DNA of 64,000 bases from Octopus sinensis (Eukaryota), in assembly GCF_006345805.1 (NCBI RefSeq), contig NW_021832837.1, positions 1 to 64,000 on the forward strand, in the 5' to 3' direction. This document shows, one piece after another, positions 1-64,000 of this stretch. The position numbers were made by a program, and so were the translations under genes. Numbering within the stretch: the first letter of the stretch is position 1; every line of letters starts with the position of its first letter. The notes beneath the pieces were generated by a model. The model was given only the letters and a program-made list of their open reading frames with translations. It was not told the DNA's origin and did no database searches.

Positions 1-659
1 TCATACTTAATTCGATTGTTATTCTATGCGAAGGACAATGGTCTACAACCAAAAGTATCTTTTTTTGTTTTTGTTTGAGAGTCTTGTTCCAATTATACAA
101 CCATTCGTTAAATATTTCCATGTTCATCCAAGCCTTTGAAGAATTCCGGTATTGTAAATATTCATCAACGTTCAAGTTTTTAAAACACCTTGGTTTCTTA
201 AACTGCCCGATCATCAAAGGGGTTCTTTTATCGGATCCAGTCATATTTGCGCAAAGCATTAATGGAAATCTGAAAATTGGCTAAAAATGTTAAACCTATC
301 TTTAAGTAATTTTTGTCCTGGTCGGCGTTTCCTGCAGACACTTTTTGATGGAATGGTCTTGTAAAATACGCCGGTTTCGTCGGCATTATAAACATTTTCT
401 GAACCATATTCATTTATTTTAGAAGAGATAATTTTTTTAAAGTCTTCGATTTGGTCTTTGAACTCATCCGCAGTATATCCCAATTCACCATGAAAAATTC
501 TTAGTTTTACATTGTGCCTTTTTTTGAACTTTTCAAGCCATCCTTTACTGGCTTTAAATTCGAAGAGACCGTTTAACGCAGCAATTTCAGTTGCTTTCGA
601 CAAAATTATCTCATCATTGAGGCAAACTCCAATAGATTCCATGTAATCTATCCCGGCAA

Positions 660-848
660 TGAATGATGAATGAATGAATTTTTATTAACGGAAAAGCCGA
701 AAAAGAGGGAGAAAGTTAATGAGACAACGTATGCCTCTTCTTCGTTGTTTCCCTCTTTTTTTTTTTTTTTTTTTTTAAACTTAATTCGGAGAAGAAAAGG
801 CTCTCTCAAGAACACTTCCAACCGTTTTTCCGTCGCGTCTCCATCACT
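660..848 (-). mobile_element. 5'-truncated 3' end of the (ATGA)n-tailed LINE family (same family as 17289-19042)
   Basis: Aligns by eye to 17289-17465 (gaaaagccgaaaaa...ctctctcaagaacacttccaaccg...ccgtcgcgtct). Tail reads gaatgatgaatgaatgaat on the + strand. Removing it restores the Tigger frame (..IDSEI|IA..). Confidence 0.85.
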
Positions 849-1036
849 TGATTTCAGAATCAATTGCTGAATATCTAAGTTTCGAAAAACGAGACTTCTC
901 CCATAAATTGGATTAATTCCAAGAATCTTCTGTTTGTTCAATTTAAGATCGTTAATTGCACTCTCGAAATTGATTTTTTGAAACGCGACGAAAATTTCTG
1001 AAACACGCCTTAACTTAGAGAAGAATTTATCATAAG

Positions 1037-2777
1037 CAGGGTTGTTAAAAATCATGATTTTTTTCAAAAAAATCAAAAAAATCTGATTTTTTTGATTTAA
1101 TCACGATTTTTTTGATTTAATCAGATTTTTTTGAATTAAATGATCTTTATTTCAAAACGACCTTTCCACCTGGCTTATCAGAGAACCTCTCTCTTGTACA
1201 TAAACACTGAAAACGGCCACGCAGAACGATCTATCGTAGTTCCTTATGTCCACCGGGATCACTTAACTAGTTTGCATTACGCTTTCTTTCTTTGTGGTCT
1301 TCGGGTTATAAATAAATAAATATTTCAAAGCGAACTAAAATAAAAACAAAAACAATGGAAATCGTTTTTATTTATTTAAAAGCTTGTAAATGGAAACAAG
1401 TTTGGCTGCTTTTTCGATCCCCAGCCTATTGCGTACATTTGAATGTAGAAATCCGAATGTTGAAAAGATTCTTTCTATTCCACTGTCGAAGCAACTGCTC
1501 CAAGAATTTTTTTGCATAGTGAAATTACTTGTGAAGGTAACTGGTATGAATTCGACTCCCACCAAGCTATAGGTGATACTTTACTCAATAAATTCGGAGC
1601 AAACATGTATTGTTTAAATGGATCAGCTTTTGCTCTGAAATTAATCAGAGTCGGAAGTGCATATTCATAATTTTGAGCACAATAACTCAATGCAATGTCA
1701 ATCTCAACATTTGAAAGAGATTTCCCACTACATGTCGGGTCGATCAAATTCGCAAGTAAGTGGAAAGGTGTTAATGCTTGTTTTGCTCGAATTCTCACTT
1801 TTCCTAAAATATTCGTACATCCATTGTCAATATATGTCTGTTCAAGTTCTTTCCAATTTTCTACAGCATGACTAATCGTGGTAGAATCATTCTGAATTTT
1901 ATCTAAAGCGACAGCAATTGGTTTAATAAGCATCCATAAGTAATTATTTCATTGCCATCTTCCATCATTATCCGTCTCATTTTAGTCATGTTGGCAGCAT
2001 TATCCGTTACAAGACTGCCGATTTTACATCCAACCGTTGTTCAGCCATTGTGCGGAGGCTAAAGCAACAGATTGAAGATATTCCGCAGTGTGGCTATATC
2101 CGAAGTGTCCACAGTGTCAATGAGATAATTTTCCCCATCTGATGTCACAACCGAGACACAAATAACGGTTCATTATGAATGTTGCTCCACCCGTCCAACA
2201 TCATAGACACTGTTTTTGTCCTGGAGTCTTTGTCGACAGTCTTCATGTATTTGGTCGTACACATGATCAAGTAATGTACACCATTTGATGACGAGAGGGT
2301 AAACGATACCCAGGAAGAAGCATTTGGACGAATTTGACAAATTCGGGATGTTCTACAGCAGCAACGGAGTGTTTGTAGAAAATATGTATCTAGCGAGTTG
2401 TCAGATCCATCAAATCTTTCTTAGATGAAGTCGTCGTAGTTACGAATTGATTAATGAATGGTCCTTCATCCTTGGAGGAAATTCGCTTTCAGTCTCGGCA
2501 TATTTTCAGGGATATCAATATTACTTCGACATAATAAATGATGCTGCCTCATCCGAGATACAAGACCTTGTATGTCCTTCCCACAATTACGACATCTGCA
2601 CGGCTTCCGGTCTTTCCAGGAATAATACGTTTATCAAAATAAGCCCACAAAGATCACGCTTTCTTCCAGACATTTAAAAAATTAAATGATTTTTTTGATT
2701 TTTTTGATTTTTTTTAATGATTTAAATCATTGATTTTTATTGTTGATTAAAATCAATGATTTAAATCTAACAACCTG
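1037..2777 (-). mobile_element. hAT (DUF659-type) DNA transposon, internally deleted, transposase pseudogene
   Basis: TIRs CAGGGTTGTTA.. and ..TAACAACCTG; flanks TCATAAG / TCAATAAG (8-bp TSD with one indel). BED-like finger CRNCGKDIQGLVSRMRQHHLLC, motif VTDNAANM, and hAT dimerisation domain WW..../ERIFSTFGFLHSNVRNRL. Confidence 0.88.
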
Positions 2778-3331
2778 TCAATAAGATAATTTATAATTTC
2801 TCTTTTTTGATCATAAGATAATCTTGAGCACTTCCTCATGTTACAAAAAAAACACGCGGTATAAATATTTGAAAAAATTATTTTTTTTAATAATAAATTT
2901 TAATTTTTTAATACTAAAACGTGGCGAGTAAGAGAATTTGGCGAGCAATGGAATTTCCTTAGTAAAAATGGCATTTTTTCTAAAAAAGTGGCGAGTTATA
3001 GAAATGGCGAGCAATAGAATTGGCGAGCAATAGAGGGTAAACTGTATTTATATTCTATTACACAAATGTCGCCGGCTAGAATGGCTAAGGCGCCTAATTG
3101 ACGAGGTTTAAAAAATTAATATTCATTAATTTAAACACGCTTAGAAAAGGGTTAACCAAAATGTTCTTTATCTTTTTCATTAACACTTCACCAGATCTTG
3201 ATTTGTTAAGTATATTTATATAGATACGATAAATGGATCTTATTATCCGAAGAGTACTCAGAGAGAATTACGTCCACGTGTTGCCAATAAATAAAAAGAG
3301 AGTATACTTGTCTTCCGGGCAGTTAGGACAT

Positions 3332-3683
3332 AGAATAGAATATAAGTTTATTAAAACAATATAGCCAACAATAAAAAGAAAAGTCCAAGAAATTAGCTTT
3401 TAGCGAACATGAGAACGAGAACCACAAAGGTCTCAACTGCAGTTTAGCCCCAGAAGATTTGTCTGATCTCTTTTCTACGAATTCGAGTCTTGTTAAGGAT
3501 CGCTTCTATCGTGTCAATTCTTCGCTCATGCGAGTCCTCCAGCGGCCTGCTGAACTCGAGACCGAATGTCACTTTGATAGCAAATCGTATGGTTTTTTCG
3601 AATTTAGCAATAAGACAATCACTTTCGTCTGTTTGGTACTATCCCTCCAAACCATTGAGTATTAGTGGCTGAACACAGGCTTG
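3332..3683 (-). mobile_element. 5'-truncated LINE 3' end with (TAGAA)n tail, related to the 17289-19042 family
   Basis: 10-bp TSD GTTAGGACAT (3322-3331, 3684-3693). Minus translation ACVQPLILNGLEG*YQT...KFEKTIRFAIKVTFGLEFSRPL parallels TCVEPLITYEFEGWYAT...KLEKTRRYAIKLANGLQLDQPI of ORF 17390-18034. Confidence 0.8.
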
Positions 3684-3849
3684 GTTAGGACATGGACTGA
3701 GAAACATCGCCACTTAAATGAGCGAATTCTTATTAAGGCTGCCATTGGGTCAAGTGTGTCTCAAAGGAAGGCTGCCATCCCTGCTGTAAAAAAAGCGCGT
3801 GGTACACACCTAAGCATAATAAAAAACTAAGTGTAGTGTAAGTATGACT

Positions 3850-4440
3850 TGGATGTTATCCAAGTTAATTTGAAAGAGATGATCAAACTTCAGAGAAAAG
3901 AAATTTCATTAATTTACTCAGATCCTTATTTCGTAAAGCATGAAATGCACAAGTACCCTATAATTCATAAACATATTGTGAAATATGGCGTAAATATAAG
4001 AAACTGGGCTTTCTTCTTGGTGACGCAGACGATATTACAAAAAAGACATTTACTTACGCCGCATTACATAAACTGAGAAAGATCTGGCTCGACTGCAGAG
4101 GACTTGACATTTAAAGAAGAGTTCCTCTTTACACTAGTGAAACCAATAATCTTCTACAACTCGGGAACATGGGCTCGTACAAGAAAAAGATAAATTTTTC
4201 ACAGAGATCAGCTATGACTAACCCTGTCTTTGCAAACATCAATCCAGAATGTAGTCCGGGATCCTCCACAAAAGGACAGGAACTATTCCAAGCTGGAAGA
4301 GGATTCTGGAGGAAAGATGGAGATTGTTTCGTCACATACTCAGGATGGACATAGATCCGGTCATGGAGGATCACTTTGCTTTGGAAGCAGCACGTTTCAG
4401 AGAACAACTAATTACAACATGATTTTTTATCTTTCTTTTT
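3850..4440 (+). pseudogene. RTE-like LINE reverse transcriptase C-terminal fragment, frameshifted
   Basis: Translated pieces KKLGFLLGDADDITK, AALHKLRKIW and ERWRLFRHILRMDIDP match the family at 51179-51700 (KKLGSLLGDSEDISRR) and 62975-64000. Confidence 0.7.
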
Positions 4441-6023
4441 AATGATATTCAGTAATAAATAAAATCTGAAAATGATTTTCCAGGGAAACTCGGTCGCTGT
4501 GCTTCGCGAAAACTGTTATTTAATACGCAGCGTGGCGTCGTTGAGCTGACCCTTAGACTTTCGACTATTATTTTAGCTACTTACTTAGCTAGCATTTAAT
4601 TTTGTTTTTGAACTTTCGTTAATTATAAAAAATTATGTACTAAAGATGATCTCTATAAAATGAACATATCGAATAATAACCACAAGTAGAATAGATTTAA
4701 ATTTGAAATAAAAGTGCATTGATAATTTCATTTTTGAGTATGCTGCTTGGTATTGTTTGAATGAGTTCTCGAAACCAAGGGTTTCTTTAGATTGGATAGT
4801 AGCAGTTTGATTTTTAGATCACTTACAGGTAAATTAAAAAACGATTATTTAATTGTTCATAGATTAACTTATATAATGTCAGTTTAGAATGACGGTTATC
4901 AAAGCAACCAATACTAATTGATAGATCAGTAATTGCGGTTAGTAACAACAATTCGAACTGAGTAGCTCTAAATATTATTACTTATAGCTTTAGGACAAAG
5001 TTATCAATTAAAATAATCTATCTAGAATGAATGAAATTTATTCTCATACACGTGCACTATATATGTATAATTATCATATTCATAATGTATTACTCATATC
5101 TAAATTTTTTGATAAATCACAGATTAAATCATTTTTGATACGATTAGCCAAAATTAAGTTACAAAAAAAATTTGTAAATTCTAATCTATTAGCAAATTTA
5201 ATATTTCTGATTCTTGTTTCCTGATGAATCTGTCAGAATAAGCTTATTCAAAGATTAAATGATAGTTGAGTATCTTTTCTGGAAAATATGGAAGGAACCA
5301 TCAATAATCGAGGATTTTTAAAACTGCAGATCTGTAATAATAAAGAAAGCATTGTATGAAAGCATCATCCATGTTACGAAGATTTTAAACTATCTTATTT
5401 ATTACATTTAAAGAATCGTTAATAGTCAACAGCATTACTCAGTTGGACTTTCAATTTTATTTAGGTGGAATTCTCATGGGAAACTCACTAACTTGTCAAA
5501 TACCGACAGCAATAAAGCATCCTGCGCCATAAGCAGAACGCTTCTTTCAATTTTGTAGGGACATCGGTGGGTTCCAGCCCAAAGACAGTTTTAATTAGAT
5601 CAGTTAGTTAATCAATTTTAGCCATTCTCTTATTTGTATGACTGATGGTTCTCTAAACATATTTATGAGAGTTTGCCTTGTAGTTCTGTTCCGACGGTTT
5701 TATAAGTTGAACTTGAGTTATGGTAATTTCTGAAGTCGGTTTTGACAACATAAATCATAATTTGAGGCTTTTTGCTCAGAATTTTTAAGATAAGACAAAA
5801 ATTAGGTCATAAAGTGACCCAATTCTCTTTTAACCATTTCTTAACAAAACCAAAAATTTTGTAACAGAATAAAGATTGGAAATAAATTTCTTTTTTAAAA
5901 TATTCAGCTTCACTTACGGAAATGCCCTAAGCAACAAGATTGATTATTCAGCGCTGCATTTTATAATTTAAATACTCGTTTGTGACGTTTTATCTGGGTT
6001 ACAGCTGCTTTGCTTTGTTTGAA

Positions 6024-7222
6024 ATGATAAATGGCCAGAATCTGACTAACCCCACATCTCCAGGGAAATTAAACGATGTTCAAACATCGACCAATCTGAC
6101 ATATTATCTAGAGCAGTTGCTATGGGACAAATATATGATAGATTGCATGCCAAATATGTTTTTATGTGGTGACAAGCTGATCAATGAAGGTTTCTGACTT
6201 GATTAGTTGATTTAGAACAGAAATCAATCGTGTAAAATCCCTCCTTTTGAATACAAAAGATGATAATATTTGCGAAAAAGACTGGATCAGTAGAGGTCCA
6301 ATTGTTTCCTTATCAGAAAAGTTATTTGTACCTGTAAAGGAGCATCCGGATGTATTTATATCATTTTTTGAATTTGAAGTTCAATTTTGTCGGACGAATA
6401 CTTGGTCCTCGAGGAATGACTGCAAAGCAACTTGAGCAAAGAACTGGCTGTAAAATCATGGTTAGAGGAAGGGGATCTATGAGGGATAAGCATAAGGTTA
6501 TTAATATAATAATTCCGGATTAATTACCATAAATTGTCCTCTTATTTTAACTGTGGTTTCCTTTTTGTTTGTGGCAATCAATTGTGGTTTCCAATTATTT
6601 TACTTGTTTTTAGGAAGAACAAAATCGTGGGAAACCGAATTGGGAACATTTGAATGATGATCTTCACGTGCTAATTACCGTAGAAGACTGCAAAGAAATT
6701 GCAGAAGCCAAGATTGAGAAGGCGAAACGAGAAATGGAAAAATTGTTGATTCCTTCGGTAAATTTTGTTAAATGACTTCCTGCAAGGTTGATGGAGAAGA
6801 CGAGCTTAAAAGACTTCAATTAATGGAGTTAGCACTTCTTAACGGGACATACAGAAATGAAGGTCACGATGGACATCTCAAAAATGGTTATTTGTCCTAT
6901 TTCAGTTAAACAAGATTTGAGTCCGATCAATCGCCCAGTTGTTTCCCCTGGGTTTATTTTCCCGCCATATTATCATCAAAATACAAATTCAGAATATTCC
7001 GACAGTTCAAAGTCGACTCCAGTATTTCAAAACAAATCTTCTTTGAATAACCAAATGGGATTTGTGAACTACGGCTACCAAAGTCCGTTTTCACCATACT
7101 TTCCTGGCTCTGGAGATATGAGTGGACTGTTTTATGTCGATCCATATACCCCTCTAGGGGGATCTGCTTATTTCGGGAACTCAGAAAACTCTGAAGCATC
7201 TGCCAAATTCACGTGTGAGTGA
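6024..7222 (+). CDS. QKI: STAR-family KH-domain RNA-binding protein (quaking/held-out-wings/GLD-1 type), multi-exon
   Basis: Spliced model gives QUA1 ([19 protein letters not shown]), KH ([12 protein letters not shown]|[53 protein letters not shown]) and QUA2 ([19 protein letters not shown]), then a P/Y-rich tail. GT-AG introns of 31, 28, ~115, 29 and 43 nt; exact 3' end uncertain. Confidence 0.93.
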
Positions 7223-7593
7223 TCTTGTTGCGGGGATATGTTTTTATGGCAGTATTTAAATTAGTCCTATTTTGGGGATTTATTTATGGAATTTTTGTTA
7301 ACATTTTTTCATTCTTAAGCTGTCTAAAAAGTAGAACTTTTTTATAAATTGGCATTGGGTTAAGAAATTAACTTTTCAGATTGAAAAAATAATATTTTCT
7401 ACCTCCTGTATAGTTCGATGTGTTTTTTCTTTTAATCGGCTAAAGTGATCATTTTTTAGCTTAGATTTTAAAATATTTTAAATCTAGAAAATGTTAAATA
7501 AACAAAAAAGTATTCAAGGGATCGGAAAGTTACTAGTTTAAAAAGATAACATTATACTTCACTGTCATGTTGAATTGCAATTTTAACGAGTAA

Positions 7594-9875
7594 TTAGTTA
7601 GTTAGTTACCCCGGTTTCTCTAGCATGTAGGAAGCCGGCTGCAATCAGGTAGCGGACAGCGGCGATCGGGCGCTCCCAGAGATCCCGAATCCCAATAGGT
7701 GGCGACTGGTGAGGCGGTCCAAGACAGGAAAAAAAATCTTCAGGGGCGAGGGTGCGGAGTGTTTCGAAAAAGAGTGGATGATGTCCCGAGCGAAGTCGTG
7801 CAAGCTGGACATGGAAGTACCTGTCGAGTGATTGCTCTGAAGAATGGACTGGTGGCGAAGGAGAATCAAGGAGTTTGTTATTTTTAAGCATCCTGATAGC
7901 ACGAGTTGAGATGTAATCGTGAATTAATTTCTTCCCAGTTTTCCCATTGTTCGTTAAGAGTATTTTTGAAAGAGGTCTGCATTGATCGGCTAGAGTAGTG
8001 ATAATATGTCTTTTGTTTTCTGAGATAGAGATTTTGTGGCATGGATGAGATATTTCTTGTATTTCGTAGAGGAATTGAAATCCTCTCATCTTCAAATGGT
8101 CTTCGAACGGAAGGATACAAGATTCCCAATGAAGATGATCGATGGGAGTGGAGGCTAGGCAGCCAGTTATTGTGCGGAGGCCTGAGTTTTGGATTCTTTG
8201 TAGTTCTTGGAGATTTGATAGAGAAAGGTTTTATGACCAAGCCGGACTACCATAGTTCATTGATGATTTGACAAATTGTCTGTAGACCAGAGCGAGGCAT
8301 TCTTTGGCTTGGCCATAAGATTGTCCTGATAAGGCACATAATGCGTTCAGCTTGCGTTTGACTTTGGTGGAAATGAACTTTACATGTTGCGTAAAAGAAA
8401 GGCATTGATCGAATACGATACCAAGGATTTTTGGGTTTTTTACAACAGGAATTCTTTCACCGGCCACATAGAGGGCTGGGTTTAAGTTGAATTGTCGTTT
8501 ATCAGAGGTAAAAACAGTAATAGATGATTTGGATGCTGAAGGAGTCATGACGATGAGGGATAGGAGAAGAGCAGATTTTTGAGCTTAGGACATGACGCGA
8601 AGTCCGGTCAAACGCTTTGCTGATATCAATCAATGCCAGAATTGTTCGTTGGGGAGAAGAGTAGTTGTTAAATCCGTCTGCAATGAAACTCGTTAGGGTA
8701 GATAGATGTGTTGTTGTTGAGTGCTGTGGTCGGAAACCAGGTTGTGACTTTGAGAAAGAGAGGAAAGGGTAAATTGATTTCAGGACAAATTTTTCTAGGA
8801 TTTTTGATATGACAGAGATAAGTGAGATTGGTTTGAACGAGGCGGGGTCGCAGGGGTCCTTATTGGGCTTCAAAATTGGAATTATAATAGATTTTTCCCA
8901 GACCATAGGTATTAGACATGAGTTTAGCGATGTTTTGAATATATCCGATAGTGCGATTAACCCATTTTGGCCAAGATTTTTCAGATGGTATATGCAAAGA
9001 CCGTCGGGTCCACAAGCGTGAGAATTCTTAGCGTTTTTGATGAGTTGGCTTATTTCAGAAATCGATATTGTGATTTCTGGAGAAGGGAAGTTTTTGTCGA
9101 GTTTAAGTTTTCGGCAACGGTTGTCTTTATCCATCTTCATGTGACTGATCTCCGCATAGTGATTCATGAGAGTATTTGCTTGTTCTCTGAAAGATTTTGT
9201 TTGCCCTTTTTTTGTTAAGGCAAGAGGCGTGTGAAGTTGTTTCGGCTGATTGTGATGTATGGATTCCTTTCAGAGCTCTCCAGAAATGCGAGAGCTTGGT
9301 TCTGTGGTCGAGAGAGGAGATAAATTCTGACCATTTATTTCTCTTAACCTTTGCGATCAACTGATTGATTTTCTCGTTGAGGGCAGACAATTCATGCACG
9401 TTTGTGCGGTTGTTCTTTTTCATTAAGCGTCTTTTTTGTATGAGATCTACTATTTCTCTGTTGAAGAATGGTTTAGCATTTTTGTGGAATCCTTTTGGCA
9501 CGTATTTCTTATCAGCCGCCAATATTGTCGATGTGAAGAATCGAATAGCGGAGTCTAGTGAGTTATGGCCTTCTACAGAGAAGCCTTCGAAGGCGGCTTC
9601 TGTATCTTGACGATAGGCGGCCCAATTTGTCTGGTTGTAATTGATGATAGTTTTTCGGAAAATGTCCCGAGGAGATAGGAGGCTGATTGCAATGAGAATC
9701 GGATTGTGGTCCGATGGGAGATCATAAATCACTGACCAATTTATGCGAGAGGAGATCGACGGGGAGCAGAGGGAGAGATCTGGAGAAGTGTTAGTGTCGC
9801 TAGGTCTCAGGGCACACCTTGTGTGTAAGTGTGGGTTGTTCAATATGACAAGATTTTCCAGTTGCGATATTAGTT
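7594..9875 (-). mobile_element. APE+RT LINE (I/Jockey-like), 5'-truncated, RT core partly deleted, (TAAC)n tail
   Basis: 16-bp TSD CAATTTTAACGAGTAA (7578-7593, 9876-9891). APE motif DLPSDHNPI; RT motifs FKPISLISVISKILEK, QPGFRPQHST and DISKAFD; C-terminal LARLRSGH; tail ttagttagttagtta on the + strand. Confidence 0.92.
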
Positions 9876-9984
9876 CAATTTTAACGAGTAAAATATTATT
9901 AATCAAACTTTAGTCTAATGTAGTCGACAAAAACCTTTGAAGTCAAGCCATCCAGTGAAAAAATTAACTATATTAACAAAAATA

Positions 9985-10333
9985 CAGTGCAACTCCTTAT
10001 TGGGGCAACCTCGGGGTTTGGCATTTGAATTTCTATTAGTAGTTTCTTTATTTATTCTTTAAAAAATAAACTCCTTATATTTTTAGTTGGAATTTTTAAA
10101 TTTTATTTTAATAATAACGTATTTGTTTCAATGAAAAATCGGAGATTACGAAGGTTTCAAAAACTAAAAATATAAATAGATTAATTCACAAATTAAAATT
10201 TGGAGAGAAAATAGCGAATCATTCTCCAACAAGTAAAGACTAAAGATTAAAATCGTTAAATGAATATTTTTTTAGTTTTAAGCTCATAAACGTATAATCA
10301 AAAAACCTAGTGCCCAAAAAAGGGGTTAGACTG
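9985..10333. mobile_element. MITE related to Tigger family B
   Basis: TA-flanked imperfect TIRs CAGTGCAACTCCTTATTGGGGCA / TGCCCAAAAAAGGGGTTAGACTG resemble the TIR CAGTATAACCTCCATTTGGGGCA at 26101. Confidence 0.75.
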
Positions 10334-10433
10334 TAATATTTTTAGTAGAAATAAGTTATAATGGTTTATTAACGGAAAAATAAAAAATTATAAAAACTAT
10401 TCAAAATGTATTTTTAATAAATTTTTAAAACAC

Positions 10434-11403
10434 ATGACCGATGTGAAGATAGATTTTTTGGCATCATATTTTGCAATGTAATAATAGGCTGGTGCCTGTT
10501 CAGGATTTGCAATTTCCGCTGGTCTATTCCCCATTGACACTATTAAAACCCGTCTACAGTCAAGCAAATCTTTCACCAATTCAGGAGGATTTTCCAAGCT
10601 CTATTCTGGGTTTTCCATCTCAGCAATCAGTTCTGTGTTTGATAGTAAAACATACAAATCCACTAAATCTTAGCTGCTTTATTTTTTTCTGCTTATGGCC
10701 TATCAAAGGAATATGTCACCTCACACATTACTGGACAAGAGACATTTGCATGTTACGTAATTTCCTCCTCGATTGCTGAGATTTGTGGTCATTTTAATAT
10801 TTATTTTAAGCTAGCTTGTTTTGTACGCGTTCCTGCCGAACTTGTAAAGCAAAGGCTTCAAGTCGGGACGTATAAAACTCCATTTAATGTTATAAAACAG
10901 ACCTATATATCTCAAGTTGTGGATACATTTATACTTTTAAGGGATTTAGAGGATTTTATCGTGGATTTAATATAACTTTGCTTAGAGAGTTGCCATTTAT
11001 TGTCAGTCAAATGGTCTTTTACGAGGAATTTACGAGACTATTGGCCGGTGAGTTTAATTTTTTGAAGTTTTTGAAGATAAATTTGACGAAGGGTCTCCAT
11101 TTTTATCTATTTCTTGTGGGTTTTTAGCCGGGTTTGGTTCGGCACTAATAACAACTCCTTTTGACGTAATAAAGACAAGGATAATGACTGAAAAAGTAAT
11201 TAATTATACTTTTTTATTAGCTCGGGAATGGTACAAGTTCAAAAATGTCAATATATTATTGCTGTAAAGATATTTATTCGAAAATGGGATTTTTTGGGTT
11301 TTTTACTGGAGTTGTTCCACGTGTTGTTTTTATTTCTTTTGGAGGAGTTTTGTTTTTTGGTGCATACGAGAATTCAAAGATTATTTTTAAAAAATATATT
11401 TAA
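10434..11403 (+). CDS. SLC25A26: Mitochondrial S-adenosylmethionine carrier, multi-exon
   Basis: Three carrier signatures: FPIDTIKTRLQS, RVPAELVKQRLQ and TTPFDVIKTRIM. Also GFYRGFNITLLRELPF and GVVPRVVFISFGGVLFFGAYE. Introns of 25-30 nt plus a 15-nt gap at 10473-10487. Confidence 0.92.
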
Positions 11404-12238
11404 TTAACTTTTGGTTTTTTATATGTGAAGGATACAATTTATTTCAAAAATAATGATATAGAAATGTTATATTTTGTTGCGTACCACCCTGGCGTTCAGG
11501 GTAGTGATCTGCTGATCTAAATGGTTGACAGGGCAACCTTTAGATTTGAAGGATAATGGTCAGACACTGAATTAAAAAGAAAAATAATTCATCATTTGAA
11601 AGGTTTTTGCGCCATTTCAATTAAAAATGGTTTCTACCGAAACATGTTATTTATATCATTATGGTTTCAGTCATTAGTTTACTTGAAAAAAATAGTGAAT
11701 AGCAAAATCCTTTTAATTTAATAATTTAACAATCAGTAACAACTGTTAAACCAGGAAAATATAAACTAATTGAAAAGACGAATCAATTTATAATAATTAA
11801 TGATAAACTTACGATTTATTTTTTAGAAAGGAATAATGAAATTTTTAATTTTACTGGGAACTTACAATTTTCCGTGAAGATAGCAAAAGCGATTCTTTAG
11901 ATTCTAAAGTTTAGAATACCCAGATGATCAAAGTCTTGGAGGAGATCCGTGCCCGAATCTCTAAAAAAACGTACGTTCATGCTTGTCAATGACACCCTTA
12001 GTCTTACAAACATAGAGGGCTAAAAACAGATTCCGGACAGACAGCATATTTTGTAATGTTCAATTTCTCACTAGCGAGAACATAAAAGTGGCCGAGTAGC
12101 TGTGTGCCCAGGTCTCGTCTCATACACAAGACTTTCTGGGCTTCTGAAATGAGTAGATACATTAATATTATAATTAATTTTTTTTAATTATTTTGTTTGA
12201 ATTTAAATAAAAATATATGCAAAAAACATATTTTTTAT

Positions 12239-15200
12239 ATGCCAAGACTGAAATTAACCGTAGATACTCCATATCCATTATTTGGATTTGATAGTGACAA
12301 ATTTGTTCACAGTAAAGCACATGTCATAACATTTGTTGAGAAAGATAAAATCGCCTACCAGGAAAATTTGCAAGTTGGTGATGAAATATTAAAAATTAAC
12401 GACAAAGCGGTTACTAAACTGTCTTACAAACGTGTTCAAAAGATTTTTAAAAAATGCGAAGGAGATCTTGTTCTCGATATTAGAAGAAAAGGAGACATTT
12501 TATATTATACTGATAATTTACACAAAGAGATTTTACCCGAGAAATCAGTAATTGAACAAAACAACTCAATATATTCGAGCCAATCAGAAAATCAGGTTTC
12601 TACGGAATACGAAAACATATCAACAATGTCGTCGTTTGATAAATTGACATCGTCTTCAAAAATAGAATATGTTGAGATGAATCGTTTCTCTGATCAGAGC
12701 AATGAAAATAAAATTCATAATATTCCAAATAATTCACATTCCATTACACATTTCACAGATTTTAGAGAAGATAAAAAAGGTTACTGATTTTTAAAAATTA
12801 ATTCAGGCTTGTCTGAATGTGAATTTAATAAATCAGAAATAGAAGCTGACAAAGAAAAAATCTCAGAAAATAGTAACTTAGGCAGATATCATGCAAAAAT
12901 GTGCAAGATTAAGAAACATAACGAATCCGAATACGGATTTAAACTAATGAAACAAGAAGAAAGCAATTTATATTACATTGCTGATATCATTAAAAGTTCT
13001 CCAGCTGATAAAGCAAATTTAATAAATGGGGACATCTTAATAAAAATAAATGAAAAATCTGTTGAACAAATGACTCAGATCGAGGCAGAGAAAACCATAT
13101 CAAGTTCCCTTGAACAATTATCTCTATTGGTTATGGACATGGAAAGCTATAAATATTTTACTCGGAATAATATTCAAATGTCAGGTTTAATGAAAGAAGT
13201 GGAATATTGTTCTAACGACGAAGACTGTTTTTATATAAGTTATAATTATTATAGTTTTCAAAAATTTCCGTGATGATTTTTACACTCAGAATGCGGAAAT
13301 CGACGTTCCAGCAAATAAAGAATCAGAACTTCTGGAAAGTCCAGTAAACCGAGAAAAAAAATTTACTGGTACGAACAATATAGAAAAACCCATCGCACGA
13401 TTATGCAATATTAAAAAAGCTAGAGATTCCGAATACGGATTTAACATCATTAAATTAGAGTCAAACGATTTACATTGCATTAATCATGTCATGAAAAATT
13501 CTCCAGCCGATAAATCAAATCTGAAAATTGGAGACGTCATTATCGAAATAAATAAAATTCATGCAAAATTATTGTCTCAGATTGAGGCTGAAAAAGAAAT
13601 ATTAAGTAATTTTGAACAAGTATCTCTACTGGTTGTGGACATGGAAAGCTATAAATATTTTTCTCGGAATAATATTCAAATGACAGGTTTAATGAAAGAA
13701 GTGGAATATTGTTCTAACGACGAAGACTGTTTTTATATAAGTTATAATTATTATAGTTTTCAAAAATTTCCGTGATGATTTTTACACTCAGAATGCGGAA
13801 ATCGACGTTCCAGCAAATAAAGAATCAGAACTTCTGGAAAGTCCAGTAAACCGAGAAAAAAAAATTACTGGTACGAACAATATAGAAAAACCCATCGCAC
13901 GATTATGCAATATTAAAAAAGCTAGAGATTCCGAATACGGATTTAACATCATTAAATTAGAGTCAAACGATTTACATTGCATTAATCATGTCATGAAAAA
14001 TTCTCCAGCCGATAAATCAAATCTGAAAATTGGAGACGTCATTATCGAAATAAATAAAATTCATGCAAAATTATTGTCTCAGATTGAGGCTGAAAAAGAA
14101 ATATTAAGTAATTTTGAACAAGTATCTCTACTGGTTGTGGACATGGAAAGCTATAAATATTTTACTCGGAATAATATTCAAATGTCAGGTTTAATGAAAG
14201 AAGTGGAATATTGTTCTAATGACAACAACAATGACAAAGATATTAATTTAGATTTGGCTTATAATTTTACAACTTGTTCAACCAGTATTATTTCTTACAT
14301 TAAATTTATTTTAGATTCAAATAATTCGGAATGCTTTAGAATGTCAATTTGTGAAAATAATGCACTACAAGAAGCGACTAAGAATACAACAAATTCATAT
14401 AATTCAAAAGTTTGTTTACTATCAATAGAAAGCGGAGAAGAGTACGGATTCACCTTGATGAGTAATCTCACAAATGATCTTTATTTTATTTCGAATATTG
14501 TAAAAGACTCTCCAGCTGATAAAGCAAATTTGAAAATTGGCGATATTTTAATAGAAATCAATAACTGTCCTACACATCATCTTCAGATTGTCAATTCAAT
14601 TCTTGAGAACCCAAAATATCTATTTCTATTGGTCGTAGATATTGAAAGCTACAACTATTTTATCACAAATGAGATAGAAATTTCAATTTTAATGAAAAAT
14701 ATCCAGTTTTTTACAAATAATTCTGACTCTGGTAAGTGTAATTTATAATAATTTTTGAAGATTATTTCGCTGAATTGACTTTACAATATGTTAGAGACAA
14801 AGGTATATAATTGCAATTTTAATTTTAGAAATTATCGAAGAAACTAAACCACAAACTAAAAAATCAACTACCCTTGTTGATAATTTTATACAACAATCGA
14901 CTATTAATACCTTAATTCACCAACCCAGAATGTGTCACATTATAGTCCAGAAAAATGAAGAATATGGATTTACTCTCATGAAAAATAATGTTGATAATGT
15001 CCATTTCATATCAAATGTCATCATAAACTCTCCAGCAGATAAAGCGAATCTTCGCGTTGATGATATTGTGATTGAGATTAATAATATTCCTGCAAACAAT
15101 ATGAACCATATTGAGGCGGTCAATGAAATATTAAGTAACTCTAATGGAACTTCCTTGCTTGTCGTCGACATTGAGAGCTATAATTATCTCACAAAACATA

Positions 15201-15823
15201 ACATTAATATCTCCCGTTCAATTGACAATATTGACTCTATTACAAACCATCAAAATATTAGTTGTTATTTTTTCAGTATTATAGTTCCGAATAACTACTA
15301 CTCTACTCCGTCATTAAAATGCAAAAATGATGACAGTTTTTGTTATTTAATTAATTTAGAATTGAATGAAGGTGAAAATAAAAAATCCCAAACTGCCAAA
15401 ATCAAAAATAGTCAAATTGATAAAATGTCGATTGTAAATTCTAAATTAAAGAGTTTTCCTAAATTTGAGAATAACATAATTTTAGAATCAAATAAAGACA
15501 AAAATTCAACACCAAACTGTGCTGCAAATGTTCAACTAGAATATAATTCATCCAACAAAATGTCTGTTAATAATGTCAATTCATCGTCTAAAGTTTTTAA
15601 AAAGACAGGTGATGCCTTTTAAATAAATTTAGAATCGACTAATGAACAAAATGATATAACCATTGATAAAAATCTTCCAATAAAGGATCACTCTTATCAG
15701 ATAATACCTAACAATATTCTCGAGATAAGAGATAAAATTGATTCTTTACCATGTACTCGGGTTTTAGAATCGAATTTGGAAGAAGTGAAAATTCGAACGG
15801 AACGATGCCAAAAATGTAATTAA
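12239..15823 (+). CDS. NHERF/PDZK1-like multi-PDZ scaffold protein (six PDZ domains), multi-exon
   Basis: Repeated PDZ motifs (C.I.K..E..YGF, SPADKANL..GD..IEIN, SLLVVD.ESY.YF) in ORFs 12197, 12809, 13491, 13993 and 14930, joined by introns mostly 24-28 nt (e.g. gttactgat..ttcag, gtgatgcc..tttag). Confidence 0.85.
13134..14219 (+). repeat. 502-bp direct tandem duplication (2 full units plus an ~85-bp third start) inside the PDZ gene
   Basis: tggacatggaaagctataaatatttt recurs at 13134, 13636 and 14138; the ORFs 13286/13788 are near-identical and offset by 502. Confidence 0.97.
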
Positions 15824-15974
15824 GTATTTATAATATTTTTTAGAGAAATTAATGGAAATAAATTTTAATTAGGTATACTAATCAATTATTAACTTTAAAT
15901 ATTATAAATAAAACTTATTTTGTTGAGTTTACAATAAGACTAACCATAAATTAAATAGTTCCTTTTTAAATAGA

Positions 15975-16125
15975 AGGGACGACCCGAGAGATTCCTTTTG
16001 GCTTCTTCAACGCATCTCCATTGCCGTAATCCGTGGCAACTGTTTCGCAATCCGCGAGGCTGGGAGGGCGTCCTAAACTGCATAGTCTTATTTCCTCGAA
16101 CGTGCCTCATTACTATACAGATTTT
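15975..16125 (+). mobile_element. Short 3' fragment of a CRE-like RLE retrotransposon (copy E)
   Basis: Translates DDPRDSFWLLQRISIAVIRGNCFAIREAGRAS*, homologous to the C-termini at 33716, 45856 and 53897. Its 3' UTR start (taaactgcatagtct) resembles that of copy B. Confidence 0.8.
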
Positions 16126-17288
16126 AAATGGTAGAGGACGTAATCTCCACTCGTCAGATGACAATTATGTACCACTAGACATTGAGAAATAACTACAAGT
16201 TCTTTTTTAGGTTCAACATTGTCAAAAAATAAGGAACAAGTGCAATATTAAAATCACTCAATAACTCCACACACCCTGTCCTTCGAAACAATTCCCTGAT
16301 GTTATAAACTGCTCCATAAAATCTATTTGACCATATTGACATTGTAGGCACACCTACCAATTTTAAAACGACCACACATTTACTGACTCCCCGAGTCATT
16401 AGTATAACCAAAATCTTGATAGATGAGAATATATCAGAGGAATCCCCAAAAATAATTTTCAAACTATTGGATGAGAAAACATAAAATAAAACCTTACATA
16501 CAACTCCGTCCTAATCAGGTAAAGTGTAGAAGATATCATTTTAGTCTTTTCCACTTGAATCTCTAACTTGCAATTAAAATGACACCCTCAATTCACTTCT
16601 ATTTGTTTAATCACAGACACATTTATTAACACTACGATGGTTATCAAATTCCAATATTGTCAAAAATCAAAAGCTGGCATTTATTACCAAAAATCGATCT
16701 TTTGGATGTATGATTTGTAAAGAAACTCCATAATAAAGTCAATATCTTGACAGCAATTAAGCATTCTTGTGACAAAAAACATCTCCGACATGCAGAAATA
16801 CACCACTTATGTGTCAAATTGTAGATAAATACATATATACGGAAATTTTGAAAAAAAAATTTAATGTCATCAAACATACACTTAACCTTCAAAAATGTAT
16901 AAAGAAGTGTTTGGATCATGAATATATTATATTTTACTGGACATTAAGAAAATGGATGCTCGCGAGTCCTCTTGGTTGAAGCAGAGGATCTGTTCGCAAT
17001 CGTGCGCGGGAACGCGCAAGCAATTCGCTCGGCTAGGCTATAACCCCTGAAAAAATCTTTAATTTAGTTCTATAAATTAAAAAAATTATATTTGACTATA
17101 TAATGAATTAGGATGTCTAAATTTTCATTCTAACTTAAAAAAATTAATTTTCTATGCTAGAAACTTAAATCATGTGAGAGAGATAAATTTAATCAAATTT
17201 TTATCAGCACTATAACTCAAAAATAACAAAATAAATCGAATTAAAGTCAGAATTAAATTATTTAAAATTGATTGCTGTATTAATTTAT

Positions 17289-19042
17289 GAATGAATGAAT
17301 TTTTTTTATTAAAACGGGAAAGCCGAAAAAAAGAGAGAAAAAGTTAATGAGACAAAGTATGCCTCTTTTCCGTTGTTTCCCTCTTTTTTTTAATTCGAGA
17401 TTCGAGAGAAAAAAGCTCTCTCAAGAACACTTCCAACCGTTTCCGTCGCGTCTTTCATCTCTTGAGGGATGGGTTGGTCCAGCTGGAGTCCATTTGCCAA
17501 TTTGATGGCATATCGTCTCGTCTTTTCGAGCTTAGTGATAATGCCATCCCTCTCAGCAGTAGCGTACCATCCCTCGAACTCGTAGGTAATCAATGGTTCG
17601 ACGCACGTTTTATAAACATATAAAAACGTTTTCGGACAAAGGTGGAAGTGAATTATGCTCCTGAGAATTTGAGCGCATTTCCTTCTCCTCGAGTCGATGT
17701 ATCTGAAGTAAGAACCCTTGGATCCAACTTCAACCCCAAGGTATTTCAGGTTCTCCGTTACTGTAAACCCATAGAGGTTTCTCGACGGTTTTCGTTTAGC
17801 TCCCTGTTTTGCAATCCAAGTGGCGGTGCACTTTTCTTTTGCGAGCGTCAGTCCTTTTGATATGCACCACTCTTCCACTCTTGTCACGTCTCCTTTTAAT
17901 TTCCTCCACGAGATGTCTTTTCTCCACGAAGCATTTGTTATTAGTATATCGTCCGCGTAGACCATAAGACGACTGGTAGGATCTTTCGGTTTTGGAATAT
18001 CAGCAACGTAAATATTAAGAAGCAGAAGGCTCAAGACCGAGCCTTGAGGTACCCCTCTTTTGAAATCGACTACGATCTATGGGGTCACTGCATCGTCTTA
18101 GCTTCTTTTCAAGGTTTCCCTTCCATTTTACAAGTTTTCCCAAAGATTCGTCTATCCGGGTTTTTCTTTGAGTATTTGACATGATGTATTTTCTGATTGA
18201 AGATTTTCGGAGAATGTCCAGTATAGCTTCTCTGAGAATTTTATCAAGTTTTTCAATTTGTATATTCGAAGAGATTTTTTCTATTGGATACGGTATCAAA
18301 TGAATTTTCATTGATATCTCGAAGTCAGACCAGATTGTCCGAAACGTATCATATCCGATGAAAAGATCTTCGCATATCGTAGATGATGTTCGCATACATA
18401 AAGATTGAGGTAGGTGATCACTACCAATGTTTATCTCAATTCTTGGTATGCTGCATTGATGAACAAGATCTGCCGATACAAGAAAAACTCCAATACAATC
18501 CTCTCCATAACAAGAGAAATGGTTTGGTTCTCGTGAGATCAAAACACTAAAGCCGCAGTTCTCCGATAATCTGAGGTGTATATGACCGTCCGAATTTGTA
18601 CTAGCACATCCGTACGATATGTGTTTTGCGTTAAGGTCTCCTATTAGAATTCCTCTATCATTTTTTTGGAAAAATTCTTCATTAAGATATCCATCCAAGG
18701 GATGTTAGTAGTTTCAATGTAATCATTTCGCACAAATTTTGTTCGACGATTTTCAAGTCCCTCACCATCAGATTGTCTTTATAATATATGGATCTCCCAG
18801 TGCCAGCCACTGCGTTAGGTCGCCATGGGATATCAATCGACTGAAAACCATGGATTTTGTGATGCTGCTTTCCCTTAAGCTTCGTTTCATTAACAACCAA
18901 TATGTCCATGTTTATTGATCTAACCAAGTAGGTTAGCTCCGTAGCCCGTTTCCGAATTTACCGGGCGTTGATAAGCGTAAAAACGCTCATCTCCATAACG
19001 AGCGCCACCAGTTTCAATAAATTTTTAAACGTTTTTTTAGTC
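17289..19042 (-). mobile_element. APE-type LINE with intact-looking 5' end, large internal deletion and (ATGA)n tail
   Basis: 12-bp TSD GTATTAATTTAT (17277-17288, 19043-19054). APE motifs INAR, VNETK, IGDLNAKH and GSDH run directly into RT motifs GVPQGSVLS, YADD and KYLG. Confidence 0.9.
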
Positions 19043-19229
19043 GTATTAATTTATTCTTTTTCATTTTGAGCCATTCCTTAGCTCTATAACTGCAATCTCT
19101 TGTTCATTATCACCAGTTTGACCTTCACTCCAAAATTATATCCACATTAAAACATCCATGTATGATTTGTAGAACTTACTTACAATTCCCTCTCAAGTCA
19201 AAACAATAGGAATAATTTTAATTTTTGCG

Positions 19230-20090
19230 TAGTATATTTGAGAGAACTCTCCAGCGAGGAGGTTGTAGTTTTTCTACCCTAACCATTTTCAGAATCTCAC
19301 GAAAAGTAATTCCAACCTCTACTAAAGTAATCTCACTTGTCCTTTTATCAAAAACAAATATGTCCGGCTTGTTATGCTGTACCTTGACATCCGTTATTAG
19401 CGTCGTATCGACTCAAATCTCAACATCCTCAGTTGTTACTAGTGATTTAACTACATGAATCTTCAGTTCCTTTGAATATGTGATTCCATATTTACGACAC
19501 AGGTTTAAATAAACACATTTTACCACCTCATTGTTACGTCGTATGTAATCACTATTTAGCATTTTATTACATCTCGTTGCCAACTGATCGACTGTTTTTC
19601 GCCAGATTTACAATGATTTGAATTTGATCCTTTTTCTTCAATAAACTAATTTTTGTCTTGTAAAAGGCAATACAAGGATTCTGCTTTTGGACTATTATTC
19701 TATTTGGTAAGCTATTCCGAAGACGATGCAATGTCGACGGTGGGGTTTTTCAAACACTTGAATAATATAGAGCAAAGAGATTTACTGTTAATTTTTATCA
19801 ATAACCATTCAATCTGAACTTATTTAAGTTCCCGTACTTTTATTTCCGAGGAATTATCATCCACATTATACTTCTGGGTTAAGAATCCCGCGATCGTGGC
19901 CAAAGTGTGATCTCCTTAAATTAACACCTTGCAGAATTCCAGCTTTCCTCAGATACACATTAGATTTTCTTTCCAAATCATGGAGGAATTTGAACAACAT
20001 GCATTTACTTTTGAACACGATTGAATTTAATCCACTCTTAAGTTTATCTCTTCCTGATTAAAGTCACTCTTTATTTGCAGGCTTAAATGA
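19230..20090 (-). pseudogene. RLE non-LTR retrotransposon fragment (R4/Dong/NeSL-like family 2): RT C-terminus, CCHC and RLE domain
   Basis: Minus translation shows TVDQLATRCNKML, RRNNEVVKC and VQHNKPDIFVFDKRTSEITLVEVGIT..VEK, the same family as 46249 and 52900. Confidence 0.8.
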
Positions 20091-20315
20091 AGTTTTGTCT
20101 CATAAAGAATACATCAAACATCAACATCAATTTCCTCAAACTCATGTGCTTCAATAATAATCTGTACAATATAATAATTGTTATCGAGTTTTGCTGATTC
20201 AAAAAATACTGCAATGTCGTGCATTATCTTAATAGTCGTGGCCTCTTCCTGGGTAAATATTTTTAGATTATCCATAAAAAGAAAATAGTTTGTGACAAAG
20301 ATAATCATTGATGGA

Positions 20316-20532
20316 CTATACCATTCTCAGTTCAAGTTTGACATTTTTTATACCAATTTTGAAAATTGAATGTCGCATTGTCAAATTTAAATATCGCATT
20401 GTCAAATTTGAATATCGCATTGTTAAAATTGATGCAAAAAGTGTCAAAATTGAATGTCGTATTGTCAAATTTGAATATCGCATTGTCAAAATTGGTGCAA
20501 AAAATGTCAAACTTGAACTGAAAATGGTATAG
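20316..20532. mobile_element. MITE with ~34-bp TIRs and internal 21-bp tandem repeats
   Basis: ctataccattctcagttcaagtttgacatttttt versus aaaaaatgtcaaacttgaactgaaaatggtatag; interior is (tgtcaaatttgaatatcgcat)-like units. Confidence 0.8.
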
Positions 20533-20776
20533 ACTGGCTAATATGCAGCTTTGGATATTTTCCAGTTAATTTTCTACTCAAAGAATCCATCAACAAAACA
20601 AATAGCTGTGAAAACAAAAAGTACCCTTGCAGGATTCCTCTTGATATTTTACTGCTCCGATTTCATGTCTATTAAAATTCAGCTTAACTCACCATTTTGT
20701 AACGAAAGTATGGATTAAACTAATCAAAGAAGTCCACACCATTCCAAAATTTTAAATAAGAATTCATGGCTTACTG

Positions 20777-20973
20777 CAGAGGTGACCAACCTTTTTTACC
20801 GGCGAACTACTTTTCATATTCTGATTTTTTGACGATCGACTTATTAATTTTAATAACAAAATTTTCATTTTGTAAGTAAAAGTTAATGGGATTTTTGACA
20901 TTGTAATCTTCCGATTATTTCGAATTCTGGCTCGTATGAGCTTATTGCTATTTTCAGGCAATTTTCACCCCTG
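20777..20973. mobile_element. Small hAT-type MITE
   Basis: Ends CAGAGGTGACCAAC.. and ..TTTTCACCCCTG; flanks GCTTACTG / GTTTACTA (6/8 match, degenerate 8-bp TSD). Confidence 0.55.
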
Positions 20974-22466
20974 GTTTACTAAGTCAAACGCTTTTTAGAT
21001 CAATGAATCAAAATTTCTTAATGAAAAAATCAAAAACTTTATCACACCCGCAAACTCTTCAACTAGGCAATTGTTTAACTATTTCCAAAATATATTTATC
21101 ATCAAATACTGCTGGATACATCTCAGCTCCGGTAATTTGGATAATGGTGCTAATTTCAGTATCTGGAAGTGGTTTCTGATTTCGAATATCATTCCAGAAC
21201 TTTATACATCATTGTCAAACCCATATTCACTAGTTATGTTAGGCTCTTCAATTCAGCGGGAAACAATAATTATCATTTCTAAATAATTTCCTGGATTCGT
21301 GATTACGTAATTTCTTTGCCAGATTCTTTATTAAAATTTAGATTCCAGCAATCTCTCTTTTTTGACTTTTTATAAGAATATAAACATAAAATCGAGAGTT
21401 TTTTTGGTCATATTAGGAAAATTGCTTCAAACAAAATTAAAAAAACATTAAAATATCTTTATTAATCAAAATTGCATGAAAACCACAATAAATTGATTTT
21501 TCAAATTCTCGACAAAAGAACCAATTACCGTCTATATAAATAGTTTTAACGAATATTGTTGTTTTATAAAAAATGGTTAAAATTGAAAAGATGTATATTT
21601 ATTATAATAGCATTTATTATTATATTTTAATTTCCATAGCCTTTCATAGACGAATCAGATCCTAAGCGTGATCCTGATCAAAAAAATCTTGATGAATATT
21701 TAAAGAAATTATTAAGGGAAAAAGATTCATTTGATCTAGAATCTAAAAGAAATCAAAATCGATAATCTATTTCACTTATTAAATTATTAATGATTTAATT
21801 TTTCTTTTGATGGCCTTTATAACTCATTATTTATTTATTTCTAGTGAAATACTCACCTGTTTCTAATTTAATAGCTCGCATTTAACGCATAATTTTGATT
21901 TTTGTGCCAAAATGTACTAAAAAAATTTTCCTGGTTATTGAAAAAATACTACTTTAATTCTGAGAAATTTTCTTCTCATATTTCGAATCATTACCATATT
22001 TCGAATCTTAGTTTAAAATAATCTGCTTTCTGTCTAGAAAGGGCCACTGAACTTTTCCCAAACAATTAAAGTAAGATAAATAATTAATTAACTTTTTGTT
22101 CTTAGTACTTTCCTGCTTAGCAGCGTCAGGTAAGTTCTCATAATTTTCTTACAACTATTTATCCCACTTTTGACCTGTTTCTTTTATCGACAGTAATTAT
22201 AAAATTTCGTAGTCTCCTCACTAATTTTCTTTTTTCGTCAAATGAGCTAACAAATTTGTATTCTACTATCATACTTTCATGCTTTATTTGGGAAGCACCT
22301 GTATATATATTCTTGTACACATTCTTTGATCTTAAGAAGATCCAAATATTTGTTTAAAAATTCAGAGACAGTCTCATTTGTGACAAGGACAATCAATAAA
22401 CCACACAATTATAATTGAACTTTGTGGTTTTTCATAAGTTTAATTTGTTCTAAAATTATGATAATA

Positions 22467-24025
22467 CAGTAAAACCTCTGGTGCTCGCCACCTCTGTTAC
22501 TCGCCACCTCTATTGCTCGCCACATATTTTTCAAAAAATTAAAAATTTCTAGTAAATTTTGATAAATATTCTATTGCTCGCCATTTTCTAAATCTCGCCA
22601 TTAATTTTTAAAAATATTTTTTTGGTTAAACTATTTTTTACATAAAATATTTCAACCACTGTTGCCGGCGTCACTCGTCAATCCGGGTTGCATGTAATAT
22701 GCATGGAACCTTCCGCCGAAATGATAACAGTAAGATATGAACCCAGGAGCTTCGGAAAACTACTAAGTTCTTCAAGCACTTCGGAACCGGATGTCTACTT
22801 CAGCCACACTCGAAAAGAAAAATTAGATGGAGCAGAGATACATGTCTTCGTTCGGGACGTCTTCCTCTGGATTAGTTAGTTTCCTAATAACATGTTCTCT
22901 CTGTCTTGATCTTATGTGGCTGGCCCAAGCGAGATGTTAACATTCCGTTCTCATCTTGCGGCAGGGCTTCTTGTTGTTGTTGTTTCAACCACGCTAAATT
23001 CAACATGCGTAAGTGCACAAGATTGTCTTTTAATGAAAAACGTCGCATTATTGCGTACATGGAAGAGAACAAAAGTCTCACGATGAACCGTATTTGAAGA
23101 AATACTTCTGTTTTGAAGAAAAAAATATCTCGAAGGGCTGTGAACGATTTAAGACTTGGAAAAGAGAAAATAATGTCTACTGATCCCATTTTCTCCAATA
23201 AGAAGAGATTATCTAACTTAACTTATTCTGTTATTGACACCGAACTATTAACTTGGATGGAATTCTTCAAAAGACATTTTAATAAACTTAAATTTGAGTT
23301 TATGTTAGAAAAAATTGAAAATGGAGAAAATCCACTGGAAGCTCATAAAAAATTAACCTTAAAAGACGGTCTTCTTTTTACATATTTTGCCTGGAAAAAA
23401 AGTAACGACCAAAACAATTAAAAAGTGTTTCGGACATTCAAAATGGATCGAATGTGAAAATCAACTCGAAAGACAAACTGTTGAAATTGATAATTATGAT
23501 CAAATGGTAAATATCTTGAAAATATGGACCCGGTGGATAAAAATGATTTTATTAATCATGAATTTACCGAAATAGATGAAATTGAAGATTACCTTAATAT
23601 TGCTGGAGATTCTTTCCCACAAAAATATGACGATGAAGATATTCATAATGACGAATCTCATGTAAATTCAAAAGAGGCTTTGAAAATGTTAAAAAGAATA
23701 AAGTCATTCTTTTATCAAAATGAAAATTTTGATATAAATTCGTTGGAACTAATCGACACAGTTATTAGAAATATGGCTGAATTAAAAAAAACTATTAAAG
23801 ATTTTTTTAGTTAATTTTTTCCTTTTAATTTCTTTCGATTCTCTTTGTTTCTTTGCTCAGATATGACTTGGAAGGATCACTTATGATCGGAAAGTAGCGA
23901 AAACCGAGATGTTTTCAAAATTTCAAAGTCAAAAAATTTATTGATTATTTCCATTGCTCGCCAAATTCTATTGCTCGCCATTTTTTCTTCGGTCCCGAAA
24001 ATGGCGAGCAGCAGAGGTTTTACTG
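22467..24025 (+). mobile_element. pogo/Tigger family A element, internally deleted
   Basis: TA-flanked TIRs CAGTAAAACCTCT(GG/GC)TGCTCGCCA with subterminal ctcgcca repeats. Remnants MRKCTRLSFNEKRRIIAYMEEN (HTH) and C-terminal ..EALKMLKRIKSFFYQ. Confidence 0.9.
22660..22982. mobile_element. 323-bp TSD-flanked insertion with a (TTG)n end, unclassified retroposon
   Basis: 10-bp direct repeat TTTCAACCAC at 22650-22659 and 22983-22992; insert ends cttgttgttgttg and is more GC-rich than its host. Confidence 0.6.
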
Positions 24026-24307
24026 TAGTTAGTTAGTTAAAGCCGTAATCAGCCGTGTCCGGCCATTGGCTGATCCTGCGTTGTCAAATGCCTCCACGAG
24101 TTCGAGTCCAATGCAGAGATCGTCCACGAGTCCCCGACCTGTGATGGCTGATCCCGAGTTGTCAAATGCCTCCACGAGTTCGAGTCCAAAGCAGAGATCG
24201 TCCACGAGTCCCCGTCCTGTGAACGATTTGACAAGATTTTCTTGGCAGAGAAGACAAAGGGGTAGGGTGCCAGGTCTTTCCTCTTCGACCGAGATGATAC
24301 AAAGGAG
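24026..24307 (-). mobile_element. LINE 3' fragment with (TAAC)n tail and an internal 78-bp tandem duplication
   Basis: Tail tagttagttagtta; TSD TATGATAAT at 22457-22465 and 24308-24316; duplicated unit starts at 24067 and 24145. Confidence 0.65.
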
Positions 24308-25536
24308 TATGATAATGCAATTAAATATAATCAGTCGAACTTGTCTAAACCTGATGAGACCATAAAAATCTCTCGGTTTATATAGGAGTCAGGTTTATCG
24401 AGGTTTTGAGATTCATGAAAGGCATCATATAATTTTTTTTAGTTTCTGAAAGAAATATGAAGAAAAAAAAGTTTTATAAAAAACATTTTAAATAAGATTC
24501 TATTTTCGCTAAAGATTGTGAATTTAAAAAGGCTGCAAAAATTGGTACTAAAGAAAATGGCCGGTATAGGAAGAGGTGGCTTTAACGAATATTGTTGTTT
24601 ATTAAAAAATTGAATAACAAAGAGCATAAGTTTAATTGTTACCCTATAAAATCAGATAATGAACACAATTCAGATTTTAAAAAAACTTAAAAATAATGAT
24701 ATCTTTAAACCATTAGACGAAAAAAGACAGAAATTATTTAAATAAACGTTAGAATTATAAAATCTACAAAATTGGAATTAATGATTCTTAGTGTATTTGA
24801 CTCGGATTTTATGATTAATACGATCTTTAATACTTTTTTATTATAATTTCTAGTGTTAAGAGCACCTCCAAATAACAGTTTTATTAAAACTTAATTAAAA
24901 AACCCCGTATATGACACAATGCAAAACATTAAAAGTTTCAACTATTTATTTTAAAATTTTAGCTAGTCCCGAGATATTAACATTTTTGATTACATTTTTT
25001 CCATATCTTCTAAATCATAATTATATAATTCTTGATTAATCACTGTATACATATTTTTGTGTATTTCATCATACAAAGGATACTTTCTGTTTGAAACATT
25101 TCCATCATAATCATGTCTAATAATCACTTTTGTCGGATATCTTCTCTCATTATGTTGTAGAAACTATTCCTCCACATACTACTAATTATATCTTGGCCAA
25201 AATAGTTTTTATTATGCTCAGACTTGTGCCGGTCACAGTTAATACCAAAAAAATAATTCTTGAATTTCCAAAATATTTTCATGTAATAGATTAGTTTTAT
25301 TTTTGACAATCATTGAAATTGTTGGATCGCTCGCAGCGCTTGATCACTATAGCGCTTGCAACATAATAACGTAAAAATATTTAAATTCAAGCATTTACCC
25401 TATAAAATCAGATACCGAATACAATTCAGAAAGTTCTAGGAAAATAAACAATGTTTACTTGAGAACTCAGTAAGAAAATTACAATTAAAAAATATGAGTC
25501 CGTAAATCTAAAGTTATTAAAAAGTTATTAAAAAAG

Positions 25537-25972
25537 TTAAAGCGGCCATTTCCATTGATCTGAGGGAGCTCTTTCAACCAATTCTTTCCAGGCTTCATAT
25601 TTAACAAATTTACGAGCGAGATCAAGCTCAGAATTAGCCTGATCAATCAAGTATCAAATAATACTTGTTCAATCAACTCTTCAACTTGTCCACAGCCAAT
25701 TGAGTTTTCTAAGTTTATAACATCTGCATTCCAATGTTTGGTGACTGCAGTCAGCCTTTGATTGACAATTTTCTCGGTTGCTTGTCGATAATAAGCGTCG
25801 TGGGGAATCTTTTGAAGAACTCGCAATATATTTTGATATGTGTTTTTTAAAACCTGAATAAATTAAACTAAGTAACAACATCGTGGGGATGTTCTGATAC
25901 GGATAAACCTGTGAGTCCAGTTGTCTTAAATTATAAAATATTATTCACAACCTTTTTAATAAATCTAGACAT
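25537..25972 (-). CDS. NDUFA5: NADH:ubiquinone oxidoreductase subunit A5 (B13), 4 exons
   Basis: Spliced MSRFIKK|TTGLTGLSVSEHPHD|VLKNTYQNILRVLQKIPHDAYYRQATEKIVNQRL...GCGQVEELIEQ|ANSELDLARKFVKYEAWKELVERAPSDQWKWPL*; introns of 27, 26 and 26 nt. Confidence 0.95.
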
Positions 25973-26100
25973 ACAGAAAAGTATACCAAGTAACAAAACC
26001 TGAATATAAATGAGAATTATTTAATTCAATTTGAAATAATTTAAACAAATTTAATTAAAATTTAACTAAAATAATTTGTTACAAACCTTTTTTCAAAGTA

Positions 26101-27282
26101 CAGTATAACCTCCATTTGGGGCAGACCTCTGGCTTGGGGAACCTCTATTTTTGGGGAAACCTCTATTTTTGGGGTAGTTTGAAAAGGATATAATTTTTAT
26201 GCGGTAATTTCCAAATTTAGAAATTACCGGAACCTCTAAGTGGGGCACAGGATTTTTATTTATATACATATTTGCTATTAAAATTAAAATTAATTATATA
26301 AAATTTCATTTGGAAGCCTCGTGTAATTTTTGTATTCTTGTTGTTATGGCTCGTAAGCTTAGTCTTGAGTTAAAGATCAAAATTGCCAAGGAATTAAGTG
26401 AAAATAAACATCTTACTGAACGAGATATTGTAGATAAGTACAAAATTAGTAAAGGTTTTTTATTAATGTAAGTTTTTAGGCGCTGTGTCACGTATTAAAA
26501 AAAATTATCTCAATTTTTTTAATACTGGGGCTGTTCAAACAGATTTTCCCAGAAATATTCAACGCTCTCCTCATACTTTATCCCAAAAATTGGATAAAAT
26601 TGTTTTTGAGGCTTTCACCAAGACAAGGGAAGAATTTATTCCTGTGTCCGGTCTTCGTCAAATAAATCTTCGTCATGTCATAATAATTGTTGGAAAAACA
26701 TGGCAAAATTTAAATCCTGAAACAATAACGAATTGTTGGGAAACAATTAATAACTATCGGCAACAGATTCCTAGTTCAAATTTTTTAGTTAACAGTGAGA
26801 AAGAAAATTTGGACACGATAATTGCAGACGTAATTGCTGAAAATGAAGAAGAAAATAATGATAAGTCAATATATGACCAAACTGAATGCAACTGTTCACA
26901 CTTGGACACGATAACAGCAATGAATAACCTTGAAGAATATTCACCGTTTGTTTCCCGATGCGTTAAAAGACTATTACAATTTCAGAAAATATTGGGCATA
27001 CATATGAAGAAATCTGCAACAGAAACAAAATAATAACAGATTATTTTCGTGTAATAGAATAAAAATTTTTTTCTACTTGAAAAATACTCTATTATCAATA
27101 AATTAGTGGAAAACATGTTTAAATGTTCTTAAAAATATTTATTTATTTATAATTAATGAAAAATATGCTAAAACTATTAAAATTTTTATAAAATAAAGAA
27201 AATTTCAGACCTCCATTTTTGGGGAAACCTCTATTTTTGGGGCAATTTTTCAAAATTGATGCCCCAAATGGAGGTTATACTG
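26101..27282 (+). mobile_element. pogo/Tigger family B element, internally deleted
   Basis: Perfect TA-flanked TIR CAGTATAACCTCCATTTGGGGCA. HTH remnant (ENKHLTERDIVDKYKISKG) and DDE_1 C-terminal remnant INLRHVIIIVGKTWQNLNPETITNCW. Confidence 0.9.
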
Positions 27283-27587
27283 TAACATTATAAGTTCTTT
27301 GTAAATTTTAGCATTTTTCTTACAAAATTTTTTTTTTAAATTTAGAAATTAATCTCAGGGGAACTAAGCCGTTGACAAATTAAAATAACAAACAAATCAA
27401 AAATAAAAAAACAAGATATCTGAGAATCGAATGCAAATTGAAGATGTAGACTCTTAAAGTGATAAAATTTTATTAAAATTTTTATTTGGATTTCCATTTG
27501 TTTCTAATATTTTAAAATGATTTAGAAATTTCTTTCCGTTTAAAAAAAATTATTACCCCTCATTAAAAATTAGTTAAAATAATATAA

Positions 27588-28675
27588 TTAACTACAAAAT
27601 AAATAAATCGGAATTTTTTGAAAAAATACTATACCGCCAATCTCAACCAAAACACCACAATAAAAATCTAAAATAAAACCCCAAAACCTACCCAATTCAA
27701 ATAAAGAGTTGACAGGTCTGGCTACACAGAGAAATCTCGGTAAAAAGAATTCGAAAGGAACCTCATAATCACACTGAATATCTCCACTAATAACAGTATT
27801 TGAGAAAACCTCACTCTCTGCAAACTTACCAAGAAAATAAAAACCTCTCATACATTGATACTCTACAATTTTCTCTTTCCTTATTATATTCACATCAATT
27901 TTCTGAAGGGGAGCATTTTTTTTCATAACAGAAATCTGTTTTATATATTAAAAGTATATTACATATCCATTAAAAGGTAATTTAAGATTGTGGTTGGTAG
28001 AATACAAATTCAATTTGATATTAAACGAAACATTCCCCTTAAAATAAATATATAAACTAAACTTTGGATGACTCACAGTCCATAGAATATTGCGTGAGAG
28101 AAATACAGAAAGGATTGATTTTAAGACCAGTCACAGTGCCACTTGACCGGATACAAAACACATTTACAGACTCACTTAAATTTTTGCTGAAAGTAGACCG
28201 TTTGACAATTACTGTTAGCCTATACTGACAAATAGTTTTTAATTTTAGTGATTTGGTATATTCAGGATTGATACCTGCACAGACATGAGCAGTCCTAAAT
28301 AACTGTCGTATAATATTTCGCTGGGAGAAGGCTTTAGTTGAACTGAGAAAGGTATTTTGAATTCACCTGGTTGTATACGAGCTCCAGATGATATGACATT
28401 ACATATTTTTAAAAATGAGCGCGTCTATTAATATTATATTGAGAATAACAGTTGCAGATTCGGCGTCAATTAATCCATTAGTTCTGTAATTGTCCGAATC
28501 GTATATAAAAACACCTTCCACTTCCAAAATTACACTGTTAAATGTCATTACTGAGGGAGTTTTGATTAAAGCAACTCCTTCGATTAAGTCCTATTGCTTT
28601 AATTTTATAATTAATCACATTTTCTTTGTAGAATCTGTTTGGTTTATAAAATGCGACAGACAAAGCAGTACTCAT
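27588..28675 (-). CDS. VPS26C: Vacuolar protein sorting 26C / DSCR3 (Retriever subunit, arrestin fold), multi-exon
   Basis: Spliced MSTALSVAFYKPNRFYKEN|DLIEGVALIK..VILEVEGVF, PGEFKIPFSVQL..ILYDSYLGLLMSVQ|YRLTVIVKRSTFSKNL and GDIQCDYEVPFEFFLPRFL resemble DSCR3 as recalled (MGTALDIKIKRANKVY.., LYETYHGVFVNIQY, GDVCRGLSVPIYMVFPRL); introns include 28, 23 and 50 nt. Confidence 0.85.
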
Positions 28676-28773
28676 TTAAATAGATTCTTTAATTTATTTA
28701 ACCTTAAAATAAATACAAGTTTATTAATAAAAAAATCGTTTTAACAATAAGAAAACTTGAGAAGTCTATAAAA

Positions 28774-29760
28774 CAGGAATTCCAAACATGTGGCCTTCTG
28801 CATATATAGGTGCGGCCCGCGAAATATAAAATATAAAATATTTTTAATTTTAATTATTTTTGTATTAATTAGTTTATTGTAAATTTTATTTGACAATTTC
28901 ACGTGTTTCTTCTGGAACTAAAAACGGTGCTTGAGAAAAGAGGGTGTTTTAAAAAATGGGAACTTCTCTATTTTTGTGCAACGATTGATGCAAAAATACA
29001 TTTTTTGATATGTAGCCAGTTAATCGCTATACCGAAAGAATATAATTTAAAAAGGCATTAATATATCTCATACGATTATTTTGAAGTTACTAAGTTGTTT
29101 ATTAACCAAAAGTACAATTGCAAAGCTTAATGAATTACGAAACAATCTGACTTTGTCACAGGCTCATTTTACAAAAATCACAATTGAAGTACTGCATCAG
29201 TTACTGCAAGTTATGAAATCACCAGAATGCTTGCAATGAATGGGAAATCATATTCTGATGGCGATTTCATCAAACAATGTCCTGTGAACACAGCCAAAAT
29301 TATTTGTCCTGATAATCGCATTTGTTTAGAGATTTCTTTGACCAGAAATATAGTTGCCGAACATATCAAAGAAATGTCTTTGCATTTGAAAAAGCGATTA
29401 AAATACGAATTTTTGAAATTTGAATATTTTTCATCTGCGATCGATGAAACAGTCGACATTATTGGAATTGTACTTTTTTCGGCCTTTGACTCAGATTTTA
29501 ATTTTCGAACTGGCATCAATGCACGATACTACTAAAAGTAAAGATATCTTTGTAAAACTACAACAAATTCTCTTTGACTATGAATTTCGTTTAAGGAAGC
29601 TTGTATGCTTGTGCACCGATGGTGTTCGTAATATGCCTGGAGTTGCTGCTAAATTGCGAGTTGAAATAGAAAAGTTAAATCCTGGCTCATTATTTGCACA
29701 TTTTCATTGTATTATTCATCAGCAAAATTTGTGCTCAAATTATTTTTACCCCATTCACTA
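28774..29760 (+). mobile_element. hAT transposon remnant, GTF2IRD2/SPIN-like
   Basis: Left end CAGGAATTCCAAACATGTGGCC..GCGGCCCGCG. Remnants KWELLYFC..PKEYNLKRH, SYSDGDFIKQC, AIDETVDI, CTDGVRNM and HCIIHQQNLC; right end not found. Confidence 0.8.
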
Positions 29761-32171
29761 ATTTACCGATTAGTCACTCACGTGGATCCAGGCAGTCCTG
29801 CAGGTATTCATATATACTGCCTGGATTTCTGTAGTGAAGAATGGCCATAACCCTGCTGCTCCTGGAGGTCAGGCCTTCAGACTGTCAGAGATTGGTCAAA
29901 AGCTGGATGAAGACTTAAAAGGGGCCATTTCTTGACAAATGAACTGAGCGGATAAAGATGCTATTTGGCAGTTTGGGGAGGTTAAATCGGGCTACTCGAG
30001 GCTGATTTATGCGGCACATGACAAATATCCAGTCATTGCACTTAATTTTGTTGAAAATGGTGATTTCGCAGGATGCGAAAAGAGAGCAAATGGACCTCAC
30101 CAGAGAAATCACAAGACGTAGGAGAATTTGGATTGGCCACCGCACTAAACCCGCGGGAACAAAGGAACACCTTGCCTTTCGAGCAATGTAGGAGGTGTGC
30201 CACAACGACTTGATACCCATATTGTACACATAGAGAGAACGTAAGTCAAAATTGGTATCCTTCAGCAGAGTTAATAAGGAATCCTGAAACCCATCATCCC
30301 CGAGAACAGTCAATTCGCCAAAATATAAGTAGTCTTACTGTCCTCTCCCCAAACAATTACTATTTTTCTCATTTTCTACCATTTTGGTAATAAAAATCTT
30401 AGTAGGTTTAATTTGCCTTTTCGAGATCATAAATAAGCACTCAACCTCCTTAGGGACACTGAAATTGCACTTCAGGAAATAGTTGCAATTAGAAACATAA
30501 GTAATTACAAGTACAGGTCAAATAGCATTCTTTGGGTCACAAATATATATAGAATAAATTATTGGAAAACATAATCTGGACTCCCAAGTGTATTTTACTC
30601 AAGCAACAAGATAAAGAGTAATCAAAACAAGTTGTTATAACCACAAAAAGTCGCAAATTGCTAATAAATTCAATCAATGTCATGGTACGTCGTCCTCCAT
30701 TATAACTGACGATTAAACCAGTCATTCCAGGTTTCAAATAGTTTTCCTGTGAATCATTCGAGAATACAACAGAAGCAATATCAAGGTTTACATAGGGGAA
30801 TGACTTGTCCACAATGAATTCCTCAAAACTCAACCACAGAACAAATCACTCTCAGGAACGCAGCATCTGTACATGAATTACCCTCAGAAGAATTGGAAAT
30901 AATGTTCAGATCTGCCAATTTAGCTTTTCTCATTTTTGTTGCATAAGAATCAAAGTGGAGCATTCTCCAAACACGGTCCTCACTCAAAATAGACGGCTAC
31001 AATAAGACATTGATCACGTACATTCAAGAAGGACTGCTAATACACATCCGACTGAGAGGTTTAGGATAAGATAAATTCAAGTTTATTAATAACATTTTAT
31101 TTTAAAAATAAGAGATGTTGAGAAGTCTATAAAGCAACCACACCGTTGATTTTTTGAATCCCGAGACCTCTCCTCGTTTTATTACACTAATAATGCTGAC
31201 TGAAACTCTTAATTTTTCTTATTTCCGATAATTGCCTTGATAACTTAATCGTTATAGTTTTCATCTGTTTTCAATAATCACACATTCTAAATTTTTCTGA
31301 TTTTCACTGACTGAATATATCCTTTGGACTAAAAATCTATATTAAATCTTGGCATAAAAGGTTTGTATATTTGGTCACCACTTCAACCCCATATCGAATA
31401 TCTCGATTTTTCCGTTCTGAATTTCAGCAAGTTTTCAAGTAATTAGATTCCAGGTGTTGAGCTTTTCTACTTTCACATGCTTTAAAGGTCATTGTGATTT
31501 AATTTTTTATTTTGATGAGTACTAGGGAGTTTTCTCAACAGTAGAGAGGTTACACCTTCGAAAAATTATAATCAGTATTCTGCTCAACAGACCATTACCA
31601 AACCGAATAGTTTAAAGAAAGTGAGTCTCTTTACAGATAAGATTTAAATTCTATTTTTATTAGTTTACAATACCGCAGAAACTCCAGGCTCATTGATTAC
31701 TTATATTAAAATTCATAATTGACAGAATCAAATGTCTTCTTCACATTCATCCAAATAGCAAATAGTTAATGTCCATCTTAGTATTGACAAAATAGTTTAT
31801 ATGCGCTTTTTTACTATGAAGCTCAACGTTGCCCGCTAACTTCGAGCTGATTATCTAAAATAAAATTAAATGTTTTAATATAGTTGGTAAGTTTTGTATT
31901 TTTACACTTAATGACAAGTTTATATAATCTAGGCATACAGATAATCAGTCTCTTATCTTTTGGGACACGGCACTTTTTATTTTTTGTAATAAGGCATGTT
32001 ACTCGATGCACATCCAATTATCAGGGAAATTGTCTCCATTCTCAATTTCATAAATTTTGTCACATTAATGACAATAAGAGATTCTAACTTAATATAAAAT
32101 CCACAAACTCAGTATCAGACAGATTTCTTCCAATCGGATAAATAATAAAATTAACGGATAACTCCAAATAT

Positions 32172-32411
32172 TTTTTTTTTAGGATAATTTTTTTTTTTAA
32201 GTATATAAAGACCAAATAAAGTTTTAATTAATTAGTATGACCCTAGGATAGCGTGTGAATTTCCGCGGACAATTGCACACGAAATCCTCTGGAAGAGCCA
32301 CGACGTCTCCCGCGGATCACCTGTTTTTTTGGTGATTAGACCACCCAATCTTCGAATGAACGAAAAACTCTCTGTTCCAAAGACTCCGGAAGTCTCCACA
32401 GCGATCGGCTG
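32172..32411 (-). mobile_element. CRE-like RLE retrotransposon 3' fragment (copy A) with poly(A) tail
   Basis: Minus translation QPIAVETSGVFGTESFSFIRRLGGLITKKTGDPRETSWLFQRISCAIVRGNSHAILGSY*; 9-bp TSD TCCAAATAT (32163-32171, 32412-32420). Confidence 0.88.
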
Positions 32412-32491
32412 TCCAAATATATTGTCAAAATTGAATGTTGCATCTTCATTTCGTCATAATATTTAATAATATGAGTCATAGTATTTGGAGT

Positions 32492-33757
32492 GGATCAAAC
32501 TCTGTCCGAAAAAACCTCGAATCTCATATCTTTGTCCAGTAAGCTCACGACAATTGATTCCCATGCGGCTTTATTTCTATTGAAGAATTGCTTCGCGATC
32601 CCCAAGCTAATGTTCACCCTCCGAAGTGCCCCCTGTTTTACAAATCACGTGGGCCTCTTCAGCTTCGACCGTGCCCTCAGGGCATGCCTCGAAGCAATTT
32701 GTAATGCCCCGTTTGATGACCTCGGCTGGGAGCAGGCAATCCTCCCGGTTAGCCACGGTGGCATCGGTGTGCGCTCTGCCGCCGATCTTTCCCTGCCAGC
32801 ATTTCTTTTCTCTGTTCACGCCACCAGCTCTCTGGTCCACGAGATTCTCCAATCCGCTATTGAATCTCCCGTGGACACTGAGTTCTCTTCGGCTGTCAGA
32901 TGCTGGTCCGCTAATGGTCTCAAAGTTCCTGATGATTCGACCAAACAGCGGCAGTGGGACGGAATTTATTCGGACCACAAGTTTTTCCTCCCCAAGTGTA
33001 AACTTGATCAACACCGCCTGGGCTGCCTGCTTGCTGGGTCCCAAAAGTATTCAGGAGCCTGGCTGACAGCTATCCCAATGGTATCAGTCGGGACATTACT
33101 GGATAACGAATGCCTCCGCATCGCAGTCTCTCTGCGCTTGGGATTAAACATCTGCCGTGAACATCAATGCCGCTGCGGCCAGATGATTGACACCCTAGGA
33201 CTGCACCCGCTATCCTGCCGGCGTAGCGCTGGACGTTTCCCTCGACACTCTGGGCTTAATGATGTGGTGAGCCGCGCCCTGGCATCTGCGGGATTCCCTA
33301 ATGTGCTGGAACCAGTCGGGTTGGATCGCGGAGATGGAAAGCGCCCAGATGGCATGACAACATTTCCCTTCGATCACGGGAAATGCCTCATCTGGGACGC
33401 GACATGCTCCGACACATTCTCCCCGCATAACCTGATTTCATCAGTTGCTGAGCCCGGCTCAGCGGCAAGACATGCGGAGGTCACAAAAACAAGAAAATAC
33501 TCGTACCTGGCCAGAAACCACATTTTTGCGCCAGTAGCCGTGGAGACATCCGGGGTCATCGGCCCAGAATCGCTTTCTTTCCTTCGTCGGCTGGGGTTGA
33601 AGATTGCCAGACGAAACAAAGATCCCAACGAGACTCGTCATCTTTTCCAAAGAGTCTCGTTGGCGATCGTCCGAGGGAACTGCCAGGCCATCTTATGCGC
33701 CGGCAGTTCAAAATAACTGCATTGTCTAATGTCTTTATTGTCGTATAAATTAGTTTC
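32492..33757 (+). mobile_element. CRE-like RLE retrotransposon, 5'-truncated (copy B), open ORF of ~408 aa
   Basis: ORF 32490-33716 has the RT thumb (LPVSHGGIGVR), CCHC-like CRCG..LHPLSC..RH and RLE motif KRPDG..WDATCSDT..KTRKY; 11-bp TSD GTATTTGGAGT (32481-32491, 33758-33768). Confidence 0.93.
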
Positions 33758-34485
33758 GTATTTGGAGTTATCCGTTTTATTTAAAACATTTAGTGATGAT
33801 CAAAGGACTAGGTAAACCAGTTAATTTTAATTCCAGTGACTCCCGATGCACTTTGCAAGCGACGGAAATCTTCTGGAAAGGTTCGATTCTGCCCACAATG
33901 TTTTCTGGGGTTAGTTATATTATTAAATAAAGTGATAAGTTCAAAATGACATAATTATAAAATTTAAGGTTGACATAATTATATTAGTATTTATAAAATG
34001 ATATCTTTAAATTAGTTTCTAGAATTTAAAGAATAGCAAACTACAATTTTATGACACATGAGGCCTATTAGTGTTTTCTTTTTTCTTTCAACACTATTCC
34101 ACAACCTTGATATTCAGCATATGTATTAAAAAATAAGTTTTTTGATTTTTTGGTCGAGAAAATGAAGAGAGGAATTTGTAAAATTTGTCAAAAATATTAG
34201 TAAAATGATGAACCTTTGATATTTTTAAACTCAAAAAAACTCCATATAAATATTAAATTTGACCATAAACCTGACTTTTTAAAGATAATTTGAAGTTTTT
34301 CAGGTTCTTAACGTTTTCTCAAAAAGTCTAAGAATTATTGTTTAATAACTTGAAAATCATTTTAAATATTCGAACAAAAGTAAATTATATAAAATTTTTC
34401 TTTTTACGTTATTTTTTCAAATAATTCTGATTTAAATAAATTAATAGATTTTTTAATCAAAGAATTATAAATTTACCTGACAAGA

Positions 34486-35250
34486 ATGTCGACTGTTCTA
34501 ATTACAGTGAAATGCAGCAGTTCAGGATTTGGTTTTGGTGTTGATACGGTTTCAAAATCAAAAAAACATTTTGTCTCTGAAATTTTTCCAAATTCACCTG
34601 CGTCATTCACAAACTTAGAAATCAACGATATAATATTAGAAATTAATAATAAAAATGTTCAAAACAAATCACATAATTATCTCGCAAAACAAATTAAAAA
34701 ATCCACCGGAGAAATTCTATTGCTAGTAAAAAGATTTGAAGTTGTAGAAATCGAAGAAACGAAACTTTCAACAAACAGAGCAGAAAGTATATCACTTCCT
34801 ATAGATACGAAAAATTATTCACCTAGAATATGCCAGATTGCAATATGGAACGGGGAAGATCTGGGAATTCAAATAATCAAGAAAGATCCTGAAAACGGTT
34901 TCTTTATTGTCAATGTGGATGAAAATTCACCAGCGGATGTTGCAGGAATTAGAAACAATGATATTATATTGGAAATCGACTCTATCTCAGTAAAGAATAT
35001 GAATTTTGAAGATGTTTTGCAAGCAATAAAAATTAATTGGGGAACAGTCAGTATTTTAGTTGCGGATGAAAATACTTTCAAACATTTCAGAAATTCTGGT
35101 GCTGAGATTTCTAGTTCAATGAAAAATATCAAAATTTTAAAAAACTACAAACAGTGGAGTTATAAAAACTGGCTTTTCACAATTGATAGCAATTCACTTC
35201 ATTCTCGACTAGTCCGCACAAAGCCGGGATTTAACATAACCTCTCTTTAA
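34486..35250 (+). CDS. NHERF-like two-PDZ protein
   Basis: PDZ1 SSGFGFG..NSPAS..LEINDIILEINN and PDZ2 PRICQI..NSPADVAGIRNNDIILEID..VSILVADENTFKHF; ends NITSL. No intron is needed within the ORF. Confidence 0.82.
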   Translation: MSTVLITVKCSSSGFGFGVDTVSKSKKHFVSEIFPNSPASFTNLEINDIILEINNKNVQNKSHNYLAKQIKKSTGEILLLVKRFEVVEIEETKLSTNRAESISLPIDTKNYSPRICQIAIWNGEDLGIQIIKKDPENGFFIVNVDENSPADVAGIRNNDIILEIDSISVKNMNFEDVLQAIKINWGTVSILVADENTFKHFRNSGAEISSSMKNIKILKNYKQWSYKNWLFTIDSNSLHSRLVRTKPGFNITSL

Positions 35251-36442
35251 TCTTCGCTTTTAGTTAACGATATGGTTTATTCGCACTGCTGTTTTAGCGA
35301 GTCTAACTCCTCCTCCAAAAAAATTCCCCGAAATGCAGGGGTGCACTTAAATAGGAGGGGTTTTGTGGTCAATATTATTTCATTAAATGTTTTTCAAACC
35401 AAACATCTTCCTCTTTGATAGGTCGTTTATCCCATCGGGACTTCTGCTGCTGTTTACTGCAAAGATCTCTTTAGGTCTCAATTGAAAGTGAAATCCAGCA
35501 GTACGGAGTGACGAACGGATGGCTAGTTTTAGTTCTCTATTCCCCGATGAGAGTCCAATTTTGTAGACATAATAGAAAGTGGTAGTCGAGCTCGTCGGCT
35601 TGTACGCCGCATCGGCGTTGGTGTTTGGTCGATACGGGCAGTCTGATCTGTGGCAGATTCCAATCCTCACGGATTTGTCGTCATATAGGCTACCAGTTGT
35701 CTCACAAAAGCAAGAGTCAACCAGCGTTCAGGGGCTGGCTGCTCATTTTTTCACCATGTCAGTTGCCTCGTTCAATTTTTCTTAGCTTTGGCGTAAATTA
35801 GAATTGTAAAGTCGCATCCGATGAAATAGGCAAACACAGTTTCTTCAAAATGGCAAGAAAATCATTAAAACAAAATGATATCCTCTGTCCATTGTAATAA
35901 GAGAGAATAGTGTCAATCATTTCTCCGGACGAAAGCATTGAAGAAAAGTACACCCCATGTGCTAAATCAGCTAAAGTAATCAGACCGATCCCTCCAAAGG
36001 AAACTAGTAGAATGGCTTGCCTGTGCATCAAAGCAGATGTTTAAAATGTTTTCTGCACAGGTCTTTATGAATTGAGCGTAAAAATCACTAAAAATAAAAA
36101 CAATATAGTTCCATAAATTGTCCTAAAATTGTTCTTGAAATATTTCTGGAAATTTGGGAATTTTGAAATTGTTAAAATTTCAACTTTTTGGGACAATTAA
36201 ATTTCCAATACTTACAAGAATAAGGTTTCCTGTGGTCCAAAGAAGGGTCGGACTCTATCTGGTTTCAAAAAATTTTCAATTGTCAATTTACTGTTTTTAT
36301 CAAAATATTTTCTCTTCATTTCAAAACAAAAAAAAAAATTTCAAAACATAGATGCTTTAGAATTAATATGACTTAAATAAAAATAAATTTTAAATTATTT
36401 TGTAATTGTTAATCTATAACAAAAAAGTAATTCTAAAATAAT

Positions 36443-39287
36443 TCATGTAGTCCCACAGCCTATATATGAATTATTCTTCTTGCAATAATTAAGGAGATCC
36501 TCCCAACAAGGGCACTGTTTCATCACATTGGGATTGCCAATTACAATAAGCATGGAAATAGCCCTTGATATTGCCACATTAAATCTTTTTTGGTTAAACA
36601 GAAACTTCAACGAAATTCGTTGTTCGTGAGATAAATTATGCACTTTAATACTTCTAACCTGCAAAATGAGATACAAAAACACCGTTGATAAAATAACAAC
36701 ACGTTTTTCAGATCCTTGAAATTTCTCAATAGTATAGCAATCAACTCCTGTGATATCCCCCGCCTCCAACATCCGCTTTATAAGAAATGCCTGAAGTTAT
36801 AACTGAAAGTAACCTGTTTCTTATAAAAAGACAACACTGCAATTTGATTGAGTGGTATTCCATGTATGATTAGTTCTTTGATGTATATATTAACAATCAA
36901 TGCTTCGTATATATTCACAAATGATGTAGAATTTGGAGCAAGATGATCTTCTCCCTGTGGATGGACCGAAAATATTAAAACCTCCACTCCGTGAATTAGC
37001 AACGGAAATTTCTTGTTGGGCAAAAACTTGAAATTATAAAAATTTTCGGATTCTTGTCTTCCCGCCTTAACAACCAATTCGTTATCATAAAAAATCTTGG
37101 ATATAAAAATAACTAAATTTTCAAAATTCCTGTAATTATCTATTAATTTAACAATCTGGAGATATATAAAATACATGACCAACCAGGACGGGATTATATC
37201 CTCCATAATCCTCATATTTAGTCTTTATTCTACAATAAAGTCTATTATCAATAAGTCTGTGGAGAATTGAGTTTGTGATTGCAGAAGATATTTGCTCACA
37301 TGTTAGATTTGTCATGGGACCCAACTGGTGGGGATCTCCGGCCAAAATGAGCTACCAATTACCCACAATTCCAACCTTTCCATTAGTAGTCAATAAATTT
37401 ATAGATATTATTGTACTCGGTTCCGTAGACTGACTCGCCTAAATTATTTAAGTCAATTTATTACCTCATCCACGAATAAATGTGTAAAGAACTTATTATC
37501 TGAACGAGCACTGGCGAAAACGGCAGATTTAACAAAAGTAGTGCAAACAATCCGTATTGTGTCCAAAGTAGACCTGCGAATGAAATTACGCAAATAAGGT
37601 CTTAATTCCGGAGTTACGTCCTTAAATATTAATTCAAAGAATACATCTTCCTTTCTAACCATTGAATTAAGTCGAATAATATGTTCAGAGTTAATTATTC
37701 CACTTTGTATTAATTTAAGTGCCTGTCAACATAATTTAAATCACTAACCAATAAATCTACTGATTTGTTTGTCTGGGAGGTGACTAATATTACTGAATTA
37801 GGAATAAGGGTATATATTTGTAATATTGCTTCTATTATGGTAGTACTTTTCCCAGTCCCTACACATCAATCACGTGACCTTAACCAGGAGGACCGAATAG
37901 TATAAATGGGACTCGTCCATACCGTCCCTCCACTATATTACACACAGCAGCCTTCTGTCGACTATTTAAATTCTTATTTATAAAATCGAGTGATGGTCGT
38001 CCTCTGATATCAGTGGCCACATAGTCTGGCCTCAAATTGTTATCCAAGGCTATTGGAAACAACACATTGTCAATTGTGTCATCAGACAATAATTCGATTG
38101 CCTGCAGAGAGAATCTTAAAGGGACACTTTCAGATTATATTCAACTGATACGTGGATATTTTAATCCTCAACAATATTCTGGTCAGATTCGGTACTAATC
38201 TGGGATTCAAAGCAGGTCGAAGTTGCACTAATCCTTTTCCTTGGTCAATTCTTCCATATTCACATATACAAGTATGAAGCCGTGTACTCTCAGAATAATA
38301 TTCCAAATATATTTCCGTAGCACCAGGTCCGATTGTGTAATCTTCATCAATAATTCCAAGGAATTCAACGTCAAAGTATGTACCATCAAATTTGTCGATT
38401 GATAGCTTTAATAGTAAAAATGCAATACAGAAGGAATATCATGAGCTGACATGGCTATTTGAGACACGCAGTGATCAAGACGAAGAGCAATCTCCATTTG
38501 CCAACGATACAACGTCGGGATCAATCCCTAATTTAAAAATATATACTTTTTGATACAGATTTGAAATAATTGAGCACAGTATCATAATTGTTAGACAGAG
38601 CCATCCCAGTATATTCTGAACTCTCGAGACAACCACAATATTTTAGTGGAATAAGTTTATTGACCATTTCTCCACTAATAATGTCATTTATAAACAAAAA
38701 ACCGAGGGCGACGTATATATACAGAATCGACAGGGGGGATATAATAAATCAAGTCCAGAGTTTGTGGCCGATCGTCACTGTAGAGTAAGGAGGCCACGGG
38801 GATTTGTATTAAACATTCCAACTTGAGAGATATTGTCACAGGGGAGGTTCCTTCTGCCGCAAATACCACAGACTGATTGTCAAATCCAGGGAATTGAGGA
38901 GAAAATACGACTTCGAAATTTGCCCTCTCCCCATTTGCAATTTCAATTACAGTCTGAGATTTCATTAATTTATCTTTGTAGTATATTTTTATCTGTTTGG
39001 AGTAAGATCGCAATAGTTCGCACTCCACTTTGATAGATGTCTGTGAATTATTCCTGAAGGTAAATAATTTGATTTAACTTGAGATAAAATGATTTTGTAA
39101 CCGGAGAGGACTTGTAAACAAAGTTGTTAGAATACTCTAGAGTTGGGTGCGAAATGACTAGTTGTCTAAGAAGAATTAATTGCCAGATTTACTGTTTGTT
39201 GGCTGTATTTTGAGGCTATAATTGTGTTAGTTATGTGGTTAATACATGTAGTGATATTTGTTTAAATTTAGAGACGATTTCATCCAT
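36443..39287 (-). CDS. MOV10: MOV10/Armitage/SDE3-type UPF1-like (SF1) RNA helicase, multi-exon
   Basis: LNSRQKAAV..PFILFGPPG|TGKSTTIIEAILQI (26-nt intron in Walker A), FTHLFVDE, AGDPHQLGP, LIDNYR, TIEKFQGSEKRVVILSTV|RS and NQKRFNVAISRA..LIVIGNP. MOV10 versus MOV10L1 is not resolvable by eye. Confidence 0.9.
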
Positions 39288-39601
39288 AACAAAATAGAGA
39301 ATGCGGTTATATTTAAAAAATTTATTATTTAATTAAAATAAAATCAAGTATTACATTTTTAATAATTTGATTTAAGATTAGCATAATAGTGTTAAAAAAG
39401 TCTCACTCAAAAACTAAGTTGTTTTTATGAAATCATATTAGAAAAGTCGTTCAACATGCCATTCTTTGTTTATCTTGCGACTAGGAAATTTTCATGACTT
39501 GAGTGTGTCCATTAGTACGAACAGAGACTCCGTTATGCGACGAGGATTGTCTTAATTAGCCTCTAACTCGAGTTTTCATTGTAGGCTATACAGTGATATT
39601 A

Positions 39602-39687
39602 TGTGACATGGTTTGCGCGATACCTATGGCCCGCGCGATACCTGACGTGACCTTGAAATGTACAATTATGACATTGATGGGATTAAA

Positions 39688-39719
<32 letters not shown>

Positions 39720-41314
39720 AGTAAAAATGGAACTGTAAAACATTTTCAGGACTTCATTATCGAATTGAGGAGGTGGTAATTTACTAAATTAGCTAAAGAC
39801 TCTCTCATTTTGACAAAAAATTATATTTGTAGGAATTTAATTATCAGAAATTAATTTTTTTGGTGGAAAACCTAAATTCTTGAGTTATTTCTAGCGTGCA
39901 AGTATATTTTGCAGCAATGTCCTCGTACAAAGGTTATGTAAAGAATAGTTTGGAATATCAAATTTTAAAAGATGTTTTACAGGATAAATTTCCTGAACAT
40001 CTTACAAAGCAAAAAAATATAGACTAGTTAAGAAAATTGAAAATTTTACTGTAATTAATGAAAGGTATCATACAAATTGTAAATGTATAGATTGTATCTT
40101 AAATGTGCGAATTCAGATCACAAGCTAGTGATTTGTCTAGACAATGAACCCGAAATGGAGATCGTTGCTAAAAGTTTGCATGACTTCTTGCATGGAGGAG
40201 TTAACAAAATTGAATATGAATGTCGACAACGATATTTCACAGTTAAAAATGAGATTATTAGAAAAGTCATTCGAAACTGTGAAATTTGTAAATTTGCGCG
40301 ACCCTTAAAAGTTTTAACTTTTTTAAATCCTAGATTGGAGATATAAATAACCATGTCTTTGCATCTAGCCCAAATGAAAGATTTCAGATAGATCTTATAG
40401 ATCTGAAAAGTTTTTCTACCATAAATAAAAATTTTAATGGATTTTAACGGCATTGACGTATATAGCAGGTTAGTTTTTTTAACAATTTTTATAGATTTGC
40501 ATTTGCGAGGCCGCTCTACACTAAGTCCTCAAATGAAGTTTGTGAAAACCTTATTTTTCTTAAATGGTCCGTGTCAATTTCTTCAGTCCGATAATGGGAC
40601 TGAATTCAAGAATCGTGAAATGACCAATCTATGTGAGGAATTCAATATCAAACGAATTCACGGAAGGCCAAACAATCCCCGCTCACAAGGGATTGTCGAA
40701 CGCTTCAACCAGTCAATTACAAGAAAAATGGCAAAAATGATCGACAATGATAATAAAAAGTGGCTGGAAAAATTAGAAAATGCAGTGTACAGTTATAACA
40801 TTTCTGTCCACTCATCTTCTAATGAGAGCCCTTTTGAAAGATACCGGGGAATAAGTGGAATAAATACAATATTTTATGGTTGTAATTATAAAATTATTCC
40901 TTAGATAATTCAGGTAATGATTTGTTGAGTCCTGATCAAGTCGATGATGCAAACAATTGTCCGAGTCCAATTGAAAATTCATGTAATTTGAATTTCTATA
41001 TGTAGATGATTGTAATTATTCGTTTACAAGTCCGAAAAGATTGCGACTGAATAAGTTTGAATCTCCATATTATCCATCTGCAGAAATTATCAGTATTTTA
41101 TCAAACAATCGCGTTGAGGTAGTTTAAACATTCAAATTTAATAGATAAAAAATTCGATGAGCGAAATTTCGATTGTGCCAATGTCCAGACTTAAAAAATT
41201 AACAAGTTATTATTCTTTGAAGTTTAATATTAATTACAATATTGACATTAAGTTAAGCTGCAAGGTCACGTCAGGTATCGCGCGGCCCATAGGTATCACG
41301 CAAACCATGTCACA
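39602..41314 (+). mobile_element. Ginger/TDD-type DNA transposon with intron-containing retroviral-like integrase gene (39917-41127, several frameshifts)
   Basis: ~55-bp TIRs TGTGACATGGTTTGCG..TGACGTGACCTTG; 5-bp TSD TATTA; H2C2 finger (HDFLHGG..CEIC); rve core QIDLID, QSDNGTEF and SQGIVERFNQ; no LTR, gag or RT. Confidence 0.9.
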
Positions 41315-42078
41315 TATTATGAAAATTCTCAACAATGACTCTCCTTATTATGACGAACTGAAGTTTTTACGTGACGACTCCTTTAATTGTATTAACCGCC
41401 GGTTTTTTAAAAAACAAGTACGGAGTTTGTGAGCATTCTAACTGACAAAAGAAAATGGCCGGTTTATTTATAAATTTCTACAAAATAGATTCATGAATTT
41501 TATTTTTAAAATAAGTTTTTATCATTGAGTCAATCAATGAAAGCATACATTTAAATATAATCTTATACTTTTCTTAATTAGAGATTTCCCAAATGATTTA
41601 TTTTGGTATTTGTTGGGAGATTAAGGCCCAAATAAACGGTATCCTGAGGTTAGCTTAAATTAGTCTTGATATTTACTTCCGCGACAACTTAAATAACATC
41701 AAAATTAACATTTAAAAAATTCTATGAGAATAAATACGTTTTTGATGTATCAAATTTAGAAGAGACATTAAATAAATTTCTTGTAATAAAATAAGATTGT
41801 CCCCAACCTACAGCGGTTTTAAAAATATCCATACTCCACAACTGCAATTGTTTTGTCAAAATAATTTTGAAACCCATGGAATATTAATTTGAAGAACAAG
41901 AGAATGTAAAAAGAAAATAAACCATACAGCGTAATGAATATCTTATTTTCTAGTTAATTATAATAATTTCCAGGTCAATGTAGAATGTGAATAATTTTAG
42001 ATTTCATTTGGGTCTATTTTTTAAATAGTTTTTGTGCTATAGTTTTCTCAACAAGGTTAACCAGACAACAGTTTTATA

Positions 42079-44132
42079 TCTTAATAATAAAATGGTTGGT
42101 GTGTGTCTGTCTGTCTGTCTGTCTTGTGTCTGTCGTGTGTCTGTCTGTCTGTCTGTCTGTCTGTGTGTGCACACCAACTTCAAATTGGCAATACGATGTC
42201 CTCGACTTACATGATGAGGTCCTAAAACCTTCCCCCCAAAAAAATAAAAAAAATTTTTCTGCATTTTGGTTAAAATGAACAACTACAATGTCCTCGACTT
42301 ACATGATGTCCTTAAAACCTTCCCCCCAAAAAAAATTAAAAAAAATTTTCTGCATTTTGGTTAAAATGAACAACTACAATGTCCTCGACTTACATGATGA
42401 AGTCCTTAAAACCTTCCCCCCAAAAAATTAAAAAAAAATTTTCTGCATTTTGGTTAAAATGAACAACTACAATGTCCTCGACTTACATGATGAAGTCCTT
42501 AAAACCTTCCCCCCCAAAAAAAAAAAAAAAATTTTCTGCATTTTGGTTAAAATGAACAACTACAATGTCCTCGACTTACATGATGAAGTCCTTAAAACCT
42601 TCCCCCCCAAAAAAATTAAAAAAAAATTTTCTGCATTTTGGTTAAAATGAACAACTACAATGTCCTCGACTTACATGATGAAGTCCTTAAAACCTCCCCC
42701 CCCAAAAAAATTAAAAAAAAATTTTCTGCATTTTGGTTAAAATGAACAACTACAATGTCCTCGACTTACATGATGAAGTCCTTAAAACCTTCCCCCCCAA
42801 AAAAATTAAAAAAAAATTTTCTGCATTTTGGTTAAAATGAACAACTACAATGTCCTCGACTTACATGATGAAGTCCTTAAAACCTTCCCTCCCAAAAAAA
42901 ATTAAAAAAAATTTTCTGCATTTTGGTTAAAATGAACAACTACAATGTCCTCGACTTACATGAAGTCCTTAAAACCTTCCCCCCAAAAATCAAAAAATTA
43001 TTTTCTGCATTTTGATTAAAATGAACAACGCGAATGTCCTCGACATTCATGATGAGGTCCATTAAAACCTTCAAGGCAAAAATCTCACGTATTAAGAATA
43101 TCCTTGATGAAAACGACAGCGAGAATATTAACAATGATGAACTCCCAATTATTCGCGATAAAGAAATTCAATTCATCCTATGTTTTTCTCTTTAAAATTA
43201 AATGCATATATCATTATCGACCATGAATCAAAATTAAAGCTATTATCATATTTGACTTTGACAGAATGTGCAATCACAGATTGCACGACTTTGAATAGAG
43301 TGTGCAATTAACAGATTTTGAAAAACCACTTTGATAGTTGAAACCACATTAGCACAGTCATTAACACAATTTACCACCAATTGACGCACGACCTTGAATA
43401 GAGTGTGCAATTAACAGATTTTGAAAAACACTTTGATAGTTGAAACCACACATTAGCACAACCATAACACAATTTACCACCAATTGACAGCGCAATCAGA
43501 AGAATTTGCGTAAAAATATTAACTATTTACTTGAGTTTTTCGTAAAATAGAATTTATTTTCGGTATGCCTCTTTTCCTAAACTTTTTTATTATTCAAAAA
43601 TAATTTTTTAAATAGATAACCGAAGGAGGAAACGAAGCTGAAGAAAAAACGGTCAGCTTAATAAGGTAATTAATTAAATCTTTTTTGTGTGTCGCTTTCT
43701 TGCCTGCCGCATCTCCCCCTGCCCCATTTCCGCCAGTAATAAACAAAAAAATAAAAAAGAAAAAAAAGGAAATTACAAAGGAAAAATGAAAAAATTAAAT
43801 ATAAAAAAAATAGACCACAAAAAATGAAAAAAAAAGTTTTGCAATGACAATAACAAGGCCCAGGGACAGTCATTAAAGGTAGTTGGGTTATTTTTAGAGA
43901 GTGAGTGCTTTTCACATGGACAGCTTATGTGGGATGCTCGAGGGTAGGCAGAAGAGAAAATTATTCATATATGCCAAGGAAGGACGGACGACAAACATCG
44001 TTTATCAACAGGCGATAGAAAAGGGTACATTAAACCAGGTAGTTTTATACATCTACATAAACTTATAGTTTTTGATGAAACAGGCCCTCCGCAGGAGCTA
44101 GGTCGCGGTGAGCGAGCGAGCTGCCGAGCTAG
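42079..44132 (+). mobile_element. Non-autonomous Helitron with (GTCT)n microsatellite, ~93-bp satellite and a ~103-bp internal duplication
   Basis: A|TC 5' end at 42078/79 (TCTTAATAATAAAATGG); 3' GC hairpin TCGCGGTGAGCGA followed by CTAG|T at 44129-44133; no TSD. The 3' end recurs at 50657. Confidence 0.85.
42194..43075 (+). repeat. Tandem array of ~10 units of 91-96 bp inside the Helitron
   Basis: tgtcctcgacttacatgatgaagtccttaaaaccttccccc..ttttctgcattttggttaaaatgaacaactac recurs 10 times; length variation is mostly in C and A homopolymers. Confidence 0.97.
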
Positions 44133-45320
44133 TGCTTCTTAATTTTAATGTTTTAAAGGTTAGAAGGTGCCCCAATTTTTTTCATAATTTTAGAAATTTA
44201 GTCTTAAGATTAATTTGGTAATAAATTTAATATTCTAAAAAAACAAATATCACTGTTTTGAACTCGAAAAACACTACAATTGCACATCGTTTTCGAGAAT
44301 TATATAGATTAAATAACACTTAATTATTCAACCATTTTTAATGCCCATTATTTATACCCATTTTTTTGAAAAATGATAGCAAAGTTCGCTTCATTGCTAT
44401 CGGCTGTGGTTCCTTGCTTTTTGTACCGAAATGTTTGTTTAGAACGAGCTCCGACAATCTTGTAACTGGTTAATCTTACATATAAATTAAAAAGTCCTAG
44501 GAGTGAAAAATATAGTCACATTTGAACGTTTGTGACATTATGACACAAGCATTAAAGACTAAATAAAACGTTATTACTGTTTGAGAGTTCGCGCATTTGA
44601 ACTGATGGGCCTTAATTTTGACATAAAAAAGGTCGAATTACTGAAAATATCATATAATCAAACGTGTTTTCTTCAACAGCAGAAGAGCTCTTGAATGCTT
44701 TTCCAGTAACTATAAGTGTAGAGAAATTCTACTTTGGAGAGAAGAAAATTATTTATAAACGAGCTCAAACCTTTCTCTTACAGAAATCTAAATTGTATCA
44801 TATTCGTGTTTCTAGATATTTATTATAAATTCATTATTCTGAAGTGTTAAATCTTTTACATCATGCGGACATCACCTTATTTCCTGGTTAGCGAAATGCT
44901 CTTTTCTTTAGATAACATAATTTTTGTGATATTCTGAATGTTCATATTAACAATTCGGCATGCAAATTTTTAAACTACTTATCTTTAAACGCTCCTATTG
45001 ACTCTTCACTCCTATAATTTAAAATTTTACTTTTCGTTTTTAAATACATTTTTTGAGGTTTCTATTGACTGTTAAAGTCTATTTTTGACTTAAGGCAAAT
45101 ATATTTAATTAGATGAAACAAAACTGACTACGACTATCACAAAAATTTAAAATTCCAAATTTTTTTGATAGTATTAACTTAAGCCAGATCAATCCGTACA
45201 AACACTAGTTGTTTCTGTTTTTTAAATTTCGAGGATAAAAACAACACCGGACCTGTAAACTTAATTTCATTATTATGTTAATCAGTTCCTATCAGTTCGG
45301 TGAAAAATAATTAGAAAGGC

Positions 45321-45899
45321 TGGCCGCATCCCGTTTCGCTTTGGATTGCACGCTCTATCGTGCAGACGCAGTGCTGGCCGCATCCCGCGTCACGCCGCTC
45401 TTAACGACCTTATCAGGAGAGCCCTGGAAGTCGCCGGAATCCCCTCCCTGCTTGAACCCACTGGGATCGATCGGGGAGACGGAAAAAGGCCTGACGGGAT
45501 AACTGTGTTTCCTTTCAACAGGGGGAAGCCTCTCACCTGGATGCCACGTGTGTGACTCTTTCTCGCCTCAGAACCTGCTGATGTCGGCCTCCGCTCCTGG
45601 ATCTATTGTCACAACCGCGGAATGCAAAAAGATGCGGAAGTACTCCTCACTTACGGAGAAGTTCCAATTCCTTCCATTCGCGGTTGAGACTTCCGGTTCC
45701 TTGGGCAGTAAGGCAATCAGCTTCGTTCAGGAGATCGGATCCCGCATGTCTGCCATCACAGGCGACGCCCGCAAATCGAGATGGTTTTTCGAGCGGATAT
45801 CCCTTGCGATAGTACGCTCTAATTCTTTCTCGATCGCGTCGGCTTCCCGCACTTGAAGCTTTTAATTAATTAACTTGTAGTTATTGGTTGGTTTTCTTT
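45321..45899 (+). mobile_element. CRE-like RLE retrotransposon 3' fragment (copy C)
   Basis: [33 protein letters not shown] and FFERISLAIVRSN; 13-bp TSD TAATTAGAAAGGC (45308-45320, 45900-45912). Confidence 0.9.
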
Positions 45900-45975
45900 T
45901 AATTAGAAAGGCAAATTATGGTATTTACCTGAACGAGTGATTTTTAAGCATCTAAAGTCTCTTAATATTATAAAC

Positions 45976-47571
45976 AAGTGATTCTTAACGGGGGCGCCAG
46001 CGCCCCCTAGGGGCACTGGAACATATTAGGGGGCGCTGGAATTTTATTTTTATAATTATTATAAATATTTATATTAGTTTTTGTAAATCATTATCACATG
46101 CTTTTCTATTAATTCTAAATTAACAATTTTTAAAACTGTTGAACAATACCCTTTAACAATATTACAGATCAATTACACGAGCAAAGAATTTATAGATAAT
46201 TGTTATAACTTTATCATTTAGTAAATTGATTTTATTGAAAGCTGATATTACGTGTGGACACTACAATCAAGACGGACACTATAGTGAGTAATAATAAACC
46301 GGACATTTTTGTCTTTGACAAAGTTCGGAATATTATTGCGCTTATCAAAATTGGGATTACTTCTCAGCAATCCTTGAAGCAAGTAGAAGTAGAAAAATTA
46401 CATAAATATGACCTTTTGGCGAACGAATTGAAGGTAATCCATAAAGCAAAAATGAATGTCATACCGTTGGTTATTACGTGGGATGGAATAACATCAAGAT
46501 TCTATAAACACTACCAGAACTCCTTGCAAGTCCAGGAATCTACGCGAGCTCATATCCAGTCAATCGTGATCAAGAGAACATTGGAAAGCATGCGCCCGGA
46601 GTATAAACTCCTTCCTACAGCGGCGAAGCATGCAATTAAATCGGACTCGAGAACAATTACAAAAGTGGCCTGCCCTGTAAAATGGATAAGTGTACCCGTC
46701 GAAGACACTTGCTCGGGCTCGAAGAGGAGGAGAATTGACTGAACGCAGACTCAATAATTAAAAATCAATTTTATCTGGACTTTTCAAATAAATAATTATT
46801 TAATTTGAAAGCTGATATAGTTTATCTAGCTGATATTTTTCATAAAATTAATGAAATAAATATTAGATTGCAAGGAAACAAAATTAATTTAATAAATGTT
46901 AAAGGAATTATTATGCCTTTTATTGAAAAAATACATCTCTATGAAAACAATATCAAGAAAAAGATGTTTATTAATTTTCCAAGTCTACACAAATTTGGGG
47001 TTTTTTTGTGATAATAATGAAAATTGGCTTTGAAGATTTAGCAAATTTAAAATTTTTTGATTGATATATAAATTCATTTAAAACTGAAAATGTTAATTTA
47101 TCTCCAGAAATAACAGAACATTTATTAAATCTGAAATATGATCTTGAAGCTAAAATCATTTTTTTACAAACTTGGATATCAACAATTCCGGATTACACAT
47201 AGAAAAAAATTCTCAATTGTGAAATGAAGTTGAAACGCTTATAATATCATTTTTTTCAACGTAGTTAAAAAAAATTTAGTGCAGTCTCCAATATTTTGAT
47301 CAAAAAAAATATAAATTCCAAATTGTGAATAGATGAGATTTGAGACTTAATCTGTCAAATAGGGAGGCTGACATAAGTAAACTGACAAATTCTTATCAGA
47401 CACAAAGCAGTCATTAAATATTCGATAACATTAAAATTAAGAAATTGTCTAAAAAATTGCCGAATAAATCTATAATTGAAAAAATAATTAATTTTAAGGG
47501 TGCGCTGAAATTTTAGAGTTTTAAAATTGTGTCAAAAGGGGCGCTGACTTAAAAAAGGTTAAGAACCACTG
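45976..47571 (+). mobile_element. hAT (Buster/Charlie-like) element, internally deleted, interrupted by an RLE retroelement
   Basis: TIR (C/A)AGTG(A/G)TTCTTAAC; flanks TTATAAAC / TTATAGAT; remnant LKADIVYLADIFHKINEINIRLQGNK..FPSL. Confidence 0.82.
46249..46804 (+). mobile_element. RLE non-LTR family 2, 3' fragment
   Basis: DTTIKTD..NKPDIFVFDK..IGITSQ..VEVEKLHKYDLLANEL; 14-bp TSD TTGAAAGCTGATAT (46235-46248, 46805-46818). Confidence 0.88.
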
Positions 47572-47678
47572 TTATAGATGGATTAATTTTATAAACAAAA
47601 ATCAATAGGTTTAACATAAAACTCGAATATCTCCTAGATCTAGACAAGTAAATTAGTAACAACAGAAAAACAAGTAAA

Positions 47679-48441
47679 TTATTCTTTTTGGACAGCCTGA
47701 TAGTACCGTTGACTCACATCAGCCCAGTTGACAACGTCCCAGAGTTTATTGACATAATCTGCTCGGACATTCATATATTGCAAATAATATGCGTGCTCCC
47801 ACACATCGAACCCAAGCAAGGGGATCAAACCTGCATATATATACAGTACTGTACCAACCATGAACTGATTCCAAAGGATCCTGGTTAGCACAACATGCGA
47901 TAGTCAATTTTCGATACTTAGGATCAAATCCAAGCCATCCCCAACCAGATCCTTGTATTGAGATTGTTGAGGAAGACATGAGAGATTTAAAATTATCGAA
48001 AGATTTAAAAGAATCACAAATTGCCGTCATTAAAGAATCTTTCTAATAAATTAAATGTTATTTACCTTTAGGTAGCCCTCCGCCATTAGGAGACAGGTTA
48101 TTCCAAAATATGGAATGATTTATGTGTCCCCCGCCATTAAAGCGAAGGCTAGGCTGGAGAGAAATGGCTTCACTGATCTGTCCTAAATACATTGTTTGTA
48201 GCATTAAAACTGCCTTTGTTTATATATTGTTCAATTTTAGTTGTAATTGAATTTAAATTATTTAAATATGTCGCGTGATGCTTTTGGTGGTGAAGTTCCA
48301 TTATTTTGCTACTTATGACAGGTTCTAATGCATCATATGAATATGGTAATTTTGGCAGTGAATGTCCAAAGCGAGAGAAAGCTCTACATTGAATTATATT
48401 TAGCTTTACTTTTTAATCGAGAAACTAGAACTACTTAACAT
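47679..48441 (-). CDS. SOD2: Mitochondrial Mn superoxide dismutase, multi-exon
   Basis: [63 protein letters not shown] and [26 protein letters not shown]; introns include 26, 31 (or 28) and 23 nt. Confidence 0.97.
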
Positions 48442-49339
48442 TGTTATTAAATTAATTAGTTAGTTTTAAAAATATTTAAAATTTTAATTATTATTTTTAT
48501 AATGTAAAAAATCGCTTTAACTTATATCATGTCTTGATACCGACAGGACTTAAAATTTCTAAGGAATGCTTGAACCAGTCGGACGACAGCGACAACAGGG
48601 AGTCAACATCTTTGCGTTCAAGTATGGGAATTTGGTTGTTTGGGACGCAATATGGATAAAAAATTTTGCCTCACATTTTTGAACATTTCCGTTTTGATTA
48701 ATGAATAGATTTCTTTCGGGGCAAAGAGAAAAAATATAAAATAATATGCCTTTCTTTAGAGTTTTTTTTGTTCTTTCCATTATTGAAACCAGTGATGTAA
48801 TCGGCGATTTTTAGCGTGGATTCTACAAGGCCTTCCGATTCTGGGCACTGATCTTTAAAATCTAACAACTGATCTCTACGAAGACTCTTGATTGCCGGAA
48901 AGAGTGTAAATAGGACTTTAGTTTCATCAATAATAATTTCTATATCAAATCTGAGATAAATAATGTCTTCTTTAACAATTATAATCAAATAAATACAAAA
49001 GTTATTGATAAAGTTTAGTAATGTTTTCACGAGTCTTTATGACTTCTATAATTCGGTCTCTAATCATTTAATAAGATTCCGTGCAAAAGTTTCCACAACA
49101 GGAAAATTCTAGAAGGCTAAAAGGACAAAGATTTGATATCATTGGCATTGAAAACTTCTCAATTTTACCGTTTTCAAAGATACGGAAAATGTTCGAGGTT
49201 TAGGAAAATGAATTAATGTAAAATGAGCTGTATAAATCCAAATTTATGGTATGAAATAAAGCAGTAATAAAAATAAAATTATATTAGGGCATTCAACAGT
49301 AAATTGATAACGAGAAAAATATTTAAATTATTTATATTT

Positions 49340-50541
49340 CTAAGAATACATTTATAATTTTATTGGAATTTCCGCATGACACATTTATATTTGGCTTTAG
49401 CGTGAAAAAAGAAATGGTATGTCTCTATTTATTATTAGGAGCGTTAGCTTTTCAAACACTCGGTAATTTTAAATTTAATGTGAAATCTATCCATAGGCTA
49501 TCCATGGAAATTGAAAATTTTTTTCGAAGACATCCCTGTTTGCTTTATAATTAATAACTATAGAGAAACGATGTTTTAGCGACAAAACAAGTGATAATTT
49601 TTAGCTATATAATAGGCTCTCTCTGATGTAATTGAAATAACCGAAGTTGATAGTTCAAATGAATTAAATCACTTGGTTATCAAAATAGAGTTCGTTTTAT
49701 TATTTTTAATCTTTCAAAGTGAAGACAACAAAATTATGGATAAAATATACACCGAGGATGAGAGTAAAGTAATATACGTAAAATACAACAATAAAAATGT
49801 AATTAAAATTAAATTTATATAGAAATATTATGGAGCAATTCTATATAATATATTACACTTGTTTGGTTTGCCAAATTCGACAAATACAAATCATATTATG
49901 AATAATACTTTGTGGTAATTTTATGTCATTCTTATTTAAGTAATCGAATATTGTCACCAAATGAATTGGATTATCTTCAAAATATGAACCATCTTTCGAA
50001 TGACAGTATTCAAAAATTTAATTTTTAGCAACTTTATCACTTCTTTTGGAAAGTAGAATAACACCAACAGAAAAGCCAACAACAGTGTCCTTGAAAAGTA
50101 AAATAACACCAACAGAAAAGCCATCAACAGTGTCCTTTAAAAGTAGAATAACACAAACAGAGAAGCTAACAACAGTGTCCTTGAATACTTTAGAAAGTAG
50201 AATATCTATCAAATAATATCTTTTAGCCCATGAAAGCTTACATGGCTTTAATAATGGTAAAAACATTTATTTATAAATATTATTTTTTAAATCACTTTGT
50301 TAGACATCTCACTTTCTGCTTCTAACAAAAATTCGACTATTTCTAAAAATAATTCAAAATTCAAAATGCTGTATCTCATACCTATTGTCATTACACTTCT
50401 GATACTCTCGATCATTATCTTCCTTGTTGTCAGGAAAAAAAGAAAATCGCTTAAATCGGATAATTTAAAACGGTAATTTTAAATTCAAATTTTATTGAAA
50501 GATATCTATCTCAAAAGCAGCACCTAGTAAATTTAAACTAA
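49340..50541 (+). CDS. Putative type I membrane protein with mucin-like T/P/S repeats; 5' exons uncertain
   Basis: Three 45-bp repeats encode SRITPTEKPTTVSLK-like units. Downstream exons (30-, ~46- and 29-nt introns) encode the hydrophobic LYLIPIVITLLILSIIIFLVV followed by RKKRK and a short tail. Confidence 0.5.
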
Positions 50542-50656
50542 AATAATAATAAATTATTAATACTAACAAAGATTTTTTGGGTTTATAATTTTCATTTTTT
50601 CTATAATCATATAAACTTAGTTTATAATTGAAAATTACTATTAATTTTAAAATAAA

Positions 50657-51178
50657 TTAGCTCGCCTCGCTCACCGCGACCTAGCTCTTGCGGAGGGCCT
50701 GTTTCATCAAACAACTATAAATTTATGTAAATATATTAAACGATCTGGTTTGATGTAACTCTATTCAAACGCCTGTTGATAAAATATATTTGTTGTCCGT
50801 CCTTCCTTGGGATATATGAATAAATTTTCTCTTCTACCTACTTTTGGGCATCCACATACAGCTGTCCATAGGAAAAGAACTCGGTCTCTAAAAATAAATA
50901 TACTATCTTTAACGACTGTCTCTTAGCATAAACAGTTTTAATTAATTACCTTGAGCTGAGCTACCTCATCATCTGAGTCGAGGACATGCATGTTGTTCAT
51001 TTTAACCAACATCTAGAAAATATTTTTTTTAATTTTTTTGGTGAGAAGGTTTTAAGGACCTCATCATTGAGGATTTTTTGAAGGACCTCGTCAATTAGAG
51101 CTTGTTCCCTATTATTGGCAAATTATAAAGGGAAATGATTTTGACAATTTATCTGTAGTTTGCTAATTTAAAGTTGGC
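50657..51178 (-). mobile_element. Second copy of the Helitron family, internally deleted, with 1-2 satellite units
   Basis: Reverse complement reads ..acaggccctccgcaagagctaggtcgcggtgagcgaggcgagCTAA|T, matching 44085-44133, and contains atgatgaggtccttaaaaccttc and ttggttaaaatgaacaac. Confidence 0.82.
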
Positions 51179-51700
51179 TATCCTTGGTATCGATATGTCA
51201 AAGGCTTTTGACTGTGTCCGTCGTGACCTACTAATCGGGGTTTTGGAAAGCTTCCTAGAGGTGGATGAAGTGAGAATGATACAGTTACTGCTTGCTAAGA
51301 CAGAACTTCTGTTCGTATTGGGTCAGTCTCTTCCAGGCGGCTCAAAACGAATGTCGACACGCCTCAAGGAGATTTTCTCCCCCCTGCTATTTGTAATCTA
51401 TCTGGAAGCCGCCTTGAGAGATTTGAGAATTTTCTATAATGATTCTATTACCGAAATTGTATATGCCGACGATGTGGACTTTGCCTCGGACAACATAGAT
51501 GATCTAATTCATTTACTAAACAATTTTCCACGGATGCTTAACAAATGGTTCCTGATAATTAACACTTCCAAAACTGAAGTGACAGAGATAAAACGAATGG
51601 ACACCAGAATTGGTGAAACATGGTGGAACGTCAAAAAACTCGGCTCCCTACTTGGAGACAGTGAAGACATTTCTCGCAGAAAGATGCTTGCTCCTGCTGC
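51179..51700 (+). pseudogene. RTE-like reverse transcriptase fragment
   Basis: ORF 51174: DMSKAFD, SPLLFVIYLE, YADDVDF, NTSKTE and KKLGSLLG. Confidence 0.85.
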
Positions 51701-52392
51701 TCTTACTGTATTAACATCTAAAATATATGAAATAAAAAGATCGGAAGTTTGCAAAATGATTTTTAGGCAAGTTAAGTCATTGAGAACTGTTAAGTCATCT
51801 AAATTGTAGTTTAAACTATTAATGGCATCTAAACCTCCCATTACACCTATAATGGGACAGATATATTATCAATCTGGTGGATCTACGAAGATAATCGAAA
51901 ATAAACGATTCGTTCTCATGGGTTTGGCTTTATATATTTATAGAAAGATTATCGTACCTATCGACTCTTTTTTCAAATTTGGCGTAGTTGAAGCTGCCAA
52001 ATCAAAATTTGTAATTGACATTTCCGATATCATAAATGGGATTTTCTGCATAATTGAGTCGCCAATTATATTGCACATTGACAATGAAACAGATTTTTTA
52101 TTTCCATTTTGTCAAAGATGAAGAAACTCACTAAGAACACACAAATATACACATATCAAAATTATCTAAATTACAAAAATACTGGATTTCTGATTTAAAA
52201 TAAAATAAAACTAAGAATTTTTTGGTTACTTCGCGGACCAAGGAATTTTTAGGGCCAATGAGTTAAGTTTTTTTTAAATTTAGTATGTATGGAAAAGTTT
52301 AATTAGTTTCATTAATAATAATTTCTATATCAAATCCGGAATGAATAATTTTCTGTTTTATAATTATCGCAATAATAAAATTTCTGCTTTAC

Positions 52393-52795
52393 TATCACTA
52401 ACTTCAAATTAGCAAAATACAAATAAATTTTCAAAATCCTTTCCTTTTATAAATAGTCAATTATTAGGACTAAGCCTAAAATGATGAGGTTTTCAAAAAT
52501 CTTCCACCAAAAAACTAACATATCAAAAATATCCTCAATGATGAGGTCCTTAAAACCTTCCCGCCAAAAAAATTAGCTGGTCAGTTTGAAATATACAGAA
52601 AAATTAACTGAATCATCCAAGAATAAAATGATTCTATCATTTTTATTGATGCACCGGGTGGTACAGGTAAGACCTATCTTCTAAATTTATTGTTAGTGAA
52701 GGTGAAAAGCGAAAATCAAATAGCATTAGCATTCCCTTGAATTGCTGCAACTCTTTTAGATAGCGGTCGATCAGCACATTCAACTTTCCGTTCAA
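52393..52795 (+). mobile_element. Helitron-family repeat segment joined to a Pif1 helicase fragment
   Basis: acttcaaattagcaa..atgatgaggtccttaaaaccttccc matches copies 1 and 2; from ~52639 FFIDAPGGTGKTYLLNLLL..IAATLLDSGRSAHSTF (Helitron-type Pif1 motif I region). Confidence 0.8.
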
Positions 52796-52899
52796 CCTGT
52801 ATTACAATACTCAGCTGGTTTTTAATGTGAAAAAAATAAATTCCGGGTAGTAGAATTATGAAACGAAAAGTTTACATTCATTACATTACAAATGCAACA

Positions 52900-53780
52900 A
52901 AAACATTCATTCCAATATTAAAGAATCTTTTTTGTGGTTGCAGAAAGGCAATATAAGCCCAAGAAGTGAGGGTTTATATTGCTTACTGCAAGATAGAAAT
53001 CTGTTCTGGTCAAAACGAGATGTAAATTGTCCGCACTGCAAACTGGCTAAGAAGTCAGTCGACCACCTCGCTACATGATGTAACAGAATGCTGAATTGTG
53101 AATACACGAAGAGACACAATGAACTCGTAAGATGCTTGCATCTCCACCTATGTCGCCTCTTTGGATTAAAATCAACAAAAAGGATAAAATCACACTCTGT
53201 CCAGTCTGTCACATCAAACGATGTGGTAGAAATCAGAGTGGACACTACGATAAAAACAGAACTAAAGATACAATTCAATAAACCTGACATTTTAGTCTAT
53301 GACAAAAAAAGAAAACATGATAACAATCATTGAAATAGGAATTACGTCGCAAGACAACTTGCAAAAGATGGAAGTTGAAAAACTCCACAAATACGACCTA
53401 CTTGCAAGTGAGATCGGACTGTTACATAGTGCCAAAGTACAAATTGTACCAATTGTTTTGACGTTGGATGCAATTACAACTAAATTCTACCCGAAATATT
53501 GCCAAAAACTGAAGTTACCGGATAAAATTAAATCATACATACAGTCTGTTATTCTCAGAGCAACCTACCAAAGTATGAACACAAAATACAAATTTGGGCT
53601 TACCAATAGCGTCGGAAAAGACACCACAGATACATTGTGTGTCGATACTACCGATGTCCGCACTCCCAGAGCCAATATGTCCCAGAGCGGGAACAAGAGA
53701 CAAAGATTAGAATGACAAAATTAGTAACACTATACATAAACTATCAAATAACTAAAAATTATTTTAAATAAAATTTCACA
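52900..53780 (+). mobile_element. RLE non-LTR family 2, 3' portion
   Basis: WLQKGNISPRSEGLYCLLQDRN, CPHCKLAKKSVDHLAT, KRHNELVRC, NKPDILVYD, IEIGIT and EKLHKYDLL; frameshifted. Confidence 0.85.
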
Positions 53781-53825
53781 CAGAACGTGCACATTTTTAT
53801 CTTTGTCAGAATGTCCTCTTTAACT

Positions 53826-54550
53826 TTTTTTTTCATTTAATTTACACACAACAACAAAGTTAAGAAACATATTCGAGTGAAAAGGTAGAATTATGTTTAT
53901 GGTGGATATGTAGCCTGGCGGATTGCCAAACTGTTTCCGCGGATAATGGCGATCGAGAGCCGTTGCATTAGCCAGTTCGCCTCCCGAGGATCATGGGTGC
54001 GCATTGAGATTTTGGCTCCGAGCTTGCGAAGGAACTTTTCAGTTTTTGGACCGAGAGCACCCGACGTCTCAGCCGCGATCGGCACCACGGAAAACTTCTC
54101 CGAGAGGGCAGAATATTTTAAAAGCTTTAAATCTTCAGCCTTCTTAGCTGCAGATTTGGCCTCCAGGGCACACGAAGTTAAGTGAGAAGCAGAAAAGGTG
54201 TCGCAGCAGGTTGCGTCCCAAACGAGGCCTTTTCCGCCTTCGAAGGGGAAAAGGGTCATCCCGTCAGGACGTTTCCCGTCGCCGCGGTCAAGGCCCGGTG
54301 GTTCGAGAACCGAAGGAAATCCCGCCGAGTCGAGGGCCCTCCGTATGATGTCGTTCATGGCAGAGTGCCTCGGGAAACGTCCGGCACTCCTCCTGCACGA
54401 TAAAGGGTGCAGACCGAAAGGGTCAACAGTGCAGCCACAGCGGCACGTGTGCGAAACACATTGCCTTAGTCCGAGTCGCAGAGAGACTCCGATCCTTACC
54501 GCTTCATCGTCAAGGAGAGTGCCAGATGGGGCGTTCGGGAATGCACAAAG
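53826..54550 (-). mobile_element. CRE-like RLE retrotransposon 3' fragment (copy D)
   Basis: [30 protein letters not shown] and LMQRLSIAIIRGN; 11-bp TSD CCTCTTTAACT (53815-53825, 54551-54561); short A-tail. Confidence 0.9.
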
Positions 54551-54584
54551 CCTCTTTAACTATTTCAATAAATAAAAATACATA

Positions 54585-56039
54585 CACCCTTCGTCACTGA
54601 AAACCGGACAAGCTATTTTTGATGATTTTATTAATTAAATATGAAAAATCAAAAACTTAAGCTTAATATTTTTACTTAATAATAATAATTGTATAATAAT
54701 TATTAATTATGCTATTATAGAACTAATATTTAAAGCAGAATTTCAATTTACCTAAGACATGTAAAACCGGACAAAAATAAAAACAAGTCATTTAGTAGTT
54801 AATATGTCCACCATTTGCACTGAAAATTTTATAACATCTATTTTTCATAGACATTACTAGTTTTTTCAATAATTCTAGTGATATATTATTCCATATTTCT
54901 GTTAATTTGTCCTTTAGTTCATTTTTGTTTTTGACTACATTTTTTGATGATTCTCTTTTCATTTCTGCCCATAGATGTTCTATCGGGTTTAGATCCGGTG
55001 ATTGAGCCGGCCATTGAAGTAAAATAATGTTTTTTTCTTTAATATAATCTTGTATTATTTTAGATTTATGGCAAGGTGCATTATCTTGTTGTAAGATAAA
55101 TGAGTCTATTCTGAATTTTTTGATACATTCGAATATATTATTGGATAAAATATTAATATATTTTGCGCTATTCAAGATTCCATCAATAAAAACAAGATTA
55201 CCGACTCGGTTATACGGAAACTGCCCCAAACCATTACTTTTCCATCACCGAATTTTACAGTTGGGACAATATTGCATTTTTTGTATGCAGAACCATTTTT
55301 TATATACACTATTTGATGCTTATTGATATTAAAAATATCAAAAGACCATTCATCGGTAAAAATTACCGACTTCCATGTCTCGTCGGAAATGCTTAAAAAT
55401 GATTTCGTAATTTCACGTCTTAAAATTATATTTTTTGTGGATAAAAGAGGTTTTCTTTTAGCAGCTCGGCCATATAATCCTTTCTTATTTAAAATTCGAG
55501 ATACTATTCTTGTTGAAATTTTTTTTTGAACATAGTTTTAATTTCGATGCTAAGAGTTTTGGCACTTTTATTAGGGGTATTATTTGATAGTTCTACTAAA
55601 ATCAAAATTTCTTCCTCTTTCAATATTTTTTTCTCTCAGTTCCCGGATGTCTGTTAATTGATCCAGTTTTTTTGAATTTCTGAATCACATCTGATACAGT
55701 TGATTTTGGGACTCCTATACTTGTAGAAATCATTCGATAAGTCATATTATGATTATAAATGCAATAATTTGTCCTTTCAGGAAATCTGAAAGGTGACTTC
55801 TTCTTTGACTATACATTTTTAGCTTCTTTTCAACGACTTTTAGATCTATAAAAGTTTTGTCCGGTTTTACATGTCTTAGCTAAATTGAAATTCTGCGTTA
55901 AATATTAGTTCTATAATAGAATAATTAATACACAATTATTATTATTAAGTAAAAATATTAAGCGTAAGTTTTTGATTTTTCGTATTTAATTAATAAAATC
56001 ATAAAAAATGGCTTGTCCTGTTTTCGGTGACGAGGGGTG
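54585..56039 (-). mobile_element. Tc1-like DNA transposon with ~190-bp IR/DR-type TIRs, frameshifted transposase
   Basis: TA-flanked TIRs CACCC(T/C)TCGTCAC.. with internal direct repeat AAAACCGGACAA; HTH IGVPKSTVSDVI; catalytic motifs FTDE, QQDNAPCH and WPAQSPDLNPIEHLW. Confidence 0.93.
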
Positions 56040-56041
56040 TA

Positions 56042-56340
56042 TATCAAATTTGGATTCACTCTGATAACTTCTGGCGGTAAAATAAAACCACAATGTGTCC
56101 TATTTTATGAGGTTTTGGGGTCTACTTTACTTAAGCTGAGTAAGTTAAAAAGGCATCTGGAATCCAAATATCCTAGTTCAATACACAAGGATCTTGATTT
56201 TTTTAATTTAAAGCCACAAATTGAACAATTTCAGATTTGATCAATCTGGAATTTGGTCCAAAAATAATTCATCGGGCTTGAAAACCTCTTATCGAATCAG
56301 TATGAAAATTGCTTCTAAAAAGAAATCCCACAATCAAAGA
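56042..56340 (+). pseudogene. hAT (Buster/ZBED8-like) transposase N-terminal fragment
   Basis: YIKFGF..KPQCVL..EVL..LSKLKRHLESKYP resembles the Buster-type BED finger. Confidence 0.7.
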
Positions 56341-56552
56341 AAACGGTTGGCATTTTAGAATGAAAAAAAACACTAAACGTTTTCCTCAAGATTTCGAACA
56401 AATGCTGAGAACAGAACTTACGAAGATATGGAGAGTTACCTGAAGAATGGTTTTCGGATCATTGGGGCTGGTTAAAACTTCACCGGACTATCCATCCGAG
56501 TCTGTGTGTTTCAGAGAAAACGGGAAAATGTGAATTCTATAATGATGTATTA

Positions 56553-58408
56553 TGTCACATGGGTGATCAGACCCCTATGGGCAACCTGGCCTTTACGTGT
56601 TTCCACGGCAACTACATAGCAAATATTTACTAAAAGGCCAACTAAAATAAAGGCAATCGATCCGAACTAATGATTGAACTTTAAATTTTTGAGAAAATGA
56701 TGTTTTATATTTGAACCATGCTTGCTTTAAAATAATAAAATTCTTTACAACATAGCAAATTATAACGTGAATTATTTTTATTTTTGATAATATAAATTGC
56801 AACATTAGCAAATTATAATTTACATCAAATTTTTTGCAAGTTTGTAACAACTTTAACTCTAACTTTAACCCAAACCCTAACGTTGGCAAGTGACAACATA
56901 AATATTCAAAATCTAACCCTAACCTTAATCCAAACCCTAACGTTGGCAAGTGACAACATAATATTCAAAATCTAACCCTAACCTTAATCCAAACCCTAAC
57001 GTTGGCAAGTGACAACATAAATATTCAAAATCTAAACCCTAACCTAATCCAAACCCTAACGTTGGCAAGTGACAACATAAATATTCAAAATCTAACCCTA
57101 ACCTTATCCAAACCCTAACGTTGCAAGTGACAACATAAATATTCAAAATCTAACCCTAACCTTAATCCAAACCCTAACGTTGGCAAGTGACAACATAAAT
57201 ATTCAAAATCTAACCCTAACCTTAATCCAAACCCTAACGTTGGCAAGTGACACATAAATATTCAAAATCTAACCCTAACCTTAATCCAAACCCTAACGTT
57301 GGCAAGTGACAACATAAATATTCAAAATCTAACCCTAACCTTAATCCAAACCCTAACGTTGGCAAGTGACAACATAAATATCAAAATCTAACCCTAACCT
57401 TAATCCAAACCCTAACGTTGGCAAGTGACAACATAAATGTTCAAAATCTAACCCTAACCTTAACCCAAACCTAACGTTGGCAAGTGACAACATAAATATT
57501 CAAAATCTACCCTAACCTTAATCCAAACCCTAACGTTGCAAGTGACAACATAAATATTCAAAATCTAACCCTAACCTTAATCCAAACCCTAACGTTGGCA
57601 AGTGACAACATAATGTTCAAAATCTAAACCCTAACCTTAACCCAACCCTAACGTTGGCAAGTGACAACATAAATATTCAAAATCTAACCCTAACCTTAAT
57701 CCAAACCCTAACGTTGCAAGTGACAACATAAATATTCAAAATCTAACCCTAACCTTAATCCAAACCCTAACGTGGCAAGTGACAACATAAATATTCAAAA
57801 TCTAACCCTAACCTTAATCCAAACCCTAACGTTGGCAAGTGACAACATAAATATTCAAAATCTAACCCTAACCTTAATCCAACCCTAACGTTGGCAAGTG
57901 ACAACATAAATGTTCAAAATCTAAACCCTAACCTTAACCCAAACCCTAACGTTGGCAAGTGCCAACATAAATATTCAAAATCTAACCCTGACCTTAACCC
58001 AAACCCTAACTCGAAATTAAATGATGTTTCTGCTGACGATTCTTCAGACATTTTTTACAAAAATTGGAAGCCTTTTTGGCCAACCGGTGTTTGCTTCGAG
58101 CTTCATATCCTCCGGGAATATCCCGATTAACGCTTCCTTAATTTGATTGTATTCGTTAATATTTCTGACGTAACCCTTAAACCCAGACATCACAAAGTGT
58201 GAGTAACCACGCTGTTAAAATTAATATACTTTTGGGTAAGCCATTTTTAAAAGATAATTCAAATGTAATTTTAAATTAGAATAATTGATTAATCTACACT
58301 CTTCCATATATAAATTGCTATATTCAATATTTAATACCTTTTCTGCGGTTTCCATAGAAACACGTAAAAGGACTGGCTGCCCATAGCGACATAGTCGCCC
58401 ATGTGACA
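56553..58408 (-). mobile_element. Non-autonomous Ginger/TDD derivative carrying a satellite array
   Basis: Imperfect ~60-bp TIRs starting TGTCACATGGG; TSD TATTA (56548-56552, 58409-58413). Minus-strand ATG at 58190 gives MSGFKGYVRNINEYNQIKEALIGIFPEDM.., homologous to MSSYKGYVKNSLEYQILKDVLQDKFPEHL.. at 39917. Confidence 0.88.
56852..58012. repeat. 60-bp satellite, 19 units, half of each unit made of degenerate TAACCC hexamers
   Basis: Unit ccctaacgttggcaagtgacaacataaatattcaaaatctaaccctaaccttaatccaaa; the core gcaagtg occurs 19 times. Confidence 0.97.
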
Positions 58409-59002
58409 TATTATCAGTTTTAAAAAACGTTGAAGAAGGCGACAACAAAAAATTTGTGAATAATTTATTTAATTATCTACTCTAATCTGAAATTGAGGAA
58501 ACTCAAAATTAGATTTTGATAATTCCAATTTTTTTAGTTTCTTCAGCTTACTTGCTTTTCTCCCTTCGTCTTATAAAAGAGTCTACAAGCAATTTAAAAT
58601 ATCTTGCAGGCTAAGTTTAGGCTTGTAAGCAAATCATCTTATACATGAAAAAAATACGGTAATTTTTATTTTAGAACTCACACACTAATGTGGATTGATT
58701 TAAAAAAAATAATAATAGGAAAATTTAGAGACTGCTCATTTATTACTAAATATTTTGACTTAGTCGGGGTGTAGCCTTTAAAAAATGTCATTAACTGTAT
58801 CAGACATTCGTCATTGTGTTAAGATGACAATATACAAAACAATTTTTTCATTTTTATTTTTAAAAAATAAGGTGAGTTTATCAATTTATTTTGGATTGGT
58901 AAAATTTATTTGAGAATAAAATTATTTTGATATATATTAATTGTAGAAAAATAATCAAACTGATTAAATATAATAATAGATTTTTTGACGAAAAACAAGA
59001 TT

Positions 59003-62000
59003 ATGTCAGTTGTAATCACGGAATATCCATTGAGAGTATCTATTTTAAAAACTATCGACTATTTATCTGCACTTTTGGAACATAAAATCGATAGCGAAAT
59101 CTCTAAGATTGTCAAAAAGTCTTCACAAAAATTAATTTCTGATATTTCTACATTATCTGAGCTTATTTACTACGAACATCACGGAAATAAAAATGTAGCT
59201 TCTCTAATGTATTTCATACACGATAAATTTGAGAAAACCGAGAGGATTTGGCTATGAACTCAATAATAAACTCGCTATTTTAATTGAGTGGGTTGATGAG
59301 GTCACTGTATTTGAAAGAAGTAAAATTGAGATCAAACTGGTTAAAAATCATCTGGAAAGACTAAAAAACAGTTTTCAAGTATTTATAATTTTAATTTATA
59401 TTTGGCCTTCTTTATTATTCTTAACGAAGCTGTAAATGAGCATGAGAAAAATGATCGGTTAAAATTACTTGTCATTCAATACTGAAATTATATTATTTAT
59501 TTTTAAATATCAATTAGGAATCTTCATGATTTATCCGAGGATACAGATTTTACAGATTTGGAGTCAGAGTCAAAGCAAATTGACAGAGATAATACCATAA
59601 AAAACAAAGTTTATGATTCAGTAATAAAAGTGAAATTAAATGAATCATCAAAATCGAACGGTGATGACTATTTTGAAGTTGTTGATGATCAGATTTCTTC
59701 CCAGTATCTTCAAGGGAAAGATTCGGCTTGTATTCAATAATATAATAATAATAATATTTCAGACCACGGTTCCTTATCTGGTTTATCTTTTGAAGACAAC
59801 AACACAGAGGAAATTATCGAATCAATGTGTTATAAAGGTTTCAAATACTCAATTATCAGTTAAAGCTAAGAAAGAAAGTTGTTCATACATTTCTCTTTAT
59901 CATGACTTATATAAAAATGAGGATTTAGATGGAACTAGCTTTAGCTGTATAATAGTCTATTTTATTTTGTAGACGAAGGTTTGTATGCATGGAATATGCA
60001 CAAATATGTCAACATCATTGAAATGAAACCAGCAAAATTGTTATCTGGTCGTTATTTACTTCCAAACGTATTTATACTTTTTAATCGACTCAGAATACAT
60101 CAGAAGAGGAATCATCATCAGCTAAAAAGGATTCTTTTAAGTATCTCACTAAAGAATCACTACAGAAATCAATTTTATATTGTAAAAATGGGGTTAGAAA
60201 ACTGATTTTAGCTTTTCTTACAGATTGAAGTACAATCAGGACCGATTGACGCTATTATAATTTTGGCTACCATATCAGACTCCCAAGGTTTTATAAAATT
60301 GAATTTTATTAGTAGATTGTGATACTTTTTTGTTAACATTCAAAAGAACATACAGAAATTTTATCAGCACATATAAACTCATTAAAAAAATACAAATGCA
60401 GTATTTTCTATTACTAGATGCTATTAAAAACGATTGCAAATGCTCGGATAATAGTCCAAACAAAACAATTGAATTGCTTATTTCAATTTTCGACGATATT
60501 GCGTATAATTTTAAATATTTTGAAAATTTATTTAGTTTTTCAGAAATTGACTCTGATTTGATTCGATTAGTGACCAATTTTACTCACACACTCATATTTT
60601 TTGGAAGATTCTATCAAGCTAACGCAGTCCGAAATGCTTATGAACTCAAAATATTGGATTCCAATATAAATAGTCCTCAAAAAATCTACCAGGACTTAAT
60701 TCGCAGTTCTTCTCTTACAAGAACGCGGACTTTTTGTCAGCGAGTAATCAATACGCTGATTCCATGGTTATCCACAATTTTTTTAATTATCTTCCGATAG
60801 TGAAGGAATTCTTCTATATCATTCACAAGACATTGCAAAACAAATGACACTCCGGGACTGGGATTTGTTCAAATCCATAACTCCTGTTGACATATATGAC
60901 TGGTTTTTCCGCCAGAATGTAGTAACTAATTACTTTCCGAAAGTTGCTTACTTTGTCGACACATTCGAATCAATTTCCCTTTGGTTAGTTACTCAATCTC
61001 GCTCACTATAGGTGTGTGAGTTTAATACTTAGTGGACAGACTAATTATATTCGTCAAAGACTTATTAGAAAGTTTATAAAAATCGCAAAAGTTTTTTTAT
61101 TTGTTATTTTAGTGTTTATTCGAGCTTCATAACCTCCACTCTTATTTATCTATTTTATATGCATTGACCACTCCTGATGTTTCTGATATTGACATACCTT
61201 TAGAACTATCTAAGAAAATTCAAACACTCACAAAGTCTCTTGAATATCCCTGGTTTTATGAATATGATGCTATGATTAAGTTCAGTGGGACTCGACCTGT
61301 TGTTGTTCATTTGTTAGTTGATTTGTTTTAATTTCAAAGTGGAGTAATTTTGAGTGCATTGAGTCTGTTGAAGGGAAAAACAGCCGATGGGATGTGCAAT
61401 TTTAAAAATTGTTATGCTCAAGTAAAAATTTTTGACGATCTAAAAGTACTTCAAAGCAGGTTAAATCACTTTAATATGATTAGAAAATATCACATCGAGT
61501 GGAACCAAAACATGGAATCAATTTTAAAGGGAATAAACCCGACAACGTTAATTAGCTTGAGTTGACTTATTTAAAATAATTAATCAGATTTCGTTAACAT
61601 TATGACATTTAACAACGAGTTACATAATAGGAAACTATTTCTTTAGGAATCAATTTTGTTTAAAAACAAAAAACGTTTGAAAACTTGAAAATAAAGGCTA
61701 ATTTCTAAGCTTCTTCTAGAGGTGTCTATTTTTATTAAACGTCAGAGTTATATAAACACCACGTCTGACTATTTTAAAATACAACTAGAACAAGTAAAAG
61801 GTTTTTGCATTTGATCGAAGGCATTTTAAATTTACAAGATCTTCAGATCATAACTTATTCAAGATGAGCTGCATAAATTAAAAATAGAAATAAATCACCT
61901 TCTACGATATAGTGTTTAATTGGTTATACAATGATTTATTATATCTGAAAAAATTAATTAAAAAAATTCGCAATTATCATTAATGATGTCATTTAAAATT

Positions 62001-62489
62001 GCGTCCAATCCTGTACTTATAATAAATAGTCTGCTAATAAATTCAAATTTTTCAATATCATTCTGTTTCCTGAAGTACTATCACAATTTAATTATAAATA
62101 GTCAAAAAATGGACGTCTCGGCATTTATATTGAAAAGACAGATGATATATAACCAGCCAATGTTGAATATAATTAAAGAACAGATTGAAAAATATGTCAA
62201 TGTTCTTATTATAAAAACAAAAATGAGCTTCAAAGTCGAGGTAAATGTTTAAACGTGAAATAATAAATTTTTACAGGAAGCAGTCCCCAAATATTATGTT
62301 ATTTCAAAGTATATGTTATTAATATATGTTTGTAGATTTAAAATTTCAGAAAATCTGGGAAAATTTCAAGACTTTATTACTGACAATAACATTGAAGATC
62401 TGCTAAAACAGCTATACCAACAAAAACTAAAAAACGAACTAATCCAGCAGTCTAATTTTCTCAAAAATAGGGTTCCTCTAATAACATAA
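59003..62489 (+). CDS. Unassigned multi-exon protein-coding gene (possibly more than one gene, or partly pseudogenised)
   Basis: Successive + strand ORFs (58985, 59229, 59558, 59640, 60330, 61350) are separated by short GT..AG intron-like AT-rich gaps; one apparent homopolymer frameshift near 59233; no motif recognised. Confidence 0.4.
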
Positions 62490-62974
62490 TTGACTAATCA
62501 AATATATACTATCTAGTTACTTTAAATAATATCGTTTTAGAATGATTTTGTTGTTTATGTTATTTTGGGATAATATATTTCTTTTCGGGATAATATCAAA
62601 ATAAATACATAGATGGTATAATCTTTTGAATCATTTAAAAAAATAAAAAAAATTTCCGAATTAGCACTGGAAGTATTGAAAGTATCGAATTCAGTGTTAA
62701 TAAGAATTTTTATAACATTATAAGTTCAATGTCTTGGTTTCTAGTTTCAATAATTATAATAATTTGAAGAGAATACAAAATATAAATAAGTTACTCTCCA
62801 TTAAATAAGTCAATAATTATCGATCGAGAGGTCCTTAACGACACGCCATTGTTTTCACGGTTCTCAAAAAATGACTTTAGAATAAACTAATAAATTTCAA
62901 ATTAAATAATGAAGTTCAGCTTTTTTAATTGGTACTCAATTCTGTAGACATAATATTTCACAAACAGTTATTAT

Positions 62975-64000
62975 TAATAGCAACTGACGTCGAACATAAT
63001 AGTTATATTTCCACACGTGTGACATTTGAAACGATTTTCTTAATAATTCTTGTCCATCTTCTTCTGTTGCATGCCAAACTTCTCATTGCGTCCAGATCAT
63101 TCCCATTTTTAAGTCTGCGGTTGATTGACTTGAGGTCAGCATTCAACACCTCTGGTAGTGTAATACGTGGGCGCTCCGAAATTTTTTCCATTTGTGGTAA
63201 AATATTCTTCCATAGCCAAATTTGCGGGTGACGTCGGGTCCATCCGTAGGACCTGTCTGAACAGTCTCCAACGGACCTCTATCACATCCCAAATAACAGG
63301 CGCGCTCAACATTTACGGTAAAGTACCCATTGTTGATCTGTGTCGGCTATACGCAGTTGCTTTCGGTGGAAGGAGTTAAGATTTTTAATTTCTGAAGCAG
63401 AGATCCCCCAACAGGAGGAGTCGTATAGCAAGAAAGGTTTTGCTTGACTGAAAAAAATATAATAAATTGTAGAGGCGCAAGCGAAGAGCAGTCGTTGCTG
63501 GCCTGTTAACCACCCAATCCGTTTTCAGCCTGTTCAACGCGGCCGTCGATAGTACTTTCCTCCGGGTTATGTCCTCGCTATCTCCGAGGAGTTAGTCAAG
63601 TTTTCTGGAACGTCTCTATTCTCATCCAATCTTGAACCCATACGTGCGATTTCCGTAATTTCAGTTTTAGTTGTATTCACGGTAAGAAACCTTTTCCCAA
63701 GCTCTGCTGGGGCAACATCAAGTAACCGCCTCAAGGCTGCTGTATCGTAATACAAAGTCCACATCGTCCTTGTATACAATTTCGGTGATTTGTCTGTGAT
63801 AAAAGGGTCTAAGATCACGTAGTGCCGCCTAAAAGTATATCACGAACAGCAGAGGGAGTTAATCCCTGGAATTTTGGTCGCACTCTCAAATCTTTGGCAA
63901 GTAGCACTATAATACCTACATCAGCAGTAGATCTAGCCGTCCTGAATCCACTGTAACTCGTAGACAGGAATTCGTTCGCAGGCTCTTGTAAACGGTCCAG
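62975..64000 (-). mobile_element. RTE-like LINE, deleted and decayed, continuing beyond the window
   Basis: SGFRTARSTADV (~63920), NTTKTEI, RWRLFRQVLRMDPTSPA and C-terminal RPRITLPEVLNADLK..RRRWTRII; (TAA)-like tail. Confidence 0.8.

Follow-up and report, generated by a model that had tools for sequence, protein, structure and literature searches.

The window, that is, the whole stretch of 64,000 nucleotides analysed here, belongs to Octopus sinensis contig VCDQ01013049.1. Between 32153 and 33776 it holds two 5'-truncated fragments of non-LTR retrotransposons (LINEs) with a restriction-like endonuclease (RLE), here called copies A and B, lying in opposite orientation inside one short inverted-repeat element. 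The element is bounded by a perfect 18-bp inverted repeat, AACGGATAACTCCAAATA at 32153-32170 and TATTTGGAGTTATCCGTT at 33759-33776 (direct reading and script). In a fuzzy search of the window allowing up to three mismatches, the 18-mer was matched twice, by the two arms themselves (chance expectation, 0.09 matches per window; two matches reached in 0/100 shuffles).

Copy A (32172..32411, minus strand, 240 bp) was recognised by tblastn (ORF 32232-32399) and comprises the last ~55 codons, the 3' UTR and an A-rich tail. Its target-site duplication (TSD), TCCAAATAT, lies beside the 3' tail at 32163..32171 and at the truncated 5' end at 32412..32420, and measures 9 bp, including a first A that is indistinguishable from the A-rich tail. 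Copy B (32492..33757, plus strand, 1266 bp) is flanked by an 11-bp TSD, GTATTTGGAGT, with its 5' copy at 32481..32491 and its 3' copy at 33758..33768; the TSDs of both copies were read directly and recovered by script. It carries no poly-A tail and, through 5' truncation, no reverse transcriptase (RT); its open frame (32490-33716, 408 codons) encodes a thumb/linker region, a CCHC knuckle and the RLE.

What is left of the surrounding MITE-like element is a left terminal inverted repeat (TIR), ACGGATAACTCCAAATA (32154..32170, plus strand), an internal part of 60 bp (32421..32480) and a right TIR (33759..33775, minus strand; TATTTGGAGTTATCCGT on the plus strand). The left end is flanked by TA (32152..32153), the target duplication expected of a Tc1/mariner/pogo element; the right-hand flank (33776-33777) reads TT, one mismatch to TA. 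When copies A and B are excised and the flanks joined, a 98-bp sequence with perfect 18-bp arms results, and the repeat extends no further; the rebuilt element is 96-98 bp, depending on whether 17-bp ends (96 bp) or 18-bp arms (98 bp) are counted. Each copy, in its own orientation, has its 3' junction one base ahead of TATTTGGAGTTATCCGT. The first-pass annotation had described two LINEs placed mirror-symmetrically at the same base of an 18-bp inverted repeat, and this proved exact to the base; the strands, lengths and TSDs it gave for both copies, its peptides of A and B (compared with the ORF translations) and its reconstruction of the 98-bp element by removal of both copies were likewise borne out by reading or by script.

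Nature and independence of the two insertions

Structure comparison identified the RLE of copy B, for which sequence searches against Pfam and PDB gave nothing useful. The AlphaFold model of the copy B open frame (pLDDT 93.7) had seven PDB matches, all of them R2 retrotransposon proteins (E 1.6e-9 to 1.4e-7; TMq about 0.6). In it a C-terminal CCHC knuckle is followed by a PD-(D/E)xK restriction-like endonuclease, and all of 38 homologues keep the motifs CCHC, RH..N, E, RPDG, WD.T and K..Y, with C227, C229, H239, C243, R285-P-D287, D303 and K333 unchanged. A look-up with the exact protein returned no contig. A nearly full-length relative (L004, 14485-17508, 1007 aa) carries a PHD finger, RT, CCHC knuckle and RLE in one frame (RVT_1, E 3.6e-16; RT nearest to R2 in PDB, E 4e-8) and so supplies the upstream RT that copies A and B, being 5'-truncated, have lost. 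The N-terminus of the relatives is predicted to be a single PHD-type finger (PF00628, E 1.2e-4, below the curated cut-off; PDB PHD fingers, E 0.004-0.03); in the relatives examined it stands in place of a zinc-finger/Myb module of the R2 kind. A literature search for PHD fingers in R4/Dong clades yielded nothing.

Footprints of target-primed reverse transcription (TPRT), namely 5' truncation, TSDs and a 3' tail, were found among the copies, with TSDs of 9 bp (A), 11 bp (B), 11 bp (C), 13 bp (D), 13 bp (L3a) and 11 bp (L3b) and A-rich tails in A, C, L2c and L4a. Because the model of copy B matches R2 proteins only and the relative carries PHD, RT, CCHC and RLE, the assignment of A and B to RLE-type non-LTR retrotransposons, made already in the first-pass annotation, is supported at the level of the predicted structure and of the invariant CCHC and RPD..D..K residues. 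Insertion into spliced-leader genes, the trait of the CRE clade, was not seen among about 12 copies, which occupy varied A/T-rich sites. Just one RLE LINE has been reported from octopus, under the name Dong and in the R4 clade (PMC9115989). The label 'CRE-like', used in the first-pass annotation, is at most provisional for A and B.

Copies A and B are separate insertions of two diverged elements. They share 67% nucleotide identity over 163 aligned bases, against 100% for the flanking 18-mers and for both TSDs; among twelve copies compared over the C-terminal 55 residues, B is nevertheless the nearest to A. The head-to-head layout superficially resembles an inversion, and a rearrangement (inverted duplication, gene conversion or twin priming) or the coincidence of two random insertions was considered as its origin. 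Against rearrangement stand the divergence of A and B set beside perfect arms and TSDs, which rules out twin priming and inverted duplication, the direct TSD that each copy has of its own, different in length, and the existence of the inverted repeat as a transposon terminus in other organisms. Coincidence would require two random insertions to hit a given base in a given orientation in each of the two arms, with a probability of ~1e-9. This origin is effectively refuted, as the first-pass annotation had anticipated when it took A and B for independent events and judged inverted duplication or gene conversion from B unlikely. Two further candidates were rejected: 3' transduction, in which the 18-mers would belong to the LINE 3' ends, because direct TSDs bound each copy separately and the 18-mer recurs elsewhere as the end of a transposon; and a small RNA gene as the target, because Rfam and tRNA searches gave no match at the site. 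A search for an orthologous empty site by way of the neighbouring PDZ ORF returned only the window's own protein.

In one search the homology of copy A seemed to run into its 5' TSD; the extension was gone when tblastn was repeated without composition adjustment, and microhomology is at most a possible reading of that similarity.

The inverted repeat as a pogo-type transposon end

The 17-mer that forms the left TIR is found, TA-flanked on both sides and with 17/17 identity, as both ends of a pogo/DDE_1 element on a metagenome contig (L009), in which the 18-mer has two inverted occurrences, at the ends of the element. This element encodes a DDE_1 transposase (E 1.7e-15), whose nearest named relatives are from Phytophthora, not from animals. 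Variants of the TIR (15/17 and 13/17 matches) lie upstream of related transposase genes on two other contigs (L017 and L018), each flanked by TA at the one end within the contig. By sequence, then, the inverted repeat is a genuine transposon end, and the view that the target is a MITE-like element, with a 17-bp end plus TA that is the terminus of a pogo/DDE_1 transposon family, is supported, in agreement with the earlier description of the target as MITE-like. The other 11 of the 12 metagenome loci with the 18-mer were set aside as single chance matches inside unrelated contigs.

The MITE itself is 96 bp and non-coding. The octopus DNA surveyed, 130 kb in all, consisted of the window and three further Octopus sinensis loci; BLAST with the 98-bp sequence and a fuzzy TIR search (up to three mismatches) revealed no second copy in it. 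The first-pass annotation had proposed a search for the transposase of the 98-bp element: a DDE_1 transposase between identical TIRs was found in the metagenome contig, and no autonomous partner in the octopus DNA searched. With pogo/Tigger-type (DDE_1) Tc1/mariner MITEs the element shares the perfect 17-bp TIRs seen in L009, the left TA and its non-coding nature; it differs in the right flank, which reads TT, and in having neither an autonomous partner nor a second copy in those 130 kb.

Choice of the insertion site

Under the account we favour, a 96-bp non-autonomous pogo-type MITE with 17-bp ends ACGGATAACTCCAAATA would have inserted at a TA in an octopus intergenic region, and two related, distinct LINE families, built of PHD finger, reverse transcriptase, CCHC knuckle and restriction-like endonuclease, would each then have entered it once by TPRT. 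The endonuclease would nick one strand at N|(A/G)TATTTGGAG, one base to the inside of where the inverted end stops and 18-19 nt from the tip of the transposon, and cDNA synthesis would start on the 3'-OH released there, with the 3' end of the LINE RNA as template. A second-strand cut further out, by 9 nt (A) and 11 nt (B), would give rise to the TSDs, and an early stop of reverse transcription to the 5' truncations. A sequence-directed enzyme would strike both arms at the mirror-image base because the arms carry one sequence in opposite orientation. We infer that a preference for TATTTGGAGTTATCCGT at the pogo-type end is a property of both families of the A/B branch, and is not shared across the superfamily.

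The evidence begins with the shared use of a mirror-image base, which is supported as lying far above chance: both copies of different families (2/2) sit at the same TIR base of one locus. In the 130 kb of octopus DNA, 17 other TATTTGGA sites are all unoccupied and one other TATTTGGAG site is also empty, and both MITE sites are filled. The remaining copies behave differently. Within the window, copy C (53921..54550, minus strand; TSD AGTTAAAGAGG), copy D (45316..45844, plus strand, with one frameshift; TSD TAATTAGAAAGGC) and the short 3' fragment E (15972..16070, plus strand; imperfect TSD starting TTTTAAAT) all occupy unrelated sites, which agrees with the earlier remark that they sit in other sequences. 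The first-pass annotation had suggested that the 3' flanks of all copies be searched for the motif. That check was positive for A and B, which share TATTTGGAGTTATCCGT, and negative for the ten other resolvable superfamily copies, whose flanks are all unrelated to the A/B target, including those of L2a and L2b, the closest relatives of B (68-69% identity). Two contigs retrieved through close protein matches (L020 and L021; GC 0.43-0.45, no DNA similarity, another organism) showed no clear junctions.

A looser preference of the superfamily's endonuclease with no link to the transposon, for an A/T-rich stretch with GGAG or GAGG-like purines after it, could also have led the two LINEs there, both arms happening to carry such a motif. 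Several other copies have TSDs of comparable character (AGTTAAAGAGG, TAATTAGAAAGGC, TTTTAAATAGAAGGG, GATAGTTTGAAG, ATAGTTTTAGTAG), the superfamily is dispersed and extremely abundant (about one LINE 3' junction per 9 kb), and PHD fingers do not read sequence. About 12 sites, however, yield no position-specific consensus, and the TSDs AAGAAACTGTTAT and AATAGACAAAT do not fit. The filled MITE sites set against the empty TATTTGGA and TATTTGGAG sites also speak against it, and a degenerate motif would be unlikely to give identical nick positions in two families. We regard this explanation as unlikely, though it is the alternative that we take most seriously.

Further points against the favoured account are that the relatives carry a PHD finger where R2 has the zinc-finger/Myb module that guides it to its sequence, that the MITE has TT for TA on its right flank, and that the nick coincides with the inner border of the perfect repeat, equally expected from a structure-directed cut. 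The MITE could have formed a hairpin, for example in single-stranded DNA at a replication fork, and a resolvase-related RLE would then have cut the stem-loop junction whatever the sequence, with mirror-image insertions as the outcome. In both arms the first nick would lie at the 5' side of the loop, one nt beyond the point where the perfect 18-bp stem ends, and the computed fold of the rebuilt element has -32.9 kcal/mol. Two papers describe a likeness of the R2 endonuclease to archaeal resolvases and a need for branched DNA in second-strand cleavage (PMC4838377, PMC6895275). Yet duplex DNA does not readily extrude a stem of 18 bp with a loop of 62 nt, copies L3a and L3b (L003), nested in or close to inverted-repeat elements, do not occupy stem-loop junctions, and first-strand nicking of the R2 type is known on duplex DNA. 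A cut directed by structure is accordingly judged improbable.

The position could, finally, have been set by read-through RNA. If the parents of A and B already resided in other MITE copies, the TIR in their transcripts could anneal to nicked TIRs and fix the point of initiation without a specific endonuclease. R1 and R2 are co-transcribed with their target and use downstream sequence for precise initiation, a precedent for such homing, and copy B, without poly-A tail, ends directly at the target sequence. In copy A, by contrast, an A-rich tail lies between 3' UTR and target, and a nick at the right place would still be required; this route seems very improbable.

Our verdict is that two LINEs inserted independently, each directed by sequence, one into either end of a single pogo-type MITE. 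To the whole account (the MITE, the two TPRT insertions, and a preference for TATTTGGAGTTATCCGT in the A/B branch that the superfamily overall does not have) we assign a probability of roughly 55%. A stronger version, in which the A/B branch of octopus PHD-RT-RLE LINEs would be a true homing lineage on the pogo-type TIR that disables the transposon on insertion, is offered tentatively; the cut at the inner edge of the repeat might in that case be read from the hairpin and not from the sequence. Specialisation of the A/B families on this transposon rests on one locus with one copy per family, and a single locus cannot prove a dedicated transposon-in-transposon lifestyle.

Relation to known systems

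The known targets of site-specific RLE LINEs are multicopy RNA genes, microsatellites and telomeres, and elements such as R2 are under development as gene-insertion tools. If the targeting were confirmed, a 17-bp transposon end would be added to the target classes of RLE, reached through a protein without a zinc-finger/Myb reader, which raises how the site is read, whether by sequence, RNA pairing or hairpin structure. It would show plainly, too, how one parasite exploits and inactivates another, in a very repeat-rich cephalopod genome. With a loose motif preference only, the locus would be an ordinary nested insertion.

With R2 and the other RLE clades (R4/Dong, NeSL/Utopia, HERO, CRE) the octopus elements share one multifunctional protein with RT, linker, CCHC and PD-(D/E)xK endonuclease, TPRT insertion with TSDs, and a fold in which the copy B frame matches R2 structures. 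An R between the first two Cys is found as in R2, Dong, NeSL and Utopia (PMC5678591). At the N-terminus R2 has a zinc-finger/Myb region where the octopus relatives have a PHD finger. The octopus copies are scattered over many unrelated sites, like those of HERO and reptile Utopia, with no restriction to rDNA, SL or U2 genes.

The first-pass annotation had called a transposon-on-transposon niche new. The niche itself is known: LINE targets include 'transposons' (PMC4640811), and the non-LTR retrotransposons Tx1L and Tx2L of Xenopus laevis insert at a specific sequence inside the DNA transposons Tx1D and Tx2D (PMC6719617). What would be new, if confirmed, is the RLE-type variant; were the homing lineage true, an RLE-type LINE on a DNA transposon would be the first of that endonuclease type. 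Both cases have a LINE landing at a defined sequence in a DNA transposon, at low host cost. Tx1L, of the Tx1 clade, has an AP-type endonuclease, whereas the octopus elements have a C-terminal restriction-like endonuclease, and their target is the terminal inverted repeat itself, common to two families at one locus. Preferential nesting of one repeat in another is also a feature of Tourist into Tourist in maize and rice, where the preference was deduced from nested copies (PMC6719617); Tourist elements are DNA transposons with short target motifs, whereas the octopus invaders are retrotransposons with a position defined to the base.

As a separate observation, the interior of the MITE has a 16-mer, TGTCAAAATTGAATGT, in common with the tandem units of another inverted-repeat element of the window (20316-20536).

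Two LINE fragments inside one inverted repeat

The left 18-mer (32153-32170) and the right 18-mer (33759-33776) are perfect reverse complements of each other, and are the only two matches in the 64-kb window even allowing three mismatches. Between them lie two 5'-truncated LINE fragments: copy A (32172-32411, minus strand), with TCCAAATAT on either side and an A-rich tail at its end; and copy B (32492-33757, plus strand), with GTATTTGGAGT on either side. Read in each element's own orientation, (A/G)TATTTGGAGTTATCCGT directly adjoins the 3' end of both. Joined, the flanks make up 98 bp with perfect arms of 18 bp, which extend no further. The first-pass annotation had described these 18-mers, inserts, target-site duplications (TSDs), 3' junctions and rebuilt element, and all are present to the base. 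The window is A/T-rich octopus nuclear DNA, with a GC of ~0.32 overall and 0.45 across the A/B locus.

Across 163 aligned bases, copies A and B share 67% identity, yet their flanks and TSDs match perfectly. This makes them separate insertions of different families, and their description as independent events holds. Duplication, a conversion tract and a twin-priming product are ruled out on the same grounds, and an origin of A from B by inverted duplication or gene conversion, named earlier as one of two refuting cases, is not borne out at this identity.

Nature of the inserts and of their target

Sequence searches of ORF B (open frame 32490-33716 of copy B) against Pfam and PDB found nothing. 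Aligned with 37 homologues, it has invariant C-x-C...H...C, RH..N, E, RPDG, WD.T and K...Y. Compared with PDB structures, an AlphaFold model built from this alignment (pLDDT 93.7, pTM 0.91) gives seven significant hits (E 1.6e-9 to 1.4e-7, TMq ~0.6). Every one is an R2 retrotransposon protein in target-primed reverse transcription; by its predicted fold, ORF B therefore corresponds to part of an R2-like LINE protein, namely thumb/linker, CCHC knuckle and restriction-like endonuclease (RLE), in line with the RLE non-LTR assignment made from the sequence. A near full-length relative on another O. sinensis contig (L004 14485-17508; 1007 aa) carries RVT_1, for which R2 is nearest among solved structures, and an N-terminal PHD-type finger (E 1.2e-4, just under the Pfam cut-off). 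For ORF B, the best protein matches carry the name Octopus sinensis. Three pointers hint at a placement away from CRE, the clade to which the first-pass annotation likened the copies: the closest named relatives outside octopus are lepidopteran; an R separates the first and second Cys of the CCHC knuckle, a feature noted in R2, Dong, NeSL and Utopia (PMC5678591); and the single RLE LINE reported for an octopus repeat library is called Dong (PMC9115989).

Full-length superfamily members (L004 14485-17508; also L002 8573-9256) carry the PHD-type finger (C4HC3) and not R2's zinc-finger/Myb module, which suggests an N-terminus that reads chromatin, not DNA sequence.

Scanning metagenome contigs with the 18-mer gave 12 loci, 11 of them lone matches within unrelated contigs. 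In the remaining contig, L009 (1238 bp, GC 0.30), it occurs twice in inverted orientation, as the TA-flanked ends of a ~900-bp element, TATA|ACGGATAACTCCAAATAGTGTC ... GACACTATTTGGAGTTATCCGT|TATA, whose ORF encodes part of a DDE_1 transposase of pogo/Tigger type (Pfam E 1.7e-15). In two further metagenome contigs, genes for related transposases follow TA|ACGGATAAAGCCAAATA (15/17) and TA|ACGGATTTCCCCGAATA (13/17). These ends and variants identify the octopus repeat, at the level of sequence, as one TA-flank base joined to the 17-bp end of a pogo-type transposon family. The flanks are TA on the left (32152-32153) and TT on the right (33776-33777). Once rebuilt, the element is a non-coding derivative of 96 bp, a MITE, as its earlier label "MITE-like" had anticipated. 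Of the empty 98-bp elements and transposase proposed as a check, neither a second MITE copy (up to three mismatches) in 130 kb of octopus DNA (window and loci L002-L004) nor an octopus transposase of this family was found; the DDE_1 fragment with identical ends in L009 was. No Rfam family or tRNA is present at the A/B site.

L009 (1-1238; JGI metagenome contig Ga0307474_10299878) represents a pogo-type element from an A/T-rich eukaryote, with Phytophthora as nearest named relatives of its transposase; its 17-bp terminus, exactly that of the octopus MITE, could reflect a strongly conserved terminal inverted repeat (TIR) or horizontal transfer.

Mirror symmetry and target choice

Two 5'-truncated RLE-LINE fragments, each with its own TSD, occupy the same base of both pogo-type MITE ends. 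Each insertion splits the outer 7-9 bp of the TIR from the rest, so the MITE should be disabled. The superfamily has ~20 fragments in the 130 kb (~one per 6-9 kb), of many families only 35-70% identical in protein, a density and diversity unusually high for RLE-type LINEs; neighbouring insertions are therefore common. Copies L3b (minus) and L3a (plus) at L003 6420-12043 likewise lie head-to-head, ~170 bp apart; L3a is in the loop of an 88-bp foldback (82% identical) and L3b 29 bp outside, at positions that are not symmetric. Even with one 3' junction per ~9 kb, the random expectation for two insertions that strike one given base, in one orientation, on each arm is ~1e-9. Rearrangement or chance is a most improbable explanation.

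Because both arms have one and the same sequence, the mirror image follows from any nick directed by sequence (or by a symmetric structure). The first strand would be nicked at N|(A/G)TATTTGGAG, 18-19 nt from the transposon tip; the freed 3'-OH would prime reverse transcription, the second strand would be cleaved 9 or 11 nt further out, and cDNA synthesis would stop early. We favour, slightly above even odds (about 0.55), a sequence preference for the pogo-type TIR shared by the A/B branch. Structure-directed nicking is unlikely. It would also predict an otherwise unexplained point: on either arm the putative nick sits a single nucleotide past the inner border of the perfect repeat, where stem would meet loop in a folded element. 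Sequence reading and structure reading are inseparable at a single palindromic locus. Homing via read-through RNA is judged still less likely.

Junctions were resolved for ten further superfamily copies: C, AGTTAAAGAGG; D, TAATTAGAAAGGC; E, TTTTAAAT...; L3a, AAGAAACTGTTAT; L3b, AATAGACAAAT; and, as post-tail flanks, L2c, GAATAGATATC; L4a, GATAGTTTGAAG; L2a, ATAGTTTTAGTAG; L2b, CAAATTAAAAT; L4b, TCCGAAAAG. They are A/T-rich, often with purines next, and have no common target site, in keeping with the earlier caveat that C, D and E sit elsewhere. Seventeen other TATTTGGA sites in the 130 kb, one of them TATTTGGAG, are all empty. Taken as a whole, the superfamily thus lacks site specificity. A loose motif preference with no link to the transposon is a tentative alternative to the TIR preference. 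B's nearest relatives, L2a and L2b (68-69% over the last 55-66 residues), lie at unrelated sites, and A's nearest copy in the compared set is B (65%); the A and B families, each with a single copy, may be site-specific.

Transposon-targeting LINEs of the Tx1L/Tx2L type carry an AP-type endonuclease; they, too, lie within DNA transposons, and differ in endonuclease type from the octopus inserts, which are of the RLE kind. The new "transposon-on-transposon" niche proposed by the first-pass annotation is overstated: Xenopus Tx1D and Tx2D, both DNA transposons, are the insertion targets of Tx1L and Tx2L (PMC6719617), and "transposons" are among listed LINE targets (PMC4640811). RLE clades are reported to target microsatellites and the genes for rRNA, SL, U2 and tRNA, with HERO and certain Utopia families lacking specificity (PMC4640811). 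An RLE LINE that homes on a transposon TIR, here at one locus, would vary a known strategy and not open a category.

Neighbouring features

Downstream of the MITE, at a distance of 710 bp, is an intact ORF of 254 aa in a single exon (34486-35250) that encodes two PDZ domains (Pfam E 1e-23). It has no close homologue besides itself in the protein collection, and its coordinates are identical on contig VCDQ01013049.1 (98,298 bp) of NCBI assembly GCA_006345805.1. A foldback/MITE-like element (20316-20536) has ~35-bp inverted ends (CTATACCATTCTCAGTTCAAGTTTGACATTTTTT...) and internal ~22-bp tandem units (ATTGTCAAATTTGAATATCGC), one of which has a 16-mer in common with internal sequence of the 96-bp MITE; next to L3b lies a similar terminus (ACTATACCAATTTCAAGTC). 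Just downstream of copy D, a G+C-rich palindromic stretch (45985-46045; GGGGGCGCCAGCGCCCCCTAGGGGCACTGG ... AGGGGGCGCTGG) probably represents one end of a further repeat. At 35567-36031 (minus), a weak protein match (26-29%) to the ORF B linker region probably marks an old fragment of another LINE family. At 8001-10000 GC rises locally to 0.405 with strong positive GC skew (+0.27); the window is otherwise 0.27-0.37 GC. Next to LINE copies, at L003 8134-8568 and L004 13157-14170, are ORFs whose RNase-like domains are of FAM200/ZBED5 type (hAT-derived); one of these ORFs appears to interrupt L3b.

What the first reader, a model, noticed from the sequence alone, without database searches (positions are those of the whole stretch)
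56553..58408. Ginger derivative whose integrase is replaced by a telomere-like 60-bp satellite
Both TIRs, the TSD and the first ~45 codons of the transposase survive, but the integrase core is gone. In its place are 19 homogeneous 60-bp units, each containing TAACCC TAACCT TAATCC AAACCC TAACGT plus a 30-bp unique half. This is a cut-and-paste vehicle able to scatter interstitial TTAGGG-like arrays. The arrays could bind telomere-repeat proteins, seed telomere healing, or be precursors of subtelomeric or centromeric satellite (all inference). I know of no description of this Ginger-plus-telomeric-satellite combination, but I cannot search the literature here.
Basis: partly seen in the sequence, partly recalled or inferred. 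Interest (0 to 1): 0.8.

Follow-up and report, generated by a model that had tools for sequence, protein, structure and literature searches.

The report
Broken octopus transposon carrying telomere-like repeats
A 1.86-kb defective Ginger2-type cut-and-paste transposon in the Octopus sinensis genome has lost its integrase gene and instead carries about 19.5 copies of a 60-bp repeat, half of which looks like degenerate telomere sequence. This is a neat new example of a known kind of element, with no evidence yet of any telomere-related role.

Summary
At 56553-58408 there is an element with ~60-bp imperfect terminal inverted repeats (TGTCACATGGG...), a 5-bp target duplication (TATTA) and a 1,157-bp array of 19 full units plus one 28-bp partial unit of 60 bp. 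Substitutions in the array are 0.9%; 1-nt indels are 1.5%. Half of each unit matches (TAACCC)5 at 25/30 positions.

The "Ginger" call is supported and can be sharpened to Ginger2/TDD. A decayed, full-length integrase-encoding relative lies in the same window (39602-41314). It shares the TIR block architecture and the same TATTA duplication. Its N-terminus is homologous to the 48/49-codon ORF left in the finding (E=4e-9; hhalign 91%). Related 420-460-aa integrase-only transposases occur in Dictyocoela, again with TGT termini and a TATTA duplication, and in a canonical Ginger2 element of a wasp.

Not supported by any data here: dispersal of the array by transposition, telomere-protein binding, telomere seeding or satellite seeding. 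Only one copy is visible, and no tool reaches the rest of the octopus genome.

Non-autonomous DNA transposons with internal tandem arrays are well documented, especially in molluscs. I therefore rate this a new member of a known kind, of modest interest.

The parts
56548..56552 (.). Left copy of the 5-bp target-site duplication, TATTA
   Evidence: Direct reading. The same pentamer flanks relative E2 and the Dictyocoela relative.
56553..56632 (-). 3' terminal inverted repeat relative to the remnant ORF. Clear over about 60 bp and weaker out to about 80 bp. Terminus is TGTCA (TGTNR).
   Evidence: the repeat finder I1+I2; arm alignment 46/61; shared blocks TGTsACATGG / CTATGGsC / ACGTG with the E2 arms.
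56633..56853 (-). AT-rich 3' non-coding internal segment
   Evidence: No ORF with family similarity. No significant similarity to the monomer.
56854..58010 (-). Array of 19 full units plus one 28-bp partial unit of a 60-bp repeat. Layout is T-(U-T)19, where T is the telomere-like 28-30 bp and U is the unique ~30-32 bp. The G-rich (TTAGGG-like) strand runs in the sense direction of the remnant ORF.
58011..58043 (-). 33-bp unique spacer between the ORF stop and the array (deletion/replacement junction)
58044..58193 (-). Remnant of the transposase N-terminus: 48 codons from the ATG at 58190, or 49 from the GTG, then a stop
   Evidence: BLASTP against the E2 N-terminus, E=4e-9; hhalign against the family N-terminal profile, 91%; the ATG lies 219 nt from the element end, compared with 316 nt in E2 and about 207 nt in L004.
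58194..58327 (-). 5' untranslated internal segment
   Evidence: Position between TIR and ATG.
58328..58408 (-). 5' terminal inverted repeat, terminus TGTCA
58409..58413 (.). Right copy of the target-site duplication, TATTA
39602..41314 (+). E2: a related, full-length but decayed compact Ginger2/TDD-like element. It has ~91-bp TIRs and an N-terminal domain, H2C2 finger and rve core broken by stops and frameshifts. TATTA flanks lie at 39597-39601 and 41315-41319. It serves as the reference that identifies the finding's family.

Best explanation

It keeps what an integrase-type transposase supplied in trans would need: both TIRs with TGTCA termini and the conserved subterminal blocks. It also keeps the 5' leader with the first ~45 codons, and the 3' non-coding tail. 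It inserted into a TATTA site, duplicating 5 bp.

The roughly 1.1-1.2 kb that should encode the H2C2 finger and DDE core is replaced by a 1,157-bp array of a 60-bp unit. The element is therefore about the same length as autonomous relatives.

Inferred: the array is passive cargo. It most likely grew in place from a small seed in which two short degenerate TTAGGG tracts flanked a ~30-bp unique piece (T-U-T), through unequal exchange or replication slippage. Ongoing homogenisation spread the TAATCC variant through the middle and left older TAACCC variants at both edges. I infer no cellular function.

Shown: anatomy, family assignment, TSD and array homogeneity. Inferred: trans-mobilisation, in-situ origin of the array and lack of function.
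For: Structure.

Family assignment:
- TIR block pattern: a pattern written from these four arms (so not an independent test) matches only them; 0 matches expected by chance.
- E1 versus E2 arm similarity is reached by only 0-2 of 500 shuffles.
- The N-terminal ORF is homologous to the E2 and family N-termini and starts at residue 1.
- E2 encodes H2C2 + rve.
- E2 matches 420-460-aa integrase-only proteins over 98% of its length. It also matches a KRBA2-like protein (E=3.6e-20) that sits in a TIR element with TGTTA termini and a TATA TSD, the canonical Ginger2 signature.
- The Dictyocoela relative has 213-bp TIRs, a TGTCG terminus and TATTA flanks.
- Literature gives Ginger2 as TGTNR termini, TIRs of 45-297 bp (Table 2, incl. 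TDD-4/5), 4- or 5-bp TSD and AT-rich targets (PMC2836005; PMC10045372).

Loss of the core.

In-situ growth: the array starts and ends in the telomere-like half. Both edge units and units 10/11, 13/14 and 18/19 carry the TAACCC/ATGTTC variant. Substitution divergence is only 0.9%.

Non-coding: the remnant ORF stops before the array and is in another frame. No array-encoded protein exists in a 15-billion-protein collection. There is no Rfam match.
Against: - Only one copy is seen, so mobility of this particular derivative is inferred from one intact TSD.
- No autonomous partner with matching TIRs was found. E2 is a different, decayed subfamily with no blastn-level DNA similarity.
- The two TIR arms are only ~77% identical.
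- The flanks of the array show no significant similarity to the monomer. Nothing in the element documents the proposed T-U-T seed, and capture of a pre-existing satellite is not excluded.
- A TA (2-bp) duplication with an extended target preference cannot be formally excluded from three elements.
- Many of the 1-nt indels may be long-read errors. This guess rests on my memory of how the assembly was made.
Confidence: 0.65

Rival explanations
1. Captured host satellite. The 60-bp repeat is a pre-existing octopus (sub)telomere-associated or ITS-associated satellite. A stretch of it was copied into the element as filler during abortive gap repair after excision (template switching), or by recombination. 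On this view the transposon is a recipient of the repeat, not its source.
For: Degenerate telomere tracts interspersed in subtelomeric satellites are common (PMC5615363). The array boundaries are sharp and the flanks are unrelated to the monomer. Internal deletion with filler DNA is the usual way non-autonomous cut-and-paste elements arise (established knowledge).
Against: No other occurrence of the monomer was found in the 64-kb window. None was found in protein-space searches that would detect its two open frames or in the metagenome and viral collections. None of these searches covers octopus DNA properly, so this is weak evidence. Both array ends fall in the same half of the unit, which fits in-situ amplification slightly better.
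Confidence: 0.25
2. Functional telomere-related element. The element disperses TTAGGG-like arrays that bind TRF/POT1-like proteins, seed telomere healing, or found subtelomeric or centromeric satellites.
For: Each unit holds two perfect TTAGGG hexamers, one of them in a TTAGGGTTA context. The cephalopod telomere motif is TTAGGG. The G-rich strand orientation at the junction (…TTTCGA|GTTAGGG…) is the orientation expected if telomerase had extended a broken end. That last point is my inference.
Against: There is no evidence of more than one copy, of location near a chromosome end, or of any protein binding. The telomere-like part is degenerate (25/30) and interrupted every 30 bp. Nothing in the sequence requires a function.
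Confidence: 0.05
3. Nested insertion. The array belongs to a different mobile element (for example a Helentron-type or other tandem-repeat-bearing non-autonomous element) that inserted into a Ginger2 copy, followed by deletion of the coding region.
For: Satellite-like arrays carried by Helentron non-autonomous elements are widespread in a mollusc (PMC7492417). The window is packed with nested TEs.
Against: No second pair of termini, hairpin or TSD is visible around the array. The inverted-repeat search of the region finds only the outer TIRs and chance AT-rich pairs. The segments between the TIRs and the array sit where the family's 5' leader, N-terminus and 3' tail should be.
Confidence: 0.04
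4. Not a real element. Either chance inverted repeats flank a simple tandem array, or the array is an assembly artefact (collapse or expansion).
For: The TIR arms are only ~77% identical. The contig comes from a draft assembly, and 1-nt indels are frequent in the array.
Against: The arm similarity beats all 500 shuffles. The TGTNR termini, the same TATTA duplication as two relatives, the shared TIR blocks and a correctly placed, correctly oriented homologous N-terminal ORF are together far beyond chance.
Confidence: 0.01

Closest known systems
Ginger2/TDD DNA transposons (Bao, Kapitonov & Jurka 2010, PMC2836005), including non-autonomous Ginger2-1N1_NV
   Same: TGTNR…YNACA termini, TIRs tens to hundreds of bp long, a 4-5-bp TSD in AT-rich targets, and a transposase with an H2C2 finger plus a DDE/rve core. 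Short non-autonomous derivatives are already listed for the group.
   Different: This clade is very compact (~1.7-1.8 kb; proteins of 420-460 aa). It uses a 5-bp TATTA duplication, whereas other metazoan Ginger2 elements use 4-bp TATA. TDD-4/5 also make 5 bp. The derivative carries a large internal tandem array, which that paper does not describe for Ginger.
Tandem-repeat-containing MITEs of bivalves (DTC84 of Donax trunculus, pearl-type elements of oysters; PMC3879986)
   Same: A non-coding element with inverted repeats and a TSD acts as a 'cassette' around a central array of satellite-like repeats. Ordered repeat variants occur within the array. The host is a mollusc.
   Different: DTC84 has up to five core repeats, a microsatellite tail, short inverted repeats and an AA duplication, and its superfamily is unassigned. 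Here there are 19.5 units in a 1.86-kb element, the superfamily is clear, and a piece of the transposase gene remains.
Helentron non-autonomous elements carrying satDNA-like arrays in Crassostrea gigas (PMC7492417), and the Tetris foldback/TIR element of Drosophila virilis (PMC4079207)
   Same: Mobile elements carry internal tandem repeats, which gives a route for dispersing and seeding satellite DNA.
   Different: The transposition machinery differs (rolling-circle Helentron; foldback). Telomere-like content is not a feature highlighted in the abstracts I saw; I did not read those papers in full.
Subtelomeric satellites and heterochromatic interstitial telomeric sequences containing degenerate telomere tracts (review PMC5615363)
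   Same: Short degenerate TTAGGG-type tracts are embedded at regular intervals in a longer satellite unit.
   Different: Those are host chromosomal arrays at chromosome ends or centromeres. This array is bounded by transposon TIRs and a TSD in an interstitial, TE-rich, gene-bearing contig.

Membership tests
Ginger2/TDD superfamily | Termini follow TGTNR … YNACA | tested here: met
   E1 has TGTCA…TGACA. Relatives: E2 TGTGA, L004 TGTCG, L006 TGTTA. Definition from PMC2836005.
Ginger2/TDD superfamily | Terminal inverted repeats of about 45-300 bp | tested here: met
   E1 about 60-80 bp; E2 91 bp; L004 213 bp; L006 233 bp.
Ginger2/TDD superfamily | 4- or 5-bp target-site duplication in an AT-rich target | tested here: met
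   TATTA is present on both sides of E1, E2 and L004. Ginger2 TSD is given as 4 or 5 bp in PMC10045372 and the target as RTATAY in PMC2836005. A 2-bp TA duplication within a longer preferred target is not formally excluded.
Ginger2/TDD superfamily | Encodes an integrase-like transposase with an H2C2 zinc finger and DDE core, and no RT or RNase H | tested here: not met
   E1 itself keeps only about 28-45 N-terminal codons, so it is non-autonomous. The feature is met by its relatives: E2 and proteins P0001-P0012.
Ginger2/TDD superfamily | The transposase groups with Ginger2 rather than Ginger1, Gypsy or GingerRoot | tested here: inconclusive
   The E2 protein hits a KRBA2-like protein (E=3.6e-20) that lies in an element with the canonical Ginger2 signature. 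KRBA2 derives from Ginger2 according to the abstract of PMC3575427. No phylogeny was built, and no Repbase Ginger2 sequences were available.
Ginger2/TDD superfamily | Transposase lacks the YPYY and GPY/F motifs of Ginger1 and Gypsy integrases | not tested
   I did not search the family alignment A1 for these motifs.
Ginger1 | 4-bp TSD CCGG or CCGT | tested here: not met
   The flanks are TATTA. Definition from PMC2836005.
GingerRoot / IS3EU | 6-bp (6-8 bp) GC-rich TSD and TA…TA termini | tested here: not met
   The TSD is 5 bp and AT-only, and the termini are TG…CA. Definition from PMC6839031.
Tandem-repeat-containing non-autonomous TIR elements (TR-MITE-like) | Non-coding element with TIRs and a TSD enclosing a central tandem array | tested here: met
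Tandem-repeat-containing non-autonomous TIR elements (TR-MITE-like) | Many dispersed copies with a variable number of repeats | not testable with these tools
   No octopus genome is searchable at the DNA level. All indirect routes came back empty.
Tandem-repeat-containing non-autonomous TIR elements (TR-MITE-like) | Miniature size (typically under ~800 bp) | tested here: not met
   The element is 1,856 bp. It is better called a non-autonomous element than a MITE.
Interstitial telomeric sequence (ITS) | Uninterrupted head-to-tail run of exact or near-exact telomere hexamers | tested here: not met
   There are five degenerate hexamers (25/30) per unit, separated by 30 bp of unrelated sequence. 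The best match to (TTAGGG)3 has 2 mismatches.

The most novel reading that the evidence does not exclude
This is one copy of an active or recently active family of Ginger2 non-autonomous elements that all carry the 60-bp telomere-like array. The family would then be the origin and the vehicle of a dispersed TTAGGG-like satellite in octopods. The seed tract could have been laid down by telomerase at a break inside the transposon during failed gap repair, since the G-strand orientation at the junction fits that. Such arrays could recruit telomere-repeat proteins or serve as sites of chromosome healing or rearrangement.
Probability: 0.1. Interest if true: 0.65.

Novelty: new member of a known kind. 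Interest (0 to 1): 0.3.

Why it matters
If other copies exist, this would be a clean case in which the superfamily, the parent gene remnant and the cargo satellite are all identifiable. That would make it a good system for studying how DNA transposons generate and spread satellite DNA in cephalopod genomes, which are very repeat-rich and heavily rearranged. It would also allow a test of whether transposon-borne telomere-like tracts matter for chromosome evolution.

As it stands, it is a well-characterised single insertion. Its main practical value is for repeat annotation of octopus genomes. A side result is the recognition of a compact Ginger2 clade with a TATTA-specific 5-bp duplication, shared by an octopus and microsporidia. 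In the microsporidia these transposases are annotated as 'Gag-Pol polyprotein'.

Tried and rejected
1. Other copies in the window: none for the TIR, the unique parts or the monomer.

2. Homologues of the 49-aa ORF in the 5.8-billion-protein index: none. Its homology only became visible through E2.

3. Mapping the array through its two open reading frames. A synthetic repeat-peptide query gave nothing. An exhaustive HMMER search with the junction ORF gave one spurious low-complexity hit, P0024.

4. Exact-protein look-ups of element ORFs to reach other octopus contigs: not on record. An attempt to extend along the contig also failed.

5. Scans of metagenome and viral contigs for the monomer and for the family TIR pattern: 0 hits.

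6. Is the monomer derived from the sequence flanking the array? Local alignments were no better than shuffles.

7. Is the unique half derived from the parent's coding sequence? Its best DNA matches in E2 and in the Dictyocoela element both fall on the homologous (I/L)EY(E/L)C codons of the zinc finger, in frame. The scores are within the shuffle range (103/200 and 6/200), so I keep this only as a weak lead.

8. Direct DNA similarity between E1 and E2 outside the TIR blocks: none.

9. Known RNA family in the region: none.

10. Ginger1, GingerRoot and IS481EU assignments were rejected on TSD and termini.

11. Coding role for the array: rejected. It is out of frame with the remnant ORF, which stops first, and broken by indels.

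Full report
**Source.** An exact-protein look-up of a window ORF places the window at bases 1-64000 of contig VCDQ01013049.1 (98,298 bp) of NCBI assembly GCA_006345805.1. Papers identify that assembly as Octopus sinensis. The window is AT-rich (about 27-45% G+C in 2-kb windows, mostly 28-37%). It is crowded with transposable-element debris and PDZ-domain exons.

**Observation.**
- Tandem Repeats Finder reports one array at 56854-58010, period 59/60, 19.5 copies, 95% matches.
- Cutting it by hand gives 19 full units (58-61 bp) and a final 28-bp partial unit.
- Against the consensus TAACCCTAACCTTAATCCAAACCCTAACGTTGGCAAGTGACAACATAAATATTCAAAATC there are only 10 substitutions (0.9%) and 17 one-base indels (1.5%) in 1,140 positions.
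- Most indels are in short homopolymer runs. They may be long-read errors, but that guess rests on my memory of how the assembly was made.
- The first 30 bp of the unit match (TAACCC)5 at 25/30.
- A variant with TAACCC in place of TAATCC, linked to ATGTTC in the preceding unit, occurs at units 10/11, 13/14 and 18/19. The TAACCC form is also present at both edge units, where the match to the telomere repeat is 26/28.
- All 46 window matches to (TTAGGG)3 with up to 3 mismatches lie in the array, against 0.03 expected.
- TTAGGG is the only experimentally determined cephalopod telomere motif (Adachi 2014, cited in PMC13218726 and PMC6160780).
- The array both begins and ends in the telomere-like half, giving the layout T-(U-T)19.

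**Element boundaries.**
- Inverted arms lie at 56553-~56612(-56632) and ~58349(58328)-58408. They are 46/61 identical, with no shuffle of 500 as good.
- The outer 11 bp, TGTCACATGGG, are identical. Further conserved blocks are CTATGGGCA and TTTACGTGTTTC.
- Immediately outside the arms, TATTA is directly repeated (56548-52 and 58409-13; chance about 0.0017).

**Family.** The window contains a second element, E2, at 39602-41314.
- It has ~91-bp TIRs, termini TGTGACATGG, and the same TATTA on both sides.
- Between its TIRs lies a decayed ORF with an H2C2 zinc finger and an rve integrase core.
- E1 and E2 have no blastn-level similarity. Their four arms share the architecture TGTsACATGG-N12-CTATGGsC-N12/13-ACGTG. 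That pattern, which I derived from those arms, matches only them in the window. Cross-element arm alignments are reached by 0-2 of 500 shuffles.
- The 49-aa ORF of E1 (58044-58193, minus strand) aligns from its first Met with the N-terminus of the E2 reading frame (15/34 identical, E=4e-9).

A composite E2 protein retrieves 420-460-aa integrase-only proteins over 98% of its length.
- Hits include 42-43% identity to 'Gag-Pol polyprotein' entries of the microsporidia Dictyocoela roeselum and D. muelleri, plus Logan contigs of 1.5-2.1 kb.
- Their N-termini share M-S-x-KG-x-VK-x-x-x-EY-x-x-I/L-x-x-L with E1.
- A profile of six N-termini, without E1, matches E1 residues 1-28 with 91% probability (E=9e-7). 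Weaker similarity (KRLPIFV versus RKLKILL) extends to about codon 45.
- The ATG lies 219 nt from the E1 terminus, 316 nt in E2 and about 207 nt in the Dictyocoela element.
- The D. muelleri element (L004) has 213-bp TIRs 98% identical, a TGTCG terminus and again TATTA on both sides.

A more distant hit, 'KRAB-A domain-containing protein 2-like' of the wasp Leptopilina heterotoma (E=3.6e-20), lies in a 2.7-kb element. That element has 233-bp TIRs, TGTTA termini and a TATA duplication in an A-TATA-C context. This is exactly the Ginger2 signature of Bao et al. 2010: TGTNR termini, 4-bp TSD, RTATAY target.

Ginger2 TSDs are given as 4 or 5 bp, with 5 bp in TDD-4/5. Ginger1 (CCGG TSD), GingerRoot (6-bp GC-rich TSD, TA termini) and IS481EU (discrete TSD lengths of ~4, ~15 or ~25 bp; reported only from parabasalids) do not fit. 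E1 is thus a Ginger2/TDD-type element. It belongs to a compact clade that duplicates TATTA. E1's flanks read TAATA in ORF orientation, so the target looks like TAWTA.

**What is missing.** E1 has no Pfam domain. tblastn with 23 family proteins finds nothing significant in it beyond the N-terminal stub.
- The remnant ORF ends in a stop 33 bp before the array.
- The array's open frame (DFEYLCCHLPTLGFGLRLGL) is in a different frame and is broken by indels.
- The array (1,157 bp) is about as long as the coding sequence it replaces. The element (1,856 bp) is close in size to E2 (1,713 bp) and the Dictyocoela element (~1.8 kb).

**Origin of the array.**
- The sequences flanking the array are not related to the monomer.
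- The unique half has its best DNA matches in E2 and L004 at the homologous (I/L)EY(E/L)C codons, in frame. The scores are not significant, so I record this only as a lead.
- The T-(U-T)n layout, the older-looking variants at both edges and the very low substitution divergence fit in-situ amplification from a T-U-T seed by unequal exchange, followed by homogenisation.
- They do not exclude capture of a piece of a pre-existing telomere-associated satellite. Degenerate telomere tracts in subtelomeric satellites are common.
- In ORF orientation the junction reads …TTTCGA|GTTAGGGTTTGGG…. This is the orientation expected if a broken end had been extended by telomerase. That is inference only.

**What could not be done.** None of the collections open to DNA search holds octopus genomes.
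- Scans for the monomer and the TIR pattern in metagenome and viral contigs found nothing.
- Attempts to find other arrays through their translated open frames found nothing real.
- Exact-protein look-ups of element ORFs were not on record.
- Copy number, association of the monomer with TIRs, and chromosomal position therefore remain unknown.
- The absence of array-derived ORFs from a 15-billion-protein collection is weak evidence that the repeat is not a major satellite in assemblies represented there.

**Comparison with what is known.** Non-autonomous elements with internal satellite-like arrays are an established class:
- DTC84 and pearl-type TR-MITEs of bivalves (PMC3879986);
- Helentron-N elements of the Pacific oyster (PMC7492417);
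- Tetris of Drosophila virilis (PMC4079207), and reviews of these.

My literature searches did not turn up a Ginger2 derivative with such an array, nor a TIR element whose cargo repeat is half telomere-like. The searches were keyword-based and Repbase was not available.

**Verdict.** This is a correctly observed and largely correctly classified element, and a new member of a known kind. The functional ideas are untested. Interest is modest unless a genome-wide survey shows a family of such elements.

Noticed in passing
window 39597-41319: E2 is a full-length but decayed compact Ginger2/TDD-like element (1,713 bp, ~91-bp TIRs, N-terminal domain + H2C2 + rve broken by stops and frameshifts) flanked by TATTA. 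It is the key to classifying the finding.
   Followed up: yes
L004 4768-6560 (Dictyocoela muelleri SDVU01000034.1); proteins P0001, P0002, P0004, P0008: Microsporidian proteins annotated 'Gag-Pol/Gag-Pro-Pol polyprotein' are 260-460-aa integrase-only transposases. At least one of them (P0002) lies in a ~1.8-kb TIR element (213-bp TIRs, TGTCG termini, TATTA duplication). It is therefore a Ginger2-type DNA transposon, not a retroelement. These proteins are 42-43% identical to the octopus copy, and the clade spans an octopus and parasites of crustaceans.
   Followed up: partly
L006 3491-6225 (Leptopilina heterotoma JABAIE010000284.1): The 'KRAB-A domain-containing protein 2-like' gene model P0012 sits inside a 2.7-kb element with 233-bp TIRs (97%), TGTTA termini and a TATA duplication. 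This is a canonical Ginger2 transposon annotated as a host gene.
   Followed up: partly
window 56060-56340 (+): The element is inserted in a decayed hAT/GTF2IRD2-like BED-finger coding fragment (…KPQCVLFYEVLGSTLLKLSKLKRHLESKYPSSIHKDLDFF…), so this is a transposon nested in an older transposon. I recognised the fragment by eye and did not search it.
   Followed up: no
window 42192-43072 and 43283-43488: About 0.9 kb downstream of E2 there is another tandem array (95-bp unit, 9.4 copies, 93% matches). It is preceded by a (TGTC)n microsatellite at 42100-42169 and followed by a 103-bp duplication. Its origin was not examined.
   Followed up: no
window 56884-56913 and equivalent positions in each unit; E2 608-622; L004 element 470-485: Read in the ORF direction, the unique half of the monomer translates to DFEYLCCHLPT. 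Its best DNA matches in two family members fall on the homologous (I/L)EY(E/L)C zinc-finger codons. The matches are not significant by shuffling, but they could hint that the unit was built from parental coding sequence.
   Followed up: partly
window 32490-33716 (+) and 53897-54358 (-): Two related ORFs (408 and 153 aa; shared motif …[22 protein letters not shown]…) have no Pfam hit. The first lies in a locally GC-rich (45%) stretch. They are probably the C-terminal part of a retroelement protein family. I did not investigate them.
   Followed up: no
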